A stretch of DNA of 64,000 nucleotides from a bacterium (GTDB lineage: Bacteria; Patescibacteriota; Minisyncoccia; UBA6257; GWB1-50-10), in NCBI GenBank assembly GCA_021801565.1, contig JAJYXV010000003.1, positions 68,894 to 132,893 on the forward strand. The letters are read 5' to 3'. Below are positions 1 through 64,000 of this stretch, one piece after another. The translations under genes and the position numbers were made by a program. Within the stretch, counting starts at the first letter, position 1, and each line of letters opens with the position of its first letter. Below the pieces are notes generated by a model. The model was not told the origin of the DNA. It saw only the letters and a list, made by a program, of their open reading frames with translations, and ran no database searches.

Positions 1-31
1 TTCTTCCGAAGAATATCGCCAAACAATAAAT

Positions 32-1237
32 ATGAACAAAGTGATTGAAAATATTGAGGTACGGCAAATATTTGATTCGCGCGGAGAACCGACGATTGAA
101 GTTGAGATTATGGGAAGTGGAGGAAAAAAATTTTTATCACAAATTCCTTCAGGAAAAAGCAGGGGGTCCCGAGAGGCAATGGTCTTTTCTTTTTCTGAGG
201 CATTAATTTCTGCCGCAACAATACGAAGCCTTATTATCGGAAGATCATTCCCGTCTATTCGAGAATTTGATGAATTTCTCCTAGGGGAGGATGAAACAAA
301 AAATAAATCAAAACTTGGGGGGAATGTGCTTCTCGGTGCTTCTATTGCGTTCGGGCGTCTTCTTTCTCATGTTGAAAATAAAGAATTATGGGAAGTTCTT
401 CAGGATGAATTTTTTGGTGAGTATAAAAAAGAGAGCTATCGCCCCACTATTTTTTCAAATGTGATAAATGGAGGGGTACACGCGGAAAATAATTTAGATA
501 TCCAAGAATTCATGGTGGTTGCCCGTCCTAAGAGATCGTATACAGAAACTATCGCACGGTTAGAGAAGTTTTATAGACATCTTGGTATCTTTTTAAAAGA
601 TAAAAATAAGGGCAAACATCCTCCGTTAGGAGATGAGGGTGGATATTCAATGAATTTCAATGATAATTTCGAACCGATACAAATTCTCCAAAGTATGATT
701 ATTGATGAGGGATTATCTGAGGTTTTTTCTGTTGGTCTTGATGTTGCAGCTTCTGGTTTATTCGAGAATCATCTATACCGTTTTGGGGGAAAGACTCTTT
801 CTTCTGAAAAATTACACGATGTATACAAAAAATATTTTGAGACAGCAGAGTTGTTATGTAGTATTGAAGATCCATTTGATGAATCCGACAAACATGGATT
901 TGCTTCTTTGAAAAAAACATTGGGGAATAAATGGGTGGTGGGAGATGATTTTACAGTGACCAGTTCGGAGCTCATACAAGAATATGCCGCAGAGAATTGT
1001 ATGAACGCAGTTATTATAAAACCAAACCAAATTGGAACGATATCGGAGACATGTAGGGCGATAAAAATTGCGCATGATTTGGGAATAAAGACAATTGTAT
1101 CTCATCGGTCGGGGGAAACCGAAGATGTGTTCATTATCCACCTCGCAAAAGCAGGGAATGTGCGAGGGGTGAAAATTGGAGCTCCGGTAAAGGAACGTAT
1201 CGCAAAATTTAACGAACTCATCCGTCTTTTTGATTAA
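32..1237 (+). CDS. eno: Enolase (phosphopyruvate hydratase), divergent N-terminal region
   Basis: N-terminus IFDSRGEPTIEVEI and C-terminal IKPNQIGT...SHRSGETED...IGAP motifs match the enolase family. The central substrate-binding region is divergent. Confidence 0.7.
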   Translation: MNKVIENIEVRQIFDSRGEPTIEVEIMGSGGKKFLSQIPSGKSRGSREAMVFSFSEALISAATIRSLIIGRSFPSIREFDEFLLGEDETKNKSKLGGNVLLGASIAFGRLLSHVENKELWEVLQDEFFGEYKKESYRPTIFSNVINGGVHAENNLDIQEFMVVARPKRSYTETIARLEKFYRHLGIFLKDKNKGKHPPLGDEGGYSMNFNDNFEPIQILQSMIIDEGLSEVFSVGLDVAASGLFENHLYRFGGKTLSSEKLHDVYKKYFETAELLCSIEDPFDESDKHGFASLKKTLGNKWVVGDDFTVTSSELIQEYAAENCMNAVIIKPNQIGTISETCRAIKIAHDLGIKTIVSHRSGETEDVFIIHLAKAGNVRGVKIGAPVKERIAKFNELIRLFD

Positions 1238-1242
1238 TTATA

Positions 1243-1965
1243 ATGACAGAAGAAAAGAGTGTACTATCAATTATTCTTGAAGAACCTGATTTTGTAATCG
1301 TAAACAAACCGATAGGTATACTTGTACATGGCTCTGCTCATCATCCAAGTGATGAAATAACGATGGTGGATTTACTTCGCAAAAAATATCCGGAGATAAA
1401 TACTGTGGGGGACGAACCACAGTTTCGTCCTGGAATTGTACATCGGCTTGATCGAGACACTTCAGGGGTGCTTGTGGTTGCGCGAACACAGAAGTTTTTT
1501 TTGTATATGAAGAAGTTACTTCAAGAAAGAATTGCAAAGAAAACATATATTGCACTTGTTCATGGGGTATTCGAGCGAAAGAACGGAGTGATTGATATGC
1601 CGATTGGATTGAAGCCGGGGACAACAAAACGAAGCACTCGTGCACGAAATATGAAAATGATAAAGCCGGCAATTACTGAATATAAAACGGTTGAGCAATT
1701 TGAATATGAAGGAGAGAAATTTTCTCTCGTTGAATTATTTCCAAAAACAGGACGAACGCATCAGTTGCGGGTTCATCTCGCAAGCGTGAACCACGCGATC
1801 GTAGGGGATCAGATGTATGGGAGAAAAGAAAATCCGTGGAGTCTTTCCCGCCAGTTTCTCCATGCTGATTCGATTGAATTTGAGTTACCTTCAGGGAAGC
1901 GCATACGCGCAAGTGCTGATTTACCCGATGATTTAGCAAATGTGTTGAAAAAATTAAGAAAATGA
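1243..1965 (+). CDS. RluA-family pseudouridine synthase (no S4 domain)
   Basis: HRLDRDTSGVLVVAR catalytic-Asp motif of the RluA/TruC family. Confidence 0.8.
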   Translation: MTEEKSVLSIILEEPDFVIVNKPIGILVHGSAHHPSDEITMVDLLRKKYPEINTVGDEPQFRPGIVHRLDRDTSGVLVVARTQKFFLYMKKLLQERIAKKTYIALVHGVFERKNGVIDMPIGLKPGTTKRSTRARNMKMIKPAITEYKTVEQFEYEGEKFSLVELFPKTGRTHQLRVHLASVNHAIVGDQMYGRKENPWSLSRQFLHADSIEFELPSGKRIRASADLPDDLANVLKKLRK

Positions 1966-2079
1966 AGCTCCACGATTTTATACCTGCGTTTTTCATGTAG
2001 ATCGTTTTTGGTGGAGCGGAATTCCGCATTAAAAGTCACCTTCTCATTTGTATGCACTAATGGCTTTTTAGTGCGCGGA

Positions 2080-2111
2080 TAAAAAATCCCCGGTATTTTG
2101 GGGATTTTTTA
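2080..2111. terminator. Bidirectional rho-independent terminator (A-run, 11-bp stem, T-run)
   Basis: aaaaaatcccc-ggtatttt-ggggatttttt lies between the + strand gene ending at 1965 and the - strand small gene ending at 2123. Confidence 0.5.
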
Positions 2112-2122
2112 ATATTTATATA

Positions 2123-2395
2123 CTAGCAGGAGCAGTGTTTCGCTTTTTTGCGGACAATACTTCCTGAATTATCAAGAAGAAGGAAGCTTCCATTTTTGAA
2201 CTTTTTCAAAACCTTTTTTATTTCTATATTTCTTCCGAATTTGTTTCGGAAGAATTTTTTTCGTTCCTCTCTTATCGGTGGATGAAGGGAGGTTGGGGGG
2301 AATATTGTGTTTTCTTGTGGTATTTCTCTTCTTCGTGTTTTATACAACACGAAGTAAATAAAAACTAGCATACCAATAAGAATTACTGCTATCAT
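2123..2395 (-). CDS. Small hypothetical membrane protein (90 aa)
   Basis: N-terminal hydrophobic helix. Strong RBS aaggagaagg 5 nt upstream of the ATG on the minus strand, and the terminator at 2080-2111 downstream. Confidence 0.4.
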   Translation of the reverse strand: MIAVILIGMLVFIYFVLYKTRRREIPQENTIFPPTSLHPPIREERKKFFRNKFGRNIEIKKVLKKFKNGSFLLLDNSGSIVRKKAKHCSC

Positions 2396-2564
2396 AACCT
2401 TCTCCTTTTTGTTAAGTTTTCAAAAAATAGATCATTATTTTTTTACTGCTTTTGAGTGTAACATATAATAATATATATGTCAATAGCTGTTTTCATTTCG
2501 TTTTTTTATGTAAATAATGTGTGATTCTTGCTTAATTTTTGATTATTTGTATAATAATCAGGCT

Positions 2565-2888
2565 ATGGAAGCTCAAATTATAGAAAAAATAAAGCCTGGG
2601 GCAAAAATACGAGTGTGGGAACGCATAAAAGAAGGCGACAAAGAGCGCCAGAGTGCGTTTGAGGGAATCGTACTTGCAAGGAAACATGGCGTGGAATCGG
2701 GTGCAACATTTACTGTGCGTGCAATATTGCAAGAAGTTGGGGTTGAAAAAGTGTACCCGATTAATTCTCCAAATATTGCAAAAATTGAAATTATTTCTGC
2801 ACCAAAAAAAGTGAGACGATCGAAATTGTATTTCTTGAGGGATCTTTCAAGTAAGAAAGTAAGAGAAAAATTGAGACTTACCACATAA
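2565..2888 (+). CDS. rplS: 50S ribosomal protein L19
   Basis: MEAQIIEKIKPGAKIRVWERIKEG...GIVLARKHG matches L19. The ORF track starts at 2517; the internal Met at 2565 is the likely start. Confidence 0.85.
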   Translation: MEAQIIEKIKPGAKIRVWERIKEGDKERQSAFEGIVLARKHGVESGATFTVRAILQEVGVEKVYPINSPNIAKIEIISAPKKVRRSKLYFLRDLSSKKVREKLRLTT

Positions 2889-2967
2889 TACAAAATCTCC
2901 GTTCGAACACCGGGGATTTTATTTGAAAAAAGTAGTAGGGGTGATTATAATGAAAAACACTCCTTGA

Positions 2968-2980
2968 ATATGCGCGGGTG
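2968..2980 (+). repeat. 13-nt direct repeat ATATGCGCGGGTG copying the 5' end of tRNA-Leu (second copy at 3282-3294)
   Basis: Exact 13-mer repeated 314 nt apart, bracketing the GIY-YIG ORF. A D-arm-like segment gcgaagtggcagat follows the first copy. Confidence 0.5.
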
Positions 2981-3037
2981 CCCGCCCATGGCGGATAAGG
3001 CGAAGTGGCAGATTTAACCGCCTTTGGCGGTCGCACT

Positions 3038-3280
3038 ATGGAAGTAATAGTGTATTCAATAAAAAGTTTGAAAGATGGATATCGGTATGTCGGAATTACG
3101 AAAAATCTAGAAGATAGATTGAAGAGGCATAATGGGGGTCATAATATTAGTACCGCGTCCCACGCCCCATTTCAGTTGATTTATGAAGAAGTGTTTTCAT
3201 CTTATAACGATGCAAGAAAAAAAGAGAAATTTTTAAAAAGTGGAGTTGGACGAAAGTTTTTGGATACTTTAATATCTTAA
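3038..3280 (+). CDS. GIY-YIG nuclease domain protein (~80 aa)
   Basis: VYSIKSLKDGYRYVGITKNLEDRLKRHN is the GIY-(x10)-YVG...R...H signature. The ORF track starts at a GTG at 3005; the ATG at 3038 is more likely. Confidence 0.75.
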   Translation: MEVIVYSIKSLKDGYRYVGITKNLEDRLKRHNGGHNISTASHAPFQLIYEEVFSSYNDARKKEKFLKSGVGRKFLDTLIS

Positions 3281-3285
3281 GATAT

Positions 3286-3372
3286 GCGCGGGTGGCGAAA
3301 CTGGCAGACGCACTACCTTGAGGTGGTAGCGCCCGCAAGGGCTTGGAGGTTCAAATCCTCTCCCGCGCACCA
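3286..3372 (+). tRNA. tRNA-Leu (anticodon GAG), CCA encoded
   Basis: Acceptor GCGCGGG/CCCGCGC, anticodon loop ttGAGgt, long variable arm gcccgcaagggc, T-arm ggagg-ttcaaat-cctct, 3' ACCA. Confidence 0.85.
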
Positions 3373-3376
3373 GAAT

Positions 3377-3415
3377 ACAAAAGGAAAGAATTTTAATTCT
3401 TTCCTTTTGTATTTA
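3377..3415 (+). terminator. Rho-independent terminator after tRNA-Leu
   Basis: Perfect hairpin acaaaaggaaagaatt-ttaa-ttctttccttttgt followed by attta. Confidence 0.6.
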
Positions 3416-3437
3416 TAGATATGTGAAGGATTTGAAT

Positions 3438-3560
3438 GAGAAGGGGGTCGGGGGAACGGAAGTTTCCCCGTGTAAGAAAATACTAAAAACCGAGAGGTTG
3501 TTAGGGAGCGAAGCGACGTTCAAATCCTCCGCCAGAGGCGGACAAGTCTCCCGCGCACCG
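3438..3560 (+). ncRNA. Unclassified structured element A, paralogous to element B at 9283-9438, ending in a tRNA-Leu 3'-end-like sequence
   Basis: Shares AAGGGGGTCGGGG and AAACCG.GGG..T..TA.GGAG.GAAGCGA.G with 9283-9438. Its 3' part gttcaaatcctc...tctcccgcgcacc resembles the T-arm and acceptor 3' strand of the tRNA-Leu just upstream. Confidence 0.3.
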
Positions 3561-3625
3561 GATTATTTGAAGTGATTTGAATAGATGGGAAATTAGAAAG
3601 TTGATGAGTTTGATATAATGAACTC

Positions 3626-4768
3626 ATGAAGAAGAGTCAATTTATTGTTTTTGGTATTGTGCTTATAGTACTCTGTGTTGGAGGATATTTTGTCTTTTCG
3701 TACTTTGAAGAATGGCTCCCGTCTTCACCCACTTTTGATACATATAATCTCCCACCAAATTCCTCTACAACAGGAGATAATATTTCAGATAGTATGGTGA
3801 AAGATCCTTATGCAGGATGGAAAATATACACAAATGAAAAATATGGATACTCGATACATTACCCTGGAAATTGGTATGTCGACACGCGCTTTTCGAATAG
3901 AGATTTCAGCACGCGCGGAAGTGGTGATGTGATGGGCGGGGATACGCTGTTCGCAAATTACGAGAATGGCTATGATTACGACATTACGAATATGCCACGG
4001 GATTTCGATTCAATACAGCTTCTCATTTATAAAACCGATCCAAAGATTGTTTTTCTTGATGATTACGTGAAGACGATCAATTTTGTTGGGTTGTATACAA
4101 AAGAAGATATAATGATCCATGGCGTTCCGGGGCTCAAGCTTACCTTCAGTAAAGACAGAGAGCAGCCATCCGCGGATGCAGTAGTATTTTTAAAGATCAA
4201 TGATAGGGTGTTCAACTTCAGTATACGAGATTCCGCGATAAAAGAACTCATAACCAACTCCTTCCGTCCAAGCGAAAAAAATATGCTTCTTTTAAAACTC
4301 CTTAATCAGCATTTTCCTCCATTTGGAATAGTGGATACACCATTCGCATTTATAAACGGGGGATATAAATATTCATACTGTGGAGGAAAGATGCTTGGTG
4401 AAGAGGACTGCAAGAACAATCCAATATATCAAAATACAACAAGCATATATCTTGACGAAGGTGTGCTCTCGTTTGAAAAAACACAAAATGGGATATATTA
4501 TGTCGCAACGATCGTCACGTTCAATGCCGGAGGAACAGGTCAATATAAATATCTTGTCCTTTTGAACGGAACCCCCGATTCCGATCTTTCGTATGTCGCA
4601 AGTGTAGATCTTGGTGATAGGGTGCAAATACACAGTATCTCATTTTCCGAGGGGAAAATTGTTCTCGATATGAATATACATGGACCAAATGATGGACTAT
4701 GTTGTCCAAGTGTTCGTACAACGAAAATATTCGAATTACAGGGAGGAAATTTAATGGAAGTCCATTAA
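3626..4768 (+). CDS. Hypothetical secreted or membrane-anchored protein (380 aa)
   Basis: N-terminal TM/signal anchor FIVFGIVLIVLCVGGYFVF. No recognisable catalytic motif. A TGnTATAAT element lies 6 nt upstream of the ATG. Confidence 0.6.
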   Translation: MKKSQFIVFGIVLIVLCVGGYFVFSYFEEWLPSSPTFDTYNLPPNSSTTGDNISDSMVKDPYAGWKIYTNEKYGYSIHYPGNWYVDTRFSNRDFSTRGSGDVMGGDTLFANYENGYDYDITNMPRDFDSIQLLIYKTDPKIVFLDDYVKTINFVGLYTKEDIMIHGVPGLKLTFSKDREQPSADAVVFLKINDRVFNFSIRDSAIKELITNSFRPSEKNMLLLKLLNQHFPPFGIVDTPFAFINGGYKYSYCGGKMLGEEDCKNNPIYQNTTSIYLDEGVLSFEKTQNGIYYVATIVTFNAGGTGQYKYLVLLNGTPDSDLSYVASVDLGDRVQIHSISFSEGKIVLDMNIHGPNDGLCCPSVRTTKIFELQGGNLMEVH

Positions 4769-4877
4769 TCGGAGTTGATTTAATAGTAGTTTCTATTCAA
4801 GATAGATTATTGACTAAACGTTATTTTTACTTTATCGTATCTATAGCGATTTTTTAACTATACATGTGGAGGTTATC

Positions 4878-5453
4878 ATGATTCTCGTGGCATTTGAGGG
4901 ACCTTCCGGGAGCGGGAAGAGTACCGCAATTTTGAATGCAAAAAAGTGTTTTGAGACGCACGGATACAGAGTTAGAGTTGTTGATACGGATTCCGGTATG
5001 CGCAGAGACACGTTGAAAAAGATTGCAAAAAAACTTTCCTCGAATAACCCTCTTCGCACGCTTATTTTTTGGATCTTTCGTTTTAGAGAGGCAAAAAAAA
5101 TAAGGAGGATACAAAATAATTATGATCTTATCCTCGCAGACCGATATGTTGGAACTCCATACGTATTTTCGATATGTAGTGGTATTCCAGAAAAGATAGT
5201 TAGGTGGCTCTATTTCGCGATTAATCCAAAGCCAAATCTTACCCTCTTTTTCAATGTATCACTTCCGGAGATAAGGAAACGTAAGCTTTCTGAGACGAAT
5301 GCAAAAAGCAAAGATGGATTTTCAAAACTTCTCTCTTTTCAATATCGACGCGTTGCGAAAAAATTTAATTGGCAATTAATTGATGCGTCGCAAACTGAGA
5401 ATGAGGTGGCGACGGATTGCATCGCATTCATTTTTGAAAAAATGAACAAATAA
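4878..5453 (+). CDS. tmk: Thymidylate kinase family protein
   Basis: P-loop [13 protein letters not shown] and DRY motif ILADRYVGTPYVFS. GGAGG RBS 6 nt upstream of the ATG at 4878 (ORF track starts 4866). Confidence 0.65.
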   Translation: MILVAFEGPSGSGKSTAILNAKKCFETHGYRVRVVDTDSGMRRDTLKKIAKKLSSNNPLRTLIFWIFRFREAKKIRRIQNNYDLILADRYVGTPYVFSICSGIPEKIVRWLYFAINPKPNLTLFFNVSLPEIRKRKLSETNAKSKDGFSKLLSFQYRRVAKKFNWQLIDASQTENEVATDCIAFIFEKMNK

Positions 5454-5458
5454 AAACC

Positions 5459-5488
5459 TAGTATTATAAGTACTAGGTTTTTTGGTAT
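5459..5488 (+). terminator. Rho-independent terminator
   Basis: acctagta-ttataag-tactaggt followed by tttttt. Confidence 0.5.
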
Positions 5489-5521
5489 AATGAATACAGA
5501 TAATTTATATATGGAGGGATA

Positions 5522-5854
5522 GTGGAGAAGAATATAAAATTTCTTTGTGAACACTGTGAAGTGATTGCAGAGCATAAACTTTTTTTTCCAATGCGTGGGA
5601 GGGGAGTAATTCAATACGTTTCTGTGTGCAGTGTATGCATGTCGGTTTCTTTGCATGGTGTAAAAGCAGAAGAAAGTGAAATAAGGGCAATTGAGCACAT
5701 ACATTTTCTTTGTGGTGTATGCAACATGCGGGTACGCGGAAAAATTATTTCAGAAAAGGAAGAGAGTACTGAATATAAGGGCAAAAGAGAAAAATATATC
5801 GAAATTATAGTTCAATGCTTAAGGTGTCACAAAACGAAGAAATTAGCCCTCTAA
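5522..5854 (+). CDS. Zinc-ribbon protein with a duplicated CxxC...CxxC module (110 aa)
   Basis: Four CxxC pairs arranged as two similar halves (FLCEHCEV... and FLCGVCNM...). Confidence 0.45.
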   Translation: MEKNIKFLCEHCEVIAEHKLFFPMRGRGVIQYVSVCSVCMSVSLHGVKAEESEIRAIEHIHFLCGVCNMRVRGKIISEKEESTEYKGKREKYIEIIVQCLRCHKTKKLAL

Positions 5855-5978
5855 AATTAAACAAAATGAGTCTTGAAAATTAAGCTCATTTTTTTATTAT
5901 TATATATCGAAATATTTCAGTAAAAATGAGCCTTTTTTCCTCTTTTGAAGCTTCCATTTTTATGTAAAATTTGATAGA

Positions 5979-7946
5979 ATGAAAAGGTGCCAAGAAGGCA
6001 TTATTTTTATGGCAAAGGAAACGAAAAAAGATGAAAAAAAGATCCAATCTTCCTCATATAGTGCAAAAGATATATATGTTCTTGAGGGACTTGATCCAGT
6101 GAGAAAAAGGCCAGGAATGTATATCGGTTCAACCGGTGTCGACGGACTGCATCATTTAATTTGGGAAATTGTGGACAATTCACTCGACGAGGCAATTGGA
6201 GGATATGCAAAAAAAATTACACTTGAGCTTTTGAAAGATGGGGTTGTATCTGTCACCGATGACGGGCGAGGTATCCCGGTTGATATACATCCGCAAACAA
6301 AAAAATCAGCACTTGAAACGGCATTGTGCACACTTCATGCGGGAGGAAAATTCGGAGGAGATTCATACAAAATTTCTTCAGGACTTCACGGAGTCGGTGT
6401 TTCTGTGGTAAATGCACTTTCCACATGGATGAAAGCAGAAATTCATAAAGACGGAGGAATTTATGTACAAGAATATAAAAAAGGGATTCCGCAATATAGT
6501 GTAAAAAAAATCGGGAAATCGGAGAGAACAGGAACAAAAATAACGTTTCAAGCGGATCCGACGATTTTTCAAAAAATTGAATTTGATACAAAAAAAATTA
6601 CCGACCATCTCCGTCAGCAGGCATATCTGACAAAAGGAATTCATATCGACATTATTGATACGAGAAAAGGACAACCGATATTTTATGGCTTCTATTTTGA
6701 CGGTGGATTAAAATCATTTCTTCATTATTTGGTAAGTGAGACGGAAGAGATTATTCAAGATGAAGCGTTTTATGTGCATAAAGAAATGGAAAAAATCGAT
6801 ATTGAAGCGTCATTTCTTTACACAAGCGATGTAGAAAGCGAAGAGATGAGTTTTGCAAACAATATTTATACCACAGATGGGGGGATGCATCTTACTGGAT
6901 TTCGTTCCGCACTTACTCGATCGTTAAATGATTATGCAAGACAAAACGGCTTTCTCAAAGATGCTGATGAAAATCTTACTGGTGACGATGTTCGTGAGGG
7001 ACTTATTGCACTTGTTTCTGTAAAACTACGCGAACCTCAGTTTGAAGGACAAACAAAAGCGCGACTGGGAAATCCAGAGGCACGTACTGCAGTTGAAACA
7101 GCGGTAAACGAAGCACTTAAAGAATTTCTCGAAAAAAGATCATCTGACGCACGACGTATTATCGAAAAAAATCTTCTTGCCGCGAAAGCGCGAAAAGCGG
7201 CAAAAGCCGCGAAAGATACAGTACTTCGCAAAGGTGCGCTGGAGGGACTCACGCTCCCAGGAAAATTAGCTGATTGTTCATCGCGGAAGGCGGAGGAATC
7301 AGAACTTTTTATTGTTGAAGGAGATTCAGCGGGCGGTTCGTGTAAACAAGGAAGGGACAGAAAAACACAGGCAATTTTGCCTTTGCGAGGAAAAATTTTG
7401 AATGTTGAGAAATCACGCGTGGATAAAATGCTTTTAAACAAAGAAGTGCGTTCGCTTGTTGTTGCGTTAGGGACTGCAATTTCTGATAAATTTGATATTT
7501 CAAAACTTCGGTATCATAAAGTTATTTTAATGGCTGATGCCGATGTTGATGGTGCTCATATTACAACACTTCTTCTCACGCTATTCTATCGTTACTTCAG
7601 ACAGATTATTGAAGGCGGGTATCTTTATATTGCGCAACCACCACTTTTCCGTGTACAAAAAGGAAAGGATATTCGATATGCATATACCGAAGAGGAAAGA
7701 GATAAAACACTGAAATCGTTCGGGGGAGAAGGATCGGTACAGCGATATAAGGGTTTAGGAGAAATGAATCCAGATCAATTATGGGAGACAACAATGAATC
7801 CAGAAAACAGAATGTTGAAACGCGTATCTATTAATGATGTGATACAAGCAGATAAACTTTTTGATATTCTCATGGGAGAAGCAGTTGAACCACGTAAGAA
7901 ATTTATACAGGCCCATGCGAGTACTGTGCAAAATCTTGACATTTAA
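5979..7946 (+). CDS. gyrB: DNA gyrase subunit B (type IIA topoisomerase B subunit)
   Basis: GHKL ATPase motif [21 protein letters not shown] region, C-terminal [21 protein letters not shown]. The start may be the Met at 6009. Confidence 0.85.
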
Positions 7947-7979
7947 CTTTCTAAATCTTAATCTAAGCACACATACACA

Positions 7980-8171
7980 TTGTCTATGTTTGAACGTATT
8001 AACATATTTTTACAGGAATCACGTCAGGAATTAAAACGGGTGAATTGGCCGACACGTGCAGAAACCGTAAGATATACACTTTTTGTTATCGGATTTTCTG
8101 TAGGTATTGCAATTCTTTTAGGGATTGTTGATTTTATTTTTCTTCAGGTACTTGACCGCCTTGTTGTGTAA
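7980..8171 (+). CDS. secE: Preprotein translocase subunit SecE
   Basis: Small protein with a C-terminal TM helix, in the conserved secE-nusG-rplK gene order. Confidence 0.75.
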   Translation: MSMFERINIFLQESRQELKRVNWPTRAETVRYTLFVIGFSVGIAILLGIVDFIFLQVLDRLVV

Positions 8172-8181
8172 TATAACCACT

Positions 8182-8745
8182 ATGAATAAGAATATTTATA
8201 ATCAAAAAGAAGAAAAGGTGGAACGGAAGTGGTATGCAATACATACGTACTCCGGATATGAAGATGCAGTAGCACGTTATTTAAAACAGCGTGTTGAGTC
8301 ATTACTTATGGGAGATAAAATTTTTGATGTTGTTGTTCCAAAAGAAGTAAAAATAAAAGTAAAAAATGGAAAACGACATGCAACAGAAGAAAAAATTTAT
8401 CCCGGATACGTATTGGTAAATATGATTATGGATCATGATTCGTGGTCAGTGGTGCGAAATACTCCTCGTGTGACGGGATTTGTAGGGGCTGATTCAACAA
8501 CACCAACACCACTTTCAAAAGAAGAAATTGATGAACTTATGTCGAAGATGGGCCCGCAAGAGCCGCGTTTTAATGTTGATTTGAAGAAAAATGATTTAGT
8601 TCGTATTAGTGATGGACCATTTCGAGATTATGAAGGAAAAGTTGCAGATATTGATGAAGAGCGCGGGAAGGTAAAAGTGATTGTCTCGATATTTAATCGA
8701 GATACGGTTGTAGAACTTGATTCTCTCCAAGTTGCGAAGATGTAA
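8182..8745 (+). CDS. nusG: Transcription termination/antitermination factor NusG
   Basis: KWYAIHTYSGYEDAV NGN domain and C-terminal KOW. ORF track starts at 8125; the ATG at 8182 is the likely start. Confidence 0.85.
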   Translation: MNKNIYNQKEEKVERKWYAIHTYSGYEDAVARYLKQRVESLLMGDKIFDVVVPKEVKIKVKNGKRHATEEKIYPGYVLVNMIMDHDSWSVVRNTPRVTGFVGADSTTPTPLSKEEIDELMSKMGPQEPRFNVDLKKNDLVRISDGPFRDYEGKVADIDEERGKVKVIVSIFNRDTVVELDSLQVAKM

Positions 8746-8752
8746 AAAAATT

Positions 8753-8781
8753 TTGACTGAGAGAAGAAAATACGCTACTAT
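8753..8781 (+). promoter_or_regulatory. Sigma70-like promoter TTGACT-17-TACTAT upstream of rplK
   Basis: -35 at 8753-8758 and -10 at 8776-8781 with a 17-nt spacer, 25 nt upstream of the rplK ATG. Confidence 0.35.
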
Positions 8782-8805
8782 CTTTGGGCACGTGAGGTAA
8801 TATAT

Positions 8806-9234
8806 ATGGCAACAAAACCAATAAAAACAGTACTAAAACTTCAAATTGAAGCGGGGAAAGCGAATCCGGCACCGCCAATTGGACCGGCACTTGGTCAACA
8901 TGGAGTGAATATCCAGCAATTCTGTCAGCAGTTTAATGAGGCAACAAAGGATATGATGGGCGATATTGTTCCCGCTGAGATTACGATTTATCAAGACAGG
9001 ACATTTGATTTTAAATTAAAAACATCTCCTGCCTCGGCGCTACTTAGAAAGGCAGCAGGAATTCCGAAAGGCTCACCAATTCCTCATAAGCAAAAAGTAG
9101 GAAAAGTGACAAAAACACAACTTCGTGAGATTGCAGAGAAGAAAATGGTTGATTTGAATGCAAATGATGTAGAAGCAGCAATGAAAATTATTGAAGGAAG
9201 TGCCCGCAACATGGGAATTGAAATTATAGATTAG
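8806..9234 (+). CDS. rplK: 50S ribosomal protein L11
   Basis: [24 protein letters not shown] is the L11 signature. Confidence 0.95.
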
Positions 9235-9268
9235 AAAAAATCCTGCTTCTGGCAGGATTTTTTAATAT
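9235..9268 (+). terminator. Rho-independent terminator after rplK
   Basis: aaaaaatcctgc-ttct-ggcaggatttttt. Confidence 0.6.
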
Positions 9269-9282
9269 TTGAATTTTATGTT

Positions 9283-9438
9283 GCGGAAAGGGGGTCGGGG
9301 AAAAACAAATGTGTTTCCTCGTGAAGGAAATAGCCTGCTTTATGCGGGCGTTTAGAAACCGTGGGTTTCTAAGGAGTGAAGCGATGCAACATGGGTGTCA
9401 AAATCATTGATTAAAACCGCCTCTCAGGCGGTTTTTTT
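9283..9438 (+). ncRNA. Unclassified structured element B (paralog of A) with an 8-codon uORF (9384-9410) and an intrinsic terminator (9413-9438)
   Basis: Shares AAGGGGGTCGGGG and AAACCGTGGGTTTCTAAGGAGTGAAGCGATG with element A. It contains AAGGAG-N7-ATG CAA CAT GGG TGT CAA AAT CAT TGA, then aaaaccgcc-tctca-ggcggttttttt. Confidence 0.3.
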
Positions 9439-9509
9439 GTTTGACTTTATTTTTCTCTATGAGAGGATAAATATAGTTTTTATCATTAATATATAATGGA
9501 GGTAACATT

Positions 9510-10331
9510 ATGGAGAAGGGAAAATTTATTCTACTCGAAAGTTTAACGTGTGGCGGTAAGGGGAAGCAAGCGACGAGGTTAAAAAAATTTCTTGAATCGA
9601 AAGGTATCCCCGCACTCATATATGTTGAACCTACTCCGAGTAGTTCTGTTGGGAGGATGATACGAAAAATAATTGAGAAACAGGAAATCGGTGAAGCATT
9701 TGTACAGAATTCATTTATTCCTGAAGTACTCGGATATATTGTCGGCTTAGGTGTTTCGGGAGTTTTTCTGAAGGGACAGGAGTGTAACGACGTAGTGAAA
9801 GAATTTGCCGGATTGTTAAATGATGCGATGGTGAAAATAAAAAATCATAAAAAACTAACAAACCGTGAACTTCAGTCACTTTATGTGATGGATAGACATC
9901 TCGATCTTAGAGAAAATATTATTCCTGCTCTTAAAAAGGGGATATGGGTCATTCAAGATCGGTATGACAGAAGTACAATGGCATTTGGCGAGGCGTTTGG
10001 TGGGGTCACAATTGAGGAAGTTTATAAGTGGCACCTGCACGCGCTTGGGGAAGAATATATTCTTCCTGATTACGATTTTTTCATTCGCATCAAGCCTGAA
10101 ACCGCAATGAAACGTTTAGAGAAAGATGGAAAAATGAAAGATCAATTTGAGCAGAAACTCGACGGATTAAAGAAAACGGCGATGGCGTACGAAAAAGCGA
10201 CGTTGTTTGTGTGTAAGCAATACGCACTTCAAGATCCGCCAAGGGAATTCGTTATTGTTATAGATGGCGAACAGAGCGAACAGAAGGTGTTTGACGACAT
10301 AACAGAAAAAATGACTGAGGCTTTTTTATAA
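9510..10331 (+). CDS. Thymidylate/nucleoside-monophosphate kinase-like P-loop protein (273 aa)
   Basis: Degenerate P-loop LESLTCGGKGKQA and DRY-like VIQDRYDRSTMAFG. Longer than canonical Tmk. Confidence 0.5.
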   Translation: MEKGKFILLESLTCGGKGKQATRLKKFLESKGIPALIYVEPTPSSSVGRMIRKIIEKQEIGEAFVQNSFIPEVLGYIVGLGVSGVFLKGQECNDVVKEFAGLLNDAMVKIKNHKKLTNRELQSLYVMDRHLDLRENIIPALKKGIWVIQDRYDRSTMAFGEAFGGVTIEEVYKWHLHALGEEYILPDYDFFIRIKPETAMKRLEKDGKMKDQFEQKLDGLKKTAMAYEKATLFVCKQYALQDPPREFVIVIDGEQSEQKVFDDITEKMTEAFL

Positions 10332-10334
10332 AAT

Positions 10335-10370
10335 TATCCCCGATGAATATCGGGGATTTTTGATTTTTTC
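10335..10370 (+). terminator. Rho-independent terminator
   Basis: atccccgat-gaat-atcggggat followed by ttttgatttttt. Confidence 0.55.
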
Positions 10371-10382
10371 AACAGAGGAAGT

Positions 10383-11834
10383 ATGATGAGAATATACATG
10401 AAATATATTCCAGTGATAGGACTCGAGATTCACACGGAGCTTAAAACAGAAAGTAAGATGTTTTGTGCATGTGCGAATAATCCTGATGAAAAATCCCCAA
10501 ATACGAATATATGCCCGATATGTATGGGTCACCCGGGTACACTCCCAACGATAAACAAAAAAGCGGTAGAAGCTGTTTTACGGCTTGGAATTGCTATTGG
10601 AGGGGCCATATCGAGAAAATCTCATTTTGATAGAAAAAGCTATTTCTACCCAGATCTCCCGAAGGGATACCAGATTTCCCAATATGATGCTCCATTTGTG
10701 GAGGGTGGCGTTTTAGAGGGTGTAAAAATAAAAAGGATTCACCTTGAAGAAGATGTTGCGTCATCAAAACACTCTGATGGAAAAGAGGAAAACTATACGT
10801 TTGTCGATTTTAATCGTGCAGGTGTACCCCTTATGGAGCTGGTCACCGAGCCAGATATAAAAGATGGGGAGCAGGCACTTCGTTTTGGAAAAGAGCTTCA
10901 GAGAATTATGAGATGTCTGAATATTTCTGATGCCGATATGGAAAAAGGGCAAATGCGTGTTGAAGTGAATATTTCTCTTATGAAGGAAAAAGATAAAGAA
11001 TGGGGGACGAAGGTGGAAATAAAAAATTTAAACTCGTTTCGTGCAGTTGCGGGATCCATTGATTATGAAATAAAACGCCAAAGTGAATTATTGGATTCAG
11101 GAGAGAAAGTGATTCAAGAAACACGTGGATGGAACGACCAAAAAGGTACTACAGTAAGTCAGAGAACAAAAGAATCCGCTCATGACTATCGTTATTTTCC
11201 GGAACCCGATTTACCCGAACTTACATTTACTGAGGAATATTTAAAATCGCTGAAGGCTTCGCTTCCTGAATTACCAGAAGAAAAAAGAAAGCGTTTTTCC
11301 GAGGAATTTAATCTTTCGCAACATCAGATTGATGATTTACTTGATGATCAACATGGTGCAATATATTTTGAGGAAGCGGTTTCGGAATTAAAAGAAAAAA
11401 TTGAATCTGCAAATATTCAATTGTTGTTTAATTATCTCACAAGTGATTTGCGCGGAATAGCAAAAACAAGAGGAAAAGATATGCGGGAAATAAATATTCC
11501 TCCTGAACATTTTGCCCATCTCATTTTTCTTATTCAAAATGGAACACTTTCAAGTAGAATTGCAAAAGATTTGTTGCTAAAAATGGAGGAAACCGGATCC
11601 GATCCGGAAACACTTATCAAAGAGGGAGGAATACAGTTTATGGGAGATGAGGAATCTCTCATACCGATTGTTCAGGAAATCATAGAAAAGAATGAAAAGG
11701 CAGTTGCCGACTACAAAAAAGGTAAGGGGAGTTCAATCGCTTTTTTAGTTGGACAGGCAATGGGGAAAACAAAAGGACAAGCAGACCCTGAAAAACTAAG
11801 GGAGCTTTTTAAACAAGAACTTGGAAAAATCTAA
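10383..11834 (+). CDS. gatB: Asp-tRNA(Asn)/Glu-tRNA(Gln) amidotransferase subunit B
   Basis: VIGLEIHTELKTESKMFCAC...NICPICMGHPGTLP matches the GatB N-terminus. Confidence 0.9.
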   Translation: MMRIYMKYIPVIGLEIHTELKTESKMFCACANNPDEKSPNTNICPICMGHPGTLPTINKKAVEAVLRLGIAIGGAISRKSHFDRKSYFYPDLPKGYQISQYDAPFVEGGVLEGVKIKRIHLEEDVASSKHSDGKEENYTFVDFNRAGVPLMELVTEPDIKDGEQALRFGKELQRIMRCLNISDADMEKGQMRVEVNISLMKEKDKEWGTKVEIKNLNSFRAVAGSIDYEIKRQSELLDSGEKVIQETRGWNDQKGTTVSQRTKESAHDYRYFPEPDLPELTFTEEYLKSLKASLPELPEEKRKRFSEEFNLSQHQIDDLLDDQHGAIYFEEAVSELKEKIESANIQLLFNYLTSDLRGIAKTRGKDMREINIPPEHFAHLIFLIQNGTLSSRIAKDLLLKMEETGSDPETLIKEGGIQFMGDEESLIPIVQEIIEKNEKAVADYKKGKGSSIAFLVGQAMGKTKGQADPEKLRELFKQELGKI

Positions 11835-12769
11835 CGTGAGATAAGAAAAGATTTTATTAGGCTGATGGCCTCTTTTTTATTTTTTATCCAATAAATTCTT
11901 TTATTTTTCTTAAACCATGTCATTTGGCGTTTTGCATATTTTTTAATCTCACTTAGGAGCTGTGTTTCCATTTCTTTTCTGGTTATCTTTCCGGTGAGAA
12001 ACCTCGAAATATATCGATATTCAAGCCCGAAACGTTCCATCTTTTTCCATGATAATCCTTTCTCATGAAGTTTTTTTATTTCTTCTATCATTCCGGTTTT
12101 TAAACGTTTTTTAAGACGATCTTCTATTCTTTTTGAAAGTATGTGTTGAGGTAATGAAATTCCAAGAAATAGAACATCAACTTTTAGCGGATTTTTTTTA
12201 AACCTAGGAACTCTCCCAAGTGCTTCTGTAATTTCAATTGCGCGGATAAGCCGAACTGGATTTTTTCTGTCTATTGTATTTGCCCGCACAGGATCTTTTT
12301 TAAGGAGAATGGTAAATAATTCTTCAGTAGTTTTCCTTGAAAGAACATCACGTAGTTTTTTGTTTGGTTTTACATCGGGAATGACGGTTCCATCAATGAG
12401 CGCATCAATATAAAATCCTGTACCTCCGCACACAATTGGGATCTTATTTTTCTTTATAATTTGGTTTATTATTTTCTTTCCTTTCTTTTGATAGTGTGAG
12501 ACGGTAAATGTAGAAGTGGGGGAGCTTACATCAATCATATGGTGTGGTATTCCCCCCATCTCTTTTTTAGTTATTTTTCCAGTTCCAATATCCATCCCTT
12601 CGTACACTTGTCTTGAGTCAGCCGAGATAATTTCTGTGCCATCGATATTTATGGTTTTTCTTTGTTTGTTAATAAAACTTGCCACTTGTACGGCAAGATC
12701 AGATTTTCCACTTGCTGTGGGACCAACAACGACTATTATCTTATTTCTATTGACGCCGATTATTTTCAT
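11831..12769 (-). CDS. miaA: tRNA dimethylallyltransferase
   Basis: P-loop VVVGPTASGKSDLAV plus an IPT-family core. Overlaps the gatB stop by 4 nt (convergent). Confidence 0.9.
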   Translation of the reverse strand: MKIIGVNRNKIIVVVGPTASGKSDLAVQVASFINKQRKTINIDGTEIISADSRQVYEGMDIGTGKITKKEMGGIPHHMIDVSSPTSTFTVSHYQKKGKKIINQIIKKNKIPIVCGGTGFYIDALIDGTVIPDVKPNKKLRDVLSRKTTEELFTILLKKDPVRANTIDRKNPVRLIRAIEITEALGRVPRFKKNPLKVDVLFLGISLPQHILSKRIEDRLKKRLKTGMIEEIKKLHEKGLSWKKMERFGLEYRYISRFLTGKITRKEMETQLLSEIKKYAKRQMTWFKKNKRIYWIKNKKEAISLIKSFLISR

Positions 12770-13031
12770 ATATACACTGTATAACAGATTTATTCACAAA
12801 TTAAGCGGAGCGAAGGATGGGAATAATATCCCCATGTGTCTTCCAGGTAAAAAGGAAGAAGAGTCGCGTACCGCACGGAAAGAAAAGCTGCCAATGCCTA
12901 AATTGTTTTTATGTCGGTTTTACTTAACGCGCGCATTATATTTATTTTGACAAAGGAAGATAAAAAGACGGCTTAATTTTATTCTATTTATCCCAACGTG
13001 AAAGCGTTGGGATTTTTTTGTTCAAAATAAC

Positions 13032-13226
13032 TTGACTGGCGCTAATTTTAATTTTATACTTGTCTATAGTACAAAAACAAATTATGGAGTGGTTATGAAA
13101 CGTCCAGTAAAATTTTTTTTTGGAATTTTTGCTATGGTTGCAGTTATAGGTGGTGTTTTGAAATCTCTAAGTAAAAATTTTGACAAAGATATTGATTGGC
13201 AAAGCGGTGATGCGGCGAGAAATTGA
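13032..13226 (+). CDS. Small hypothetical membrane protein
   Basis: One TM helix FFFGIFAMVAVIGGVL, followed by the terminator at 13228-13258. The start may be the internal Met at 13095. Confidence 0.35.
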   Translation: MTGANFNFILVYSTKTNYGVVMKRPVKFFFGIFAMVAVIGGVLKSLSKNFDKDIDWQSGDAARN

Positions 13227-13227
13227 A

Positions 13228-13258
13228 CAAAAGCCCGGATAATTTTCCGGGTTTTTTT
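13228..13258 (+). terminator. Rho-independent terminator
   Basis: aaagcccgga-taatt-ttccgggttttttt. Confidence 0.55.
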
Positions 13259-13302
13259 CTATGCATAAAAGGAATAATAAATGGATTATATGGGCAGTTA
13301 TA

Positions 13303-13338
13303 AACTGTCTAGTATGGAGCGATCGCTCCATACTAGAC
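13303..13338. repeat. Perfect 36-nt palindrome (18-bp arms) centred on GCGATCGC, downstream of thrS
   Basis: ctgtctagtatggagcga|tcgctccatactagacag equals its own reverse complement, followed by agttcttttta. Probable bidirectional terminator. Confidence 0.5.
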
Positions 13339-13348
13339 AGAGTTCTTT

Positions 13349-15097
13349 TTATTTCTTTTCCTGAATTTCTTTTGTTATTTCGTCTATGAATTGTGAAAGA
13401 GAAATTGTGGATGTTTCTTTTTGATGTCGTTTTCTCATGTTTACCATTTTTTCATTTTCTTCTTTTTCTCCAACAACAAGAATGTATGGTGTTTTTTTTA
13501 TTTCAGCTTCGCGGATTCTTTTTCCGAGCGTTTCATTTGCTTCACTCATTTCAACGCGGATATTTTTTTCTTTTAATGTTTTTTGTATTTCTTCTCCATA
13601 GGACATAAATTTCTCGCTGATAGGAAGAATAGTCACTTGGTTAGGCGAAAGCCACACAGGAAATGCACCTGCGTAGTGTTCAATTAAAATCATCATAAAG
13701 CGTTCCGGGGAGCCAATGATTGCGCGGTGAAGCATTACGGGATGCTTTTCCTTTCCGTCACTGTCAATATAAGTAAGATTGAAACGTTCCGGCATTACAA
13801 AATCAATCTGCACGGTGGAAAGTTGCCATTCGCGTCCGAGCGCATCAGTTGCCATAAGATCCATTTTTGGTGCATAGAATGCCGCCTCACCAGGGCCATC
13901 GTAATAATCAATCTCATTTCGTTTCATGATTTCTTCCGCCCATTTCTCAACCCTGTCCCACGTTTCCGGATTTCCGAGATATTTTTCCGGGTGCGCCTTA
14001 TCTCGAGTGGAAAGCCGATACCGATATTTGAATCCGAATGTTTTCATCACTTCTTTCGTCATTTGGAGTGCCACATCAATTTCTTTATCAACCTGATCCT
14101 CTCTACAGAAAATATGGCAGTCATCCTGTGAAAACGAGCGTACGCGGGCAAGTCCGCTTAATTCTCCTGGTTTTTCGTCTCTATAGAGCATTGCGAAGTC
14201 AGTATAACGAAGCGGAAGATCACGGTAGCTTCTCGGTTGGCTTGCATACACCTGTGTGTGCTGGGGACAGTTCATTGGTTTCAAATAAAATTCTTCTTCC
14301 GAATAATTTGAGACGACGCGAAACATTCCATCGCGATATTTATCATAGTGCCCTGAAATTTTGAACAATTCCGCTTTTGCAATTTGCGGAGTCCAGATTT
14401 GCGTATATCCCTCTTTTACCTGAAGCGACTCGATATAGTCGTTCAACGTTCGGCGGATAAAAGATCCTTTTGGGGTGTAGAGAGGGAGACCACTGCCGAT
14501 ATATTCGGAGAAGGTGAAGAGATCAAGTTGTTTTCCGAGTTTCCGGTGATCTCTTTTTTTTGCTTCTTCCAAAAATGCAAGATACTCATTAAGTTCTTTT
14601 TTTGTTTCAAATGCGAGGCCGTAAATACGAGTAAGCATTTTATTTTTTTCATCTCCTCGCCAATATGCTCCCGCAATTTTCAAAAGCGCGAATGTGTCGG
14701 GATTTATTTCTTTTGTGTTTTCTACATGTCCTCCGCGGCAGAGATCTAAAAACACATCACCTGTTTTATAAATTGAAACTTCTTTATCAACTTTCGAAAA
14801 TTCTTCAATAAGATCAAGTTTGAATGGTTGGTCTTTGAAAACCTTTTTCGCCTCGGCAATTGTTACAACTTCACGCATGAAGGGGAGTCCAGCCTTCACA
14901 AGTTTTTTCATCTCTTTTTCCAGATCTTTTAAATCTTCATCGGTTATCTGTTCTGGAAGGTCAAAATCGTAATAGAATCCGTTTTCAATGACGGGACCGA
15001 TGCCAAATTTTGTTTCAGGGAATCTCTTAAGTACCACCGCAGCAAGAAGGTGAGAGAGTGAGTGACGAATATGGTCTAGTTTCTCATTTTGTTCCAT
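13349..15097 (-). CDS. thrS: Threonyl-tRNA synthetase
   Basis: HRKLGKQLDLF class II motif and C-terminal anticodon-binding domain. Confidence 0.9.
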   Translation of the reverse strand: MEQNEKLDHIRHSLSHLLAAVVLKRFPETKFGIGPVIENGFYYDFDLPEQITDEDLKDLEKEMKKLVKAGLPFMREVVTIAEAKKVFKDQPFKLDLIEEFSKVDKEVSIYKTGDVFLDLCRGGHVENTKEINPDTFALLKIAGAYWRGDEKNKMLTRIYGLAFETKKELNEYLAFLEEAKKRDHRKLGKQLDLFTFSEYIGSGLPLYTPKGSFIRRTLNDYIESLQVKEGYTQIWTPQIAKAELFKISGHYDKYRDGMFRVVSNYSEEEFYLKPMNCPQHTQVYASQPRSYRDLPLRYTDFAMLYRDEKPGELSGLARVRSFSQDDCHIFCREDQVDKEIDVALQMTKEVMKTFGFKYRYRLSTRDKAHPEKYLGNPETWDRVEKWAEEIMKRNEIDYYDGPGEAAFYAPKMDLMATDALGREWQLSTVQIDFVMPERFNLTYIDSDGKEKHPVMLHRAIIGSPERFMMILIEHYAGAFPVWLSPNQVTILPISEKFMSYGEEIQKTLKEKNIRVEMSEANETLGKRIREAEIKKTPYILVVGEKEENEKMVNMRKRHQKETSTISLSQFIDEITKEIQEKK

Positions 15098-15154
15098 AGG
15101 GAAATTATAAATAATATCAAGGAATTATGCACGTTTTATTGAGAAAAAGAGATA

Positions 15155-15183
15155 TTGACTTTTGTATAAATATATGCTAGAAT
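15155..15183 (+). promoter_or_regulatory. Near-consensus sigma70 promoter TTGACT-17-TAGAAT
   Basis: -35 at 15155-15160 and -10 at 15178-15183, ~75 nt upstream of the 15257 gene, which has an AAGGAGGA RBS. Confidence 0.45.
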
Positions 15184-15256
15184 GTAAGCACAAAATGAGA
15201 TTTATATTCATTTTGTGTAAATTAAAATATTTTCAATAAATAAGGAGGAAATTGCC

Positions 15257-15994
15257 ATGGCAATTCCAACATTAGGACAAGGGAATCAGGTTACTAATCT
15301 GATCTTGCAGTCCGGGATAACTTCTGAAAATCTTCAAGTAATTCTTCAGAATGGTTCATTATCAGATTTATTAAAATCAAATCCAAAATCAATTGATCGA
15401 ATTCAGCTCAGAAAAATTTTACATCTTGATGGTTACCCAATTACCATGGATAGAACAAAGAGTCCATTAGAGATGTGGAGAGCAACTGGAACAAAAGATT
15501 ATTCTGTAGTCGATGCAATTCCGGGTAAAACTTACGAGGAATCTTATGGAAAATTTATTTGCGAACCTGATCGAACAAACTTTTTCTATAAAGACTCAGA
15601 AAATTGTGTTGAAGGATGCGTTTTTAATAAACATTCTAAAGTTGAGAAACTTGGAAGCGCAAAAAACGAAACCATTTTTTTATTAAGCTTTGATCATTCT
15701 ATTCAAGAATATAAAGCAAAAATAAAAAAGATGGGATTCCGTACAGCTGATTTTTGGGAATTTTGTTCTTTTCTGGAACAGTATCCAGATATTATGAACG
15801 AACTTCCAGATAATAGTCATATTTCGACGTTGGATATTATGGATATTGATAATCAAAGATACTATCTTGAGTCCAGAATAGACAAGTCTGCGAATCATCT
15901 TCCAGGTTCTCGAAGATTGTTTTGTACCCTAGAGTATCTAAGAAATCGATGTATAAGAAATAGACATTTTTTTGTAGTGGTGAAAGAAAGTTAA
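15257..15994 (+). CDS. Hypothetical protein (245 aa), no recognisable domain
   Basis: Long ORF with a strong RBS AAGGAGGA, an upstream promoter, and a downstream terminator at 16000-16029. Confidence 0.6.
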   Translation: MAIPTLGQGNQVTNLILQSGITSENLQVILQNGSLSDLLKSNPKSIDRIQLRKILHLDGYPITMDRTKSPLEMWRATGTKDYSVVDAIPGKTYEESYGKFICEPDRTNFFYKDSENCVEGCVFNKHSKVEKLGSAKNETIFLLSFDHSIQEYKAKIKKMGFRTADFWEFCSFLEQYPDIMNELPDNSHISTLDIMDIDNQRYYLESRIDKSANHLPGSRRLFCTLEYLRNRCIRNRHFFVVVKES

Positions 15995-15999
15995 TTATA

Positions 16000-16029
16000 G
16001 GGACCGAAATATTCGGTCCCGATTTTTAT
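16000..16029 (+). terminator. Rho-independent terminator
   Basis: gggaccgaa-tatt-cggtccc followed by gatttttat. Confidence 0.55.
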
Positions 16030-16064
16030 TACAATCATAACAAAATAGAGGATTTTGATATGTG

Positions 16065-19000
16065 TTAGAGCTCCTTTACCCCATTACAAATCAGCTTCGG
16101 TTCTCCATTTCTCCACGAAAGTGTGCTATCAACAAGTATCGCTCTATTTACTTCCCATATTTTTGTATTTTTTGCGAGCGTTCCAGAAAAGACGAGCATC
16201 TCAATGTGATTTGTAAGATCTTCAATGGTAACAAAGAGCATTGGATCTCCTTTTTTTGTAATCATTTTTTGGATATTAGAAATTATTCCCGCTGTTTTTA
16301 CCCGCGGTCCCCGGATTCCATCTTTTTCATGGGGGATTGTTTCTATGTCTTTTATCGCTTTTATGGAACCTCCGAGCATTCGTGAATATGTTGCAAACGG
16401 ATGATCGGTAAGATATAACCCAAGCAACTCTTTTTCCCATGCGAGCCTCGTGTTTTTATGCACCGGTTTTACCGGTGTAAGACGTAACGATACCAGCGAT
16501 GCAGTTCCTCCGCCAAATAAACTTGTTTGATTGCTGAGTGCTGCTCGTTTTACCGCTTGGTTAAACTTAATAAGTTCTTCAATGTTATGTAACGCTTCTG
16601 TTCGTTCAATTCCCAACGAATCGAATACCCCAGCCTTAATGAGGCTCTCAAGTGATTTTTTGTTGAGATCTCGATGGTGAATACGCGATAAAAAGTTTTT
16701 TAAATCTTCGTATGTTCCGCCTCTTCCGCGTTCTTCTATGATTGCATGAACAATATTTTCACCGACATTTTTTATCGCTGAAAGTCCAAAACGAATGTTC
16801 TCACCCTCTACTCCAAATTCTTCAAAACTTGCGTTGATATCTGGGGGAAGTACTTTAATACCAAGTCGTCTCACCTCATTTACAAGGAAATTGATGCGTT
16901 CAACTTCCGTTCCTGAAATATTAAGCAAACTTGTCATAAATTCAACACAATAGTTTGCTTTCAAATATGCAGTTTGATAACTCACCAGTGCATAACATGC
17001 GGCATGACTCCGGTTGAATCCATATCGTGCGAACGGGGGAAAAAGGTCCCAGATTTCCTCAGCGCTTTTCTTATCAATTCCATTTTGTATCATTCCTTTG
17101 ATGATTTTTTCCTGTTGCTCGGCGAGAAGACTCTTTATTTTCTTTCCAATTGCTTTTCGTAATGTGTCTGCTTCTGCGAGCGTAAATCCCGCAAGATCCC
17201 GGGCGATACGCATCATTTGTTCCTGATAGATTCCCACTCCGTATGTTTTTTTAAGAATTGGTTCTAGTTTTGGATGAATGTAAGTTATTGTTTCCTTTCC
17301 AAATTTTCTATTAATATAACTTGGAATAAGTTCAATGGGTCCAGGACGATATAATGCGACCATCGCAATAATATCTTCGAGTTCGGTTGGTTTTAAATCT
17401 TTGAGATAATGTCTCATTCCTGATGATTCAAGTTGAAAAATTCCAGTCGTTTCTCCGCGTTGAAGTATTTCAAATGCTTTTGCATTATTAAGTGGAATAG
17501 TGTCGATGTTAATGTTAATTCCTTTATTCTCTTTTATGAGTCGAAGTGTTTTTTCAATGATGGTAAGATTTTTGAGTCCGAGGAAGTCCATTTTTAAAAG
17601 TCCGAGGTCTTCGATACTATGCATTTCAAATTGTGTGATTACCGTATCTTCTCCCTGTGGCGCTTTCTGTAGCGGAACAAAATCAGTGAGCGATGTCGGT
17701 GAAATTACCACCCCGCATGCATGTACTGACGCGTGCCGCACCGTTCCTTCAAGCTTTCGCGCCGAATCGATTAATTTTTTTGATTGTTCATCTTTTTCAT
17801 ATAGATCTTTCAACTCTTGAACATCACGCAAACATTCATCGAGCCATCCTTCTTTCATTCCCTGTGTTGGATTGAATGGAATCAGTTTTGCGATTTTATC
17901 GCAGAAATCGTATGAATACCCAAGCGCACGCCCCGTGTCACGTATTGCTGCGCGTGCTGCCATTGTCCCAAACGTGATAATTTGTGCGACACGATCGTGC
18001 CCATAACGCTCGCGCACATAGGAAAGCACTTCATCGCGTCGTGTATCAGTAAAGTCGATGTCGATATCTGGAACTTGAATACGATCTGGGTTTAAAAATC
18101 GTTCAAAAAGCAAGTCATAATCAAGCGGGTTTATGTTTGTAATGCCGAGGATATATGACACAAGACTTCCTGCGGCAGACCCTCTTCCGGGACCAACCAC
18201 AATGCCGTGATCTTTCGCCCAAAGGACAAAATCCTGGACAATCAAAAAATAGTCAGAAAATCCTGTTTTTTCAATAACCGCGAGTTCTACATTAATTCGT
18301 TCTTTTATTTCTTCAGTGATTTCTGGAAGGCGGTATTCGAATCGCTCATATACGAGTTTTTTCAGATATTCGAATGGAGAATGTTCTCCTTCGGGAAGAA
18401 TGAATTGTGGAATTTTTGTCTTTCCTAGTTCGATTTCAACATTGCATTTTTCTGCGATGCGAATTGTTTCTTCGAGTGCTTCCGGAACGTCACTAAAAAG
18501 TTCTTGCATTTCTTCTTGTGAGGTGAGAGAAATATCGTAATTTTTTAGTGTGAGTCGATCTTCATCGTCGAGTTTGCTGTTTGTTTGCACTGCAAGAAGA
18601 ATTTCATGTGCGGTAAGATCATCTTTTCGTGCGTAATGAACATCATTGGTGGCGACGAGCGGAATTCCGAATTTTTTTGATAATGCAGCGAACGCATCCT
18701 TTAATTTTGGAGTATGTGCTTGTATCTCGAGATAAAAATCTTTTCCAAAAAGTGAATGATACCATTTTACTACTTCTTCAGCTTCCTCTTTTTTTCCTTT
18801 TGAAAGAAGTTTTGAGATTTCTCCAGTAAAACATCCAGAAAGACAGATAAGTCCTTCGTGGTGTTTCTCAAGAAGTTCCTTGTCAATGCGTGGTTTATAA
18901 TAAAATCCTTCGAGATGTGATTTGGTAACAAGTTGAATCAGATTTTTCCATCCAATTTGGTTCTTTGCAAGAAGCGTGAGATGAAATCGTGTTTCATCTA

Positions 19001-19313
19001 CCTTCGGGCGTTTATTCATTCTTCCATTTGGAGCAATATACACTTCTACGCCGAGGATAGGTTTTATTCCTGCCTTTTTTGCTTTTTCGTAAAATTCAAT
19101 TGCACCATACAAGTTGCCGTGATCGGTAAGTGCAATCGCATCCATTTTTAATTCTTTTGCACGGTTTACAATATCATCAATTTTTGCGAGACCATCAAGA
19201 AGAGAATAATGGGAGTGGACATGGAGATGAGTGAATTGTGATTTTTTTGTGTCCATAATATTCTCAATCTTTGTGTACGCTATCAGTGTAGAAACTTTTT
19301 TGACCGAAAACAA
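16065..19313 (-). CDS. dnaE: DNA polymerase III alpha subunit
   Basis: PHP domain HLHVHSHYSLLDG and a 1082-aa PolIIIA core. Confidence 0.95.
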   Translation of the reverse strand: MFSVKKVSTLIAYTKIENIMDTKKSQFTHLHVHSHYSLLDGLAKIDDIVNRAKELKMDAIALTDHGNLYGAIEFYEKAKKAGIKPILGVEVYIAPNGRMNKRPKVDETRFHLTLLAKNQIGWKNLIQLVTKSHLEGFYYKPRIDKELLEKHHEGLICLSGCFTGEISKLLSKGKKEEAEEVVKWYHSLFGKDFYLEIQAHTPKLKDAFAALSKKFGIPLVATNDVHYARKDDLTAHEILLAVQTNSKLDDEDRLTLKNYDISLTSQEEMQELFSDVPEALEETIRIAEKCNVEIELGKTKIPQFILPEGEHSPFEYLKKLVYERFEYRLPEITEEIKERINVELAVIEKTGFSDYFLIVQDFVLWAKDHGIVVGPGRGSAAGSLVSYILGITNINPLDYDLLFERFLNPDRIQVPDIDIDFTDTRRDEVLSYVRERYGHDRVAQIITFGTMAARAAIRDTGRALGYSYDFCDKIAKLIPFNPTQGMKEGWLDECLRDVQELKDLYEKDEQSKKLIDSARKLEGTVRHASVHACGVVISPTSLTDFVPLQKAPQGEDTVITQFEMHSIEDLGLLKMDFLGLKNLTIIEKTLRLIKENKGININIDTIPLNNAKAFEILQRGETTGIFQLESSGMRHYLKDLKPTELEDIIAMVALYRPGPIELIPSYINRKFGKETITYIHPKLEPILKKTYGVGIYQEQMMRIARDLAGFTLAEADTLRKAIGKKIKSLLAEQQEKIIKGMIQNGIDKKSAEEIWDLFPPFARYGFNRSHAACYALVSYQTAYLKANYCVEFMTSLLNISGTEVERINFLVNEVRRLGIKVLPPDINASFEEFGVEGENIRFGLSAIKNVGENIVHAIIEERGRGGTYEDLKNFLSRIHHRDLNKKSLESLIKAGVFDSLGIERTEALHNIEELIKFNQAVKRAALSNQTSLFGGGTASLVSLRLTPVKPVHKNTRLAWEKELLGLYLTDHPFATYSRMLGGSIKAIKDIETIPHEKDGIRGPRVKTAGIISNIQKMITKKGDPMLFVTIEDLTNHIEMLVFSGTLAKNTKIWEVNRAILVDSTLSWRNGEPKLICNGVKEL

Positions 19314-19379
19314 TATTGCTTTTTTTCACTTTCTGTTTTTCAATTTGTATTTTTTGGTTTCGTGATACAATAAACACCG

Positions 19380-20024
19380 ATGATGCAAAAAAGATCGTTC
19401 ATTATAGGTATTGATGAGGTGGGAAGAGGACCACTTGCCGGTCCAGTGACCGTTTGCGGGGTCATTATCCCGTTAAAATTTGATGTGAAAAAAATGAACG
19501 AGAAAATTCCTCTGAAAGACTCTAAAAAACTTAGTCCGCTACAACGAGAAAGGTGGTTTTCTCTCATAAAAAAAGAAGTAAACATCTCTTATTCATTAAA
19601 AAGCGTATCACCATTGCTTATAGACAAGATGAATATCACTCGATCGGCAAATCACGCGGCAGCATGCGTGCTCAAAAATCTGGAGAGGAAGATAAAATTT
19701 AACCGTCTTCACACATATATATATCTTGATGGCGGATTATATATAGAAAAGGATGTATTAAAAGATCTTGGTATTCCTTTTAGGCACGTGAAAACCGTGA
19801 TAAGGGGAGATGAAAAAATTCCTGCAATAAGTCTTGCTTCTATCGTCGCAAAAGTGAGAAGGGATGCCTATATGGAACGACTACACCTAAAACATCCAAA
19901 TTATGGTTTTAGTGCACATAAGGGATATGGGACCGAAATGCATAGGAAAGCAATAAAGCAACATGGACCATCAAAAGCCCATCGTTTGACGTTTATTCGC
20001 AATTTTTATACAATAAAAAGGTAA
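19380..20024 (+). CDS. rnhB: Ribonuclease HII
   Basis: IIGIDEVGRGPLAGPV is the RNase HII active-site motif. Confidence 0.9.
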   Translation: MMQKRSFIIGIDEVGRGPLAGPVTVCGVIIPLKFDVKKMNEKIPLKDSKKLSPLQRERWFSLIKKEVNISYSLKSVSPLLIDKMNITRSANHAAACVLKNLERKIKFNRLHTYIYLDGGLYIEKDVLKDLGIPFRHVKTVIRGDEKIPAISLASIVAKVRRDAYMERLHLKHPNYGFSAHKGYGTEMHRKAIKQHGPSKAHRLTFIRNFYTIKR

Positions 20025-20091
20025 ATTAAATTTATTGATAGAGATGGTATAATTTTGGTTTTATAGTCGTTTTTATTAATTTTATAACAAT

Positions 20092-20271
20092 ATGGGTGGA
20101 GTACCTCCGTTTCGCCATTCCCGGTCAAAAGTAAGGAGAAGGCGGTCTCAATTAGGATTAGAGAAAAAAAATATAACCGTATGTCCAAATTGTAAGGGTC
20201 CGGTGTTGTCTCATCGCACGTGTCCGACATGCAAGACATTGGTGAAAAAAATGCGGACAAAAAAATCGTAA
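20092..20271 (+). CDS. rpmF: 50S ribosomal protein L32 (59 aa; absent from the supplied ORF track)
   Basis: Translation MGGVPPFRHSRSKVRRRRSQ...CPNCKGPVLSHRTCPTCKT matches the L32 pattern (basic N-terminus, CxxC...HRxC zinc ribbon). Confidence 0.7.
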   Translation: MGGVPPFRHSRSKVRRRRSQLGLEKKNITVCPNCKGPVLSHRTCPTCKTLVKKMRTKKS

Positions 20272-20317
20272 ATTTTCCTGTTTTAAAACGTTCGTTTAAA
20301 TTTCCAGATTTATTTCT

Positions 20318-20755
20318 ATGGCTACACGACATCTTGCGAGAACTATTGTGCTTCAGTCGTTTTATGAGTGGGATTTTTATAAGCAGAAAACAGATCTTAT
20401 TAAAATTGTTGAACGTAATCTCGCGGAGTTTGGGCCCGGTATAGATGAACCAGATTTTGTATGGCGAATAGTAAAGGGGATTATTGAGCATTTAGAGGAG
20501 TTAAATGGGATTATCACAAAATTTGCTCCTGAGTGGCCACTTGAACAAATTGCAATTATTGATCGCAATATTCTTCGTATTGGATTATTTGAATTGTTAT
20601 ACGCGGACAAAAATGAAGTACCACCAAAAGTGGCAATCAACGAAGCAATTGAACTTGCAAAAAATTATGGGGGACAAAATTCATCTCGTTTTGCAAACGG
20701 AGTGTTGGGAGCGGTGTTTAAACAAATGGTCACTACGGAAACCGTGCAACAGTAA
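20318..20755 (+). CDS. nusB: Transcription antitermination factor NusB
   Basis: [14 protein letters not shown]...[15 protein letters not shown] is NusB-family. Confidence 0.85.
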
Positions 20756-20769
20756 AAACTATTTATATC

Positions 20770-21474
20770 GTGGCGAAAGATTTTTCCGATTTTGAAAAAA
20801 ATATTGGCGTAGCCTTCAAAAATAGAAATTTATTAAAAGAAGCGCTTACCCATCGATCATATTTGAACGAACATCCGGAATGGCCGGTGTTTCACAATGA
20901 ACGTCTCGAATATTTAGGGGATGCCGTTCTTGAACTAGCAACCACAGAATATTTATTTCATTTTTTTCCGAATTATCAGGAAGGAGAACTTACAAGTTTA
21001 CGGGCGGCTCTTGTAAACTATCAAATGATGGCGAAAGTAGCTCGTGAAACTTCTCTTGAACAATTTTTATTTTTGTCAAAAGGCGAGGCAAAAGATTCTG
21101 GAAAGGCGAGAGAAGTGATTCTTGCAAATGCGCTTGAATCATTAATTGGCGCTATTTATCTTGATCATGGATATGATATTACAAAAACTTTTATTGAAAG
21201 GTTCATTGTTTCACACCTACGCGAAGTGGTTGATCAGAAACTCTATAGAGATTCAAAGAGTCTTTTTCAGGAAATGATGCAAGAAAAGAAAAAAATTACC
21301 CCGACATATAAGGTATTGAGAGAGAGCGGTCCGGATCATCAAAAACAGTTTTTAGTTGGTGTATTTCTTGACGAAGAATTAGTTGCGCAAGGACAGGGAA
21401 CCTCAAAACAGGAGGCTGAAAGCAGTGCTGCAAAAGCAGCATTAGAATTATTCGGATTAGAACATAAAATATAA
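20770..21474 (+). CDS. rnc: Ribonuclease III
   Basis: ERLEYLGDAVLEL RNase III signature plus a C-terminal dsRBD. Starts with GTG. Confidence 0.9.
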   Translation: MAKDFSDFEKNIGVAFKNRNLLKEALTHRSYLNEHPEWPVFHNERLEYLGDAVLELATTEYLFHFFPNYQEGELTSLRAALVNYQMMAKVARETSLEQFLFLSKGEAKDSGKAREVILANALESLIGAIYLDHGYDITKTFIERFIVSHLREVVDQKLYRDSKSLFQEMMQEKKKITPTYKVLRESGPDHQKQFLVGVFLDEELVAQGQGTSKQEAESSAAKAALELFGLEHKI

Positions 21475-21482
21475 AAGGAAAT

Positions 21483-23663
21483 ATGATTTTTTTGAAACGT
21501 CTCGAATTACAGGGGTTTAAATCTTTTGCTGGAAAAATAGCTCTTGATTTTACGGCGCGTGTCACAGGAATTGTCGGTCCAAATGGTTCCGGGAAGTCAA
21601 ATGTTATTGATGCATTGAAATGGGTATTAGGGGAACGTGAAGCAAAACAACTTCGCGGAGATGTGTTGGAAAATCTTATTTTTGCCGGTACTCCAAAGCG
21701 TTCTGCGGTAGGACTTGCGAAGGTAACGCTTTATTTTGATAATGCGCATGGACAATTTCCCTTTGATGCTCCGGAAGTTGCATTACAACGCCGCGTTGAT
21801 CGCTCCGGTACATCCGAATTCTTTATAAATGATGAGGAGGTAAAACTTCGTGATCTTGCATCGATGCTTGCGCGTGCGAAACTTGGTACGCGCGGACTTA
21901 CCATGATTGGACAAGGACAGAGCGATATGTTTGTGAAAAGTTCTCCAGAAGAAAGACGATTGATGATTGAAGAGGTGCTAGGGCTCAAAGAATTTCGCAT
22001 TAAAAAAAATCAGGCGGAGCGAAGGCTTGTGACAAGTGAAATCAATATGGATAAAACACGCGCGATGCTTGAGGAATTACTTCCCCATCTGCGTTTTTTA
22101 CGGAGACAGAAGCATAGATGGGATAAACGAAGCGAAGTAGAACGTGAATTAAATGAACTTGAAAATACTTATTATGCATTTCAATATCACAAACTTCTTC
22201 ACGCGTTTGAAATGCAGGGAAATCCTCCAGAAGAGTTGGAAAAAGTAAAAAACGAAAAAGAAAAAGAAGTGCAGGATCTTGAAGGACACATGCAAGAGAT
22301 GGAACAGAAAATATCAGCACAAGAAAAAATGCGTGCAATCCGCGATGAACTCTCGAAATTAAACACACAACAATTAACACTTGAACGATCACTCGCACGT
22401 ATTGAAGTGAGGATAGAATTTGAATCGAAAGAAAAAAATATTCCTTCCAAAACATCCGAAGAATTATCGGGAGTCATAAAATCGACATCGAAAGATATTG
22501 AACATGCACTGTTGTTAAATGATATCGAAGAAATAAAAATAGTACTTCGAAAAGTATTAAGTGTATTTTCTAGTGTATTTAAAGATGGAGAAGTGAAAGA
22601 AAAAACAGAGAATTTGGAAGATGAAAAAAATAAAATAAAAACCGAACTAGCAAAAATAAATGAGGAAATTATAAAATTGCAGAAATCAGAAGACACACTT
22701 TCCCATGAACGCGAGGAGGCTAATAAGCAATTCAGAAAACAAGTTGAAATACTTGAATTAAAGAAAAACGAGATACGGAAACTTGAACAGCAGATGCAAA
22801 CACAATTTTTTGAAAAGGAAAAAATAAATATTCGAATGGGAGAGATTGAAAGAGAGTGGCACACTCTCGGGCGTGAGATTTCCGAATTGAGATTACTTCC
22901 AGTACCGACGGAGACGGCAATTCAGACCGAAGAAATGGAAAGAAGAATGTTTAAATTGCGCGGAGAACTTGCTGCGATAGGAGAGATTGATCAAAATCTT
23001 GTGAGTGAAGCTGACGAAAGCGAAAAGCGGTATGAATTTTTAAGCGCCGAGCTAGGAGATCTTGAGCATGCGATTACAGATCTCAGAAAATTAATTAAGG
23101 ATTTAGATGGAAAAATAATTGAAGATTTTAAAATTGCATTCAAACAAATTAACGAAGAATTTAATACATATTTTCGCCTTATGTTCGGCGGGGGAAAAGC
23201 GCGTATGTTTATTGAGAAAAAGAAAAAAATAGAGTCTCAGGATGGAGAACAGAAGGTAGAAGGGGAGGAAACCAGTGCGGTTTCAAAAGAGGAAGGAGAA
23301 TCTGATTCAACTTCAGGGGTCGAAATTGAATTAAACCTTCCTAAGAAAAAAATAACAAATCTTGATATGCTTTCAGGTGGAGAGAAAAGCCTTGTTTCAG
23401 TTGCCGCTCTTTTTGCGCTTATTGCAGTGAGTCCGCCCCCATTTCTTGTATTAGATGAGGTTGACGCTCCACTTGATGAATCAAATGCACGCCGTTTTGC
23501 GGATCTTGTCCAAAATTTTTCAAAAAAAACACAATTTATTATTGTGACACATAACCGAGCTACTATGGAAGCCGCTGATGTGCTTTATGGAGTAACAATG
23601 GCAGATGATGGTGTTTCAAAGGTGCTTTCTTTGAAGTTTGAAGAAACTCCAAAAGCACGGTGA
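21483..23663 (+). CDS. smc: SMC-family chromosome segregation ATPase, short form (726 aa)
   Basis: N-terminal Walker A GPNGSGKSNVIDA, C-terminal LSGGEKSLVSVAALFAL...LVLDEVDAPLD signature and D-loop. The coiled-coil region is much shorter than canonical Smc. Confidence 0.8.
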   Translation: MIFLKRLELQGFKSFAGKIALDFTARVTGIVGPNGSGKSNVIDALKWVLGEREAKQLRGDVLENLIFAGTPKRSAVGLAKVTLYFDNAHGQFPFDAPEVALQRRVDRSGTSEFFINDEEVKLRDLASMLARAKLGTRGLTMIGQGQSDMFVKSSPEERRLMIEEVLGLKEFRIKKNQAERRLVTSEINMDKTRAMLEELLPHLRFLRRQKHRWDKRSEVERELNELENTYYAFQYHKLLHAFEMQGNPPEELEKVKNEKEKEVQDLEGHMQEMEQKISAQEKMRAIRDELSKLNTQQLTLERSLARIEVRIEFESKEKNIPSKTSEELSGVIKSTSKDIEHALLLNDIEEIKIVLRKVLSVFSSVFKDGEVKEKTENLEDEKNKIKTELAKINEEIIKLQKSEDTLSHEREEANKQFRKQVEILELKKNEIRKLEQQMQTQFFEKEKINIRMGEIEREWHTLGREISELRLLPVPTETAIQTEEMERRMFKLRGELAAIGEIDQNLVSEADESEKRYEFLSAELGDLEHAITDLRKLIKDLDGKIIEDFKIAFKQINEEFNTYFRLMFGGGKARMFIEKKKKIESQDGEQKVEGEETSAVSKEEGESDSTSGVEIELNLPKKKITNLDMLSGGEKSLVSVAALFALIAVSPPPFLVLDEVDAPLDESNARRFADLVQNFSKKTQFIIVTHNRATMEAADVLYGVTMADDGVSKVLSLKFEETPKAR

Positions 23664-23712
23664 TTGACTATAAAGAATAGATACGGTAATATACTATCGA
23701 AAAAATAAAGAT

Positions 23713-24012
23713 ATGCTAGCGATAAAGTTAAAGCGAGTGGGAAAGAAACATCAGGCAACATTTCGCATGATTGTTATAGAAAAGCGTTTAAAAATAAATG
23801 GCCGGTTTGTTGAAGATCTTGGATGGGTAAATCCTCACACTGATACATTTGAGATAAAAAAGGAACTTGCAAAAAAGTGGATTTCACAAGGTGCTCAGCC
23901 AACCGCGACCGTACATAACCTTCTTGTAAGAGCGGGGATGACAGAAGAAAAGAAAATCTCAGTGCATAAGAAATCAAAAAAACAGGAGAAAACCGGAGAA
24001 GCAAAAGCGTAA
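23713..24012 (+). CDS. rpsP: 30S ribosomal protein S16
   Basis: MLAIKLKRVGKKHQATFRMIV matches the S16 N-terminus. Confidence 0.9.
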   Translation: MLAIKLKRVGKKHQATFRMIVIEKRLKINGRFVEDLGWVNPHTDTFEIKKELAKKWISQGAQPTATVHNLLVRAGMTEEKKISVHKKSKKQEKTGEAKA

Positions 24013-24089
24013 CCGTGTTATATTTTACAGTGTAAAATGAAATCTGAAAGCAAAGGTCGAATGTGCTGCAAAGCAACTCAAGAAACGTT

Positions 24090-24365
24090 ATGACACAATC
24101 AGTTGACAAAGATTTTCTCGAAGCACTCGTTAAGGCGATCGTTGATCACCCGGACGATGTGGTGGTAGAAAGAAAAGTTGATGAGATGGGAGTATTGCTT
24201 TCGCTTCGAGTAAATCCTCAGGATATGGGACAAGTTGTCGGCCGTGAGGGTTCTACCGCGAAAGCGATCCGATCTCTCTTGCGTATTGTTGGTATTAAAA
24301 ACAATGCGCGAGTAAACCTCAAAATTGAGGAACCAGAAGGATCGACGCGACAGGCTCGCTCATAA
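24090..24365 (+). CDS. KH-domain RNA-binding protein (YlqC/UPF0109 family)
   Basis: GQVVGREGSTAKAIRSL KH GxxG motif, in the conserved position between rpsP and trmD. ORF track starts at 24063. Confidence 0.75.
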   Translation: MTQSVDKDFLEALVKAIVDHPDDVVVERKVDEMGVLLSLRVNPQDMGQVVGREGSTAKAIRSLLRIVGIKNNARVNLKIEEPEGSTRQARS

Positions 24366-24398
24366 AAACCACAAAGCACACATTTCGTTTGCTTTAGA

Positions 24399-24427
24399 AT
24401 CCCTCATTCGTGAGGGGTTCTTTTTCG
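24399..24427 (+). terminator. Rho-independent terminator
   Basis: aatccctca-ttcg-tgaggggtt followed by cttttt. Confidence 0.5.
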
Positions 24428-24503
24428 TTTGATTTTTAGATATACCTTTCGGGATCTTTTGTTATTCGCAAATTTTTATAATTTACGATATGATAATTTT
24501 ATT

Positions 24504-25175
24504 ATGCGTTTTGATATTATTTCAATTTTTCCCGAATCATTTTCTTCGTATATTGATAGCTCAATTTTGAAGAAAGCGAGAGAAAAAAAACTTGTACAAA
24601 TTTCGATCACAAATCCACGCGATTTTACAAGTGATAAACATCACACGGTTGATGAGTCGCCGTATGGGGGTGGGCCGGGAATGGTGTTAAAAGCAGAGCC
24701 GATATGGAGGGCGGTATTGTCGGTGTTAAAAAAGAAAAAAAATGATTCAAAAAAAAGGAGGATCGTTCTTTTTTCCACACGGGGAAAAAAATTTGATCAA
24801 AAAGTTGCGAGGAGATTTTCAAAATATGAACAGGTGATTTTGATTTGCGGAAGGTATGAGGGGATTGACGAACGTGTTGCAGAATATCTTGCTGATGAAG
24901 AAATTTCAATTGGTGACTTTGTGTTATCAGGAGGTGAGCTTCCCGCGCTTGTATTTTTAGAGGCGGTGAGCCGTCATATTCCCGGTGTACTTGGAAAATA
25001 TGAGTCTCTCGAAGAAAAAAAAGGATCATACCCCGTATATACAAGACCAGAAATATTTGAGGGGCTAGTAGAGGGAAAAAAGAAAAAAATGAAGGTTCCT
25101 GAGGCACTTTTGAAGGGAAATCATAGATTGATAGATGAGTGGAGAAAGAAATATGGAACTTTTGCCGAAAAATAG
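24504..25175 (+). CDS. trmD: tRNA (guanine37-N1)-methyltransferase
   Basis: MRFDIISIFPESF N-terminus and SPOUT fold, with a lysine-rich insertion. ORF track starts at 24429. Confidence 0.9.
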   Translation: MRFDIISIFPESFSSYIDSSILKKAREKKLVQISITNPRDFTSDKHHTVDESPYGGGPGMVLKAEPIWRAVLSVLKKKKNDSKKRRIVLFSTRGKKFDQKVARRFSKYEQVILICGRYEGIDERVAEYLADEEISIGDFVLSGGELPALVFLEAVSRHIPGVLGKYESLEEKKGSYPVYTRPEIFEGLVEGKKKKMKVPEALLKGNHRLIDEWRKKYGTFAEK

Positions 25176-25184
25176 GGAAAAAAA

Positions 25185-25326
25185 GTTGACCCCGTAGTGA
25201 AAACTCGATTGTATATATACCAGTGGATAATAAAAAGGAAATTAAGTTAACCAAAGAAATATCTCAATGCTTACAAAAACCAAATTGTCGTAAGACGACA
25301 TATCGAGTTTCTACTACGGGGTTGAC
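25185..25326. mobile_element. MITE-like element: 130-bp body with 19-bp terminal inverted repeats, flanked by a 6-bp direct repeat GTTGAC
   Basis: Left TIR CCCGTAGTGAAAACTCGAT (25191-25209) and right TIR ATCGAGTTTCTACTACGGG (25302-25320) match at 17 of 19 positions as reverse complements. GTTGAC occurs at 25185-25190 and 25321-25326. Confidence 0.4.
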
Positions 25327-25350
25327 TTCATCTTGTGTTTTCTTTAAGAT
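25322..25350 (+). promoter_or_regulatory. Sigma70-like promoter TTGACT-17-TAAGAT for rpsB; its -35 is contributed by the downstream direct-repeat copy
   Basis: -35 at 25322-25327, 17-nt spacer, -10 at 25345-25350, 18 nt before the rpsB ATG. Confidence 0.4.
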
Positions 25351-25368
25351 GAATTACGCGTATTTTTT

Positions 25369-26073
25369 ATGGCAAAAATAATGACACAAGAAGAAATGGT
25401 GAAAGAGATGATCCGAAATGGAGTTGTTTTGGGTCACAAAAGATCGAAAACTCATCCAAAGATGAGGCAATTTATTGCGGGAAATAAAAATGAACTCGAA
25501 CTTTTGAATCCATTGACGAGTTGGGAAACAATTGAGAAAGCAATTGAAATATTGAAAGAAAAACTTTCGGGGGGTGGATTTATGCTTGTTGTTGGTACTC
25601 AACCCGCCGCGAAAGCGACAGTGAAGCAATTTGCTGATGAAATGGGATATCCATTTGTAGTGAGTCGTTGGCTTGGAGGAACACTCACAAATTTTTCCGT
25701 GATTAAAGGAAGGATTGTGCATTATGAAACATTGAAGGAAAATCAAGTGAAGGGGGCATTTGCAAAATATACCAAAAAAGAACAATTAAACTTCACAAAG
25801 GAAATTGCAAAGATGTCAAAAACATTTGAGGGACTTTTAAAACTAAAAAAATTACCGGAGATATTATTTGTAGTTGATGGAGAAGCACATATCACCGCAA
25901 TTCGCGAGGCGCGACGTCTTGGAATTCCAGTGGTCGCTATAATTGATACAAATGACGATCCATCATCTGTTGATTATCCAATTATTGCAAACGACCATAG
26001 CAGAAAGAGCATCGAATGGATAATCGGGCTGATAAAAGAAGCAATTACTATTCTCCCGAAAAAAGCAGAATAA
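25369..26073 (+). CDS. rpsB: 30S ribosomal protein S2
   Basis: VLGHKRSKTHPKMRQFI and the S2 family core. Confidence 0.95.
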   Translation: MAKIMTQEEMVKEMIRNGVVLGHKRSKTHPKMRQFIAGNKNELELLNPLTSWETIEKAIEILKEKLSGGGFMLVVGTQPAAKATVKQFADEMGYPFVVSRWLGGTLTNFSVIKGRIVHYETLKENQVKGAFAKYTKKEQLNFTKEIAKMSKTFEGLLKLKKLPEILFVVDGEAHITAIREARRLGIPVVAIIDTNDDPSSVDYPIIANDHSRKSIEWIIGLIKEAITILPKKAE

Positions 26074-26092
26074 TAGGGTATAATAAAAAAAT

Positions 26093-26533
26093 ATGAAAGA
26101 AGATGTAATTAAATTAAGGGAACTCACAGGAGCAGGCGTGATGGAATGCAAGCATGCACTTGAAGAAGCGAAGGGAGATTTTAAGAAGGCAGAAGAATTA
26201 ATTCGTGCATCAAATGTTGCTCGTGCAGAAACAAAAAAAGAAAGAAAAACAGGTGCTGGGTTTTTGTATTCATATATCCACAATAAGCGCGTCGGAGTTT
26301 TGCTTGAAATACGCTGCGAAACAGATTTTGTAGTACAATCAGATCCATTTCAAAAACTCACTCATGATATTGCGATGCATATTGCAGCGATGGATCCAAA
26401 GACGGTTGATGAGTTACTTGCACAGCCATTCGTGAAAGATGAGTCAATAACGGTTTCTGACCTTATAAAACAAGTAATTGGGAAAGTGGGAGAAAATTCA
26501 AAAGTAGAACGTTTCTGCCGCTTTGAGGTATAA
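26093..26533 (+). CDS. tsf: Elongation factor Ts, short form (146 aa)
   Basis: LRELTGAGVMECKHALEEAKGD matches the EF-Ts N-terminal UBA-like domain. Confidence 0.85.
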   Translation: MKEDVIKLRELTGAGVMECKHALEEAKGDFKKAEELIRASNVARAETKKERKTGAGFLYSYIHNKRVGVLLEIRCETDFVVQSDPFQKLTHDIAMHIAAMDPKTVDELLAQPFVKDESITVSDLIKQVIGKVGENSKVERFCRFEV

Positions 26534-26544
26534 TCCTCATATCC

Positions 26545-26916
26545 ATGTTTTCATTTATTCTTGAAATAATTATTTTTGTAAGCCTCTCGGTGATGGTATA
26601 TCTTCTCGCGCGCACATTGCCGCGTATTGATGATTCAGTAACCGCAAAAGAGTTATCGATATTGAAGACACATTGGCTTATGGCATACTTGGAGAAATTT
26701 GATGAATGGCTTAAAATATTTTTTGAAAAGTTTTTGAGACGAGTGAAAGTATGGATTTTGAAGTTTGATAATGTGGTAAGTGAGCGATTGAATCGATTTA
26801 AAAAAGAGATACCTAAAGATTTAAAACTGCGGGTGGACGAAAAGGATGTGTTGGAGGGGACGAAGGAAAAAATTGAAGAGGAAACTGAGGAAAAATTTGA
26901 TGAGGAGAAAAAATAA
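26545..26916 (+). CDS. Hypothetical membrane protein with a Lys/Glu-rich tail
   Basis: N-terminal TM IIIFVSLSVMVYLLA and a charged C-terminus. Confidence 0.45.
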   Translation: MFSFILEIIIFVSLSVMVYLLARTLPRIDDSVTAKELSILKTHWLMAYLEKFDEWLKIFFEKFLRRVKVWILKFDNVVSERLNRFKKEIPKDLKLRVDEKDVLEGTKEKIEEETEEKFDEEKK

Positions 26917-26940
26917 AAAGAAGATTGAAAAATAAAAAAT

Positions 26941-27023
26941 GCGCAGGTGGCAGAGCGGTCAATTGCACGAGACTGTAAATCTCGCGCCTTCGGGCTACGA
27001 AGGTTCAAATCCTTCCCTGCGCA
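26941..27023 (+). tRNA. tRNA-Tyr (anticodon GTA), CCA not encoded
   Basis: Acceptor GCGCAGG/CCTGCGC, anticodon loop ctGTAaa, long variable arm, T-arm gaagg-ttcaaat-ccttc. Confidence 0.85.
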
Positions 27024-27030
27024 CATAAAT

Positions 27031-27063
27031 AAAAAAGAACGGTTTTATCCCGTTCCTTTTTGT
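27031..27063 (+). terminator. Rho-independent terminator after tRNA-Tyr
   Basis: aaaaaagaacgg-tttatc-ccgttccttttt. Confidence 0.6.
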
Positions 27064-27104
27064 ATTTCCTTGCATAGTGTTTTTCTTGGTCTACAATAAA
27101 AACT

Positions 27105-27533
27105 ATGGATGATAAAAAGTTTGAGATATTAAAAACCGAGTTTTTACTTACCCAACAGCAGATGGATAAATATGATCAGTTTTCGATTACTACCAAGACA
27201 TGGGCGGTGACACTATGGGTGGCTAGTTCTGGATGGGCATTCCAGTCTGGGAAGAAGGAGGTGTTATTTTTAAGTATTGCGCTCATACTTGCATTTTGGT
27301 TTTTTGATGGGATAAGTAAGACATTTCGTACAAATTATAAAAAACGCCGTGATGAAATTGCGATTTTATTAAGAAAAGTGTTTCATGGGGAAGCGCTTTC
27401 AGGAGAAGAATCTGCACCAAAACTTCCATCATATAGTTTGAAGGGGATTTTTACTAACTCGTTTTTACTCCATCTTTCTCTCCCATATATAGTGTTTCTT
27501 TTATTGTCCCTTGCGTTTTTCTTTATGAAGTGA
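27105..27533 (+). CDS. Hypothetical membrane protein (142 aa)
   Basis: Several hydrophobic helices. No known motif. Confidence 0.5.
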   Translation: MDDKKFEILKTEFLLTQQQMDKYDQFSITTKTWAVTLWVASSGWAFQSGKKEVLFLSIALILAFWFFDGISKTFRTNYKKRRDEIAILLRKVFHGEALSGEESAPKLPSYSLKGIFTNSFLLHLSLPYIVFLLLSLAFFFMK

Positions 27534-27540
27534 AAACAAT

Positions 27541-28194
27541 ATGGAAAAATCGTTGGAACAAAATCTAGAAAAACAAAAGAAACCTTGGGAGAAACTTCGT
27601 GATCTTACCTCTCTCGTTTCACAAGAGGTAAACAGTTTTGCAAAAGAGGAGTATGGCGTTCGCGGATTGGTAGATGAACACGGATTAATTGATATTGATA
27701 GATTTATTGGTGCTCCGGGGTATTCAGATGAGCAACTTATAAAAGATAAAGAAGAAATATATAAACGCGAAGTGGAATGGAGTGGCGCACGGGATGAAAA
27801 CACTCGCAAATTTTATGCATCAGAATATGGTGTAGAAACAGAGAGGGATATCGTACGTCTCTATTTACAGAAAAAAGAAAGAGAAAAAAACGGGCAGATG
27901 GAAATGTTTGTTGCCGCATTATTTCATAAGATCTTAAAAGATGATTTTCTTATTATGCGAGCGAGTGCATATGATGATTATATAAATGGGATTGACACAG
28001 TGATGGTAAATAAGAAAACCGGAGATATCATCTGTGCGTTTGATGAAGTACATAATCATGAAGAAAGCGATCGGGCAGATAAAAAAGTTGAAAAGATAAA
28101 AAAGAAAGCAAAAAAAGGAGGGTCAACGCTTTCAATTGAGTCAATTTATTTTATATATAGGAGACGTTGTAGGAATGATTTAGAGGAGAGATAA
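27541..28194 (+). CDS. Hypothetical protein (217 aa)
   Basis: Long ORF with no recognisable motif. Confidence 0.5.
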   Translation: MEKSLEQNLEKQKKPWEKLRDLTSLVSQEVNSFAKEEYGVRGLVDEHGLIDIDRFIGAPGYSDEQLIKDKEEIYKREVEWSGARDENTRKFYASEYGVETERDIVRLYLQKKEREKNGQMEMFVAALFHKILKDDFLIMRASAYDDYINGIDTVMVNKKTGDIICAFDEVHNHEESDRADKKVEKIKKKAKKGGSTLSIESIYFIYRRRCRNDLEER

Positions 28195-28201
28195 TTAATG
28201 C

Positions 28202-28459
28202 ATGAAATCATTTACAGAAAATGTGTATAAAATTGTTTGGAAAATTCCAAAGGGAAAAGTATTGACGTATAAACAGATTGCCGAAAAAGCAGGTAGTCCA
28301 TTAGCGAGCCGCGCGGTGGGGAATATCTTAAATAAAAACCACAATCCGCATATTCCCTGTCATCGAGTGATTCGATCGGATGGAAAGCTTGGAGGGTACA
28401 ATAGGGGTCAAAAAGCGAAAAGAGAAATTTTAAGAAAAGAGGGATTTTTATTAAAATGA
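28202..28459 (+). CDS. Standalone methylated-DNA-protein-cysteine methyltransferase (MGMT) C-terminal DNA-binding domain protein (85 aa)
   Basis: HIPCHRVIRSDGKLGGY contains the PCHRV active-site signature of the Ogt/Ada C-terminal domain. Confidence 0.7.
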   Translation: MKSFTENVYKIVWKIPKGKVLTYKQIAEKAGSPLASRAVGNILNKNHNPHIPCHRVIRSDGKLGGYNRGQKAKREILRKEGFLLK

Positions 28460-28463
28460 ATTT

Positions 28464-28925
28464 ATGAACAAGACATCGCTCAAAAATTTTCTTCTCAAGG
28501 CTCGGACAAAAACGTACGCAGGAAATGAAGGAAGGGTAAAACCTATTTTGAATGGTTCTAAACAGTTGGAATACAAAGAGGGGGAATGGATTTACCGTGA
28601 TGTGTATTATGGCGGAAATAAAATATTCGTAGGAATTGAGACGGTTTATTTTAAAAATAAAGCGGTGTGGAGTATGTCATATTATGGCAATTTCAAAAAG
28701 ATGACGGAAAAAGAAATAGATTTAGTATTACGCGTAGCACTTTTGGAAAATTGGAAAACAGCGCGAACATGGAAACGAGTGGTATGGGAAAAAGGAAAAT
28801 ATACATATATGTGTGAACCAGATTTTGGAAAGTCAGTGGAAGAAATTGGCGGAACAGAGAAGATTTTGAAAAATAGAAAGGGGGTATACAACTTTTTTTA
28901 TTTTGGTGGATTGTTGGTGAGGTAA
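28464..28925 (+). CDS. Hypothetical protein (153 aa)
   Basis: ORF with no recognisable motif. Confidence 0.5.
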   Translation: MNKTSLKNFLLKARTKTYAGNEGRVKPILNGSKQLEYKEGEWIYRDVYYGGNKIFVGIETVYFKNKAVWSMSYYGNFKKMTEKEIDLVLRVALLENWKTARTWKRVVWEKGKYTYMCEPDFGKSVEEIGGTEKILKNRKGVYNFFYFGGLLVR

Positions 28926-28954
28926 GAATCATCTCTGATTTTTTATCTATCTTT

Positions 28955-28992
28955 CCCTCATTCTAATGTTCTCAAGAACATTAGAATGAGGG
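28955..28992. promoter_or_regulatory. 38-nt palindrome (18-bp arms, core AATGTTCTCAAGAACATT) overlapping the start region of the ArsR-like gene
   Basis: ccctcattctaatgttct-ca-agaacattagaatgaggg. Related copies at 29274-29299, 51964-52003 and 30513-30534. Confidence 0.45.
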
Positions 28993-29306
28993 GGGAGGAA
29001 AGTGATATAATAAAGAATATGAAAGGGGATGGGGGAAGGTCAAAGTTTTATACACTAGAAAAGATAATAAAAGGAGCAAGCAATCATCGAAGGGTTGAAA
29101 TTTTATACCTCTTAAAAGAAAAGCCAAATCTTTCGGTTTTCGATATATCGGAAAAATTAAAGTGTAATTTCAAGACTATTTCCGAACATACGCGTCGGTT
29201 GGTGCAATCTGGGTTGATTTCGAAATATTCTGATGGAAGCTCGGTTCGTCACGAAATTACTTTATTGGGGGAAAATGTTCTCAAGTTCTTGAGAACATTG
29301 GAATAA
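28986..29306 (+). CDS. ArsR/SmtB-family winged-helix transcriptional regulator
   Basis: HRRVEILYLLKEKPNLSVFDISEKL...TISEHTRRLVQSGLI is a helix-turn-helix of the ArsR type. The likely start is the Met at 29019, after a GGGGGAGGAAAG RBS. Confidence 0.6.
   Translation: MRGEESDIIKNMKGDGGRSKFYTLEKIIKGASNHRRVEILYLLKEKPNLSVFDISEKLKCNFKTISEHTRRLVQSGLISKYSDGSSVRHEITLLGENVLKFLRTLE
29274..29299. promoter_or_regulatory. Palindrome AATGTTCTCAAG-TT-CTTGAGAACATT at the 3' end of the ArsR-like gene, upstream of the methyltransferase gene
   Basis: 12-bp arms. Shares the half-site with 28955-28992 and 51964-52003. Confidence 0.4.
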
Positions 29307-29341
29307 ATATTTGTATAAATGTATAGGATATATACACATAT

Positions 29342-30463
29342 ATGGGTATATTGGCTATAAAAAAGTTACTTTTATCTGCTGGAGTGGAGGTGAACGGAAG
29401 AAATCCGTGGGATATACAGATTAAAGATGAGCGAACATATGCACGCGTGCTTCGTGGTGGATCGTTGGGGCTTGGAGAGGCATATATGGATGGCTGGTGG
29501 AATGCTGAAAAACTTGACGAGTTTTTTGATCGCATACTTCGTTTTCAGATTGAGAGAAGCGTTACTCTTACACTCCCTCTTATTTGGCAGGCACTTGTTG
29601 CGCGCGTAGTAAATCGTCAGGCGCGACAAAAAGCGTTTCATATTGGTGAACGACACTACGATACGGGAAATGATATTTTTGAACTAATGCTTGGAAAAAC
29701 GATGGCATATTCATGCGGATATTGGAACTTGCCAGCCGGTGGAGTAAAAAATCTCGATGAAGCACAAGAGGCAAAGTTTGATCTTGTCTGCAGAAAAATG
29801 GAATTAAAATCAGGAATGCATATTCTTGATATCGGATGCGGGTGGGGAACATTTATGAAATATGCCGTCGAGCATTATGGAGTGAGTGCTGTTGGATTCA
29901 CTGTTTCAAAAGAACAGGCAGAGTGGGGAAAAAATGTATGTCGAGGATTACCGATTGAAATTCGTCTTGAAGATTATCGAAATATTTCAGAATCTTTTGA
30001 TCGTATTATTTCCATTGGAATGTTTGAACATGTCGGATACAAAAACTATCGGTCATTCATGCGCGTAGTTGCACGATGTCTTAAAGATAATGGATTGTTT
30101 TTACTCCACACAATTGGAAATAGCCGTTCTACAAGAACGGGGGATGCGTGGATGGAACGATATATTTTTCCTGGGGGACAACTTCCTTCAATTCGACAAA
30201 TTGGGGCTGCGATAGAAGATGTATTTGTTATGGAAGATTGGCACAATTTTGGGACTGACTATGATAAGACACTTATGGCGTGGTATGTAAATTTTGAAAA
30301 AAACTGGCCGAGTTTAAAAGAAAAATATGGCGATCGTTTTTACCGAATGTGGACATATTATCTTCTTTCATGTGCGGGAGCGTTTCGCTCGAGAAAAATG
30401 CAACTTTGGCAAATTATCCTTTCAAAAAAAGGTGTTTTAGGTGGGTGGAGGGCGGTGCGATAG
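29342..30463 (+). CDS. Cyclopropane-fatty-acyl-phospholipid synthase family SAM-dependent methyltransferase
   Basis: ILDIGCGWGTFMKYAVEHYGVSAVGFTVSKEQ SAM-binding motif and overall CFA-synthase-like architecture. Confidence 0.8.
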   Translation: MGILAIKKLLLSAGVEVNGRNPWDIQIKDERTYARVLRGGSLGLGEAYMDGWWNAEKLDEFFDRILRFQIERSVTLTLPLIWQALVARVVNRQARQKAFHIGERHYDTGNDIFELMLGKTMAYSCGYWNLPAGGVKNLDEAQEAKFDLVCRKMELKSGMHILDIGCGWGTFMKYAVEHYGVSAVGFTVSKEQAEWGKNVCRGLPIEIRLEDYRNISESFDRIISIGMFEHVGYKNYRSFMRVVARCLKDNGLFLLHTIGNSRSTRTGDAWMERYIFPGGQLPSIRQIGAAIEDVFVMEDWHNFGTDYDKTLMAWYVNFEKNWPSLKEKYGDRFYRMWTYYLLSCAGAFRSRKMQLWQIILSKKGVLGGWRAVR

Positions 30464-30512
30464 CGGCCAATAAAAAAAACTTCAATCAATTTGAGGTTTT
30501 TAATTCAACACC

Positions 30513-30534
30513 CTAATATTCTGCAGAATATTAG
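30513..30534. repeat. Perfect 22-nt palindrome CTAATATTCTGCAGAATATTAG between convergent genes
   Basis: Self-complementary. Shares the CTAAT...TTCT..AGAA...ATTAG architecture with the palindromes around the ArsR-like gene. Confidence 0.4.
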
Positions 30535-30544
30535 AATATTATCT

Positions 30545-31705
30545 CTACTTTATTTTTTCTTTGAGCACTCTAATTTTTTCCGCAGAGGTGTAAATATTTG
30601 AAATAGAAACATCTCCGGTTTGTATCGCATTCCAGATTGCATCAATAGCGCGTTTCGGTGAAGATTCGTCATAGACATTTCCATTATTTGAAATAATGAG
30701 CATATTAGTTCCTGCTTTTACAGCTTTTACCACAGCATCTTCAAATCCATAATTATTTCGTATTGCTCCCATATCCATATCATCAGATATAACAACTCCA
30801 TCAAATCCAAGTTCTTCACGGAGTATATTTTGTATGAATTTTTCTGAAAGTGATGCGGGATAATCTTGGTCAATATTTTTATTGAACACATGTGCCACCA
30901 TAACAGTGTCCACAAGTTTCTTTTCAATGAGAGTTCTGAATGGTTCAAGTTCTTTGTTTTTATATGTCTTTGTGATGTCAACTATTCCAAGATGGCTATC
31001 TGTATTTGAACTTCCGTGCCCGGGGAAGTGTTTTATTGAGGTAAGTATATTGAAGTCGTGGAGACCCGAAATGAATTCTGAGGCATGTATAACAACAAGA
31101 TTTGGATTATCACTAAATGAGCGCTCAAGCTTTCCAATAATGGGATTTTGTGGGTTTGTATTCAAGTCAACTACTGGTGCAAAATTAAGATTAATTCCGA
31201 GTTCCGAAAGTTCTTTTCCTAGTATTTCGGCAGTACGGTGAGTTTTCTTTTTTTGTTCCTTTCCGAGCATCTCATGTGAGGGAATGTCAGAAAATCCGTA
31301 TGCGGGTTTAAGTCTATTCACCATTCCACCTTCCGCGTCAATTGAGATAAGGAGGGGGGTTTCAGAATATGAAACAATATCAGAAACTAGTTTTTTTGTT
31401 TGTGTGGGATTTATTATATTTCGTTCTTTTATGCCGCTTGGAATGTCATAGTCAAAAAGAATAATCCCCCCAATATTGAGATCTTTTATTGTTCTAATAA
31501 TATATGAGTTTTCATTCACAGAAGTTCCACGGAATCCAATAATGAACATTTGTCCGATAAGTTTTCGTGTTTTAATTTCACTAAGATCAGCTTTTTCTGT
31601 GTTAACCTTGCCGTTTTTAAGAATAACTGAAGACGGAATGAAATAGAGCCATATTACCGTGACTATAATTACCACAATAAGAAAAATAGAAATATTTTTT
31701 TTCAT
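30545..31705 (-). CDS. Glycoside hydrolase family 3 beta-N-acetylhexosaminidase (NagZ-like), membrane-anchored
   Basis: KHFPGHGSSNTDSHLG motif with an N-terminal TM. The ORF track extends to 31870, but the start is probably MKKNISIFL at 31705. Confidence 0.8.
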   Translation of the reverse strand: MKKNISIFLIVVIIVTVIWLYFIPSSVILKNGKVNTEKADLSEIKTRKLIGQMFIIGFRGTSVNENSYIIRTIKDLNIGGIILFDYDIPSGIKERNIINPTQTKKLVSDIVSYSETPLLISIDAEGGMVNRLKPAYGFSDIPSHEMLGKEQKKKTHRTAEILGKELSELGINLNFAPVVDLNTNPQNPIIGKLERSFSDNPNLVVIHASEFISGLHDFNILTSIKHFPGHGSSNTDSHLGIVDITKTYKNKELEPFRTLIEKKLVDTVMVAHVFNKNIDQDYPASLSEKFIQNILREELGFDGVVISDDMDMGAIRNNYGFEDAVVKAVKAGTNMLIISNNGNVYDESSPKRAIDAIWNAIQTGDVSISNIYTSAEKIRVLKEKIK

Positions 31706-31847
31706 TTTGATATATAGATTATATCGTATATAGATTATATTTTGTATTTTCTTCCTTATTTCAATATTCTTAAAGGTATTAGAATAAGTAATTCTTGGTT
31801 TTTTTATATTATTTACTCCGTTCGCTTTTTCTTTTATTATTAATAGG

Positions 31848-33248
31848 ATGAGGATACTCACAAAGGACATTGGGAAATATGAGGGGAAGGAGATAGAACT
31901 CTTGGGATGGGTGGACGTGCGGCGTGATCATGGAAAACTTATTTTTATTGATCTTCGCGATCGGACAGGAATCGCTCAGGTGGTGTTTCTTCCGAACAAT
32001 AAAGAGCTCCATGAGGTTGCTGATACACTCCGGTCGGAATGGGTGGTTTCCATTAAAGGAACTGTTGCAAAGCGCCCCAAAGGGATGATAAATGAGAAGA
32101 TTTTAAGTGGGCAGTACGAAATTGCGGCGACCGGGCTGGAAGTAATTACACAGGCAAAAACACCCCCATTTGACCTCCAAAACGATGGAAAAGATATTGG
32201 TGAGGATGTGCGGTTAAAATATCGATATCTCGACCTTCGACGTCCACGTCTCCAAAAAAATATACGGATGCGCGCGAAAGTAAATCAGTTTATTCGCGAG
32301 TTTCTCTCAGCACAGGATTTTGTGGAAGTAGAAACCCCAATTATCAGCAAATCAACACCGGAAGGTGCGCGTGATTATCTTGTACCCAGCAGAGTGCATA
32401 GCGGAAAATTTTATGCGCTTCCACAGTCACCACAACAATATAAGCAGTTGCTTATGGTTGCAGGAATGGAGCGATATTTCCAAATTGCCCGATGTTTCCG
32501 TGATGAAGATACGCGCGGTGATCGCCAGCCGGAATTTACGCAACTTGATATTGAATTAAGTTTTCCGACTCAGGAAGAAATTCTTTCACTCATTGAATCA
32601 CTTTTTATAAATCTTGTGAAAGTGTTGTATCCAGAGAAGCGTATTACCCAAACTCCATTTCCACGTCTCTCATATAAGGAAGCAATGGAAAAATATAATT
32701 CGGATAAACCTGATTTAAGAAAAGATAAGAATGATCCAAATGAACTTGCATTTGTGTTTGTTGTCGATTTTCCTGCGTTTGAATGGAAGGAATCCGAAAA
32801 GCGATGGGATGCAACACATCATCCGTTTACAAAACCAAATGTGTTGAATGCAGAAGATTTTAAAAAGAAATTTAAAGAAGATGCGGGTGCAATTTTTGCC
32901 GAGCAATACGACTTAGCATTGAACGGTTTTGAAATTGCAGGAGGGTCGATTCGTATACACGATTCAGCATTATTACAGTCGGTGTTTGAAGCGATGGGAA
33001 ATAAGACAGAAGATGTAATCGCAAAATTTGGGCATATGCTTGAGGCATTTCAGTATGGAGTTCCACCGCATGGGGGAATTGCCTCTGGACTTGATCGCGT
33101 GATGGCAATTTTAGAAAATGAACCCAATATTCGCGAAGTCATCGCATTTCCAAAGACAGGAGACGGACGCGATCTTATGATGGATGCACCGTCGGATGTC
33201 ACCGACGATCAATTGAGGGAATTACACATAAAAGTCAGAGAAAAATAA
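31848..33248 (+). CDS. aspS: Aspartyl-tRNA synthetase, short form (466 aa)
   Basis: N-terminal OB fold LLGWVDVRRDHGKLIFIDLRDRTG and class II motifs FRDEDTRGDRQPEFTQLD and GGSIRIHD. Appears to lack a GAD insertion. Confidence 0.9.
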   Translation: MRILTKDIGKYEGKEIELLGWVDVRRDHGKLIFIDLRDRTGIAQVVFLPNNKELHEVADTLRSEWVVSIKGTVAKRPKGMINEKILSGQYEIAATGLEVITQAKTPPFDLQNDGKDIGEDVRLKYRYLDLRRPRLQKNIRMRAKVNQFIREFLSAQDFVEVETPIISKSTPEGARDYLVPSRVHSGKFYALPQSPQQYKQLLMVAGMERYFQIARCFRDEDTRGDRQPEFTQLDIELSFPTQEEILSLIESLFINLVKVLYPEKRITQTPFPRLSYKEAMEKYNSDKPDLRKDKNDPNELAFVFVVDFPAFEWKESEKRWDATHHPFTKPNVLNAEDFKKKFKEDAGAIFAEQYDLALNGFEIAGGSIRIHDSALLQSVFEAMGNKTEDVIAKFGHMLEAFQYGVPPHGGIASGLDRVMAILENEPNIREVIAFPKTGDGRDLMMDAPSDVTDDQLRELHIKVREK

Positions 33249-33273
33249 AAAATAAATAAAATATAACAATATT

Positions 33274-34344
33274 ATGAAGAGTTTTAATTTTCCGGTTTTT
33301 AAGACAAAAATTGAGGGAGAGAAACGAGTGTTTAATCTCGAAGATCCAGTCGGACGAAGGGAGTATTTTACCGCAAAGGCAACTCCCGAAATAGAAAAAA
33401 TAAAAGAATATTTGGAAAGGGGAAGTTTTCTTGCTTTCTTACTTGGTCCAAAAAATTCAGGGAAGGGGACATATTCAAAACTTTTTGCCGAAGCGGTGGG
33501 AAGTGATCGTATTAAACATATTTCTGTTGGAGATGTAGTGAGAAGTGTTCATAAAAGTTTTTCTGATGAAGCAAAAAAGAAAGAACTTATTGAGTATTTG
33601 GAAAAGAACTATCGCGGATTTCTTCCTATTGAAAAAGCGATTGAAGTATTTCTCGGAAGGGATACCTCGAATCTTCTTCCAACGGAATTTATTCTTGCGC
33701 TTCTAAAACGCGAGATAGATCTTGCGGGGAAAAAAGCAGTGTTTGTTGATGGATTTCCAAGGAGTTTAGATCAGATTTCCTATTCTCTCTTTTTCCGTGA
33801 GTTGATGGGGTACCAAGACAATCCGGACATTTTCATTTTTATCGATGTTCCAGAAACAATTATTGATGAGCGTATGAAAACACGTGTGATTTGTCCGAAG
33901 TGTCAGACACCACGAAATCCAAAACTTTTAAAAACAAAAGAAGTTGGGTTCGATAAAGAAAAAAATGTGTTCTACCTTATGTGTGATAATCCGGCGTGTG
34001 ATAATGCGCGTATGGGTCCAAAAGAAGGAGACGAACTTGGAATTGAAGCAGTACGGAATAGAATTGAGATCGATAAAAAAGTAATGACTACACTTCTCGA
34101 ATTACAGGGAGTTCCAAAAATATATTTGAGAAATGATGTTCCGGTTTCCGAAGCTTCGGAATATCTTGATGAATACGAAATTACTCCTGCATATCGTTAT
34201 GAATTTGATGAAAAAACAGGAACAGTGAATACGTTTACAGAACCTTGGGTTATTAATGACGAAGAAGGAGTTCCTTCTCACAGTCTTCTCCCAGCGGCAA
34301 TTGTATTGTCTCTCATAAAACAATTTTCGAAGATTCTTGGATAA
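33274..34344 (+). CDS. Adenylate-kinase-family protein with N- and C-terminal extensions and a zinc-ribbon lid (356 aa)
   Basis: LLGPKNSGKGTYSKLF P-loop, HISVGDVVRS NMP-binding, and a lid with CPKC...C..C. Confidence 0.55.
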   Translation: MKSFNFPVFKTKIEGEKRVFNLEDPVGRREYFTAKATPEIEKIKEYLERGSFLAFLLGPKNSGKGTYSKLFAEAVGSDRIKHISVGDVVRSVHKSFSDEAKKKELIEYLEKNYRGFLPIEKAIEVFLGRDTSNLLPTEFILALLKREIDLAGKKAVFVDGFPRSLDQISYSLFFRELMGYQDNPDIFIFIDVPETIIDERMKTRVICPKCQTPRNPKLLKTKEVGFDKEKNVFYLMCDNPACDNARMGPKEGDELGIEAVRNRIEIDKKVMTTLLELQGVPKIYLRNDVPVSEASEYLDEYEITPAYRYEFDEKTGTVNTFTEPWVINDEEGVPSHSLLPAAIVLSLIKQFSKILG

Positions 34345-34792
34345 TTTTATGCCTCAAGAAGCAAAAAAAATAGGCGTTGGATTTGGAATTATGCTTTTTA
34401 GAGATGGGAAAATTCTTCTTGGGAGGAGAAATAAGGATGCAGAAAAGGCATCAAGTGCACTTCATGGAGAAGGAACATGGACAATGCCTGGAGGAAAACT
34501 TCATTTCTTTGAGACATTTGAAGATGGGGCAAAAAGAGAAGTAGCCGAAGAGACGGGAATTAAGGTAAAATCAATAGATTTTATCAGTATTACAAATAAC
34601 ATAGTTTCTGACGCACATTTTGTCACACTTGGGTTCTTTTGTACTGATTTTGATGGGGAAGCAGAAGTATTAGAACCAGATGAAATAGAAGAATGGCAAT
34701 GGTTTCCTTTAAATAAACTTCCAACCCCCATATACAAGCCATCAGAAGAAGTGATAAGAAACTATCTAGAGAAAGTTATTTATAGAGGATAA
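34337..34792 (+). CDS. NUDIX hydrolase
   Basis: Nudix box GGKLHFFETFEDGAKREVAEETGI. Confidence 0.8.
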   Translation: MDNFMPQEAKKIGVGFGIMLFRDGKILLGRRNKDAEKASSALHGEGTWTMPGGKLHFFETFEDGAKREVAEETGIKVKSIDFISITNNIVSDAHFVTLGFFCTDFDGEAEVLEPDEIEEWQWFPLNKLPTPIYKPSEEVIRNYLEKVIYRG

Positions 34793-34799
34793 TTCTTCA

Positions 34800-35095
34800 G
34801 ATATAACTTATGCACAGGAGCCTCTCGACAAGCGAGGCTTCGTGCTATAATAAAGAAGTCCCGTAATTTAGGTTTCGGATCAAATAATTTTTCAAAGGGA
34901 TTCCTTTATATCGTGATACAATTGAGGATCACAAACGCTATATCTTCTTGAGTATCTGATGCGGAAACCCACTTGGCATTTAATGCCGGAAACCCTAATG
35001 CGGGATTTTTGTTTTTCTAGTGGTAGCACCTCTTTACTTGTTGAGCAGGAAAACTCGATTTGCAGATGCATGCGAGTTTTTTTTTATAATATGAT
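34800..35095 (+). other. Gene-free structured region between convergent genes; candidate ncRNA ending in a hairpin and T-run
   Basis: No long ORF. Hairpins cctCTCGAcaaGCGAGgct and aaCTCGA...GCGAGttttttttt, and a repeated cggaaaccc. About 420 nt without annotation in an otherwise compact region. Confidence 0.2.
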
Positions 35096-35213
35096 TTATT
35101 CAGATCCTTTTTTTGTTGTAACCGTCTTATTCTAAAAATTCTCATGGTTTGCGCAGTCAAGTTTCTATATGAATATAACCGCAAGCGAGATGATGGAAAA
35201 AATATATACTTGC

Positions 35214-35924
35214 TTAATATATTCCGTACGTAAGTTTTCTTATGAGTATTTTGACGATTGCTATATTATGTGAAAATGTCATTTTTTTTCCTTCTTTGTA
35301 CCATCGAGGGTTGTAAGAAATTGGCACTTCTTTTATAGATAATTTTTCCCTCGCAATTTCTTCACTCAACCGAATTACGTCAAACACAAAATCGTTGTCC
35401 TCTATAGGAAGTAGGTTGGGGATTATTTTTTGGGGAAATATCTTATAACAGGTTGTGATATCAGTAAGATGAGTATGGTAAATTCGGTTAAACATAAATG
35501 TAGCGACAATATCTTCAATGGTATAAAGAATGCTGTTTCTCTTATTCTTTTTAAGAAATCGTGATCCAAACACCACATCAGCTTCGCCTTTTTCGATTGG
35601 GGATAAAAGTGCTTGGTAATCATTAGGGTTATATTCAAGGTCGGCATCTTGTATGAGTATCCAATCTCCATTTGCGAATGAAAGGCCGTGTTTTAGAGCT
35701 CCTCCTTTCCCGAGGTTTTCTTTTCCATAAATAACAGTTACATCAGACGTTTTTTCAATTTCATTCAGTATTTTTGGTGTGTTATCGGTTGATCCATCAT
35801 CTATGACTATGATTTCCGTCTCCCAGTGGGGGAGAACCACTCCAGAAACTTTTTTAATTGTTTCCAGTATTGTTTTTTCCTCGTTATATACAGGGATGAG
35901 GATTGAGAGTTTGTTTTTTTCCAT
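35214..35924 (-). CDS. Family 2 glycosyltransferase (dolichyl/polyprenyl-phosphate sugar transferase-like)
   Basis: LSILIPVYNEE and IIVIDDGSTDNT GT-A motifs. Confidence 0.85.
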   Translation of the reverse strand: MEKNKLSILIPVYNEEKTILETIKKVSGVVLPHWETEIIVIDDGSTDNTPKILNEIEKTSDVTVIYGKENLGKGGALKHGLSFANGDWILIQDADLEYNPNDYQALLSPIEKGEADVVFGSRFLKKNKRNSILYTIEDIVATFMFNRIYHTHLTDITTCYKIFPQKIIPNLLPIEDNDFVFDVIRLSEEIAREKLSIKEVPISYNPRWYKEGKKMTFSHNIAIVKILIRKLTYGIY

Positions 35925-36027
35925 GTCTATTTATCGATTATACCATACTATTCTTCATAATAATTTTCCCATCTTGTCAAATTTGACTAACCAGTTTCAG
36001 AAGTTAGAATGAAAGCCACTCTAATAT

Positions 36028-37002
36028 ATGGATATTATAAAACCAAGAAAATTGAAGACTGGAGATGTCGTCGGTGTAATTTCTCCTTCAAGTCCTGTTA
36101 TTTCGAAGCGAGATCTTTCACGTGGGATGAAAGTATTGGAATCTCTTGGATTTAAGCCGAAACTGGCTCCTCGAGCACTTGAAGTACACGCGAACTATCA
36201 AGCGGGAACTCGCGAAGAACGTCTCACTGATCTTCACTCAATGTTTGCCGATGATGAAGTAAGGGGAATATTTTGCACGAGCGGTGGATATGCGTCTATA
36301 CAACTTCTTCAGGACATTGACTGGGATATTGTAAGAAAAAACCCGAAAGTATTCGTCGGATATTCTGATATTACTACGTTGTTAAATTCAATGTATGAAA
36401 AATCCGGTCTTATCACATTTCATGGTCCGATGATTGAGGGACTTATGGGTGAAACAAAGGGGGGAAAATATACGGTGAAAAATTTGAAAGAGACAGTGAT
36501 GAAGGGGGAGGCAAGAAAACTAACCACATTTACTGAATGGAAAACGTTAAAACCTGGAAAAGTAGAGGGACATCTCGTCGGCGGCAATCTCAATGTACTC
36601 ACGGCACTTCTTGGAACTCCATATGAACCAAAATGGGATGGAAAAATTCTTTTCTGGGAAGAAGTGAATGAGACGATTGAAGGACTCGATAATTATTTGT
36701 GGCGTCTCAGAATTTCAAAAATCTTTAAGAAGATTGAGGGGATGATCATTGGGAAGGTAACGGATATCCAGTCCATTGATGATGATGACAATGATAAATG
36801 GGCAACACTCGAAAAACCGCCCGTACTTGAAGATGTCATTCTCCGTGCAACAGAAGGGTTTAACTTTCCTATTCTCTACGGTGTTGATTTTGGCCACGAT
36901 GTGCCAAGCCTCACGCTTCCCGTGGGAGCCCGTGTAAATCTCAATTGTCCTGCTCCCGGAAGAATTGGATCTATATCGATACTTGAAAAATATCTTGACT
37001 GA
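36028..37002 (+). CDS. LD-carboxypeptidase (peptidase S66, LdcA/MccF family), copy 1
   Basis: GVISPSSPV and FVGYSDITTLL (catalytic Ser) S66 motifs. Confidence 0.8.
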   Translation: MDIIKPRKLKTGDVVGVISPSSPVISKRDLSRGMKVLESLGFKPKLAPRALEVHANYQAGTREERLTDLHSMFADDEVRGIFCTSGGYASIQLLQDIDWDIVRKNPKVFVGYSDITTLLNSMYEKSGLITFHGPMIEGLMGETKGGKYTVKNLKETVMKGEARKLTTFTEWKTLKPGKVEGHLVGGNLNVLTALLGTPYEPKWDGKILFWEEVNETIEGLDNYLWRLRISKIFKKIEGMIIGKVTDIQSIDDDDNDKWATLEKPPVLEDVILRATEGFNFPILYGVDFGHDVPSLTLPVGARVNLNCPAPGRIGSISILEKYLD

Positions 37003-37110
37003 TTTTTTATGGAAAATATACGAACCCTGCTATTCTTAAAATAGCAGGGTTTTGCTATTGACGGAGAATGTAGAAAAATTTATTCTGTAGTTAGTATTTT
37101 TAACTTTTAA

Positions 37111-38106
37111 TTGGAGGAAAGAATGAAAGGAGTAGTGCGACCGCAAAAACTAAGACCCGGAGACAAGGTTGGAATTATTTCTCCCTCAAGCCCCGTAAGT
37201 TCAAACAGGAGAATAAAACGTGGGATGAATATCTTACGATCGCTTGGGCTTGACCCCGTGCTTTCCAAAAGTGCGCTTACAATATCAAGTCCTCATGAAG
37301 CAGGGAGTCTTAAAGAACGTCTTTCTGATCTCCACGAGATGTTTCTCGATAAGAGTATAAAAGCGATTTTTTGTACGACCGGGGGATATATCTCATTACA
37401 ACTCCTCGAATTTATCAACTGGAATATTATCCGAGAGAATCCGAAGATATTTATTGGCTACTCTGATATAACAATGCTTTTGAATGCAATTTATTCAAAA
37501 ACAAATCTCATTACGTTTCATGGTCCGATGATTGAATGGTTGGACAGACCCGAAATGAGAGGAGGGAGATATACTATAAGGGGATTCAAAAATATCCTTA
37601 TGAAGGGAACGATTGGTAAACTTCAATCATTTACTGAATGGAAAACATTGAAACCAGGAAGGGCCGTCGGAAGTCTTGTTGGTGGAAATTTTAACACTCT
37701 CACTGGTCTTTTTGGGACACCTTATGCTCCAAATTGGAATGGAAAGATACTTTTTATCGAAGAAGTTGATGAAACGATTGAGGGATTTGATAATTATTTA
37801 TGGCGTCTTAGAATTTCTCGGATATTTGAAAAGATTCAAGGATTGGTAATTGGAAAAATTACCAATATCCAGTCTATTGATGATGAGTATGATGGGGTGA
37901 ATAGAAAACGTGAAAAATTTGGAGTGTCTCCAACAACAGAAGAAATAATTCTTCGGGCAACTGATAAGTTTAATTTTCCGATTCTTTATGGTGTTGACTT
38001 TGGTCATGATGTGGCGAGTCTTACGCTCCCCATTGGGGGAAAAGCGAGAATGGATTGTCCCTCTAAAGAAAAAATTGGATCGTTGTCTATTGTGAAAAAT
38101 TATTAA
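37111..38106 (+). CDS. LD-carboxypeptidase (peptidase S66, LdcA/MccF family), copy 2 (tandem paralog)
   Basis: GIISPSSPV and FIGYSDITMLL. Collinear similarity to the upstream gene across its length. Confidence 0.8.
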   Translation: MEERMKGVVRPQKLRPGDKVGIISPSSPVSSNRRIKRGMNILRSLGLDPVLSKSALTISSPHEAGSLKERLSDLHEMFLDKSIKAIFCTTGGYISLQLLEFINWNIIRENPKIFIGYSDITMLLNAIYSKTNLITFHGPMIEWLDRPEMRGGRYTIRGFKNILMKGTIGKLQSFTEWKTLKPGRAVGSLVGGNFNTLTGLFGTPYAPNWNGKILFIEEVDETIEGFDNYLWRLRISRIFEKIQGLVIGKITNIQSIDDEYDGVNRKREKFGVSPTTEEIILRATDKFNFPILYGVDFGHDVASLTLPIGGKARMDCPSKEKIGSLSIVKNY

Positions 38107-38107
38107 T

Positions 38108-38136
38108 AAAAAATCCCGTGTAAAGCGGGATTTTTT
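38108..38136 (+). terminator. Rho-independent terminator
   Basis: aaaaatcccg-tgtaaag-cgggatttttt. Confidence 0.55.
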
Positions 38137-38197
38137 GTATATTGACTTTATATAACAAATATGGTAATATTAAAATGATATAATAGAATAGAAAGAT

Positions 38198-39118
38198 ATG
38201 ATTCGTTGGATCAAGAAATATTTTATTCCCAATGAAGGAAACGACCATCAGCCGTATGTATTACGTGCACAGTCGATGGTACGGATTCTCTCGGTGGTAT
38301 TATTTTTAGAAATTGTTTTTCTTGTGCAGATTCTTTTTGTATTTCCGAAGACAAATTATTTTGCGAGCATTCTCCCTTCCGTGGTTGTTGATTTAACAAA
38401 CAGAGAACGTGAAGATATTCATGAACGTGCTCTTACCGCGAACACATTACTTGAGGAAGCAGCAAAAATGAAGGCGGAAGATATGGCTGCACGCGGATAT
38501 TTTTCGCACGAGTCGCCCGAAGGAAACGCTCCATGGGAATGGATCAAAAAAACAGGTTATCGATTTGCGTACGCTGGAGAAAATCTTGCAATAAACTTTT
38601 TTGATTCGAAAGATGTGGTAAATGCATGGATGAATTCTGAGAGTCATAAAGAAAATATACTTGATACACATTTTACTGAAATCGGTATAGGAACTGCGCA
38701 CGGCATTTACAAAGGAAAAGAAGCGCTTTTTGTCGTTCAATTTTTTGCGACACCATCAATATCTTCAAATGGAGAGGAAATAGTATCTCGACCCATGGAA
38801 CGTGCTGAAGCATCCATTACACCAAAAACATCACAGGGAGTTGCCGGAACCGCGGTTTCTGTTGCCCAAACTTCCACAAATGTCGAATCTCATTCTTCTT
38901 TGTTTCAACAAATATTTTCGACTCCACGAGGGATGAATACATATGTTTTGCTTGTGTTGCTTACCATCATTGCACTTGGATTTGTTTTGAATATATTCGT
39001 CAAAATAAAAATACAACACCCGCCGATTATTGTGCATGGTGCGATAATGCTCATGGTGATTGGTTCTTTGCTTGTTATAAACCAATATCTCGCATTTCTT
39101 CCGACGGGAGTGCTTTAA
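38198..39118 (+). CDS. CAP/SCP/PR-1 (YkwD-like) domain protein with a C-terminal membrane anchor
   Basis: GYFSHESPEG...GENLA...WMNSESHKENIL CAP-domain motifs. N- and C-terminal TM segments. Confidence 0.65.
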   Translation: MIRWIKKYFIPNEGNDHQPYVLRAQSMVRILSVVLFLEIVFLVQILFVFPKTNYFASILPSVVVDLTNREREDIHERALTANTLLEEAAKMKAEDMAARGYFSHESPEGNAPWEWIKKTGYRFAYAGENLAINFFDSKDVVNAWMNSESHKENILDTHFTEIGIGTAHGIYKGKEALFVVQFFATPSISSNGEEIVSRPMERAEASITPKTSQGVAGTAVSVAQTSTNVESHSSLFQQIFSTPRGMNTYVLLVLLTIIALGFVLNIFVKIKIQHPPIIVHGAIMLMVIGSLLVINQYLAFLPTGVL

Positions 39119-39124
39119 ATAACA

Positions 39125-39565
39125 CTATTTGTTTTTTGTGAGAGCATCTAACATCTTTTCAAGAGCTTCATTTTGGTTTTCCAGATGTTCAAGAACCGTT
39201 TCCACTTCGCGTTCTGCTTTTCTATTTATCTCGAAATCCTGTTCTGCTCGCATTTCTGAATATCTGTTTTGTAGATTTTGTCCAATGAGAAGGAGCGGGA
39301 GAAGAAAAAGTTGGATCATATTTGAAATGAAAAGCCACAATTCAAATGCGGGAACCTTATCAAACCGTAATTCCGCTGGTGCAAGTATATTCCAAAACAT
39401 CCACAAAACAGTCCAAAGAAAAATAATAAAGAAGAAACCCATAGTCCCGATTTTTTCAGTAACAAACAAAGCCAGTTTTTCCGTGCTTTTTAGTTCTCGC
39501 GATGGCGGGGTAACTGATTTGTGAAGAGATTTTATTTTTTCTAGTGGAAGAGGAGAATGTTTCAT
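39125..39565 (-). CDS. Hypothetical membrane protein (possibly DUF1003-like)
   Basis: Two TM helices followed by a C-terminal coiled-coil-like region. The family assignment is from memory only. Confidence 0.45.
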   Translation of the reverse strand: MKHSPLPLEKIKSLHKSVTPPSRELKSTEKLALFVTEKIGTMGFFFIIFLWTVLWMFWNILAPAELRFDKVPAFELWLFISNMIQLFLLPLLLIGQNLQNRYSEMRAEQDFEINRKAEREVETVLEHLENQNEALEKMLDALTKNK

Positions 39566-39621
39566 TTCATAAAAATTATTAATAACGGGATTTATGTGTT
39601 TTTATTATACAACAAATGTTT

Positions 39622-40326
39622 TTATGCTCCCAATCGGTGACCACGCTTAGTGAATTCATGCAGTGCTTTTTCAAATTCTTTTTTTCCAAATGCTGGCCAG
39701 AATGTTTCGGTAAAATAAAACTGACTGTCTGTTGTGTGCCACATCATAAATCCTGATGACCAATGAGGTTCCCCGCCGGTACGAATGACAAAATCAACCG
39801 AGGGGAGGTCTTTTGTCCATAAAAGTTCTTTTATTGATTCATAGTTAGGCTTTGATATATGAGACGTTATTCCCTTCTGAAACGCTTCAATCATCTCCTC
39901 TCTTCCGTCATATCCGAATAATATAGTAAGATTTCCTTTGTGAAAATGTGCTGTGTCGTGTTCTGCATCGTCAATTAATTTTGAAAGTATCTTACTCTTT
40001 GCAATTTCTTTTCCTTTTCCCAGAACTCTCATTCGTATCTCGTTTTTCCTCAGTGTCTCAGAATTTAGGATTTCTTTTAATTCTTTTTCGAACAACTTTA
40101 TAAGAAATGACACCTCTGTTTTTGATCTTTTCTTTAAATTATCCGCTGATGCTCCCCACACTGTTATATATTGAACTCCGCGTTCAAATCCCATTTCCGC
40201 AATTTCATGAACTCGTTTTGCCCCTTCGCGGTGACCTTCGTAGGGTGGTAATCCTTTTGATCTCGCCCATCTCCTGTTTCCATCAGGGATGATAGCAATA
40301 TGGTACGGAATTTTTTCCATGTTCAC
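39622..40326 (-). CDS. uppS: Undecaprenyl pyrophosphate synthase
   Basis: HIAIIPDGNRRWA cis-prenyltransferase signature. Confidence 0.9.
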   Translation of the reverse strand: MNMEKIPYHIAIIPDGNRRWARSKGLPPYEGHREGAKRVHEIAEMGFERGVQYITVWGASADNLKKRSKTEVSFLIKLFEKELKEILNSETLRKNEIRMRVLGKGKEIAKSKILSKLIDDAEHDTAHFHKGNLTILFGYDGREEMIEAFQKGITSHISKPNYESIKELLWTKDLPSVDFVIRTGGEPHWSSGFMMWHTTDSQFYFTETFWPAFGKKEFEKALHEFTKRGHRLGA

Positions 40327-40418
40327 TCATTATACTAATTTCTTTTTCTCATGTGTATTGACCATGATTTTTTTATATGGTTTAATTCATCCCAGTATTT
40401 TTTGAAAAAAGGAGACAC

Positions 40419-40640
40419 ATGATAGATATCACCCTTTTGGTAATAGAGAAGACATTCAATGAATTGAAAAAAAATAAAAAGGTGCAAATCCGATCGAAGT
40501 CTAATTATAATCTAGACGAAGAAATATATATTTCAAATAGAGAAGTAACCTCCGATGTCATTGTTGGAAAAATTAGCGGAAAGGAGAAAATAAAATCTAC
40601 ACATGAATACACGTTTCTTTATACCATTGAATGTAAATAA
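40419..40640 (+). CDS. Small hypothetical protein (73 aa)
   Basis: ORF followed by a terminator hairpin acccgga-tacaatt-ccgggcttttc at 40648-40680. Confidence 0.35.
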   Translation: MIDITLLVIEKTFNELKKNKKVQIRSKSNYNLDEEIYISNREVTSDVIVGKISGKEKIKSTHEYTFLYTIECK

Positions 40641-40715
40641 TTAATACCCGGATACAATTCCGGGCTTTTCTTTTTGGTGAAATAAATTCCCGATTTTGTT
40701 GTATTATAGAGAGAT

Positions 40716-41276
40716 ATGGATCCAGACTATAGAGATGAGGAGCTAGTGGAAAAGGTGCGGGGAGGTGATACGGAGGCATTCGGAAGTATTGTTGATCGAT
40801 ATGAAGAAAAGCTACTTCGTTATGGAAGGCGATTTTTTTCTGACTGGGACGATATCGCAGATCTTGTACAGGATGTCTTTTTGAAAGCGTATATTAATAT
40901 AAAAAGTTTTGACATTACATTGCGTTTTTCCCCATGGATATATCGAATTGCTCACAACGAATTTGTAAATGCCCTAAAGAAAAAAGCGAAAAATCCTGTT
41001 TCTTTTCTCGATGTTGACGTGCTTTTTCCACACCCAATTTCGGATGAAAACGAAGGAGATCGAATTGATAGGGAGACCTTAAAACAGATTTTCGAGAAAT
41101 CTTTAAATGCACTTGATTTAAAATATCGTGAACCAATTATTCTTTATTATTTTGAAGATCTTGGATATCAGGAAATTGCCGATATTCTCCGCATTCCTAT
41201 TTCGACCGTGGGGGTGCGCATCGCCCGAGGAAAAAAAATACTCAAAAAATCGTATGATTGTTTTGAAAAAAAATAG
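40716..41276 (+). CDS. ECF-type RNA polymerase sigma-70 factor
   Basis: Region 2 DLVQDVFLKAY...WIYRIAHNEF and region 4 HTH LGYQEIADILRIPISTVGVRIARGKK. Confidence 0.85.
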   Translation: MDPDYRDEELVEKVRGGDTEAFGSIVDRYEEKLLRYGRRFFSDWDDIADLVQDVFLKAYINIKSFDITLRFSPWIYRIAHNEFVNALKKKAKNPVSFLDVDVLFPHPISDENEGDRIDRETLKQIFEKSLNALDLKYREPIILYYFEDLGYQEIADILRIPISTVGVRIARGKKILKKSYDCFEKK

Positions 41277-41297
41277 CCGTAGACATCAAATATTTTT

Positions 41298-42041
41298 ATG
41301 GAAGAAAAAAAATCGATAAAAAATTCAGTGTTAGAAAAAATAAAAAGCGGACAGGCTGCAATGAAACCGAAATGGCACTTTGTGTTGAAAGCGGTTCTTG
41401 TGGGTATCGGGATTATTATATTTATACTTCTTACGCTTTTTGTGATAAGTCTCATTATTTTTATACTTCATGATAATGGTACATGGTTTGTTCCCGCATT
41501 CGGTATGCGTGGAATAGGGAGGTTTATCGTTTCTGTTCCCTGGCTTCTTGTACTTGCGTGCGTCGCGTTTATCGGGCTACTCGAGATATTAGTAAGAAAA
41601 TATTCATTTGCTTATCGAAAACCGTTTTTATATTCAATTATCGGGATTATTTTATTTGTTAGTGTGGGAGGAATTGGGGTTTTTGCAACACATATGCATG
41701 ATCGTTTTTCACGTCTTGCAATGGAAAGGCGGCTTCCATTTGCAGGTCCTATGTATCAGAGATTTCGCGCACAACGCCCAATTGATGTATATCCGGGAAC
41801 AGTGAGGGAAACAACAGAAAATGGATTTTTAATTGAAAATGAATCAAATGAAACATTCAGAGTTGTAGTAACACATGCTACACGTTTTCCTTTTGGTTCG
41901 GAAATTGTTGTAGGAGACGATATTGTTGTTATGGGAGATTTGAAGGATGGAGTAATTTATGCATTCGGAATAAGAAAAATAGACGATAAACTTCCATTTC
42001 TCCCAAGTCCAGGGCAAGTTGAAATGAGAAGAATAAATTAA
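41298..42041 (+). CDS. Putative anti-sigma factor / membrane protein
   Basis: Immediately downstream of the ECF sigma gene. Multiple TM helices. Confidence 0.45.
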   Translation: MEEKKSIKNSVLEKIKSGQAAMKPKWHFVLKAVLVGIGIIIFILLTLFVISLIIFILHDNGTWFVPAFGMRGIGRFIVSVPWLLVLACVAFIGLLEILVRKYSFAYRKPFLYSIIGIILFVSVGGIGVFATHMHDRFSRLAMERRLPFAGPMYQRFRAQRPIDVYPGTVRETTENGFLIENESNETFRVVVTHATRFPFGSEIVVGDDIVVMGDLKDGVIYAFGIRKIDDKLPFLPSPGQVEMRRIN

Positions 42042-42052
42042 ATAAATAATAT

Positions 42053-43825
42053 ATGAAAAATCTTTTTATTACATCAAAAAAATTTATTGTTGGCCATAAA
42101 AAACTTTCGTTGTTTCTTCTCATTCTTGTGGTGGGCGGAGGATATTATGCGTATGGAAAATTAAAAGGAACAACCCTCGAAACTCGTTATGTCCTTGCAA
42201 AAGTTGAAAAAGGAACACTTATTACTTCTGTTTCTGGAAGCGGACAAGTTTCTGCGTTAAACCAGGTTGATATAAAACCGAAAATTTCCGGAGATATTAC
42301 ATGGGTGGGTGTAAAAAACGGACAGGAGGTTCGTGCCGGACAAGCACTTTTTGGTTTTGATGATACCACTGCGAAAAAAGACGTTGCGAATGCCGAACTC
42401 GATCTTGAGGCAGCACAACTCCAGTTTGAAAAAGACAGTGCTCAGGCTCCAATTGATTATCAAAGAAAACTAGAAACTCTTACCACCCAAAAAAGTGACT
42501 TAGAAAAAGAATATGATAATGCATTTAATGTAGTATCCGATGCATTTCTTAATCTTCCTTCTACCGTGACGGGGGCGGAAAATGTGTTGTATGGAACAAA
42601 TCTCAGTAAAAATTCCAGTCAGTGGAACGTTAGTATGTATAGAGATATATTCACGGCGGAACATGATCGAGATGCGGTAAAACAATTTGCGGATATTGCA
42701 GAGCGTGATTATAAGGATGCGCGAAATAAATACGATTCGGTTTTTCTTAAGTTCAAATCAGTGACAAGAAATTCTGATCCGGCAATTATCGAAAGCATGC
42801 TTTCTGAAACATACGATGCCGCTGCTTCTGTGGCACAGGCACTAAAAAGCGAAAAGAATCTTATTGATACCGTGATTGATATTGCACAAACAAACAAACA
42901 GACATTAGATTCATTTATTACTGCGACGCAATCAAATCTCACCGGCTATCTAAATACTGCGAACAGCAAAGTGGGAGCACTATTAAGTGAAGAACGTTCA
43001 TTAAGTGATGCAAAACAGATAATTGTGGATACTGAACGTGACATTAATATTTTAAAAATCAATAATCCGACCGGATCAAATCCAATTAGTTTACAAAGCG
43101 AACAAAATTCAATAAAGAAACAAGAGAAAACACTTGCAGATCTTCGCGATGAACTTGCAAAATATACAGTATATGCTCCGTTTGCCGGTATAATTTCATC
43201 GGTAAATGTTGAAAAGGGTGATTCTGCGTCAAGCGGAACAGCACTTGCGACGATTCTTACCAAAAAAAAGCTTGCAGAAATTACGTTAAATGAAGTAGAT
43301 GTTGCAAAAATACAGATAGGACAGAAAGCTACAGTAACATTTGATGCAATTGATGGATTAAGTATTACGGGGGAGGTAAGTGAAATTGATTCAGCGGGAA
43401 CGGTAACGCAGGGAGTGGTGAATTATAAGGTGAAAATAGGTTTTGATACTCAAGACGATCGAGTAAAAGCAGGAATGAGTATTTCGGCATCAATTATTAC
43501 AAACAGTAAAGCGGACGTGCTTATGATTTCAAATTCAGCGGTGAAATCACAAAATGGGGTACGTTATGTTGAAACGGTTGATGCTACTTCTTTTGGAAAT
43601 CAAGTAAGTCAAGGTTCTCAAGGAGTAATACTTCCTGCGGCGCCGAAACAAAAAACAGTTGAGGTGGGAATGTTGAATGATACTTCAACAGAGATTATAA
43701 GTGGTCTTGAAGAGGGAGAAGTTGTAGTTGTTCGAACTATTTCTCAGTCTTCTACTCAACAGACCCAAACTACACAGCAGGGGAATGGAGTAAGAATCCC
43801 TGGTCTTGGTGGATTAGGCCGCTGA
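42053..43825 (+). CDS. HlyD-family periplasmic adaptor (MacA-like) with a long coiled coil
   Basis: N-terminal TM, a biotinyl-lipoyl-like strand YTVYAPFAGIISSVNVEKGD, and a long helical insert. Confidence 0.8.
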   Translation: MKNLFITSKKFIVGHKKLSLFLLILVVGGGYYAYGKLKGTTLETRYVLAKVEKGTLITSVSGSGQVSALNQVDIKPKISGDITWVGVKNGQEVRAGQALFGFDDTTAKKDVANAELDLEAAQLQFEKDSAQAPIDYQRKLETLTTQKSDLEKEYDNAFNVVSDAFLNLPSTVTGAENVLYGTNLSKNSSQWNVSMYRDIFTAEHDRDAVKQFADIAERDYKDARNKYDSVFLKFKSVTRNSDPAIIESMLSETYDAAASVAQALKSEKNLIDTVIDIAQTNKQTLDSFITATQSNLTGYLNTANSKVGALLSEERSLSDAKQIIVDTERDINILKINNPTGSNPISLQSEQNSIKKQEKTLADLRDELAKYTVYAPFAGIISSVNVEKGDSASSGTALATILTKKKLAEITLNEVDVAKIQIGQKATVTFDAIDGLSITGEVSEIDSAGTVTQGVVNYKVKIGFDTQDDRVKAGMSISASIITNSKADVLMISNSAVKSQNGVRYVETVDATSFGNQVSQGSQGVILPAAPKQKTVEVGMLNDTSTEIISGLEEGEVVVVRTISQSSTQQTQTTQQGNGVRIPGLGGLGR

Positions 43826-43833
43826 TAGTAAAT

Positions 43834-44553
43834 ATGATTACGTGTGCAAATATTACAAAGACATATATAAATGGGGATGTGGAAACGCCGGTGTTGAAGG
43901 GAATATCTTTTAAGGTGGAAAGTGGCGAATTTGTTGCAATCATGGGACCGTCTGGTTCTGGAAAATCTACGCTTATGCATATTCTTGGCGCGCTTGATAC
44001 GGTAACCTCGGGCACATATATACTTGATGGACGCGATGTGTCAAAGCTTTCTGATGATGAACTAGCCGATGTGCGGAGGGAAAAAATCGGATTTGTGTTT
44101 CAATCATTTAATCTTCTTTCGCGCGCGACAGTGTTGCGAAATGTGATGCTTCCCCTTATCTACGCAGAGGTTCCAAAATTAAAACGAGTGGAGCAAGCAC
44201 ATCGTGCCTTAAATGCGGCAGGACTTGATAGCGATCGGTGGCACCACCTTTCGAATCAACTTTCTGGTGGACAAATGCAGCGTGTCGCGATTGCAAGGGC
44301 GCTTGTAAATAACCCGAGTATTATTTTTGCCGATGAACCTACAGGAAATCTTGATTCAAAAACTGGCGAAATCGTTCTTGGCACATTTCAGGAATTAAAC
44401 CGGAAACATCATCACACTATCATTCTCATCACCCACGAACCGTATGTTGCTGAACACGCGGATAGAATTATTCATATAGTTGATGGACTTATACTCGAAG
44501 ATAAAAAAAATATTCATAAACGGATAGTGCACACGCATAACGCAATATCATGA
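43834..44553 (+). CDS. ABC transporter ATP-binding protein (MacB/LolD/FtsE family)
   Basis: Walker [10 protein letters not shown], signature [15 protein letters not shown], Walker [13 protein letters not shown]. Confidence 0.9.
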
Positions 44554-45773
44554 AAATATCAGATTTAGTAGAGGAAACATATTTTTCACTTACGGTGAAT
44601 AAAGTACGAACAGGGCTTACCATGCTCGGTATCGTGATTGGTATTGGCTCAGTGATTGGAATGGTTTCAATTGGACAGGGAGCACAGGGTTCGATTGAAT
44701 CAAGAATCAAATCAATTGGTTCGAACTTAATTATTGTGTCACCGGGGGCTCAACGTGGCCCTGGAGTACAAGTAAGTTCTGGACGTGGATCGGCACAGAC
44801 GCTCACACAAGAAGATGCTGATGCGATTATAAAAGAAGTTACATCTGTAAAAGCGATTGCGCCTGAAATTTCCCGGCGATATCAAATTACTGCAAAGGGA
44901 ACAAATACAAACACACAGGTGGTGGGAACCGTATCAGCATACCCAGCTGTACGTAATATTGAGATAGATACAGGGTCGTTTATTACTGATCAGCAAGTAA
45001 GTAGCCTTGCACGTGTTGCGGTGCTTGGTCCTACAACTCGTGATGATTTATTTGGAGTTGGCGCCGAAGCAATTGGGCAGTCAGTGAGAATTAATAAGGT
45101 TGATTTCAAAATTATTGGGATTACAAAATCAAAGGGAGGAAGCGGATTTGGAAATCAAGATGATATGATATTTGTTCCGCTTTCGACTGCGCAGCGATTT
45201 CTTGCGGGGGACACATATGTGACTTCAATAAGTATTGCAGCTCAAGACCAAAATTCTATGAGTGATGTGCAACAGCAGGTAAGTGAATTATTACTTCAAC
45301 GCCATAAAATTTCAGATCCGCAACTCGCTGATTTTAGTGTATTAAATCAGGCAGATATTGTTGCTACCGCATCATCGGTGACTGGGATATTTACTATTCT
45401 ACTTGGAGCGATTGCTGGAATTTCTCTTTTGGTAGGAGGAATTGGAATCATGAATATGATGCTTACCACCGTCACAGAACGGACACGTGAAATAGGACTC
45501 CGAAAAGCAATTGGTGCGAAAAAAGCGGACATTACCATTCAATTTATTACTGAGTCTGTTGCACTTACGTTTCTTGGGGGGGTTGTCGGAGTATTATTCG
45601 GATGGTTACTTGCATTTTTTACCACACAATTTGCAGGAATCGCTACAAGTATTTCTTCTGGGTCAGTTATGCTTGCGTTCGGTGTTTCGGCAGGAATTGG
45701 GATTCTTTTTGGATATTATCCGGCTCGTCGTGCGGCATCGCTAAATCCGATTGAAGCATTGAGATATGAATAA
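44550..45773 (+). CDS. ABC transporter permease (MacB-like periplasmic domain plus FtsX domain)
   Basis: N-terminal TM, large periplasmic domain, C-terminal FtsX-like 3-TM bundle. Start overlaps the upstream stop by 4 nt. Confidence 0.85.
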   Translation: MKISDLVEETYFSLTVNKVRTGLTMLGIVIGIGSVIGMVSIGQGAQGSIESRIKSIGSNLIIVSPGAQRGPGVQVSSGRGSAQTLTQEDADAIIKEVTSVKAIAPEISRRYQITAKGTNTNTQVVGTVSAYPAVRNIEIDTGSFITDQQVSSLARVAVLGPTTRDDLFGVGAEAIGQSVRINKVDFKIIGITKSKGGSGFGNQDDMIFVPLSTAQRFLAGDTYVTSISIAAQDQNSMSDVQQQVSELLLQRHKISDPQLADFSVLNQADIVATASSVTGIFTILLGAIAGISLLVGGIGIMNMMLTTVTERTREIGLRKAIGAKKADITIQFITESVALTFLGGVVGVLFGWLLAFFTTQFAGIATSISSGSVMLAFGVSAGIGILFGYYPARRAASLNPIEALRYE

Positions 45774-45810
45774 GAGCCATTCGTCCGTGGTTCTCAAAGA
45801 AATATAAAAA

Positions 45811-46218
45811 ATGAAAAAAATAACACCAATAATCATTGTTGCAGTTATCGTGGGATTGATATGTTTTTATGTCGGTGTGCAATATGGAAAAAATACAACA
45901 AATACAAAAGCACAATTTAACGGGCAGAATTTTATACCAAGAGGAAACAATAGAGTAGGACAAAGGGGTCAGGGAGGAGGTTTTATGAATGGAGATATTA
46001 TCTCAAAAGATACATCTACTATCACATTAAAGTTGGGAGATGGAGGATCAAAAATTGTCTTTATTTCAACATCAACCTCAGTTATGAAATCGACTGAAGG
46101 ATCTCTCAATGATCTATCTATCGGAGAGAATGTATTAGTAATGGGAACGACAAACTCTGATGGAAGTATAACTGCAAAGTCTATTCAGTTGAGAAATCCG
46201 TTATCAACAAGCAGATAG
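45811..46218 (+). CDS. Hypothetical secreted protein (135 aa)
   Basis: N-terminal signal/TM. Gly/Thr/Ser-rich. Confidence 0.5.
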   Translation: MKKITPIIIVAVIVGLICFYVGVQYGKNTTNTKAQFNGQNFIPRGNNRVGQRGQGGGFMNGDIISKDTSTITLKLGDGGSKIVFISTSTSVMKSTEGSLNDLSIGENVLVMGTTNSDGSITAKSIQLRNPLSTSR

Positions 46219-46380
46219 TATTGATTTTTATTCTCATTTTCTGCAATAATAACATAGATATGAAATCTATTTCCGTGCAATATCGAATACCGATAATCGC
46301 GACGCAACTCGTGCTTATTATTGTACTTATTCTCTTCGATGCGAATCGGAGGTTTGTGATTTCTTAAAAAACGAATGTAG

Positions 46381-46420
46381 AAATCCCCTCCGATGTATAT
46401 CGGAGGGGATTTTGTTTTTG
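46381..46420 (+). terminator. Rho-independent terminator
   Basis: aaatcccctccgat-gtatat-atcggaggggatttt followed by gttttt. Confidence 0.5.
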
Positions 46421-46428
46421 TCTGAGAA

Positions 46429-46707
46429 ATGGAAGGAATATATTCTTTGTATCTCTCAGGGAAAAATAAACCTGAAGATCTTTTACAATCACAAAATGAA
46501 AGGATATATATCATGTCTGAGGAGAACAAAGATCGCAGTAATCTTCTGCCAGAAGATGGCACAACCGTACCTTCTGAGAGAGAAAAAATGAAAAATTCGG
46601 AAGAACAAACTTCGCTTTTTTCAAATTTCATTCAACGTTCTATACAAGGATCGTTTGGAGAAGAATACTACACAATCGACGAACACTATATGAGAATACA
46701 AGGATAG
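46429..46707 (+). CDS. Small acidic hypothetical protein (probable start at the Met at 46513, 64 aa)
   Basis: AAGGA RBS 8 nt before the ATG at 46513, with a terminator hairpin aacccctt-tttataa-ggggtt and T-run immediately after the stop. Confidence 0.3.
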   Translation: MEGIYSLYLSGKNKPEDLLQSQNERIYIMSEENKDRSNLLPEDGTTVPSEREKMKNSEEQTSLFSNFIQRSIQGSFGEEYYTIDEHYMRIQG

Positions 46708-46773
46708 TGTTCGTGCAACAACCCCTTTTTATAAGGGGTTTTCTTTTGGCTCAATTTTTATTGTATAAGAAAG

Positions 46774-47715
46774 ATGATAATATATGCGTATACAATGATG
46801 AACAAAAAACGCATTTTTATTGTAGCCGGAGTGCTTGTAATACTTTCAGCAATAGGAAGCGGGGGATATCTTTTTTGGAATGTACATGAGGAAAACCTAA
46901 TTCTTAGGAGTGAATTATCGGGAATGAATGAATCATTAAAACTAACGAAGGAGAATTTTTTTCGTTCAAGAATTGAAAATGCCGATTTGAGTGATAGAAA
47001 TAAAAATCTTTCACAAACTGTTCGTGAACAACTTGATAAAAATACAGCTCTTGAAACACAAGTCATGGATATTTCTGGGGTGGTGCAGAATATATCCGGA
47101 ACGGTGGGAACACTTCAAAAATTGAGTCAGACCGATAAAGAGCTTCTCAAAAAATATTCAAAAGTATATTTTCTGAGTGAAAACTATATTCCATCGAGAC
47201 TTGTGGATATAAAGAGTGAATTCCTCTTGGATAAAAGTGCACCGAAACAAATTCATGCGGGTGTTGATGTATTTCTTACTGATATGCTGCAGGAAGCAAG
47301 CAGTACGGGAATTAGCTTAAAAATCGTTTCTGCATATCGATCGTTTTACGATCAAATATCGGTGAAAACCGGGTATAAGATGATTTATGGGTCCGGGGCA
47401 AACCAATTTTCGGCAGATCAGGGATATTCGGAACATCAGTTAGGGACAACGGTTGATATTACCACTTCAAAATTAAAAACACTCACAACGCAATTTGATA
47501 GAGATATTGCATATAAATGGCTTACGGAGAATGCATATCGATTTGGGTTTGTGCTCTCATATCCAAAAGGGAATTCATATTATCAATATGAACCGTGGCA
47601 TTGGCGATTTGTTGGTGTTGGACTTGCAACGAGATTACATGAAGAGGGGAAATATTTTTATGATCTTACTCAACGCGAAATTGATGACTATCTTGTCTCT
47701 ATTTTTGACAGGTAA
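46774..47715 (+). CDS. D-alanyl-D-alanine carboxypeptidase, VanY / peptidase M15B family
   Basis: SAYRSFYDQ, SEHQLGTTVDI and EPWHWRFVG zinc-peptidase motifs. N-terminal TM plus coiled coil. Confidence 0.8.
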   Translation: MIIYAYTMMNKKRIFIVAGVLVILSAIGSGGYLFWNVHEENLILRSELSGMNESLKLTKENFFRSRIENADLSDRNKNLSQTVREQLDKNTALETQVMDISGVVQNISGTVGTLQKLSQTDKELLKKYSKVYFLSENYIPSRLVDIKSEFLLDKSAPKQIHAGVDVFLTDMLQEASSTGISLKIVSAYRSFYDQISVKTGYKMIYGSGANQFSADQGYSEHQLGTTVDITTSKLKTLTTQFDRDIAYKWLTENAYRFGFVLSYPKGNSYYQYEPWHWRFVGVGLATRLHEEGKYFYDLTQREIDDYLVSIFDR

Positions 47716-47727
47716 GGAATATTAAAA

Positions 47728-48645
47728 ATGAAATATATCACAAAATTTTTAGAATCCTATATTACCGTTCTTTTCGTTTCTTTGTTGGCGGGGATTGGGT
47801 TATATAAATATACAATTTATATTGCTCCATATAGCACCATATTTCTCGGTATTATCTTCTTTTTCAGTGCATTGAAAATTGATCTCAAGGAAGCGTTCGT
47901 ATATTTTTCTGATTTTAAAATGGTGATTATTTCGAATGTATTTATGTTGATTGCACTTCCCACAGTTACATATATAGTAATGCAATTTATTTATCCTCCA
48001 CTTGCCGTTGCATTTTTGATACTTGCTTCTATGCCATCGGGGATGACCTCGCCGTTTCTTTCTGAAATCGTCGGAGGAACCGAAAGTTTGGCGCTTGTGC
48101 TTGCTATCTCTACTTCATTTTTTGCACCTCTTACCATTCCACTTATGATTCAATTGTTTGCGGGAACCGAAGTGAGTGTCGGATTTATGACAATGTTTTT
48201 GTCGCTCGCGAAAGTGATTTTTATTCCGTTTATTCTCGCTAATATCGTAAAATATTTCTGGAATAATGAAGTCCAAAAATTAAATACAAAAACAAAACCA
48301 ATTTCTATGATATGTTTAGGACTTTTGATTATTGGTATTGTTTCGAAACAGGCAGAAGTGATTCTCTCAAGTATTCAGGGAGGGCATTCATTAATATATC
48401 TCATTGCGCTATTTCTGCTCTTTATTGCATTTCATTTTCTGGGTTATTTCGTTGTATTTTGGAAAGACAAAAAAGAACGCATAACTATTGCGGTTTGCCT
48501 CACATATCTCAATTTTACGCTTGCAGTATATCTGGTAGATCAATTTTTCCATGCGCCGAATATTCTTATTCCGATCATTCTTTCGGTTCTCCCGTGGTCA
48601 ATTCTTATAGTTCCATTTAAATACTTTGCTCGGAAGATTGTATAG
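47728..48645 (+). CDS. Bile acid:sodium symporter (BASS/SBF-like) family transporter
   Basis: Polytopic membrane protein with BASS-like helices. The family call is from overall pattern only. Confidence 0.6.
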   Translation: MKYITKFLESYITVLFVSLLAGIGLYKYTIYIAPYSTIFLGIIFFFSALKIDLKEAFVYFSDFKMVIISNVFMLIALPTVTYIVMQFIYPPLAVAFLILASMPSGMTSPFLSEIVGGTESLALVLAISTSFFAPLTIPLMIQLFAGTEVSVGFMTMFLSLAKVIFIPFILANIVKYFWNNEVQKLNTKTKPISMICLGLLIIGIVSKQAEVILSSIQGGHSLIYLIALFLLFIAFHFLGYFVVFWKDKKERITIAVCLTYLNFTLAVYLVDQFFHAPNILIPIILSVLPWSILIVPFKYFARKIV

Positions 48646-48648
48646 GTG

Positions 48649-49554
48649 TTAAAGGAGAAAATATACTCCGGCGAAAATGAGGGCAATTGAAAACACTCGT
48701 TGGATGATGGTTGTTCTATCGAGTGTTTCTTTTCCGATTTGTGGAAAGAAAAGGGTGAGAATAATACCATAAATAAAAACAACAAGCGGTTGTACTCCAT
48801 TGATCACCCAGACAAGCGCAAGTGGGGCTAACAAACTCGCAAAGTTCGCAAGAAGTTTTGCAATAATATTCAAAAGTTCTGCGATTGAATTTAATCCAAG
48901 CACCATAAGTCTGCTTTTTGCAATAGTTGCAAAAAACTGTTTTCGATAGAGAGGAATACAGACAAGGAGAAATATTCCAAAAATTGTTCCGCCAATATAC
49001 TCCCAAAATGCCGTACCCCAAAAATTTTCTTCAAGTGCAATCATTTTAAAAATAAGTCCATTTATAGCAAGCATGAACGTGGAAAGTAGCATCCATAAAA
49101 ATGGTTTTAATTTGAATTGAATGTGTACTGAAAGATCAAGTGAAATAATAACGCCGCCCGCAATAACAAGAAGGGAAGAAAATATCTGTTGTGTGGTGAG
49201 ATGTTCATTAAGAAATACGAGAGCAAGAAAATAGCCGAATACAGGGATGATTTGAAAGAGTGCGGTGATCATTGATGGTTCTTCACGTTCTAGTGCATGA
49301 AGATAGGGAATAAACGAAGCGACAAGTAGTGCTCCATTTATTGCAATAATTATTGCATTGAAAACGCTCACTGAAAGAGCGCTTGAATAAAACAAAGCAA
49401 TAAAAATTGAGAATATAAATCCGCTCAAACTTGTAAATATCACAAGTGAGCCGACACCCTTCCCGCTAAAATATTTTGAGATAATGAACTTGTCAACATG
49501 ATTCACTATCCCCCAAAGCATTGGCGCTGCAAGCGCGATCCAAAACCATCGCAT
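48649..49554 (-). CDS. EamA-like drug/metabolite transporter (DMT superfamily)
   Basis: 10-TM protein with duplicated EamA-type halves. Confidence 0.7.
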   Translation of the reverse strand: MRWFWIALAAPMLWGIVNHVDKFIISKYFSGKGVGSLVIFTSLSGFIFSIFIALFYSSALSVSVFNAIIIAINGALLVASFIPYLHALEREEPSMITALFQIIPVFGYFLALVFLNEHLTTQQIFSSLLVIAGGVIISLDLSVHIQFKLKPFLWMLLSTFMLAINGLIFKMIALEENFWGTAFWEYIGGTIFGIFLLVCIPLYRKQFFATIAKSRLMVLGLNSIAELLNIIAKLLANFASLLAPLALVWVINGVQPLVVFIYGIILTLFFPQIGKETLDRTTIIQRVFSIALIFAGVYFLL

Positions 49555-49795
49555 AATATGAATATACTATAAGTTACTCATATATCATATATATCTATAC
49601 TTTATTTTCTCCATTGGACATTTTGGTGGTATAAATTTTATCGCCTACTATTTAACAGGTGAAAAAGACAGAAGAAAAATTTATAACGGAGAAATAGATA
49701 ATGAACATTTAGTTTTAGCAAAAAATATAGAAGAATTTCTAGAAAAATCGTTACCATCTGAAATTACTGAAATGAAGATTCCTAAAATACCAATT

Positions 49796-49836
49796 AAATA
49801 AACCACTCCGCACTGAAAGTGCGGAGTGGTTTATTT
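49796..49836. terminator. Bidirectional terminator, perfect 18-bp stem with A-run and T-run
   Basis: aaataaaccactccgcac-tgaaa-gtgcggagtggtttattt. Confidence 0.6.
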
Positions 49837-49837
49837 G

Positions 49838-49899
49838 CTGCGGGACTAGGAGTCGGACCTAGATACCGGGATTCAAAGTCCCGTGTCCTACCATTAGAC
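49838..49899 (-). pseudogene. Partial tRNA-Gln copy (62 nt, D-arm to 3' end, no 5' acceptor strand), abutted by the palindrome CCTGCCTGCGCAGGCAGG
   Basis: Identical to nt 49951-50012 of the intact tRNA-Gln, but the 5' side reads gcaggcag instead of TGCGGGATC and cannot pair with the 3' acceptor strand. Confidence 0.5.
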
Positions 49900-49950
49900 C
49901 TGCCTGCGCAGGCAGGCGATCCTCAAATGAATATAAACTCTCGATCACAG

Positions 49951-50021
49951 CTGCGGGACTAGGAGTCGGACCTAGATACCGGGATTCAAAGTCCCGTGTC
50001 CTACCATTAGACGATCCCGCA
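49951..50021 (-). tRNA. tRNA-Gln (anticodon TTG), CCA not encoded, atypical T-loop TCCGACT
   Basis: Minus-strand reading: TGCGGGA-TC-GTCT-AATGGTA-GGAC-A-CGGGA-CTTTGAA-TCCCG-GTAT-CTAGG-TCCGACT-CCTAG-TCCCGCA-G. All stems pair. Position 55 is C rather than U. Confidence 0.7.
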
Positions 50022-50028
50022 GCCGTGA

Positions 50029-50298
50029 TCACGAATTTTTTTTATATTGTTTTATTAATTTTTCTTTTTCAATTCTTTTATCTTTGAGTCTTCGTTCATA
50101 GTTTCTCGCTTCATATTCACTCAAAAATTCTCTAATAAAAACAAGTTCAAAAGGTCGATATGATCTTGTTGATCGTGTTTTTCCTAGATTACGCTCTTCG
50201 ATACGCCTACCGATATTGTCGGTGCTTCCAATATAATACCAGTTCCTTTCGCAACTTTTTAACATGTAGACAAACCACATGTAAGGTAAAAATACCAA
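50029..50298 (-). CDS. GIY-YIG nuclease domain protein (89 aa), second paralog
   Basis: VYMLKSCERNWYYIGSTDNIGRRIEERN GIY-YIG signature. Immediately 5' of tRNA-Gln on the same strand. Confidence 0.75.
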   Translation of the reverse strand: MVFLPYMWFVYMLKSCERNWYYIGSTDNIGRRIEERNLGKTRSTRSYRPFELVFIREFLSEYEARNYERRLKDKRIEKEKLIKQYKKNS

Positions 50299-50302
50299 TA
50301 AA

Positions 50303-51412
50303 TTAGACTATTTTCAACTGCTCTATAATCGCTGTCTCAAGCGGAATGATAGGGAATTGGCTGTAGCGCATCTGGCCATAGGCGGTGATAAGCGATTGGA
50401 TGAGTCCGGTGTGTGCATCGGTGAAAAGTTTTGAGTGTGCAAGAAGTATTTTCAGATGATCTTCCGAAAGTTCTTTCGTCATAAGTTCTGCCATACTTGG
50501 TGCGTATTTTAAGACTGCAACACGACGAAGATATTGGAGAAGATCTTTGGTGAATTGCGGAAGGTTGTATCCGCCATTTTCGATGTGGGAAAGCGCGACA
50601 AGTGATTTATCGAGATTTTTTTTGAGTAATAATTCTGCGAACTCGGAAAGTTTTCCGAATCCTACCTTCCCAATTGTTTTTTCCACATCTTCAAGAGATA
50701 TCTCTCCTTTTCCGAATGAAATGAGTTGATCAAGAAGCGATTCAGCATCGCGGAAACTTCCTTCGGCCGATGTGGCAATAAGATCAAGCGCGTCGGGAGA
50801 AATTTCTATTTTTTCATTTTTGATTATTTTTGTAAGTTTCTCGATGATCCGTTTTACCGTGACTCGCTCAAAGAAAAACTGCTGTGTGCGTGAACTGATT
50901 GTTGAGGGGACGCGATCCACCTCGGTGGTTGCGAGTATAATAACAATGTATTCCGGCGGTTCTTCAAGTGTTTTCAAAAGTGCATTCCATGCATCTTTTG
51001 TGAGCATGTGGGCTTCATCAATGATGAACACTTTATATCGTCCTATATTTGGCCCAACACGAATTCCTTCTTTTAAATTTCTAATTTCATCAATTCCACG
51101 GTTTGATGCGCCATCAATTTCTATCGTGTCCAAACTTCGTCCTTCGTCGATTTCTTTGCATGTTTTACATTCATTGCACGGTTCTCCTTTTTTCCTGAAT
51201 ATTGCGTCTTTCATACGTGTTTCGCAGTTTGCAATTTTTGCGATAAGACGCGCGGTTGTTGTTTTTCCCGTGCCACGCGGTCCCGCAAAAAGGTATGCGT
51301 GCGAAAGTTTATCGCGTTTTGCCGCTTCTTTTAAAATACGAACAATTATTTCTTGTCCTAGAAGATCATTGAATGTTGCGGGACGATATTTTCGATATAT
51401 AGCGATGGGCAT
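50303..51412 (-). CDS. dnaX: DNA polymerase III subunit gamma/tau, short form
   Basis: YRPATFNDLLGQE...YLFAGPRGTGKTT AAA+ clamp-loader motifs and a zinc module CNECKTC. Confidence 0.9.
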   Translation of the reverse strand: MPIAIYRKYRPATFNDLLGQEIIVRILKEAAKRDKLSHAYLFAGPRGTGKTTTARLIAKIANCETRMKDAIFRKKGEPCNECKTCKEIDEGRSLDTIEIDGASNRGIDEIRNLKEGIRVGPNIGRYKVFIIDEAHMLTKDAWNALLKTLEEPPEYIVIILATTEVDRVPSTISSRTQQFFFERVTVKRIIEKLTKIIKNEKIEISPDALDLIATSAEGSFRDAESLLDQLISFGKGEISLEDVEKTIGKVGFGKLSEFAELLLKKNLDKSLVALSHIENGGYNLPQFTKDLLQYLRRVAVLKYAPSMAELMTKELSEDHLKILLAHSKLFTDAHTGLIQSLITAYGQMRYSQFPIIPLETAIIEQLKIV

Positions 51413-51508
51413 ATGAAATTATTATAACTAATAACCGACAACCTACAACTCACAATAAAATAAGGAATAAGTTCGTACTTATCAAAAAATACTATATACT
51501 TACTATAT

Positions 51509-51964
51509 ATGGCAGATTTTATACTCAAATGTTCATTATTTAAGGAAGATGGAATAATTCCTGCACGCTACACGTGCGATGGAGAAAATATAAATCCGCT
51601 TTTGGAAATTAGAGGAGTGCCCAAAGAAGCAAAAAGTTTGGTGCTTATTATGGACGATCCTGACGCGACGAATGGAAAGGTATGGGATCACTGGATTCTA
51701 TGGAATATTAATCCAAAGACACAATACATTTCGGAAGATTCTCTTCCACTTGATGTGGTGGTTGGAATGAACAGCTGGGGAAGTGCCCGGTATGGAGGTC
51801 CATGTCCACCACATGGCACTGTACCACATCGGTATATGTTTAAATTATATGCACTTGATGTTGTTCTTGATTTTCCTTCTGATACAAAAAAGCAGGAACT
51901 AGAACGAGCGATTGAAAGTCATGTGATTGCACGGACAGATCTCATGGGAAAATATGGAAGGTAA
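51509..51964 (+). CDS. PEBP-family protein (YbhB/YbcL-like)
   Basis: DPDAT...HW...GGPCPPHGTVPHRYMFKLYALD PEBP signature. Confidence 0.8.
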   Translation: MADFILKCSLFKEDGIIPARYTCDGENINPLLEIRGVPKEAKSLVLIMDDPDATNGKVWDHWILWNINPKTQYISEDSLPLDVVVGMNSWGSARYGGPCPPHGTVPHRYMFKLYALDVVLDFPSDTKKQELERAIESHVIARTDLMGKYGR

Positions 51965-52003
51965 ATAACATTCCAATGTTCTTGAGAACATTGGAATGTT
52001 ATT
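51964..52003. promoter_or_regulatory. 40-nt palindrome (core AATGTTCTTGAGAACATT, the reverse complement of the 28964 core) at the start of the 51976 gene
   Basis: aataacattccaatgttc-ttga-gaacattggaatgttatt, with 18-bp arms. Confidence 0.4.
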
Positions 52004-52410
52004 ATATAAATATGAAACAGCCACAAAATGATTCAAAATATGAGTGGACTGGGCACGCATGGGAAAAGATGCAATATTATGGAATCTCCGAAGGGAGAAT
52101 AAAACGCATTATCCGTTTTCCTTCGCGCATTGAAGAAGGAATTGCTGAAAATACAGTTGCGGTGATGCAGCCCGCAGGCACAAAAAACTATCAGGAGATA
52201 TGGGTGATGTACACGCTCGCGCAAGCACGAGCAAATCTCAAATCTCAAAAATCAAATCTCAAAGGTAAGATAGAAAATAATCTAAAACAATTTTTAGGGA
52301 ATTCTGGGAAAAAATTTCGAATTATCACCGCGTGGCGATATCCTGGAAAAAGTTCAGAAAGAGATCCTATTCCTGAAGACATTATGATAGAAATCAAAAG
52401 TTTGCTTTGA
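51976..52410 (+). CDS. Hypothetical protein (likely start at the Met at 52012)
   Basis: ORF with no known motif. The first 12 codons lie inside the palindrome. Confidence 0.45.
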   Translation: MFLRTLECYYINMKQPQNDSKYEWTGHAWEKMQYYGISEGRIKRIIRFPSRIEEGIAENTVAVMQPAGTKNYQEIWVMYTLAQARANLKSQKSNLKGKIENNLKQFLGNSGKKFRIITAWRYPGKSSERDPIPEDIMIEIKSLL

Positions 52411-52961
52411 ATAGTAATATGTCAGGAAGATCAATAAAAAGAATATTAGATCAGAAATTTTTCAATCGTGATACAATCTTGGTGGCAAAAGAACTTCTTG
52501 GAAAAACACTTGTAAGAAAAATAAGGGGGAAAGAAATGAAATGCATAATTACAGAAACGGAAGTATATGATGGATTTTATGACAAAGCATCTCATGCTTC
52601 GCGCGGAAAAACAAAACGAAACATAATTATGTTTGGTCCCGCAGGATATTGGTACATATATTTTACCTACGGAATGCATTGGATGCTTAATATTGTTACG
52701 CGTGAAAAAGAATATCCTGCTGCGATACTAATTCGCGGTGCAGTTACAGAAGACGGAAGGATACTTAATGGTCCAGCGAAGCTTACAAAATTTTTGCATA
52801 TCGATAGGAAGTTGAATGGAAAAAAAGCTGAGAAAAAAAATAACTTGTGGTTTGAGAAAGGAGGAGAGGTGCCAAGGTTAAATATAAAAATGTCTGCACG
52901 TATAGGCATTAACTATGCCGGAATGTATTGGTCAAAACGTAAATTGAGATTTTATTATTAA
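52407..52961 (+). CDS. mpg: DNA-3-methyladenine glycosylase (Mpg/AAG family)
   Basis: LLGKTLVRK...ITETEVYDG...DKASHASRGKTKRN...MFGPAGYWYIYFTYGMHWMLNIV matches the Mpg fold. Confidence 0.8.
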   Translation: MNSNMSGRSIKRILDQKFFNRDTILVAKELLGKTLVRKIRGKEMKCIITETEVYDGFYDKASHASRGKTKRNIIMFGPAGYWYIYFTYGMHWMLNIVTREKEYPAAILIRGAVTEDGRILNGPAKLTKFLHIDRKLNGKKAEKKNNLWFEKGGEVPRLNIKMSARIGINYAGMYWSKRKLRFYY

Positions 52962-52996
52962 AAAAGACGTCTTAAATAGAAACGTCTTTTTTATAC
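52962..52996. terminator. Bidirectional terminator
   Basis: aaaaaagacgtct-taaatagaa-acgtctttttt between convergent genes. Confidence 0.55.
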
Positions 52997-53632
52997 ATAT
53001 CGTTTTATAATATGATGTATGCGGACAAAAAATTCTCTCAATAACCAAAAAAATATATTTCGCGTCCACCATTGCAACGAATTTCTATCAAAACTCTTTG
53101 GTTGGACTTCTGAAACAAATGGAAATTTCCCAGAAAGTTTTTTTACCATGCATGCCACTCTTACAATTTGCATTTTATGTGCGGCAACAATCGGATGAGA
53201 TAATTTTTTTTCTTCCATTGCCTTGAGTGATGCAATAACAACCGATCGTGTATCAAAATATTTACTTTCTTCAGGCGGCCAAATACAGGTGATGTACTTT
53301 TTGTTTCTCTCATACCAATCACTTGGAAATGCAACGGCAATTTCCCATTGCACTATCGCTGGAATATAGCGCCTTTGCATGTAATCCATTATTCCATTAG
53401 CAATTTCTTTATTCGGTTTTCCGGGGTCAAAATTTTTTGTGCGTATCCACTCAAGTATTTTTTCATCTGATTCAAATTCATTGAATTTTTCATTAAGTAT
53501 TTTCAGATCTGTTTCAGTGAAAGAATTTCTTCCGAATGCCTGGGCGAGCATTACGTCTCCCTCATATATTTTCTTGCTTTCAGGCATGCCGCACCAGAAA
53601 AAGGTGTATCGGATGAGGTTTTTGAGTTTCAT
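52991..53632 (-). CDS. Hypothetical protein (213 aa)
   Basis: ORF with no motif I can confidently assign. Confidence 0.45.
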   Translation of the reverse strand: MKLKNLIRYTFFWCGMPESKKIYEGDVMLAQAFGRNSFTETDLKILNEKFNEFESDEKILEWIRTKNFDPGKPNKEIANGIMDYMQRRYIPAIVQWEIAVAFPSDWYERNKKYITCIWPPEESKYFDTRSVVIASLKAMEEKKLSHPIVAAHKMQIVRVACMVKKLSGKFPFVSEVQPKSFDRNSLQWWTRNIFFWLLREFFVRIHHIIKRYV

Positions 53633-53830
53633 GTTTTTCCCCTTATATAATTGATAAATTCTATGTTTATCATAGTATTAAGTTATATAAGTTCAAGGAT
53701 TCTATTTATCCCGTTAAAAACAATAAAAACATAGAAACAAAGATGAATACCATAATTATGCAAATATATGTATCCAAAAAGGTCTTATTTAGAACATACG
53801 GAAGTGTAGACATTTCCTGTTTCTAACGGG

Positions 53831-54847
53831 ATGAAATTATCAATTGGCATTGTAGGTCTTCCTAATGTGGGGAAATCAACGCTTTTTAAGGCTCTGACCG
53901 CACAGGAAGTGCATATCGCAAATTATCCGTTTGCGACGATTGATCCAAATGTAGGAGTAGTGCCAGTTCCTGATGAGCGGGTTGATGCACTTGCAAAATT
54001 AAGTAATTCAAAAAAGAAAGTTCCTGCAGTTGTCGAGTTTTACGATATTGCGGGACTTGTGAAAGGAGCAAATCAGGGTGAGGGATTGGGAAATCAATTT
54101 CTTTCGCACATTCGTGAATGCAAAGCGGTGGTGCAAGTGGTTCGCTGTTTTTCTTCGGGAGAAATTATTCATGTCGAAGGTAACACAAATCCAGAAAGAG
54201 ACATTGATATCATCAACACCGAGTTATTATTAAAAGATCTTGATACGATTGAGAAACGATATCACAAAGCAGAGTCGGAAGCGCGAAGCGGAAAAAAAGA
54301 AATGGTGGTGGTGCGGGATGCACTTAAAAAAATAAAAGATGAAATTGAAAAAGGGGTTCCTCTTTTCACGCTCCCAAATCATTCTGAAATTCTTGAAAGT
54401 ATTAAAATGATTGGAGATTTAGGATTATTAACTGCAAAGGCACAAATTTTTCTTTTAAACGGAAATGAAAGCGATGTAAGCGACGCACTCAAAGAAAAAA
54501 TAAAAAAGATGAACGCGGAGTATGTAATTGCCGATTTGAGTTCGGGAAATGCCATTCCGGAACTTATTAAGAGTGCATATAAAATTTTGGATCTTATGAG
54601 TTTTCTTACTACCGGAGAAGATGAAACACGTGCATGGACAATTGAGAGAGGATCAAAAGCACCACAAGCGGCAGGTACCATTCACACTGATTTTGAGCAG
54701 AAATTTATACGGGCTGAAGTTATTTCGTACGAAAAACTTGTGCAGGCGGGCGGATGGGTGCAGGCAAAACAAAAGGGCTGGTTACGCCTTGAGGGAAAAG
54801 ATTATATTGTACAGGACGGAGATGTAATGGTAATAAGACATGGATAA
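53831..54847 (+). CDS. ychF: Ribosome-binding ATPase YchF (Obg-like)
   Basis: GIVGLPNVGKSTLFKALT G1 motif, NYPFATIDPNVG, and a C-terminal TGS domain. Confidence 0.9.
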   Translation: MKLSIGIVGLPNVGKSTLFKALTAQEVHIANYPFATIDPNVGVVPVPDERVDALAKLSNSKKKVPAVVEFYDIAGLVKGANQGEGLGNQFLSHIRECKAVVQVVRCFSSGEIIHVEGNTNPERDIDIINTELLLKDLDTIEKRYHKAESEARSGKKEMVVVRDALKKIKDEIEKGVPLFTLPNHSEILESIKMIGDLGLLTAKAQIFLLNGNESDVSDALKEKIKKMNAEYVIADLSSGNAIPELIKSAYKILDLMSFLTTGEDETRAWTIERGSKAPQAAGTIHTDFEQKFIRAEVISYEKLVQAGGWVQAKQKGWLRLEGKDYIVQDGDVMVIRHG

Positions 54848-54920
54848 TCTGAAAAATTATCTTTCACCAGAACAAATATTGAAGTAGGGACGTATTGTCG
54901 TAGGAAACGAAGATTTATGA

Positions 54921-55367
54921 CTAAATTTTAATTGAAGATGTTTTTTTTGATGAAAGAACGAAAAGCGCAAGTGCCGATGTTATAAGCCCAAAGTCTTTAT
55001 ATGTTGATAAATCAACTCCGTTTATTATAAGTGCAAGAAGAAATTGCCAAAATAAAATGAATGAGAAAAATCTTACAAAGATGCCGGCGAGCAAGCATAT
55101 TCCGGCGATAATTTGAAATGCTGAAAATATTTTTACAAAAAGAGCTAAATTTGGGAGGAATAAAAAAAAGTTTGTAAGAAATGGAAATAATTCTCCTTGG
55201 TCTGAAAATATGGAGAGACCTATGTAGATAAGCACAAATCCGAGACCAAGTCGTAATATATGATCAGGATGTATCTCTAATTTCTTTAACATATTCTTCA
55301 TTTCATTATACAATAAGAAGCATGGATGCTGTGTATGAGTTAAAATTAGAGTCATATAAAGGACCAC
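54921..55367 (-). CDS. DoxX-like small membrane protein
   Basis: Four hydrophobic helices. The start may be an internal Met. Confidence 0.5.
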   Translation of the reverse strand: MVLYMTLILTHTQHPCFLLYNEMKNMLKKLEIHPDHILRLGLGFVLIYIGLSIFSDQGELFPFLTNFFLFLPNLALFVKIFSAFQIIAGICLLAGIFVRFFSFILFWQFLLALIINGVDLSTYKDFGLITSALALFVLSSKKTSSIKI

Positions 55368-56041
55368 TTGAAAAACTTCTTGAACTTATTGAAGAAAAAA
55401 AGATGGAAATCACTTCCGTAAACATTGCTGAGGTAACGGGAGATTTTTTGCAGTATATTGAGACATTTGGGACGGATGAAAAAACACGGGAGTATATTGC
55501 CGACTTCCTTGTTGTGGCATCAAAGCTTATTCTTATTAAATCAAAAGTGCTTCTTCCTTCCCTTCCTCTTACTGAAGAGGAGGAGTCTGAGATATCAAAT
55601 TTTGAAGCCCGCCTGAAACTTTACCAGGAATTAAAACATATGCAGCCATACATAAAGAATAATTGGAAAGAATTTCCACAGATGATGCATCGTGAATTCC
55701 TTATGACCATGGGTCCTCTTTTTTATCCACCAAAGCATCTTACTTCAGAAGATTTATATAATTCCATTCAAAAAGCATTTGGAGAATTACAAAAAATATT
55801 ACGTCCGGTAGAAATCATAAAAGCTGAAATAATCAATCTCAAAGAAAAAATAAATGAAGTATTTTCACGCCTTACCGATTCGCCAATGCTCTTCAAAAAC
55901 TTAAGGGAGGGAAAAACAAAGGGGGAGGTAGTGGTGCTTTTTCTCGCAATTTTACATCTTATTAAGGACCAACTTATTCACGTTGAGCAAGAGAAACATT
56001 TTGCCGATATGACTGTTGCAAAAACACAAAAAAGTCAATAA
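55322..56041 (+). CDS. scpA: Segregation and condensation protein A
   Basis: YELKLESYKGPLEKLLELIEEKKMEI matches the ScpA N-terminus. Confidence 0.8.
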   Translation: MDAVYELKLESYKGPLEKLLELIEEKKMEITSVNIAEVTGDFLQYIETFGTDEKTREYIADFLVVASKLILIKSKVLLPSLPLTEEEESEISNFEARLKLYQELKHMQPYIKNNWKEFPQMMHREFLMTMGPLFYPPKHLTSEDLYNSIQKAFGELQKILRPVEIIKAEIINLKEKINEVFSRLTDSPMLFKNLREGKTKGEVVVLFLAILHLIKDQLIHVEQEKHFADMTVAKTQKSQ

Positions 56042-56059
56042 CATACAATAAGTTTTTAT

Positions 56060-56704
56060 ATGAACGAAGAAATACAAAAAAAAATTCCGGAACTTGAGTC
56101 GCTTTTATTTCATTTTGGAAATCCACTTTCAACAAAACGCATTGCGTCCATATTAAAAATGAAAGAAAATGAATGTAAAGAACTCATTTCTTTGTTTGAA
56201 AACAGAATGCGTGAAGACATATTCCGTGGACTTATGCTTGTAAAAAATGGAGATGAAGTGCAGTTAGCAACAAAACCGGAATATCAACATATAAGCGGAA
56301 AAATTGTTGAAGAGGAATTTAAGGAACAACTCACTCCCGCTGCGCTTGAAACATTATCACTTATTGCTTACCTTGGTCCTATATCGCGCCCGACAATTGA
56401 TTATATCCGGGGGGTAAACTCAAGTTTCATCGTACGTAATCTTTTAATGAGGGGTTTGATTGGAAGAGAGCAGGGGATCGAAAGAAAAAATACATATGAA
56501 TATTCAGTAACATTTGATTTTTTGAAACATATGGGAATTGGAAATATTTCAGAACTTCCCGAATATGAGAAATATAAGAAAATATTTGAAGATTACGAAC
56601 AACAGGAATTTCAGCATAAAGAAGAAGAAAAACAATCTTTTTTATCTCCACAACTGGCTGAAACAAGAGAGGAACAGCAACAAAATGGCATATCACATCA
56701 ATGA
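56060..56704 (+). CDS. scpB: Segregation and condensation protein B
   Basis: Winged-helix ScpB motifs LESLLFHFGNPLS and PISRPTIDYIRGV. Confidence 0.8.
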   Translation: MNEEIQKKIPELESLLFHFGNPLSTKRIASILKMKENECKELISLFENRMREDIFRGLMLVKNGDEVQLATKPEYQHISGKIVEEEFKEQLTPAALETLSLIAYLGPISRPTIDYIRGVNSSFIVRNLLMRGLIGREQGIERKNTYEYSVTFDFLKHMGIGNISELPEYEKYKKIFEDYEQQEFQHKEEEKQSFLSPQLAETREEQQQNGISHQ

Positions 56705-57657
56705 ATATACGTTGGCAATCACTCATTCTTATATTGATTATTTTAATTTCAGTAACGCTTACAAAGATTGATTTTGGAAATGCGGGTATTTTTCCTTCTG
56801 AAAAGAATACAGAACCGAAGTCATCCACAAACCAAAACTCTGCTCTTACTGAAGAAGGGGGAATTCGTCCTGGGGTTGAAACAAATAATCAGAAATTTCC
56901 GACACGCATCTGGAGTGTACTGGATCCGGAAATAAAAGCACAAGCTGTGCTTATTCAATCTCTTGATGGTGGTTTTCCATTTCTCCATTACAACACATAC
57001 AAACAGTGGCCAATTGCATCAATATCAAAACTTATGACTGCAGTAGTGGTATTGGAAAATATTGGAGAAAATAAAAAAATTCCAATAAGTGAAAATGCAG
57101 TACTTACAGAAGGAGTTGCGGGAGATTTGAAGAGTGGAGAAGTATATTCGGCAACCGATCTTATAAAAATTATGCTTCTTACTTCCTCTAATGATGCCGC
57201 TGTTGCATTTGAAGAATACAGTGGTGGACCGGATGAGTTTGTGCGTTTGTTGAATAAAAAGGCGAGAGAATTGGGGATGAGCGATACGATATTTTATGAT
57301 GGGTCTGGACTTTCTGATTTAAATGTTTCTACTGCGAATGATCTTTTAATTTTAGTGAAATATATTATTGAGAAACATCCCGAAATTTTTTCATGGACCC
57401 GCACCAGCAGTTTTCTTGTAGAGCCACTCAATGATACGAAGACCCGGACCGTTACGAGCATCATTCCGTTTCTTGATAACAGAAATTTTCTTGGAGGAAA
57501 GACGGGTACTATTGAATCTTCACATGAGAACTTTTTAGGAATATTCTTATTAAAGAACTATCGAGTGGCAACGATTGTGTTGGGAAGTCCGAATAGGGTA
57601 GAAGAAGTTCCGGCATTGTTACAATGGGTCGAACAAGCATATACATTTCCTCAATAA
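56701..57657 (+). CDS. Serine-type D-Ala-D-Ala carboxypeptidase (peptidase S11, PBP5-like)
   Basis: SxxK (ASISKL), SxN (TSSND) and KTG (GGKTGT) motifs, with an N-terminal signal/TM. Confidence 0.8.
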   Translation: MNIRWQSLILILIILISVTLTKIDFGNAGIFPSEKNTEPKSSTNQNSALTEEGGIRPGVETNNQKFPTRIWSVLDPEIKAQAVLIQSLDGGFPFLHYNTYKQWPIASISKLMTAVVVLENIGENKKIPISENAVLTEGVAGDLKSGEVYSATDLIKIMLLTSSNDAAVAFEEYSGGPDEFVRLLNKKARELGMSDTIFYDGSGLSDLNVSTANDLLILVKYIIEKHPEIFSWTRTSSFLVEPLNDTKTRTVTSIIPFLDNRNFLGGKTGTIESSHENFLGIFLLKNYRVATIVLGSPNRVEEVPALLQWVEQAYTFPQ

Positions 57658-57660
57658 AAC

Positions 57661-58707
57661 ATGGTGTTATTTGAAGCAATACGGGCACTTATCATGTTTG
57701 CGATGGCCTTTGTCATCGCTCTTTTGATTACCCCATTTGTATTTCATCTTTTAAGAAAATTTGACTTCAATAAGAAAAACATTCGAGATGAAAAAAGTGC
57801 CCCAATTTTTTACCAGCATCATAAAGACAAATCTTCTACGCCGACAATGGGCGGAGTGATCATTTGGGGAACGGTGGTAGGTATTGCATTTGTGTTCTTT
57901 ATTGCAAGTGCTATCTTTGGGGGATTTGCAAACTATTTCAATTTTGTGAACCGCGCGGAAACGTATGTTCCGCTTGCCGCACTTCTTTTTGCGGCACTTG
58001 TGGGTCTCGCCGATGATTTATTTGGTATTTTAGGAATTGGTCCGCATGGAGGGGGATTAAAGATAAAGCATAAACTTTTTCTTTATACAATTGTTTCACT
58101 TGTGGGAGCGTGGTGGTTTTATTTTCGACTTGGATGGAGCACAGTCTATGTCCCTTTTTTGGGAAATATAGAACTCGGGTGGTGGTATATTCCGTTTTTT
58201 GTTTTCATTATCGTGGCCACAGCATTTTCTTCAAATGAAACCGATGGATTGGATGGACTTGCGGCAGGAGTAATGTTTTTTGCATTTGGTGCGTTTGCAA
58301 TTGTCTCATTTGTAATGCATCGCTATGATCTTTCAGTGATGAATGCAGCGCTTTTAGGTGCGCTTCTTGCATTTCTTTGGTTTAACATCCATCCCGCGAA
58401 ATTTTTTATGGGAGATACCGGATCAATGTCTTTAGGAATCACGCTTGGGGTGATGGCAATGGTAACAAACACCGCATTTTTTCTTCCGTTTTTTGGACTC
58501 ATTCTGGTTGTTGAATCACTTTCTGTAATTGTTCAGACAATAAGCAAAAAAATATTTAAAAGAAAAATATTTCTTTCAACGCCGATTCATCATCATTTTC
58601 AGGGGATTGGATGGCCGGAAAGTCAAATTACCATGCGATTTTGGATTATTTCTGCAGTGATGACCATATTTGGTCTTGTGTTGTTCTTCCTTGCCCGCTT
58701 TGTTTAG
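57661..58707 (+). CDS. mraY: Phospho-N-acetylmuramoyl-pentapeptide transferase
   Basis: TPTMGG, GLADDL and GDTGSMSLG motifs of the MraY/WecA family. Confidence 0.85.
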   Translation: MVLFEAIRALIMFAMAFVIALLITPFVFHLLRKFDFNKKNIRDEKSAPIFYQHHKDKSSTPTMGGVIIWGTVVGIAFVFFIASAIFGGFANYFNFVNRAETYVPLAALLFAALVGLADDLFGILGIGPHGGGLKIKHKLFLYTIVSLVGAWWFYFRLGWSTVYVPFLGNIELGWWYIPFFVFIIVATAFSSNETDGLDGLAAGVMFFAFGAFAIVSFVMHRYDLSVMNAALLGALLAFLWFNIHPAKFFMGDTGSMSLGITLGVMAMVTNTAFFLPFFGLILVVESLSVIVQTISKKIFKRKIFLSTPIHHHFQGIGWPESQITMRFWIISAVMTIFGLVLFFLARFV

Positions 58708-58756
58708 ACGCGGATTTATACTGATTTAGCTGATTAATACTGATAATATATAAAAC

Positions 58757-58785
58757 TTGATAAAATTGCATTTTAGTGATATAAT
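58757..58785 (+). promoter_or_regulatory. Sigma70 promoter TTGATA-17-TATAAT, only 6 nt upstream of the ATG (probable leaderless mRNA)
   Basis: -35 at 58757-58762 and -10 at 58780-58785. The ATG is at 58792. Confidence 0.4.
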
Positions 58786-58791
58786 CAAAAT

Positions 58792-59664
58792 ATGAATGAA
58801 ATCTTTCCAAAAGTTAATCCCACACCAGGGGATGAAAAGAAAATGGAACAGGTTCTTTATAAAGCAAAAGAGATTTTGGCAGATGCTGTGGCGGATGATA
58901 GAGAAAAAAGGGTTAATATAGAAAAAGGGAACAAAAATTTTCCCAAACTTGATTCCACACCAGAAGATGAGGAAAAGATGGAAAGTATTCTCAATGAAGC
59001 GAGGGAAATTTTGGCGTGTGCTGAAGAAGATGACGAAAAAAGAAAAAGAGAACAAGCACTCGAAGAGTTTAATTTTATAGATGGTAAATATGCCGAGGAT
59101 TTTTGGGAAGATAATAAACCATCCAAAGAGGAATTACAGGAAATAGGGAATACTATAAAGAGAATCGAGAAAGAATTAAAAGATGAAAGCAGCGATTTTT
59201 ATACAAATACGGAAAAAGGTTCTGTCAGTGAATTATTTTTTAAAACCCTAGCCGAAGAGATACCGAGTTTGGATATTTCGATAGACGAGAATGCTGTCGA
59301 TATGAATGGTGTCTTACTTAGTAATTACGTTGCCGTGAGAACGGTCCCTTATAAAACGGATAGAGAATTTATTTGGGATTTATATCATAATGAGACTATA
59401 CATACGTTAGTTAGTCCAGAGTATTCTTCTCAAGAAGATATAAAAGAATTAGAAAAATCAGGAGTAATACCAAAAGATTTTCATCATCGCGCCTTGGTGA
59501 AACAGTATGAGTTTTATGCAAAAAAATGGCCTGATAGTGCAGATTTTTGGAAAGGAGAAATAGCAGAGCTTGGAGATGTGATTCCATTTTCCAATGAAGA
59601 AATACAGGAAATAATGAGGAAAATTATATTAGACGAATTTAAAAAGAGACTCAACGGGGATTAA
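58792..59664 (+). CDS. Hypothetical acidic protein with a tandem ~40-aa repeat
   Basis: FPKVNPTPGDEKKMEQVLYKAKEILADAVADD and FPKLDSTPEDEEKMESILNEAREILACAEEDD repeats. Confidence 0.55.
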   Translation: MNEIFPKVNPTPGDEKKMEQVLYKAKEILADAVADDREKRVNIEKGNKNFPKLDSTPEDEEKMESILNEAREILACAEEDDEKRKREQALEEFNFIDGKYAEDFWEDNKPSKEELQEIGNTIKRIEKELKDESSDFYTNTEKGSVSELFFKTLAEEIPSLDISIDENAVDMNGVLLSNYVAVRTVPYKTDREFIWDLYHNETIHTLVSPEYSSQEDIKELEKSGVIPKDFHHRALVKQYEFYAKKWPDSADFWKGEIAELGDVIPFSNEEIQEIMRKIILDEFKKRLNGD

Positions 59665-59802
59665 GAGAGGTTTTTAAAAGCCTCTTTTTTGTTTTATAAT
59701 AAGCAAATGAAAATTCTTTTTGGCAACTGCCCCGCCTTCGTTAAAACTCCGGCGGGATTGCGATTTATTTCCGATTCTTATCGGAAATAAATCGGGAAGA
59801 AA

Positions 59803-60507
59803 ATGAATTTTAATTTTATGAAAAAAATACTATTTGCAAATTGGAAGATGAATCCAATGACGGAAAATGAGGCGGTGAAGCTTGCTCGAGCGAGTGATGT
59901 TAAAGATGCGGTACTTATACCGCCGTTTCCTTTTTTGAAAGCGGTAAAAAATGTTTTGAAGAATGCGTCACTTGGTGCACAAGATGTTTTCTATGAAGAA
60001 GAGGGAGCGTATACGGGTGAAGTGTCTCCTCAGATGTTAAAAAAACTTGAGGTGAAATATGTAGTTGTCGGGCATTCGGAACGCCGGCGCCTTGGAGAAA
60101 GTGATGAAATGATTGCAAAAAAGATGAAAGCGGGGACTGATGTGGGGCTAAAAGTTATTTTATGCGTTGGGGAACCTCTTTCTGTTTATAAAAAAGGAAA
60201 GAAGGTAACAGAAGAGTTTATAAAAAAACAGTTCAGATTTATTAAAGATAAAAAGAATCTTATTATTGCGTATGAACCGATTTGGGCAGTCGGCACGGGG
60301 AAAAATGCTGATCCGGAAGATGCAGCACGCGTTGCACGATTTATAAAAAGCATTGTTTCAGTGCCTGTATTGTATGGTGGTTCAACAAATTCAAAAAATG
60401 CGGAAGATTTTTTGAAGAAAAAAGAAATTGCAGGACTGTTGATTGGCGGAGCGAGTATTGATGCGAAGGAATTTCAAAAGATGATCAAAATCGCAAAGCG
60501 ATTTTAG
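59803..60507 (+). CDS. tpiA: Triosephosphate isomerase
   Basis: ANWKMN, VVGHSERR and YEPIWAVGTG motifs. Confidence 0.9.
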   Translation: MNFNFMKKILFANWKMNPMTENEAVKLARASDVKDAVLIPPFPFLKAVKNVLKNASLGAQDVFYEEEGAYTGEVSPQMLKKLEVKYVVVGHSERRRLGESDEMIAKKMKAGTDVGLKVILCVGEPLSVYKKGKKVTEEFIKKQFRFIKDKKNLIIAYEPIWAVGTGKNADPEDAARVARFIKSIVSVPVLYGGSTNSKNAEDFLKKKEIAGLLIGGASIDAKEFQKMIKIAKRF

Positions 60508-60613
60508 TTTATAAAGTCCGTAAAGTTTAGAGTTTTTAAAGTATGAAAGAAGAACGAATATGCCACAACTGTCCGCCCAAGGCGGATCAGCCTCGGGCTG
60601 ATAAATATTAACT

Positions 60614-62425
60614 ATGGATAGCCAAACTAAAGTTTGTCAAAACTGTCATCAAAGATTCTGGATTGAATCCGAAGATTTTGATTTCTACAAAAAAATAGAT
60701 GTGCCCATGCCGACATGGTGTCCGGAATGTCGGAACTTAAGACGGATGATGTGGCGGGAAGAACGAACTCTCTATAAGAATACATGCGGACTATGTGGGA
60801 AGCAGATCATCACGATTCATGCTCCTGGGACTCCCTTTACTGTGTACTGTCGAGAATGTTGGTGGTCGGATAAGTGGGACCCGATGGATTACGGTCGCGA
60901 GTATGATTTCTCGCAGCCGTTTTTTATACAATACCGGAAACTTCTCGAGGTGGTTCCTCGACCAGCATTCACCGGCACTAATCTCGTTGAAAGCGACTAT
61001 TCGCACGCGTGCCAAAATCTTAAAAATTGTTACTATGTGTTTTGGAGTTATTTTTCGGAAAATTCCCAATTTGATTATGGACTTTTATTTTCAAAGGATA
61101 CCTATGACTCCTATGTCGTTGATAATTCAGATCATGTTTATTCTTCACTCCATTCGAATCGCCTCTATCGGACGCAGTTCGGATATTTTTCTGATGAATG
61201 TCTTGATTCCGCGCTTCTTTTTAATTGCGTTGGGTGTTCGAATTGTTTTGGATGTGTGAATCTGAGAAAGCAAAAATACTGTATATTCAATCAAAAATTT
61301 TCCAAGGACGAATATGCAAAAGAAATTGCAACGTGGGATTTGGGAAGCTATAAAAAACTTGAGGAAGCAAGACAAAAATTCAGAGAATTTTATTTTTCTC
61401 TTCCGCGCCGATATGCTCATATTTTAAACAGTCAGAATGTTACTGGAGACATCATTCGAGATACAAAAAATTGCAAAACGTGCTTTTCCGCGCTTGATAA
61501 TGTAGAAGATTGTAAATATATCTATTTTGGCGGATTGAATCTCAAGGACAGCTATGATGTAAGTGGAGGAGGAATAAATTCCCAGCTTCTTTATGAAATT
61601 TATGCCATGACAGGAAACGTTGAGCGATGTTTCTTTTCGGCGGGAGGAAATGATTCTATTGACACGATGTATTGTGATTGGGCAAGAAATTCATCTGATT
61701 CTTTTGGGTGTGTGTCGGTCCAGAATAAAAAATATTGTATATTGAACCGGCAATATACAAAAGAAGAATATGAAGCGCTCCTTAAGACGATACGAAAGCA
61801 CATGGATGACATGCCATATGTGGACAAAAAAGGAAGGGTGTATAAATTTGGAGAATTCTTTCCGCCGGAATTTTCCGCGTACGCATATAATGAATCTGCC
61901 GCATTTCCTTGGTATTCAAGAACCAAAGAGGAAATTCTCGAGGAAGGGTGGCAATGGCGGGACGAAGCAGAACGGAATTATAAAGTCACATTGAGACAGG
62001 AAAACATTCCAGATCACATAAAAGATGTTTCTGATTCAATTTTGAATGAAATTATCGAGTGCAGACATTCTACAAGTTTATGGCAGACAGAACATAAAGC
62101 ATGTCTTGATGGATGCACGAAAGCATTCCGGCTTACTAGGGAAGAATTGGCGTTTCATCGAGAAATGAATATCGCTTTACCCCGCCTTTGCCCCAATTGT
62201 CGGACGGCTGAGATACTCTCATGGAGGAATGGATTTCATCTCTATAAAAGGAAATGTCAATGTAACCAATTAAAGACTAAAGACCAAAAACTGATAACAT
62301 ATGCAAATACTGCAGAACATTTTCATGGAAATGGGCCATGTCCAAATGAGTTTGAAACGACTTTTTCTCCAGAGTCAAAAGAAATTGTGTACTGTGATGA
62401 ATGTTATAAACCTGAATTTTTATGA
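60614..62425 (+). CDS. Large Cys-rich hypothetical protein (603 aa): terminal zinc-ribbon clusters flanking an internally repeated core
   Basis: About 15 CxxC/CxC pairs (CQNC, CPEC, CGLC, CREC ... CPNC, CDEC) and two related ~90-aa repeats, each ending in a C-rich motif and K(D/E)EY. Confidence 0.55.
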   Translation: MDSQTKVCQNCHQRFWIESEDFDFYKKIDVPMPTWCPECRNLRRMMWREERTLYKNTCGLCGKQIITIHAPGTPFTVYCRECWWSDKWDPMDYGREYDFSQPFFIQYRKLLEVVPRPAFTGTNLVESDYSHACQNLKNCYYVFWSYFSENSQFDYGLLFSKDTYDSYVVDNSDHVYSSLHSNRLYRTQFGYFSDECLDSALLFNCVGCSNCFGCVNLRKQKYCIFNQKFSKDEYAKEIATWDLGSYKKLEEARQKFREFYFSLPRRYAHILNSQNVTGDIIRDTKNCKTCFSALDNVEDCKYIYFGGLNLKDSYDVSGGGINSQLLYEIYAMTGNVERCFFSAGGNDSIDTMYCDWARNSSDSFGCVSVQNKKYCILNRQYTKEEYEALLKTIRKHMDDMPYVDKKGRVYKFGEFFPPEFSAYAYNESAAFPWYSRTKEEILEEGWQWRDEAERNYKVTLRQENIPDHIKDVSDSILNEIIECRHSTSLWQTEHKACLDGCTKAFRLTREELAFHREMNIALPRLCPNCRTAEILSWRNGFHLYKRKCQCNQLKTKDQKLITYANTAEHFHGNGPCPNEFETTFSPESKEIVYCDECYKPEFL

Positions 62426-62589
62426 ACTTATTTTGGCGTTTTAAAAAATATAAGATTCTTTTTCATATACTTTCTCAATTGGGCATGTTTCGATTGAAGA
62501 TATTTTTCCATAGGCTAGTGAGAAAATAAAAATAATCCTTGTAGATTTAGGTATTTATGAATATATGAATTTTAGGGTATTATAAAAGT

Positions 62590-63357
62590 ATGACGCGCGG
62601 GACAAAAAAAATTATATATGGAGTTTTTTATCTTTTTATCTTTGGGTTAATTTTTTATTGGCTATTTGGCGGTTTATTTATAAAGGCGCCGACATGTTCT
62701 GATGGTATTCAAAACCAAAATGAAACGGGAATTGATTGTGGTGGAGTATGTACAAAGTGTGAAATTACAGAACTTTCTCCATTGAGGCAGGTGGGGGATG
62801 TCCGTGTATTTTCTCTTGAAGGAGGAAAAGTAATTTTACTTGCGGAAATATTAAATCCAAATCAATTCTTTTCTTCGGATAGATTTTCGTATACGTTTAC
62901 CGCGTATAATGCGCGGAATCAAGAAATTGAAAGAATACCAGGGAATGACGCAATTTTTGCACTTGAGAAAAAGTTTATATTTGAACCGAGAATTTCTTCT
63001 TCTGCAAAAGATATAAGTAAAGTCGAGCTCACATTGTCCGATACATCATGGAAAAAAGCGTATGAAATGCTTCGTCCCGACGTGGTTATATCATCAGCGG
63101 TTGAAACAAAAAACACGGATCAGGGAATACGCGTATCCGGAAGTGTAAAGAATCAAGGTTCTGTGCTCGCTTCCGAAGTGAGAATTACTGCAATTTTATA
63201 TGACAAATATGACACGGAAATTTTTCCAGGACAGACAATATTATCAGATCTCAGTGGATTAGAAGAGAAACCGTTTGTCGTTTCATTTCCGGAAAACAAA
63301 CAGATTACGGACGAGGTTGATTTTTCCCGTACGAAGGTATTTTTAAGTACACAGTAA
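62590..63357 (+). CDS. Hypothetical secreted or membrane-anchored protein (255 aa)
   Basis: N-terminal TM IIYGVFYLFIFGLIFYWLFGGLF. No catalytic motif. Confidence 0.5.
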   Translation: MTRGTKKIIYGVFYLFIFGLIFYWLFGGLFIKAPTCSDGIQNQNETGIDCGGVCTKCEITELSPLRQVGDVRVFSLEGGKVILLAEILNPNQFFSSDRFSYTFTAYNARNQEIERIPGNDAIFALEKKFIFEPRISSSAKDISKVELTLSDTSWKKAYEMLRPDVVISSAVETKNTDQGIRVSGSVKNQGSVLASEVRITAILYDKYDTEIFPGQTILSDLSGLEEKPFVVSFPENKQITDEVDFSRTKVFLSTQ

Positions 63358-63368
63358 TTTTATAAGTC

Positions 63369-64000
63369 ATGACTACAGTACACGGGAAACGCTTTGATTG
63401 GGGGATTTTCTTCTCTATTTTCATTCTTGCGGTGGGAAGCTTGTTATCTCTTGCGAGCACAAATCCGACGTTTTTTCATCGGCAAATACTCTGGTATGTT
63501 GTAGTGTTTCTTCTTATTTTTTTTGGAAGGAAAATAGATTGGCAGTGGTTGGGAAGTCAGGGATGGTTTCGTCACGGACTCTATTGGGGGGGCATTGGGT
63601 TTCTGGTTTTGTCTCATCTTCAACATTCCACTATTCGCGGTACGAAGAGCTGGTTAGTGATTGGAGGATTTCAGTTTGAACCAGTAGAGATTGTAAAAAT
63701 CGGACTATTATTTATCCTGGCGCATTTTTTTTCTCGGCGTCATATTTCAGCATCGCAGACAAAAAATATTTTTCTTTCCCTTTTCTATACTGCGGTTCCT
63801 GCCGGACTTGTTATTACACATCCCGATTTTGGTTCAACACTCATTATCGTCGGAATATGGATCGGATTTCTCTTTGTGAGCGGAATACAAAAAAAAAGAT
63901 TGTTGTTGGGTATTGTTGTGACAATCCTTCTTTTTGTTGTGTTATGGACTTCGTTTTTGAAACCATATCAAAAAGACCGGCTTACTGCGTTTGTATTTCC
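63369..64000 (+). CDS. ftsW: SEDS-family peptidoglycan glycosyltransferase FtsW/RodA, 5' partial (runs off the window; not in the ORF track)
   Basis: Manual translation from the ATG at 63369 gives a polytopic membrane protein containing GFQFEPVEIVKIGLLFILAHFF, matching the SEDS QPSE.KL motif region. Confidence 0.7.
   Translation, partial: MTTVHGKRFDWGIFFSIFILAVGSLLSLASTNPTFFHRQILWYVVVFLLIFFGRKIDWQWLGSQGWFRHGLYWGGIGFLVLSHLQHSTIRGTKSWLVIGGFQFEPVEIVKIGLLFILAHFFSRRHISASQTKNIFLSLFYTAVPAGLVITHPDFGSTLIIVGIWIGFLFVSGIQKKRLLLGIVVTILLFVVLWTSFLKPYQKDRLTAFVF

Follow-up and report, generated by a model that had tools for sequence, protein, structure and literature searches.

A minimal GIY-YIG nuclease gene set in a hairpin-bearing tRNA-Leu duplication, probably a selfish homing-like cassette

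Mobile or palindromic DNA is found at tRNA genes and elsewhere in several described systems. A group I intron occupies the cyanobacterial tRNA-Leu(UAA) gene, and the mobile short tRNA introns of Thermoproteales lie at non-canonical positions, have a bulge-helix-bulge and are spliced from functional tRNAs. REP/REPIN sequences are dispersed short palindromes arranged as inverted doublets, and the associated RAYT is a single enzyme gene flanked by repeats. Rickettsia palindromic elements measure about 100-150 bp and occur between genes, within RNA genes and, in frame, within protein genes; we know of no dedicated enzyme for them. Seg proteins have 200-plus residues, separate DNA-binding modules and long recognition sequences. 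To our knowledge, bacterial UPF0213 proteins have no assigned role.

GIY-YIG homing endonucleases have a bipartite design (PMC2677866), and that article cites I-Ssp6803I, an intron endonuclease tied to a bacterial tRNA gene. The SegB gene sits in the tRNA gene cluster of T4 (PMC2330249). Slx1 cuts branched and stem-loop DNA by structure, not by sequence (PMC8287910, PMC4407285).

The window analysed here is a stretch of DNA of 64,000 nucleotides (64 kb). We observed that a minimal Slx1/UPF0213-like GIY-YIG gene lies between the promoter-like site of a tRNA-Leu(GAG) gene and the tRNA itself. The open reading frame (ORF) is preceded by a dead duplicate of the first ~30 nt of the tRNA with two 19-nt hairpin modules inside. 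The features of the locus, and one related feature far downstream, are as follows.

2923-2951, forward strand: promoter-like TTGAAA-17-TATAAT, 11 of 12 consensus positions matched.
2968-2980, forward strand: first piece of the partial tRNA-Leu copy, made up of tRNA positions 1-9 preceded by 4 nt of flank (ATAT GCGCGGGTG), an exact 13-mer repeat of 3282-3294.
2981-2999, forward strand: hairpin module 1, a 19-nt insertion that separates tRNA positions 9 and 10 (C-CCGCC-CAT-GGCGG-A plus TAAG).
3000-3012, forward strand: D-arm piece of the partial copy, GCGAAGTGGCAGA versus GCGAAACTGGCAGA in the tRNA (repeat finding, alignment).
3013-3031, forward strand: hairpin module 2, TTTA plus A-CCGCC-TTT-GGCGG-T, 19 nt, inserted in the D loop.
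3032-3038, forward strand: end of the partial copy, CGCACTA, the D-stem 3' strand and the start of the anticodon stem (repeat finding).
3038-3280, forward strand: GIY-YIG nuclease gene, 80 aa, catalytic domain only (ATG at 3038, stop codon at 3278-3280).
3286-3372, forward strand: intact tRNA-Leu(GAG) (ARAGORN; Rfam tRNA 48.8 bits versus a gathering score of 29).
3374-3413, no strand assigned: perfect 19-bp A+T-rich hairpin directly 3' of the tRNA (inverted repeat).
3425-3515, forward strand: core of module X (covariance model R1, 87 bits).
3515-3559, forward strand: 3' tRNA duplicate closing module X, with the T loop and part of the T stem at 3515-3527 and the acceptor 3' strand at 3547-3559, the two being interrupted by hairpin module 3 (repeat finding, alignment).
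3528-3546, forward strand: hairpin module 3, T-CCGCC-AGA-GGCGG-A plus CAAG, 19 nt, an exact insertion between AATCC and TCTCCC.
60572-60601, no strand assigned: double hairpin of 30 nt standing alone, TCCGCCCAAGGCGGA TCAGCCTCGGGCTGA, flanked by tpiA and a 603-aa ORF.

The original prediction had a 13-mer repeat on either side of the ORF. We observed that the 13-mer, ATATGCGCGGGTG, has just two copies in the whole 64 kb, one at 2968-2980 and the other at 3282-3294 (0.01 chance matches expected per 64 kb window, one mismatch allowed). The D-arm-like segment predicted after the first copy was also present: repeat finding aligned AAGTGGCAGA (3003-3012) with the AACTGGCAGA segment of the tRNA, and TGGCGGTCGCACTA (3025-3038) with TGGCAGACGCACTA. 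The final A of CGCACTA (3038) doubles as the A of the ORF start codon. The intact tRNA-Leu expected after the ORF is the tRNA-Leu(GAG) that ARAGORN and Rfam both recognised, and its 5' end lies 5 nt past the ORF stop codon. The hairpin at 3374-3413 is probably the terminator of tRNA-Leu, and similar hairpins are present at the related loci L098 and L002. It was left uncalled by the terminator scan, which is G+C-biased. The promoter-like site is kept in L001, L002, L098 and the empty-site locus L096, in which it stands directly 5' of the tRNA-Leu gene; in the window, it would drive the partial tRNA, the nuclease ORF and the tRNA.

The gaps between the tRNA-like pieces are hairpins of one conserved type, the most distinctive feature of the locus and one missing from the original prediction. 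Module 1 is absent from the empty site L096, and its type recurs across the Leu clade. Module 2 is of the same kind in inverted orientation: its loop consists of pyrimidines and TTTA stands at its front, whereas forward modules in the clade have a purine-type loop and YAAR at their end. Module 3 is missing from the otherwise homologous L098 sequence and is almost the same as the hairpin in the L015 leader, TCCGCCAAAGGCGGACAAG.

The resemblance to a T arm and acceptor predicted downstream of the tRNA held on alignment, with 14/15 bases matching at 3515-3529 and 17/19, including flank, at 3547-3565. Judged by sequence comparison, 3516-3553 forms the 3' terminus of module X, a distinct module that is structured and conserved. 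This module contains hairpin A at 3449-3470 (GGAA loop) and hairpin B at 3488-3499 (GAGA loop). Its 3427-3436 segment complements the tRNA T arm, and complementarity to the T arm of the neighbouring tRNA was found in all six module X copies (6/6). Module X had no Rfam match, either in the window or in a stand-alone copy. At locus L100, module X follows tRNA-Leu and tRNA-Ala, and immediately 5' of these two tRNAs there is neither a nuclease ORF nor a 5' fragment. Because module X occurs without the nuclease, the reading of one tRNA split in two is unproven. Of the ancestral split that had been proposed, the complete tRNA beside a disabled partial copy stands; 3516-3553 as the second half does not, since it ends module X. 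We found no module X in 80 metagenome loci matching the double-hairpin pattern, among the matches listed, so it is a narrower feature than the hairpins. We also rejected 3488-3499 (ACCGAGAGGT) as an anticodon-loop match, because it is a conserved GNRA-type hairpin that also follows tRNA-Ala. With that match, the two pieces of the tRNA, 5' and 3', had seemed to abut precisely in the anticodon stem.

The predicted GIY-YIG ORF of about 80 aa has 80 codons and matched Pfam PF01541 (E = 9e-15, 55 bits, cut-off 22.6). The GIY and YIG motifs are intact with both tyrosines present, and Y6, Y17, R27, H31 and E63 are invariant among 20 homologues. At the level of sequence, the N-terminal half through R27 and H31 aligns with I-TevI, and the UPF0213 alignment extends to E63. 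The clade has a specific, invariant C-terminal motif, FLKSGxGRKFL. The AlphaFold model (pLDDT 94) has an alpha/beta GIY-YIG fold, and its Foldseek matches were UPF0213, Slx1, At-HIGLE, I-TevI and UvrC. The nearest structures were UPF0213 BH0048 and Slx1 nuclease domains (TM 0.66-0.70, rmsd 2.1-2.5 A), and I-TevI was structurally more distant. The best matches by sequence and fold include 1zg2 and 1ywl (UPF0213) and Slx1, at a TM of about 0.68. On sequence and fold, the protein is a member of the GIY-YIG superfamily and a predicted nuclease. It is a single domain of 80 aa, and a joined DNA-binding domain for long sites is absent, so sequence specificity in the style of I-TevI or Seg is impossible. 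Homologues measure 77-140 aa, the longer ones mostly by read-through of the leader. The ORF is under purifying selection (dN/dS 0.09-0.23). No record matched in an exact-sequence look-up of the window protein. The NCBIfam grpIintron_endo match was weak (E = 0.002) and far below its cut-off. A phage origin was rejected, because the viral collection held no relatives of the nuclease and PHROG and PADLOC gave weak 'homing endonuclease' matches only.

We assessed tRNA adjacency in 76 GTDB-species loci from other species carrying a homologue of the ORF, and the presence of hairpins near the ORF in 81 loci. The homologue adjoined a same-strand tRNA in 58/76 loci, with the tRNA 0-40 nt downstream of the ORF in 39 and ending within 120 nt upstream of it in 19. 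A partial copy of the adjoining tRNA usually lay on the opposite side of the ORF. The partial copy beat all control windows in 43/64 tests, and an exact 10-mer search found tRNA fragments flanking both sides in 18 loci. The mirror-image layout, partial 5' copy first, was as common as the classical one. In several phyla, the same architecture is seen at tRNA genes for Leu, Lys, Ser, Gln, Pro, Val, Met and Asn, and the nuclease proteins group according to tRNA isotype. Lineages differ in how far the duplication extends. The payload is usually the 240-nt ORF alone, without untranslated regions, and the nuclease is the only constant gene across ~80 loci. Gene calls for the window region and for the related loci examined included no integrase and no tyrosine or serine recombinase. 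The slot downstream of the tRNA holds differing cargo genes among relatives. We observed tandem arrays in L053, L060 and L084, pseudo-tRNA debris, and a decayed copy with an in-frame stop in the nuclease ORF (L064). At L018, the 5' and 3' fragments match each other (GCCGCGG/CCGCGGC) and not the enclosed tRNA (GCCGATG). In some relatives, such as L018, the complete tRNA is plainly foreign to the resident tRNA that has been split.

The family numbers 3,394 clusters (50% identity, E <= 1e-10) from Patescibacteria, Omnitrophota, Ignavibacteria, Bacteroidota and other hosts, and most members are unnamed or have a generic name only. The arrangement was not found described in the literature on GIY-YIG with tRNA or on UPF0213 and its synonyms, of which coverage was incomplete. 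The cassette apparently belongs to a large and so far undescribed class of selfish elements that occupy tRNA genes across many bacterial phyla.

The hairpins share the consensus NNNGCC-N3-GGCNNN. CCGCC-N3-GGCGG occurs in the window at 2982-2994, 3018-3030, 3529-3541 and 60573-60585 (4 versus 0.00 expected by chance). At least one hairpin lay within -200/+300 of the ORF in 76/81 loci, and hairpin density was higher near ORFs (156 in 59 kb) than elsewhere (34 in 323 kb). All three outer pairs were complementary in 153 of the 176 GCC-N3-GGC cores near ORFs, with 15 different outer triplets. When mapped onto the adjacent tRNA, 38 of 41 hairpin blocks were exact insertions, and all 41 lay either within a loop (T, anticodon or D) or at the edge of the D stem; no target duplication was seen for insertions at tRNA loops. 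As regards the fixed target-site duplication expected of a miniature inverted-repeat element, direct repeats of at least 6 nt flanked 19.5% of hairpin copies, compared to 2% of controls. A preference for the loops of any hairpin was rejected, because flanking stems of at least 5 bp gave only a weak signal (8.5% of hairpin copies versus 3.2% of controls). Spliceable mini-introns were rejected as well: in silico removal of the hairpins restored an ARAGORN tRNA in only L064 and L026, and the hairpin carriers are truncated tRNA copies.

The double hairpin forms a 30-bp palindrome, close to perfect, in which a purine loop comes before a pyrimidine loop. It is also dispersed in intergenic DNA and lies in frame within dnaJ and folD of relatives. 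The solo copy at 60572-60601 has neither a tRNA nor a nuclease gene near it and is of the same sequence type as the double hairpins beside homologous nuclease genes and those in the metagenome scan. That scan yielded at least 120 stretches. Among the matches listed, 67 of the 88 double hairpins examined were near neither a nuclease gene nor a tRNA, so the link between hairpin and nuclease is one-directional. No Rfam family matched the hairpins in seven related loci with canonical double hairpins.

We compared syntenic relatives in the eno-rluD-L19 context, the kind of orthologous comparison that the original prediction had called for, and the site proved polymorphic. L001 and L002 have the full cassette. 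In L096 the promoter is followed directly by a tRNA 100% identical to the tRNA-Leu(GAG) of the window, with no ORF and no fragments. In L098 the 5' fragment and hairpin 1 are fused to the final 33 nt of the ORF, a decayed remnant. In L097 the same slot is occupied by a LAGLIDADG_3 ORF (27 bits), which is preceded by a tRNA-Leu fragment and followed by a different tRNA-Leu(GAG). Nucleotide identity between the window and L001 was 90% for the ORF and 67-77% for the flanking genes. The dS of the ORF was 0.29-0.47, compared to 1.0 to saturated for L19, eno and rluD. By these sequence measures, the nuclease ORF appears to be more recently shared than its flanks, 3-5 times younger. The low dS, from 80 codons only, could come partly from constraint on the nucleotide sequence, and the L096 empty site could be a precise deletion between direct repeats and not a never-invaded allele.

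The polymorphic site, the younger ORF and the recurrence of the architecture across phyla agree with the homing-endonuclease-type mobile cassette at a tRNA gene of the original prediction. Overall, we think it probable that 2968-3372 is a selfish, homing-like cassette resident at a tRNA gene. The tRNA promoter would transcribe the partial copy, the ORF and the tRNA as a single unit, and the intact tRNA copy would preserve host viability. The nuclease may break or nick DNA that is folded or palindromic, the cut falling in the tRNA gene itself or in the hairpin modules. Repair by recombination with the cassette-bearing allele would then copy the cassette into an empty tRNA allele, a homing-like gene conversion. 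In some lineages, the cassette may import its own replacement tRNA. The NNNGCC-N3-GGCNNN hairpins would be the cis-acting partner, probably bound by the nuclease, and may also spread alone as non-autonomous insertions of 15, 19 or 30 nt. Counting against the cassette, it leaves unexplained how a nuclease without further domains chooses a tRNA isotype. Because the cassette tRNA retains the loops of the presumed target, there is also no obvious self-immunity, and the tandem arrays in L053, L060 and L084 may be a consequence.

Much of the hairpin evidence would also fit a REP/RAYT-like arrangement, in which the hairpins are dispersed palindromic repeats that the GIY-YIG gene, perhaps domesticated, maintains or mobilises without homing. 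The gene would be at tRNAs only through the preference of the hairpins for folded loops, and recombination between hairpins would make the duplications. The hairpins far outnumber the nuclease genes and are mostly apart from them, they flank the nuclease gene almost always, and hairpin-containing direct repeats often bound cassettes (L015, L055, L036, L037, L039). The near-perfect 30-bp palindrome of the double hairpin and the cutting of branched DNA by the nearest structural relatives point the same way. Alone, however, this arrangement leaves unexplained the 3- to 5-fold younger ORF, the clustering of proteins by tRNA isotype and the LAGLIDADG gene in the equivalent slot of a relative. We consider it unlikely, noting that it overlaps with the cassette and does not exclude it. 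The order of intact tRNA, payload and partial tRNA repeat, together with its mirror image, is the classic signature of an island. An integrase-type or Campbell-type scar, left by a small circle with a tRNA fragment, would make the nuclease cargo and the hairpins att-like sites used by a host or lost recombinase. Direct repeats including hairpins bound some cassettes, and the slot 3' of the tRNA carries differing cargo genes in relatives. Such a scar is nevertheless improbable, given that no integrase or recombinase gene lay beside any locus examined, that the payload is usually just a 240-nt ORF without untranslated regions, that the extent of duplication depends on lineage, and that the nuclease is the sole constant gene across ~80 loci.

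The purifying selection on the ORF and its placement for co-transcription with the tRNA from the tRNA promoter could instead reflect a service to the host. The nuclease would act on tRNA genes or transcripts in repair, processing or defence, and the hairpinned partial tRNA would regulate or stabilise its mRNA; hairpins in the 5' leader, or in the 3' tail of the upstream-tRNA type, could protect mRNA ends. The patchy presence of the gene among close relatives, its decayed copies (the L098 remnant and the in-frame stop of L064), the tandem arrays and the pseudo-tRNA debris make this very improbable. The same hairpins occur within the coding sequences of dnaJ and folD, as well as in intergenic DNA that is unrelated, which argues against a dedicated mRNA element. 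The original prediction had offered a bulky intron as its alternative, with 2972-3560 as one outer tRNA-Leu whose large intron holds the endonuclease ORF and the inner tRNA. The 5' and 3' pieces do jointly supply both acceptor strands, GIY-YIG genes are typical of group I introns, and there is the weak grpIintron_endo match (E = 0.002). We dropped this reading and give it almost no credence, because Rfam cmscan over 2700-3800 at E <= 10 found tRNA only and no group I or II model. The outer pieces are unable to make up a tRNA: the 5' strand of the T stem has decayed, and three hairpins intervene, one inside the T stem. L001 and L002 have the cassette without the 3' piece, L100 has the 3' piece without the cassette, and the inner tRNA is followed by its own hairpin, the probable terminator.

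Beyond the selfish cassette, our preferred reading, we tentatively raise a broader possibility that we hold to be less than even. The 80-aa Slx1-like protein and the GCC-N3-GGC hairpins may form an unrecognised prokaryotic mobile system, in which a structure-specific nuclease that lacks a sequence-reading domain recognises hairpins or extruded cloverleaf DNA, drives 15-, 19- or 30-nt modules exactly into single-stranded loops and nests its own gene in duplicated tRNA genes. The target loops would be the D, anticodon and T loops of tRNAs and the loops of other hairpins. The hairpins would be non-autonomous riders that land even in frame inside essential genes. If the reading of the cassette as selfish holds, a very large family of tiny nuclease genes would have a role, as selfish colonisers of tRNA genes made harmless by keeping or importing a working tRNA. 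That reading would account for tRNA-gene debris and tandem pseudo-tRNA arrays, which matters for tRNA annotation of metagenome-assembled genomes, and for the 10-residue SAQGGPA(S/E)GW inserts within conserved proteins. It would offer a testable case of target choice by nucleic-acid shape in the smallest kind of nuclease, bear on the origin of homing endonucleases and of palindromic repeat families, and possibly supply a compact structure-specific cutter as a tool.

Compared to known systems, the locus combines traits that are otherwise found apart. Similar to the T-even Seg/Mob elements, it has an intron-free nuclease gene among tRNA genes at a polymorphic site and younger than its surroundings; those elements are inherited preferentially together with their flanks, as proposed here. 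Unlike them, it encodes an 80-aa catalytic domain only, occurs in cellular genomes with none in the viral collection, and is accompanied by a partial tRNA duplicate and conserved hairpins. UPF0213/YhbQ and Slx1 are the best sequence and fold matches of the nuclease. Slx1, however, requires Slx4 and has a RING/PHD-type domain, whereas the nuclease here is a single catalytic domain; the clade also differs from UPF0213/Slx1 in its FLKSGxGRKFL motif and its fixed genomic setting. As in REP/RAYT, an enzyme gene is flanked by palindromes that are also dispersed in many copies, but the enzyme is a GIY-YIG nuclease and not an HUH tyrosine transposase (Pfam), the hairpins are 15 nt with a GCC-N3-GGC core, and the gene is embedded in a tRNA duplication. 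The Rickettsia elements likewise place palindromes in intergenic DNA, RNA genes and, as here in dnaJ and folD, in frame; the present ones measure 15, 19 or 30 nt, span several phyla and are tied to a nuclease gene. Islands and prophages integrated at tRNA genes share the intact tRNA at one end, the partial direct repeat at the other and an insert that carries replacement tRNA sequence; here there is no integrase, the payload is a few hundred bases and the partial copy is interrupted by hairpins. Archaeal tRNA introns are likewise near-identical short insertions at D-, anticodon- and T-loop positions of different tRNAs, but the hairpin carriers here are truncated dead copies. As with tRNA group I introns, a mobile element driven by an endonuclease has a tRNA gene as its target; unlike those introns, the element has no ribozyme core (cmscan), and tRNA function is kept by duplication and not by splicing.

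The original prediction read the locus as a tRNA-Leu gene split by a homing-type GIY-YIG cassette. The features that it described were borne out: the exact 13-mer repeat, the GIY-YIG domain, the intact tRNA and the downstream tRNA-like piece were all present. We observed that the 13-mer repeat was exact and unique (chance expectation 0.01). The "gaps" within the tRNA-like pieces, overlooked in that description, are copies of one hairpin motif, and the CCGCC-N3-GGCGG pattern matched the window four times (0.00 expected). Below, the cassette denotes the partial tRNA copy with its hairpins, the ORF and the intact tRNA (2968-3372), and module X denotes a separate structured element downstream (3425-3559).

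Features of the tRNA-Leu locus (window coordinates)
2923-2951: promoter-like TTGAAA-17-TATAAT, 11 of 12 consensus positions
2968-2980: ATAT plus tRNA-Leu bases 1-9, exact repeat
2981-2999: hairpin module 1, CCCGCCCATGGCGGA-TAAG, 19 nt
3000-3012: D-arm piece GCGAAGTGGCAGA
3013-3031: hairpin module 2, TTTA-ACCGCCTTTGGCGGT, 19 nt
3032-3038: CGCACTA, its final A being the A of the ORF's ATG
3038-3280: GIY-YIG ORF, 80 codons (Pfam E = 9e-15)
3286-3372: intact tRNA-Leu(GAG), starting five bases beyond the ORF
3374-3413: perfect hairpin, 19 bp, then ~100 nt of structured sequence
3449-3470: hairpin A of the module X core, GGAA loop (covariance model)
3488-3499: hairpin B of the module X core, GAGA loop (covariance model)
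3515-3559: T-loop/acceptor-like piece, broken up by hairpin module 3
3528-3546: hairpin module 3, TCCGCCAGAGGCGGA-CAAG

Elsewhere in the window, Rfam placed a fourth tRNA at 49838-49908 on the minus strand (40.1 bits), adjoining tRNA-Gln (49950-50021); it is not in the ARAGORN list.

We retrieved relatives with the eno-rluD-L19 context through the nuclease protein and through L19, and observed five states of the site. Two relatives (L001 and L002) carry the promoter, the hairpin-bearing partial copy, the ORF and the tRNA as in the window; no counterpart of the downstream 3′ piece was found in either. In L096, whose L19 is 89% identical, an identical tRNA lies directly behind the promoter, leaving an empty site. 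In L098, the 5′ fragment and hairpin 1 are joined to the final 33 nt of the ORF, followed by the tRNA. This remnant shares the hairpin terminator and module X with the window, and hairpin module 3, an exact 19-nt insertion in the window, is missing from its homologous sequence. The cassette is therefore polymorphic for presence and absence at orthologous loci. In principle, a precise deletion between the direct repeats could also have left L096 empty. The window and L001 share 90% DNA identity in the ORF and 67-77% in eno, rluD, L19, tmk and gyrB. Synonymous divergence of the ORF, which has only 80 codons, was 0.29-0.47 (1.0 to saturated for the three upstream genes L19, eno and rluD), with a dN/dS of 0.09-0.23. 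These data indicate that the ORF protein is under selection and is common to these lineages through sharing well after their split. This gene appears to host another endonuclease family with a like strategy: in the close relative L097, the place of the GIY-YIG gene, between the promoter and tRNA-Leu(GAG), is taken by a 219-aa LAGLIDADG-type ORF (3440-4291; 27 bits, cut-off 22.5), preceded by a tRNA-Leu D/anticodon-arm fragment and followed by a different tRNA-Leu(GAG). The adjoining stretch between tRNA-Leu and tmk (window 3626-4768) is a local hotspot of gene gain and loss, with different content in every relative: a 380-aa ORF in the window (no Pfam family above cut-off), a Ser_hydrolase in L001, an MtN3/PQ-loop protein in L098 and nothing in L002.

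The original prediction took 3516-3553 for the other half of the split tRNA-Leu; we observed instead that it is the 3′ end of module X. A covariance model (R1) found X after tRNA-Leu in the window (3425-3515), L098 (3643-3770), L017 (2468-2625) and L034 (2845-2975), and after both tRNA-Leu and tRNA-Ala in L100 (990-1155 and 3535-3695), at 80-91 bits. In all six tRNA-linked copies, the 10-15 nt that precede the core pair perfectly with the T arm of the neighbouring tRNA, even though T arms vary among lineages, and X closes with a duplicate of the final 8-16 nt of that tRNA. The two L100 cores are near-identical, each matched to its own tRNA. L100 has an intact tRNA-Leu with X downstream, yet no nuclease ORF or 5′ fragment was found directly upstream of its tRNA-Leu or tRNA-Ala. 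Since X is found without the nuclease cassette, and the cassette without X, the 5′ and 3′ pieces of the window do not have to derive from a single split gene. One insertion and later deletions between direct repeats may also have produced both pieces. No Rfam family matched X. In L101, a locus homologous to the L100 contig with two X copies, a GIY-YIG gene lies ~700 nt upstream; its end (1-100) is just before tRNA-Ile(GAT) at 164-236, and several tRNA genes of this genome have such elements. The window also holds a stand-alone X copy at 9285-9377 (R1 48 bits, E = 7e-11), with a closing helix ATGTTGC/GCAACAT, its own terminator and a fold z-score of -3.7. This paralogue (9275-9400) lies between rplK and a thymidylate-kinase-like gene, with three hairpins and the terminator at 9414-9440, and resembles a small RNA gene or leader that has escaped annotation.

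A profile built from 20 homologues of the nuclease recovered 80 loci in one-genome-per-species contigs, with record labels of Patescibacteria, Omnitrophota, Ignavibacteria, Bacteroidota, Planctomycetes and others. Among the 76 loci with a delimitable ORF, a same-strand tRNA (Leu, Lys, Ser, Gln or Pro) starts 0-40 nt past the stop in 39, and a tRNA (Ser, Met, Val, Asn, Pro or Leu) ends at most 120 nt ahead of the start in a further 19. The opposite side of the ORF is usually a partial copy of the same tRNA, and in 43 of 64 tests its alignment outscored all control windows. Exact 10-mers placed a 5′ fragment ahead of the ORF in 30 of 43 downstream-tRNA loci, a 3′ fragment behind it in 16 of 19 upstream-tRNA loci, and fragments on both sides in 18 loci. 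Protein clustering follows tRNA isotype; all 21 proteins associated with a downstream tRNA-Leu, that of the window among them, fall in one clade regardless of anticodon. At several Leu loci, the acceptor strand of the fragment is unlike that of the enclosed tRNA. At L018, the 5′ fragment pairs with the 3′ fragment (GCCGCGG/CCGCGGC) and neither fits the enclosed tRNA (GCCGATG); here the complete tRNA came with the cassette and the resident gene was split. One 2.98-Mb contig carries two loci at different tRNA-Ser genes (L065 and L067). An exhaustive profile search gave 3,394 clusters at 50% identity (E ≤ 1e-10), nearly all of 77-140 aa; no relative of the nuclease was found in the viral collection.

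We observed perfect NNNGCC-N3-GGCNNN hairpins beside the ORF in 76 of 81 loci, at a density of 156 in 59 kb near the ORF vs 34 in the remaining 323 kb of locus sequence. When every GCC-N3-GGC core near an ORF was taken, pairing not required, all three outer positions were complementary in 153 of 176, with 15 different outer triplets. This pattern indicates that compensating changes maintain the stem around a fixed GCC/GGC core. Outside the Leu clade, two abutting hairpins form a 30-nt double hairpin, a nearly perfect palindrome whose first loop is purine-rich (2.69 purines of 3) and whose second is pyrimidine-rich (0.31 of 3). The Leu clade unit is 19 nt, hairpin plus YAAR, with one forward and one inverted unit (TTTA plus hairpin) flanking the D-loop bases CTGGCAGA; extra copies sometimes occur, and several loci have one ahead of the anticodon loop. 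Forty-one hairpin blocks could be placed on the neighbouring intact tRNA, and 38 were exact insertions that neither removed nor added a tRNA base. Each of the 41 falls within a loop or at its edge. The T loop has 15 (mostly at GGTTC|GAATC; that of L032 at position 56 assigned by eye), the anticodon loop 11, the D loop 7 and the D-stem edge 12|13 has 9. Because the carriers are dead tRNA copies, this placement reflects how the hairpin arrives, not what the cell tolerates. The only case seen in which a hairpin-bearing copy might be the sole copy is L064 (377-735). There, the nuclease ORF is broken by an in-frame stop, and behind it lies an almost complete tRNA-Ser(CGA) whose D loop holds a double hairpin; no intact copy was found in the 377 nt available upstream.

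Hairpins also occur away from the nuclease. A solo 30-nt double hairpin, TCCGCCCAAGGCGGA TCAGCCTCGGGCTGA, lies at window 60572-60601, just past tpiA, and is followed after 12 nt by the ATG of a 603-aa ORF without a Pfam match. It is of the sequence type found beside GIY-YIG genes elsewhere, and no tRNA or nuclease gene was found near it. A metagenome scan with one exact double-hairpin variant matched at least 120 stretches. Among the matches listed, 88 copies were examined: 3 were nuclease-adjacent, a further 18 lay within 450 nt of a tRNA, and 67 were elsewhere (in A+T-rich spacers, loops of other hairpins or other repeats). Flanking direct repeats of at least 6 nt accompanied 19.5% of these listed copies vs 2% of controls. 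In two genomes, an in-frame 30-nt double hairpin adds ten residues to a protein: SAQGGPASGW in the G/F-rich region of dnaJ (L036 4261-4290, minus strand) and SAQGGPAEGW between DADGF and HPKV of folD (L024 3921-3950, minus strand).

The nuclease is a bare catalytic domain, with Y6, Y17, R27, H31 and E63 invariant and a clade-specific C-terminal FLKSGxGRKFL. Its N-terminal half, as far as H31, can be aligned residue by residue to the catalytic domain of I-TevI. Among solved sequences, those of the UPF0213 proteins BH0048 and EF2693 come closest, followed by I-TevI and Slx1. The AlphaFold model (pLDDT 94) superposed best on BH0048 and the Slx1 nuclease domain (TM 0.66-0.70, rmsd 2.1-2.5 Å, 27-30% identity), with I-TevI reaching only E = 0.17. 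Slx1 recognises branched DNA (PMC8287910, PMC4407285). By analogy, we infer that the cassette nuclease may recognise shape, with the hairpins, a cruciform of the 30-bp palindrome or a single-stranded tRNA-gene cloverleaf as candidates. Shape recognition would fit insertions confined to loops.

Overall, our data establish a mobile cassette under selection that resides at tRNA genes, where it either leaves a working tRNA in place or supplies one. A conserved hairpin accompanies it and spreads on its own as well. The ORF is essentially without untranslated regions of its own, its ATG lying 0-3 nt beyond tRNA-derived sequence at many loci, and the tRNA promoter would express it. The nuclease would then break an empty tRNA allele or a hairpin, and recombinational repair against a filled allele would copy the cassette. 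Direct repeats that contain the hairpins and a few tRNA bases on each side often flank the cassette (the 32-nt repeat of L015, the Lys loci, L055); gene conversion and recombination at the hairpins would each account for them. Tandem arrays occur at L053, L060 and L084, and mini versions without an ORF at L032 (tRNA-Met) and L082; the arrays suggest occasional attack on the cassette's intact tRNA. Arrays beside an intact tRNA (L060 2377-3125, L053 2036-2830, L084 1800-2300, L137 2550-2789) consist of a nuclease ORF plus partial tRNA with hairpin, or of partial tRNA and hairpin without the ORF, and resemble repeated invasion of one tRNA.

A reading of the locus as a group I intron fails. In a literature search of incomplete coverage, we came across no account of an association between small GIY-YIG genes and tRNA genes, nor of the GCC-N3-GGC hairpins of the cassette. 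That nuclease and hairpins together make up a genuinely novel kind of mobile system directed at structure is a tentative and rather doubtful proposal. In its working, the cassette most resembles a free-standing homing endonuclease gene, with T4 SegB, in a phage tRNA cluster, as the closest precedent (PMC2330249); however, its nuclease is without the long-site DNA-binding domain that is a defining feature of these enzymes. The tRNA duplications resemble island attachment sites, but the cassette has no integrase. In their behaviour, the repeats recall both REP/REPIN elements, with their RAYT enzyme, and the palindromic elements of Rickettsia, although the enzyme class and the repeat are different.

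Follow-up and report, generated by a model that had tools for sequence, protein, structure and literature searches.

Two members of a Patescibacteria-wide family of non-coding cassettes with a structured core flanked by antisense and direct copies of the upstream gene's 3' end

The 64-kb stretch of DNA analysed here (the window) contains two intergenic segments, A and B, which a sequence-only reading had taken for paralogous, structured, non-coding elements, and the question was what such a pair represents. The sharing of conserved blocks proved real. The block AAGGGGGTCGGGG was found as an exact match at 3441-3453 in A and at 9288-9300 in B; with up to two mismatches allowed, four matches were observed versus 0.59 expected by chance, and four was reached by no shuffle. 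The second block, GGAGNGAAGCGANG, was present at 3505-3518 in A and at 9373-9386 in B, and a pairwise alignment agreed that the blocks are collinear. Homologues from other genomes were used to build a covariance model, whose matches had E values of about 1e-20 for A (3427-3533, 88.5 bits) and about 1e-17 for B (9272-9401, 76.3 bits). No third element was detected in the 64-kb window, the next covariance-model match reaching only 12.9 bits. With cores 63% identical, A and B represent old, diverged members of a non-coding cassette family that extends across Patescibacteria.

Both segments had been placed correctly, A downstream of tRNA-Leu (here tRNA-Leu(GAG)) and B between rplK and a kinase gene, identified as thymidylate kinase (tmk, 9510-10331). 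Their limits had been drawn too narrowly: with the arms included, A covers 3423-3559 and B covers 9268-9438. A CCGCC..GGCGG hairpin described as common to both ends was coincidental, the hairpins of A and B not being homologous. That of A (3530-3542, with a loop of 3 and not 4-5 nt) lies within a 19-nt insertion in the copied tRNA tail, and that of B is part of the intrinsic terminator at 9413-9438. What the sequence-only reading had missed is that both elements carry at their 3' end a repeat of the host's tail, that of tRNA-Leu in A and that of rplK in B, and in their 5' flank a stretch antisense to it. The features of the two elements are collected in Table 1.

Table 1. Features of elements A and B and of their host genes in the window (DR1, the host's own tail; DR2, its direct copy; 'anti', antisense arm).
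Element	Feature	Position	Strand	Remarks
A	Host: tRNA-Leu(GAG), intact	3286-3372	+	Rfam tRNA 48.8 bits; ARAGORN
A	DR1: tRNA's own tail (T-loop, T-stem 3' strand, acceptor 3' strand, discriminator, CC)	3350-3371	+	repeated at 3518-3529 plus 3549-3559
A	13-bp trailer hairpin between tRNA and cassette	3379-3408	+	from sequence; terminator-like, yet not called by the terminator scan
A	'anti' arm: GTGAAGGATTTGAATG	3423-3438	+	antisense to tRNA T-loop and T-stem 3' strand
A	Core: AAGGGGGUC, P2, J GUGUAAGAAA, P4, GGGAGCGAAGCGAC	3441-3517	+	covariance-model match, structure, covariation
A	P2 hairpin	3449-3470	+	
A	P4 hairpin	3483-3504	+	
A	DR2: direct tRNA-Leu tail copy	3518-3559	+	split by 19-nt hairpin insertion 3530-3548
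B	Host: rplK (ribosomal protein L11), intact	8806-9234	+	homologues carry PF03946 and PF00298
B	DR1: rplK last 8 codons plus stop (NMGIEIID*)	9206-9234	+	
B	T1: hairpin and T-run 3' of rplK	9235-9263	+	homologous to terminator in relatives L118 and L117
B	'anti' arm: TTTGAATTTTATGTTGCGG	9268-9286	+	antisense to CCGCAACATGGGAATTGAA of rplK
B	Core: P2, optional P3, P4, AGGAGUGAAGCGAU	9287-9385	+	covariance-model match
B	P2	9296-9321	+	
B	Optional P3	9333-9349	+	
B	P4	9352-9372	+	
B	DR2: diverged direct rplK tail copy, in frame with stop (NMGVKIID*)	9386-9414	+	
B	T2: intrinsic terminator closing the cassette	9413-9438	+	terminator scan, 10-bp stem and T-run

A search for further copies, which had been proposed as a check, found them in other genomes. 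Pattern scans gave about 75 (64 distinct), essentially all in Patescibacteria MAGs, and the covariance model gave 77 matches (64 distinct) of 45 to 97 bits. The family is widespread in Patescibacteria (CPR) and absent from Rfam 15. A look-alike family outside CPR showed no host-tail repeat. Every cassette is built, from 5' to 3', of the 'anti' arm, a conserved core of 75-100 nt and the host tail copied in direct orientation, and the whole insert measures 110-250 bp and holds no ORF. The 'anti' arm is complementary to the beginning of the terminal 20-95 nt of the upstream gene. It has two possible partners, the real tail and the copied tail, and with the latter it can form the closing helix P1. 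In element A, 'anti' forms the 5' strand of P1, and the copied tail supplies its 3' strand followed by a single-stranded acceptor-strand tail. A core closed by a helix of inverted and direct copies of the neighbouring gene's 3' end is an organisation for which no description was found, and the literature searched for motif strings and descriptive terms held nothing relevant to the cassette. If this anatomy holds, a very widespread conserved CPR RNA is missing from the RNA catalogues.

The sense strand of the core adopts a three-way junction fold made up of Pa (GUCG/CGAC), P2 (CGGGGAAA/UUUCCCCG), Pb, a distal P4 and an optional P3. Covariation, likewise suggested as a check, supported the fold: 96.1% of cells were paired as opposed to 89.0% in shuffles, 12 of 21 pairs changed on both sides, the observed values were reached in 0 of 500 shuffles, and slid controls had 42-55% paired. 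Pb carries a U.G pair conserved in 57 of 64 sequences, which points to an RNA read from the + strand. Core conservation from one CPR class to the next is very strong, and the junction nucleotides are invariant. A pseudoknot of the HDV type was considered and rejected, as covariation (a GGAG/CUCC change in locus L074) supported a simple P2 hairpin instead.

The Rfam 15 search of the whole window returned four tRNA matches and nothing else at the gathering threshold. Neither A nor B matched any family, RNase P, 6S, riboswitches, self-cleaving ribozymes and introns included, in agreement with the earlier impression that no common RNA class was involved, and with E values up to 10 allowed they gave only terminator-type or spurious matches of at most 34 bits, below gathering. 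The tRNA-like 3' flank and the runs of G had prompted a look by eye at tmRNA, SRP RNA and HDV-like types. Judged in this way, tmRNA, two-piece tmRNA, SRP RNA, Y RNA, T-box and HDV-like or hairpin ribozymes were all rejected, since ARAGORN found no tmRNA, Rfam was negative and the many copies carry host-specific arms. The group I tRNA introns of Patescibacteria are unrelated, being anticodon-loop introns (PMC13011429). The proposal of a paralogous, structured, non-coding family would have fallen if both further copies and a covariation-supported structure had been lacking, or if both segments had matched an Rfam family significantly; it stands, because more copies exist, covariation supports the fold and Rfam has no match.

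All cassettes were co-oriented with the gene directly upstream, and all identified hosts lay on the cassette's strand. Besides the hosts in the window, they included at least 12 tRNA types, rpsI, rplK, rplE, rplR, rpmG, gyrB, gapA, recR and genes for a Mur ligase and MraY. Overall, one core family occurred behind more than 20 hosts, its arms matching each of them. Behind tRNA genes the 3' flank repeated the tail from the T-loop through the 3' end; behind protein genes it repeated the last codons plus the stop, often with the terminator. A direct repeat scoring at least 24 was obtained for 38 of 49 copies compared with their own upstream sequence and for 21 of 292 cross-pairings. Every tRNA host was called complete and every protein host had its own stop codon 5' of the cassette. 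The genes downstream varied (tmk, the atp operon, grpE-dnaK, rpsN, hypothetical genes). The regulatory leader offered as one option by the sequence-only reading was therefore abandoned: the constant partner is the upstream gene, no steady downstream gene or gene class exists and a terminator often lies 3' of the element. The cassette does resemble riboswitches and attenuators in its conserved, aptamer-like junction core with covarying helices, in the variable closing P1 and in the alternative partner open to one P1 strand. It differs from them in standing at the 3' end of the gene to which it is tied, in having no conserved downstream gene and in occurring as polymorphic, tandem and decayed copies.

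The alternative pairings of 'anti' could be read as a switch selected by the host. The arm would toggle between the real tail and the decoy copy, sequestering the pre-tRNA T-arm or the stop-codon region of the mRNA, while the core would bind a common metabolite or protein signal. Such an RNA device would make one signal bear on how tRNAs, ribosomal-protein mRNAs and transcripts of growth genes mature or how stable they are, in organisms with minimal sets of regulators. The three pairing partners are mutually exclusive, and pairing with the real tail is at least as strong as with the copy: mean helix scores were 29.3 and 22.0, respectively (shuffles 16.6 and 13.4). The two elements of the window scored, in the same order, 30.0 and 23.0 (B; shuffles about 16 and 13.5) and 23.5 and 29.5 (A; shuffles 16.1 and 12.4). 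At L024, 'anti' matched the unusual T-loop TCCGATT of the host tRNA, the copy retaining TTCGACT. Almost all hosts are translation or growth genes, and cassettes were retained over long times at orthologous sites, behind rpsI in six lineages and behind tRNA-Leu(GAG) in Saccharibacteria and Paceibacteria-like genomes. Strong core conservation and same-site retention agree with a function for the host no less well than with selfishness. However, a hairpin resembling a terminator stands between host and cassette in A, in B and in several further copies, so that most host transcripts may never contain 'anti'. Close relatives manage without the cassette, and copies that are decayed, truncated or in tandem are what one typically sees in selfish DNA. 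The copied tail runs far beyond the needs of pairing, through stop codon and terminator, and no ligand or logic of gene function indicates a specific signal. The switch is possible, but on balance doubtful.

The copied tails bear on the history of recombination. Differences between the real and the copied protein-gene ends comprised 32 synonymous and 14 non-synonymous codons, were entirely synonymous in L121, L013 and L104, and usually left the stop codon in position. They were of all types and ran in both directions, mostly at synonymous third positions, and a mosaic repeat in L030 was identical over its first 55 nt and synonymously different over the rest. This coding-type signal was not universal, as the rplK copy in the window carries an E-to-K change at a Glu that 33 of 35 relatives share. 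Copies behind many tRNA genes had GUGAGAU or a small inserted hairpin in place of their T-loop part. Mismatches in the arms (G.U versus A.C, 17:15 and 18:9) gave no clear RNA-only signal and were not significant. The direct copy began 0-4 nt past ...GAAGCGAC in 27 copies, and no microhomology was seen at this junction (zero extension in 22 of 27), leaving no sign of microhomology-mediated template switching. A target-site duplication of a palindromic T-loop was dismissed because the 5' arm contains the non-palindromic T-loops TTCAAAT, TCCGATT and TTCAAGT in inverted rather than direct orientation; an origin of 'anti' by hairpin opening (P nucleotides) was dismissed because non-palindromic loops lie between the inverted copy and the tail. 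For annotation, copied tails may mimic pseudo-tRNA fragments or short spurious ORFs, and they may confuse assembly.

Tails that keep frame and stop, a sharp and constant junction after ...GAAGCGAC and invariant junction nucleotides, as in catalytic cores, would also suit an intron-like or trans-splicing-like ribozyme. In that analogy 'anti' would be an internal guide, the core a tiny catalytic RNA and the copied tail a replacement 3' exon, joined to the body of the host RNA by splicing or tail exchange. Group I trans-splicing ribozymes, reportedly engineered by Sullenger and Cech in 1994, have the same layout of guide, core and 3' copy of the target. With group I and II introns the cassette further shares sites at conserved housekeeping genes and a homing-like distribution. 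Unlike these introns it never interrupts its host, and its guide pairs with the downstream, tail side; splicing is never required, every examined host being complete 5' of the cassette. No Rfam intron model or known ribozyme family matched, and a core of 75-100 nt is, to our knowledge, far below the size of any self-splicing intron. Tail exchange would yield a defective tRNA wherever the T-loop of the copy is replaced, and the change in the rplK copy of the window is non-conservative. Catalysis is here only hypothetical, and this reading is distinctly unlikely.

A direct repeat of the 3' part of a tRNA, from T-loop to 3' end, is the classic footprint of integrase-driven islands, and phages e14 or 21 in icd provide replacement 3' ends of a protein gene with synonymous differences. 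The cassettes likewise leave the host intact, place a second 3' end beyond the insert and carry protein-gene ends that differ mostly synonymously, which could make them leftover att sites of such islands with the core as island-end sequence. Unlike integrative elements, they are inserts of only about 110-250 bp, hold no integrase or other recombinase gene, and bear an additional antisense tail copy and a covarying RNA fold, which this origin leaves unexplained. The occurrence of the same core at more than 20 hosts with matching arms rules out a fixed attP, and the att-site origin is extremely improbable.

Transcription signals bear on whether the element might be an independent gene for a trans-acting small RNA, a decoy or antisense regulator of the host transcript whose 3' part was borrowed by local tail duplication. 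Its own terminator ends the cassette in B and in L008, L009, L013, L080, L106 and L112, and where a tail is duplicated, both of its terminators keep a hairpin despite differing sequences. At L113 a promoter-like site (TTGATT-16-TAAAAT with an upstream TG) lies about 40 nt 5' of the core. Yet promoter-like matches were at chance level, no sigma-70-like promoter was found 5' of A or B, and most copies have neither room nor signal for a promoter between host and 'anti'. Since 'anti' would in addition be largely masked in cis by the copied tail, a free-standing small RNA gene is very unlikely.

The distribution among relatives pointed to mobility. A cassette occupies the rplK site in the window, L117 and L121, and the site is empty in L118, L119, L120 and L122, whose RplK proteins are 87-96% identical. 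Cores 95-99% identical were found behind tRNA-Leu(UAA), Mur ligase, tRNA-Arg and recR genes and a promoter-like site, whereas cores at one host, rpsI, were merely 61-85% identical. Tandem arrays occur in L045, L112 and L121, and decayed and truncated copies as well as nested insertions occur in the family. A perfect 80-nt repeat at L041 was discarded as proof of recent insertion, its scaffold having a 100-N gap inside a tandem repeat, and positional homology ruled out the L119 terminator as a retained T2.

The cassette thus appears, from its sequence, to behave like a mobile element of a kind matching no described class in Rfam or the literature searched. The most probable reading, still a tentative one, is a mobile, selfish or semi-domesticated non-coding RNA-gene cassette that highly expressed genes carry in their trailer or 3' UTR. 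It would be co-transcribed with its host, in line with the shared strand, with the lack of a sigma-70-like promoter 5' of A or B and with the many copies that have no terminator between the host stop codon and 'anti'. The tail copy would leave the host gene intact and put conserved host sequence on both sides of the cassette. Homologous recombination through this flanking sequence could then move it between genomes, amounting to homing without an endonuclease, and new hosts may be gained occasionally through a tail-copying step. The core would be the part functional at the RNA level, a putative catalytic, protein-binding or ligand-binding module. If mobile, the cassettes would form a new class of non-autonomous elements that spare essential host genes and carry their own homology arms. 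Against this reading, no transposase, integrase or reverse transcriptase was seen adjoining the cassettes, phage, plasmid and IMG/VR collections gave no cassette match, and the reading does not account for the origin of a new host-specific antisense arm, the core/tail junction showing no microhomology.

A version in which the mobile cassette moves through RNA would have a minimal catalytic or reverse transcriptase-recruiting RNA guided by 'anti' to the 3' ends of abundant host RNAs such as tRNAs and ribosomal-protein mRNAs, joined to a copy of the tail and written back just behind the host gene. Such an element would be a natural ribozyme of the tail-swapping or trans-splicing type, or else a SINE-like retro-cassette of bacteria. 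This version is unlikely. Among known elements, the R2 retrotransposon has an HDV-like ribozyme that is co-transcribed with 28S rRNA and whose P1 can include host rRNA sequence; as would hold for the cassette, it is expressed only within a highly expressed host transcript, and host sequence forms a helix of the structured RNA. Unlike R2, the cassette is bacterial, has no RT or ORF, adopts another fold and duplicates the host tail rather than interrupting the gene. Diversity-generating retroelements, common in CPR, have TR/VR repeats at the 3' end of the target gene and so share with the cassette a 3'-end direct repeat just downstream, near a structured ncRNA, in the same phylum. The cassette differs in having no RT or Avd nearby, mismatches that are not confined to adenine, tRNA and housekeeping hosts, repeats of 20-95 nt and an antisense arm. 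Like retron ncRNA the cassette has a closing helix, yet it lacks an RT, and nothing resembling an msd template lies between core and 3' arm. The cassette also differs from MITE and IS elements, its arms being host-specific rather than conserved and its repeats varying in length between 20 and 95 nt.

A GIY-YIG nuclease was dropped as a candidate mobility factor, adjoining the cassette in only three loci. The gene 3' of A (3626-4768), which the sequence-only reading had called a secreted-protein gene, had no Pfam match, and a secreted product is only putative. The neighbours of the elements in the window were a GIY-YIG ORF, an ORF without a Pfam match and tmk, and the genes called around rplK in six relatives (L117-L122) were gyrB, secE, nusG, tmk and gatB.

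Each cassette of the window, A and B, is composed, from 5' to 3', of an arm antisense to the tail of the gene directly upstream (the host), a core of 75-100 nt and a copy of the host tail. That two intergenic segments share collinear blocks, as proposed in the sequence-only reading, was confirmed: the 13-mer AAGGGGGTCGGGG is exact in both, GGAGNGAAGCGANG is common to both, and the blocks between them are collinear in a pairwise alignment. With up to two mismatches, AAGGGGGTCGGGG had four matches in the window against 0.59 expected by chance, and no shuffle gave four. The context described there (tRNA-Leu before A, rplK before B and after it a kinase gene, which is tmk) was correct. The absence of a known RNA family also held, as Rfam 15 returned four tRNA hits and nothing else for the whole window, and only sub-threshold terminator-type or spurious hits for segments A and B at E up to 10. 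A Pfam search with the ORF after A gave no match. The reading had overlooked that the 3' ends of A and B repeat the host tails and that their 5' flanks are antisense to them; the terminal CCGCC..GGCGG hairpin, which it regarded as shared, is in A part of a 19-nt insertion splitting the copied tRNA tail.

Coordinates of the features in the window
Feature	Position	Sequence or remark
GIY-YIG nuclease-domain ORF, 91 aa	3005-3280	directly upstream of tRNA-Leu
tRNA-Leu(GAG), host of A	3286-3372	
A, real tail	3350-3371	TTCAAATCCTCTCCCGCGCACC
A, antisense arm	3423-3438	GTGAAGGATTTGAATG, antisense to tail
A, first block	3441-3453	AAGGGGGTCGGGG
A, second block	3505-3518	GGAGNGAAGCGANG
A, copied tail	3518-3529 and 3549-3559	TTCAAATCCTCTCCCGCGCACC repeat, 19-nt hairpin insertion between halves
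rplK, host of B	8806-9234	
B, real tail	9206-9234	last rplK codons, GCAACATGGGAATTGAAATTATAGATTAG, NMGIEIID*
B, antisense arm	9268-9286	TTTGAATTTTATGTTGCGG, antisense to CCGCAACATGGGAATTGAA
B, first block	9288-9300	AAGGGGGTCGGGG
B, second block	9373-9386	GGAGNGAAGCGANG
B, copied tail	9386-9414	directly after core, GCAACATGGGTGTCAAAATCATTGATTAA, NMGVKIID*
tmk (thymidylate kinase)	9510-10331	
tRNA-Gln pair	49837-50021	whole region
tRNA-Gln	49950-50021	minus strand
tRNA-Gln, second copy	49838-49908	5'-truncated, ~40 nt downstream
27-nt palindrome TTCCAATGTTCTTGAGAACATTGGAAT	28961-28987, 29278-29304, 51971-51997, 54382-54408	four copies

Among about 60 loci, a GIY-YIG ORF upstream of the host was found besides the window only at L091 and L101 (loci in other genomes and MAGs carry L numbers), and it is therefore probably not part of the cassette system.

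The same layout was observed in other genomes. Sixteen copies of the first set follow a tRNA gene of the same strand at a distance of 30-75 nt. In each of them the 3' flank repeats the end of that tRNA (T-loop or T-stem 3' strand, acceptor 3' strand and discriminator), and the 5' flank carries the T-loop and T-stem 3' strand as their reverse complement. The TTCGAA palindrome was ruled out as the source of the apparent inversion, since non-palindromic T-loops are inverted too: TTCAAAT to ATTTGAA (window, L039), TCCGATT to AATCGGA (L024) and TTCAAGT to ACTTGAA (L009). Protein-coding hosts share this layout; they comprise rpsI (L008, L013, L047, L104, L106, L112), rplK (window B, L079, L117, L121), gyrB (L030), gapA (L041), the genes for L33 (L080) and L18 (L103), an MraY-type transferase (L014), a Mur ligase (L116), an S41 peptidase (L071) and recR (L109). 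No tail repeat was detectable at L094, behind rplE (L5), and no host at L005, L070, L087 and L093. When distinct copies not at contig ends were compared with their own upstream 190 nt, 38 of 49 3' flanks reached a repeat score of at least 24, against 21 of 292 cross-pairings. In 27 of these 49 copies the copied tail starts 0-4 nt past GAAGCGAC, and for 24 a tRNA gene lies no more than 260 nt upstream (12 amino-acid types).

The pattern AAGGGGGTC-N50-80-GGAGNGAAGCGA matched at least 80 loci in GTDB species genomes. Among the matches listed, about 38 were clear homologues, almost all from Patescibacteria MAGs (Saccharibacteria, Parcubacteria/Paceibacterota, Kaiser-, Staskawicz-, Moran- and Berkelbacteria), the remainder being chance matches and one separate, non-CPR family. 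A metagenome scan added 36 loci; nothing similar was detected in the phage, plasmid and IMG/VR collections scanned. Further copies, which the sequence-only reading proposed to look for, were found, a covariance model of 34 sequences giving 77 hits at 45-97 bits over all loci (64 distinct) and exactly two in the window (88.5 and 76.3 bits; next best 12.9). The cores of A and B are 63% identical, each being nearer to copies from other CPR classes than to the other. Proteins labelled Jorgensenbacteria or Paceibacterota match the window RplK at 85-96% identity.

RNAalifold and the model alignment agreed on a compact junction with Pa (GUCG/CGAC), the sequence-conserved hairpin P2 (GGGAAA/UUUCCC), Pb (CGU/GCG), the distal hairpin P4 and an optional P3; AAGGGG, G.AGGAAA and (A/G)GGA...AAG are invariant and single-stranded. 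The structured RNA suspected earlier was supported by covariation: in the 64 distinct sequences 96.1% of paired cells were complementary (89.0% after column shuffling, 42-55% when the partners were slid), and 12 of 21 pairs showed both-sided changes (P4 7/8, P2 4/6), with one compensatory A-U in Pb. None of 500 shuffles equalled these values, which come from an alignment fitted to the model and so biased toward structure; the same compensations are present in a MAFFT alignment. A U.G pair is conserved in 57 of 64 sequences and would be A.C on the opposite strand, so the functional form is most likely an RNA of the host-sense strand. The conserved core is read as folding on a predicted helix of host-derived arms.

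This helix, P1, is formed by the antisense arm and the copied tail and closes the core; pairing of the arm with the real tail is at least as good (mean helix score 29.3 with the real tail, 22.0 with the copied one; 16.6 and 13.4 with shuffled arms). The arm forms 19 bp with the real tail in L080 and 12 bp in L104, and in L121 the pairing gives a 21-bp hairpin whose loop contains the stop codon; in L024 it fits the host tRNA's unusual T-loop, which the copied tail does not. Such alternatives would suit a 3'-end switch selected by the host, with the copy as a decoy, an explanation considered rather doubtful. Under scoring neutral between G.U and A.C, these mismatches occurred at 17:15 and 18:9 in the arms, which by themselves are thus no proof of RNA-level selection.

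The cassette strand is the host strand for all identified hosts, many copies have no terminator between the host stop codon and the arm, and no promoter-like site was found upstream of A and B. The cassette is therefore read as probably belonging to the host trailer or 3' UTR; where a first terminator is present, it would be produced by read-through. An independent small RNA is quite unlikely. The host terminator often lies within the repeated tail; in L008, L069, L080, L106, L112, L114 and window B the sequences of the two terminators are different, but each is a hairpin with a T-run.

Several observations are signs of mobility. Among genomes closely related to that of the window, comparison at rplK revealed filled sites in L117 (RplK 96%) and L121 (89%), and empty ones, with only rplK, a terminator and the next promoter, in L118 (96%), L119 (93%), L120 (93%) and L122 (87%). 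The window's first terminator and 13 nt match the terminator region of the empty L118 site, the extra sequence being the arm, core, copied tail and second hairpin. In this lineage tmk, not rplA, follows rplK (window 8806-10331, L117-L121), and the order gyrB-secE-nusG-rplK-tmk-gatB is kept in relatives. Cores 95-99% identical were found behind different hosts, namely tRNA-Leu(UAA) (L102), a Mur ligase (L116), tRNA-Arg (L025) and recR (L109); another core of this group, L113, follows a promoter-like TTGATT-16-TAAAAT and has its entire downstream flank in common with L109, the sequence upstream of the arm being different. Cores with the same host, rpsI, are merely 61-85% identical. Tandem arrays of arm, core and tail occur in L045, L112 and L121, and decayed copies and nested insertions are present. 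L041 (5900-6100), with a perfect 80-nt gapA tail repeat, a second partial cassette and a 100-N scaffold gap, may be a tandem array or a repeat-caused assembly artefact and, because of the gap, was not relied on; cassettes can mislead assemblers.

The cassette is tentatively explained as a non-coding mobile element. Tail duplication would leave essential, highly expressed hosts intact and would also place conserved homologous sequence on either side, through which the cassette could spread by recombination; new hosts would be gained through a putative tail-copying step. The repeat end tends to coincide with the host RNA end (mature tRNA 3' end or terminator T-run) and the hosts are the cell's most abundant RNAs, which hints at an RNA-templated step. 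No linked reverse transcriptase was found among the genes around rplK in L117-L122, and no microhomology at the core/tail junction.

Between real and copied tails of protein hosts, excluding two spurious ORF calls and L041, 32 synonymous and 14 non-synonymous codon differences were counted, a synonymous share of 70% against about 40% if the real tail were under purifying selection and the copy drifted freely. The stop codon position is usually preserved. Both tails encode PQWSKR* in L013 (five changes, synonymous or stop) and MGIEIE* in L121; L030 has 55 identical nt, then six synonymous changes and one V-to-I, and L014 nine synonymous and three conservative changes. Either the copies may at times be under protein-level selection or the two tails may derive from different alleles, as would arise if the cassette moved between lineages by homologous recombination, with gene body and copied tail as its two homologous flanks. 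This signal is not universal, since in the copied rplK tail of the window a Glu that 33 of 35 relatives retain is changed to Lys (E-to-K), and the frame is lost in L079 and L008.

The duplicated tail has a counterpart in the integrase-driven islands of tRNA genes and in phages e14 and 21 at icd, which likewise leave a second copy of the target's 3' tail; unlike these, the cassette has no recombinase and its family no fixed target, and relic att sites are hardly plausible. The order of the parts is that of trans-splicing group I ribozymes (guide, core, 3' exon); an intron-like or trans-splicing-like, tail-swapping ribozyme is nevertheless unlikely, as the host is never interrupted, many copied tRNA tails would be defective and no intron core was found. 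Inferred co-transcription and host sequence in a helix recall the HDV-like ribozyme of R2, which is co-transcribed with its host RNA and can have host sequence in a helix. The 3'-end repeat is like the TR/VR pair at the gene 3' end in DGRs, from which the cassette differs in lacking a reverse transcriptase and in tail mismatches that are not adenine-specific. Conserved terminal repeats are absent. Every known class with which the cassette was compared differs from it in a defining feature, and no description of it was found in the open-access text searched.

The second family, from non-CPR MAGs (Aminicenantes, Clostridia-like and others; L004, L010, L016, L018, L026, L029, L054, L062, L063), is a conserved element of ~230 nt that contains the CPR-cassette module AAGGGGGUC-hairpin-...-GGAGCGAAGCGA and whose outer stem (up to 22 bp) is variable and covarying. 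It scored only 15-25 bits with the CPR model, had no Rfam hit and no host-tail repeat, and may be a distant relative of the core inside a larger RNA.

Several insertions were also observed. Small GNRA-type hairpins (UAGCGAAGCG, UAACGAAGUG, UAGGCCGAAGGCCG) interrupt the T-loop part of copied tails behind various tRNA hosts (L025, L061, L069, L078, L089 and L102); in another subgroup this part reads GUGAGAU, so that P1 has tandem G.A pairs. L042 and L071 contain a GAGCGAAGCGAG-rich nested insert in the core 3' strand (GGAGCG|GAGCGAC). In L074 (5146-6650) the P2 loop of a cassette behind tRNA-Ser contains an island of 1.3 kb, which has two ORFs (172 and 181 aa) and is flanked on both sides by direct repeats of ~100 bp comprising the tRNA end, trailer, arm and first 20 nt of the core.

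The tRNA-Gln pair of the window shares a 63-nt perfect repeat, and the second copy, preceded by a CCTGCCTGCGCAGGCAGG hairpin, is recognised as tRNA by Rfam at 40 bits; here a tail is duplicated but the conserved core is missing. Hairpins of the CCTGCC..GGCAGG type seen at this locus also occur as an insertion within the copied tail of L073 and ahead of the L097 and L109 cassettes. The near-perfect palindrome TTCCAATGTTCTTGAGAACATTGGAAT, with copies of 74-100% identity, resembles an operator or a REP element.

Follow-up and report, generated by a model that had tools for sequence, protein, structure and literature searches.

Is the inverted-repeat segment that separates trmD from rpsB in the 64-kb stretch of DNA analyzed here (the window) a mobile element, and did it bring the rpsB promoter along or land in a promoter that was already there? 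The first-pass annotation of this DNA had described a non-autonomous element with terminal inverted repeats (TIRs) and a target-site duplication (TSD) in the trmD-rpsB spacer, and this description is upheld by further copies elsewhere and by empty sites in relatives. The reading that we favor, with a probability of roughly 0.93, is that positions 25190-25321 represent a 132-bp MITE that was inserted into the pre-existing rpsB-tsf promoter, with duplication of TTGA and with a partner transposase acting in trans. The features of the locus are as follows.

24504-25175, plus strand: trmD, the upstream gene (ORF list; 223-aa product; Pfam tRNA_m1G_MT on the identical gene in L001)
25186-25189, plus strand: left copy of the TSD, TTGA (empty site in L130 and L133; the 4-bp model fits 22 of 32 family copies)
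25190-25209, plus strand: left TIR CCCCGTAGTGAAAACTCGAT, the 'GA' arm (positions 1-9 invariant in 54 arms, the invariance of positions 3-19 being partly a product of the search pattern)
25210-25301, no strand: AT-rich interior of 92 bp (all-against-all blastn of interiors; folding)
25302-25321, plus strand: right TIR ATCGAGTTTCTACTACGGGG, the reverse complement of which is the 'AG' arm (repeat search; arm comparison)
25322-25325, plus strand: right copy of the TSD, TTGA, which forms bases 1-4 of the rpsB -35 box (empty site; family copies; promoter scan)
25322-25350, plus strand: resident rpsB-tsf promoter, TTGACT-17-TAAGAT (promoter scan; kept in relatives without the element)
25369-26073, plus strand: rpsB, ribosomal protein S2 (ORF list; homologues)
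26093-26533, plus strand: tsf (downstream of rpsB)

The locus thus reads AAAAAG-TTGA-CCCCGTAGTGAAAACTCGAT-92 nt-ATCGAGTTTCTACTACGGGG-TTGA-CTTCATC. The insertion point lies 10 bp downstream of the trmD stop codon (25173-25175), and the left TSD copy together with the first C's of the element spells TTGACC. The two 20-nt TIRs pair at 18 of 20 positions, or at 17 of 19 if the terminal C/G is left out, as had been stated for imperfect 19-bp repeats at the same positions. When the 19-mer arm was searched with up to three mismatches, the window matched only at 25191-25209 (plus) and 25302-25320 (minus), compared to 0.02 matches expected by chance and none of 100 shuffles with two matches. A repeat finder reported arms of 27 nt with 85% complementarity, 92 nt apart. 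The 132 bp have no coding capacity, their single internal ORF having 8 codons, and contain no transposase ORF; the attention drawn earlier to this ORF found no support, as interiors are unrelated between subfamilies. All-against-all blastn detected no homologue of this interior among those of other copies. A small hairpin, GTCGTAAGACGAC, adjoins the right arm, and a terminator-like hairpin is present on the minus strand (25300-25286). Besides this one intact copy, the 64 kb contain one distantly similar hairpin element (53709-53831).

It could be argued that the segment is native to the spacer and not mobile, a long hairpin RNA serving as trmD terminator or rpsB leader. The element region does fold far better than shuffled sequences on both strands (z -6.6 for plus, -5.9 for minus). 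The plus-strand RNA has a predicted stem of about 26 pairs, in which GUUGAC pairs with GUUGAC through G-U (minimum free energy -45.6 kcal/mol), and a U-rich stretch follows. According to this model, read-through transcripts of trmD would end in, or traverse, the hairpin and then the U-rich stretch. However, strong folding follows from the inverted repeats and does not indicate RNA function, and the minus strand folds equally well. A search of Rfam that covered the whole window found no family at gathering score for the element. Permissive matches (WsnRNA46 with 37 bits versus a gathering score of 65, and plant miRNA precursors) were discarded as chance or generic long-hairpin structure. The same arms also recur at unrelated loci with different flanks. 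The terminator alternative, which had been proposed together with a folding test, is ruled out as an origin by the empty sites described below, and we regard a native structured spacer as barely credible.

The trmD-rpsB spacer lacks the element in L130, L133 and L132, with RpsB identities of 85, 78 and 68%, respectively, and also in L131 (81% over a shortened gene call). Where contigs are long enough to show it (L131, L132), the gene order rpsP-KH-trmD-rpsB-tsf is kept. The single GTTGAC that had been suggested as a mark of the empty site was found: in L130 and L133 the site carries a single AAAAAGTTGACTT and the promoter reads ...AAAAAGTTGACTT-17-TAAGAT, with the L130 spacer sequence being ...AAACAAAAAAAGTTGACTTTGTTGTGTGTTTTCTTTAAGATGAATTGCGCGTATTTTTTATG. 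The filled spacer exceeds the empty one by exactly 136 bp, the summed length of the element (132 bp) and of one TSD copy (4 bp). These relatives, with RpsB 68-85% identical, are without the segment and have nevertheless kept the promoter, which refutes the structured-spacer origin.

The promoter scan located TTGACT-17-TAAGAT at 25322-25350, 18 nt ahead of the rpsB ATG at 25369, in agreement with the promoter-like site noted before. The same TTGACT-17-TAAGAT is present in L130, L133 and L132, and L131 has TTGACT-17-TAGAAT. Since relatives without the element carry it, the rpsB promoter is older than the insertion. We therefore reject the earlier proposal that the element supplies the rpsB -35 box: the box is resident, rebuilt from the TSD and the adjoining CT. 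Past the insertion point, promoter and leader have hardly changed with respect to the relatives. What has changed lies upstream, as the A-rich tract that precedes the -35 box in L130, L133 and L131 is found 136 bp away in the window, with ...CTACTACGGGG in its place. The identical element is present in four independent SRA assemblies with identical RpsB, and so the insertion is fixed in the population concerned and took place after the L130 lineage had split off.

A separate observation concerns the start region of rpsB. From promoter to start (25327-25371 in the window), the sequence TTTTCTTTAAGATGAATTACGCGTATTTTTTATG is nearly invariant in the window and in L130-L133, even though the identity of RpsB does not exceed 68-85%. 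A leader of about 12 nt is predicted, in which a Shine-Dalgarno sequence is missing. The start may thus be under regulatory constraint or be leaderless-like.

The tuf promoter provides a second pair of filled and empty sites. In L015 a copy separates TTGA from CT, and L136, with a Tuf protein 96% identical to that of L015, has a tuf promoter with a single GGGTTGACTTTTTT and no copy. The neighborhood of this promoter is also occupied by a different MITE (TIR CCCCGTGCGCATTCCTCC, about 95 bp), located in L134 and L135 at approximately 795-890, 12 bp upstream of the same tuf -35 box (Tuf 97% identical to L015). An apparent degenerate remnant of the right arm of this CCCCGTGCGCATTCCTCC-MITE is seen in L136 at approximately 860-890. 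The region upstream of the tuf promoter seems to be an insertion hot spot.

Additional copies, suggested early on as a check, were found in other Patescibacteria genomes and in metagenomes; in the source genome the search covered the 64-kb window. We collected about 32 paired copies at unrelated loci, all of them in metagenomes or in MAGs of other Patescibacteria. When one genome per species was scanned for the exact pattern, 12 arm occurrences were obtained, with both arms as an inverted pair on five contigs of MAG clean1859. Pairs with a slightly diverged partner arm were found in WY5.bin86 (three contigs) and in WY5.bin131 (one contig). The names carried by homologues of RpsB, Tuf and YchF assign both the source genome and clean1859 to Patescibacteria of the Paceibacteria/Jorgensenbacteria type. 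The metagenome scan contributed about 25 further paired copies, including several contigs of sample Ga0272448. Solo arms in L052, L055, L063 and L098 were excluded as chance matches or degenerate solo ends without a transposase, and the one in L126 is truncated by the end of its contig. No arms were found in a scan of viral contigs, and distant blastn against plasmids and phages gave no match.

The family TIR has the 20-bp consensus CCCCGTAGT[GA/AG]AAACTCGAY. In 29 of the 32 copies, one arm is of the ...GTAGT-GA-AAA and the other of the ...GTAGT-AG-AAA form, and this holds for all three TIR subtypes. Interiors are typically about 85-105 nt long, but can be as short as 18-26 nt or as long as 135 nt. 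They group in subfamilies that exceed 90% identity inside a sample and are unrelated to each other, a structure known from MITE families. The GC content of the copy-bearing loci ranges from 37% (window) to about 52%. Copies are intergenic and adjoin fusA|tuf, secF|sigma-region-4 gene, groES|relA/spoT-like, rpsT|ruvA, infA, adk|map and other genes.

Some copies stand in unusual contexts. A short-form copy in L010 (5527-5593), 59 bp plus a 4-bp TSD and hence 63 bp or 21 codons, lies in frame within an ORF of 438 aa without Pfam match. The product is longer by 21 residues, and 'VD' recurs at the two junctions. In L008 (423-566), the left TIR (CCCCGTAG) provides the TAG with which the adk-like upstream gene terminates, and the start of map lies 9 nt past the right element end. 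The CATG duplication in L012 (1220-1230) includes the start codon of an MgtC-like gene.

The direct GTTGAC repeats are present where they had been located, but the claim that all 6 bp are duplicated did not hold, because the comparison of family copies and the empty site both delimit a TSD of 4 bp. At rpsB it is TTGA, with copies at 25186-25189 and 25322-25325. Of the other hexamer bases, C 25190 and G 25321 on the inner side belong to the element as its termini, and G 25185 and C 25326 on the outer side are target DNA that was not duplicated. In 22 of the 32 copies the flanks show a perfect repeat of 4 bp, for which the chance is 1/256 per copy, with at least 12 distinct tetramers (CATA, TATG, TATA, TTCA, TGAA, CAAG, CTTG, CACA, TGGG, TTGA, TCAA, TCCA, CATG). 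The flanking tetramers were also considered as a constant part of the element, and their sequences differ between copies. Several of the 10 copies without a perfect TSD abut other elements. A duplication of 6 bp is incompatible with 10 copies that have a perfect 4-bp repeat and mismatched outer bases (for example L054 and L082), the CCCC/GGGG termini being constant. Terminal positions 1 and 2 (CC) are C in 53 of 54 arms, with position 1 lying outside both search patterns and positions 1-2 outside the metagenome pattern.

Target flanks display a palindromic preference, G-Y-N-N-R-C. This resembles two abutted element ends and probably explains the tandem arrays. Such arrays, with two to three elements 3-4 bp apart, are seen in L071 (387-823), L053 (165-596), L050 (5376-5839) and L019 (549-834). 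They comprise the TIR subtypes ...AAACTCGAC, ...ATCGAGCAC and ...AAAATGGAT, which have the outer CCC[CG]GTAGTRR in common, and they are consistent with insertion beside existing element ends.

The GTTGAC repeats could alternatively be the crossover core, common to element and target, of a site-specific integration by a tyrosine recombinase or of integron attC-like type. Right arm, hexamer and left arm would then form a palindromic core site, CTACGGGG-TTGA-CCCCGTAG, and several copies are indeed followed by CCCC or by the arm of another element, and the tandem arrays have spacers of 3-4 bp. The arrays are, however, explained by the G-YNNR-C target preference, and the 12 or more tetramers fit a staggered cut at loosely chosen targets and not a homology-dependent strand exchange. 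In addition, no integrase or recombinase was found in the window, and the flanks are direct repeats, not attC R''/R' inverse cores. We consider this explanation very improbable.

TIRs in combination with a TSD of fixed length and variable sequence point instead to mobilization in trans by a transposase with a 4-bp staggered cut, as in the MITE reading. At rpsB, the cut fell in the -35 box, between TTGA and CT, and its repair led to the duplication of TTGA. With the downstream TTGA and the resident CT, an intact TTGACT is again present, 17 bp from TAAGAT as originally, and the upstream TTGA copy and the former A-rich tract were displaced by 136 bp. Transposition was presumably of the DDE type. 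Expression may have been affected, for example through loss of the UP-like A-tract, or because read-through transcripts of trmD would have the 26-pair hairpin at their 3' end. An autonomous element or transposase with family TIRs was found neither in the 64-kb window, nor in 138 locus sequences (858 kb), nor in viral contigs. Inverted CCC[CG]GT termini 40-4000 bp apart in the 858 kb were just MITE-sized pairs, arrays and chance pairs in GC-rich contigs, and Pfam analysis of 10 unassigned window ORFs detected no transposase.

Nine copies have a TTGA duplication. They represent eight independent sites, as those in L007 and L089 are orthologous, and the genes downstream include rpsB, tuf, groES, infA and a sigma-region-4 gene. 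In all nine, C is the next base and a -10-like hexamer (A2, T6, at least 4/6 matches) follows at 16-18 bp, reading toward the adjacent gene. At the same loci, with element-adjacent sites excluded from the counts, a -10-like hexamer accompanied 22 of 161 TTGAC overall (14%), 2 of 23 GTTGAC (9%) and 15 of 42 intergenic TTGAC as defined by a crude ORF mask (36%). Compared to the intergenic-only null, eight out of eight sites correspond to p ~3e-4. Other copies have AT-rich TSDs (CATA, TATA, TATG) and no obvious promoter link. The TTGA pattern does not separate targeting of -35 boxes from survival of only the harmless insertions in compact genomes.

We tentatively consider, as a possible but not a likely reading, that the family is a promoter-seeking Patescibacteria MITE, the transposase of which prefers G-TTGA-C in active -35 boxes, with the box rebuilt by the 4-bp duplication. 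If this were true, the preference might be mediated by promoter DNA structure or by RNA polymerase, and the family would colonize the most highly expressed housekeeping promoters (rpsB, tuf, infA, groES) at low cost and add a hairpin insulator upstream. The conserved GA/AG mismatch would in that case be the sign of two ends that differ in function, or of a hairpin intermediate in an uncharacterized transposition pathway.

One may also suppose that the elements are mobile in origin and have been retained at housekeeping promoters because they are useful, for example as a cassette that combines a terminator or insulator with a promoter, or by regulating the promoter next to them. The consistent TTGAC and -10-like context of the nine TTGA copies, well above both the overall and the intergenic background, and the identity of the rpsB element in four samples would fit such a role. 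Yet the G-TTGA-C target preference and the purging of genic insertions in compact genomes predict the same pattern, and close relatives do well without the element. At other copies, neither the TSD nor the context has a relation to promoters, and in one case a short copy is in frame inside an ORF. Retention for usefulness therefore appears improbable to us.

The preferred reading, a MITE inserted into a resident promoter, invites comparison with known systems. The Correia elements of Neisseria are about 100-155 bp long, with 26-bp TIRs and a TA duplication; they are intergenic, yield hairpin transcripts and have promoter elements at their ends. The family described here is similar in size (about 130 bp), in its long hairpin-forming TIRs without an ORF, in its intergenic location, often just upstream of genes, in being multi-copy (as seen in genomes other than the source) with subfamilies, and in its interaction with promoters. 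It differs in its unrelated sequence, in its TSD of 4 bp (G-YNNR-C) rather than TA, in its Patescibacteria hosts, and in that the -35 box was resident and rebuilt by the TSD, not carried in.

IS1380 elements have 'CC' ends and 4-5 bp repeats. The piggyBac superfamily has been paired with prokaryotic IS1380 (PMC5718144), and piggyBac TIRs start with 5' motifs such as CCCTT and CCCTC and produce TTAA duplications, with rare variants such as TCAA and TATG (PMC10813416). Termini of the CCC(C)...(G)GGG type and 4-bp T/C-N-N-A/G duplications including TCAA, TATG and TATA are shared by our family, a resemblance of ends and TSD only, and its target is far more relaxed than the TTAA of piggyBac. From the CCC termini and the 4-bp YNNR target alone, an IS1380/piggyBac-like partner may be suspected, which we offer as a lead and not as a claim of membership.

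In hybrid promoters generated by insertion sequences, the -35 box comes from the IS end and the -10 box from the target (PMC9330008). Here, too, the end of a mobile element abuts a -35 box that acts with a resident -10 box for the downstream gene, but the complete promoter is older than the insertion and the -35 box consists of duplicated target DNA, not of element DNA. TIMEs are Tn3-derived inverted-repeat miniature elements with 38-bp Tn3-type TIRs and 5-6 bp duplications (PMC4133298). Like them, the present element is non-autonomous, has transposon-type TIRs and would be mobilized in trans; unlike them, it has 20-bp TIRs of other sequence and a 4-bp duplication.

The REP/REPIN and attC readings were rejected in view of the variable TSDs. 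In REP/REPIN elements, which are mobilized by RAYTs, the REP unit is a short palindrome with 5' GTAG and there is no target duplication; the arms found here contain GTAG but are not self-palindromic, and copies have 4-bp TSDs. Integron attC sites are recognized by inverse core sites (RYYYAAC...GTTRRRY) and by a crossover core that does not vary, with an integrase or a cassette array nearby; the flanks in our family are direct repeats that vary between copies, and the window has no integrase. A full-text literature search found no paper on MITEs in CPR/Patescibacteria or on this element. The family is seemingly undescribed and belongs to an already known kind of element.

The genomes of Patescibacteria (CPR) are tiny and streamlined, and their intergenic regions are short. 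The filled and empty sites provide a clean case of an active-looking MITE family common to CPR genomes of widely differing GC content (37-52%). Members of this family have been inserted time and again into -35 boxes at promoters of core translation and chaperone genes, and the boxes have survived. With this family it can be studied how mobile DNA is maintained in minimal genomes and whether it tunes housekeeping promoters. There is also a warning for annotation, as what an insertion has left upstream of rpsB, namely the GTTGAC repeat and the big hairpin, is a scar and not a regulatory structure.

The second hairpin element of the window (53709-53831, about 123 bp) immediately precedes ychF, the ATG of which (53831) is overlapped by the right arm. 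The arms, TCCCGTTA[A/G]AAACA, correspond to the family TIR minus 2 nt per arm, with the same A/G asymmetry and no visible TSD. At the same place, L138 (YchF 86% identical) has arms TCCCGTT[C/A]ATGATAG and a different interior, and L139 (79%) has no such element. The ychF hairpins would thus be two related MITEs that share a hot spot, or else a single old element whose arms have covaried.

Other observations in the window concern a tRNA and a set of palindromes. On the minus strand at 49838-49908, adjoining tRNA-Gln (49950-50021), Rfam identifies a tRNA with 40 bits versus a gathering score of 29 that was not reported by ARAGORN. Near-perfect palindromes with AGAACATT(A/G)GAATG are located at 28955-28992 and 29278-29304, flanking an ArsR/MarR-type HTH gene (28986-29306), and a third one is found 23 kb off at 51964-52003. 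These palindromes look like candidate operator sites of the ArsR/MarR-type regulator.
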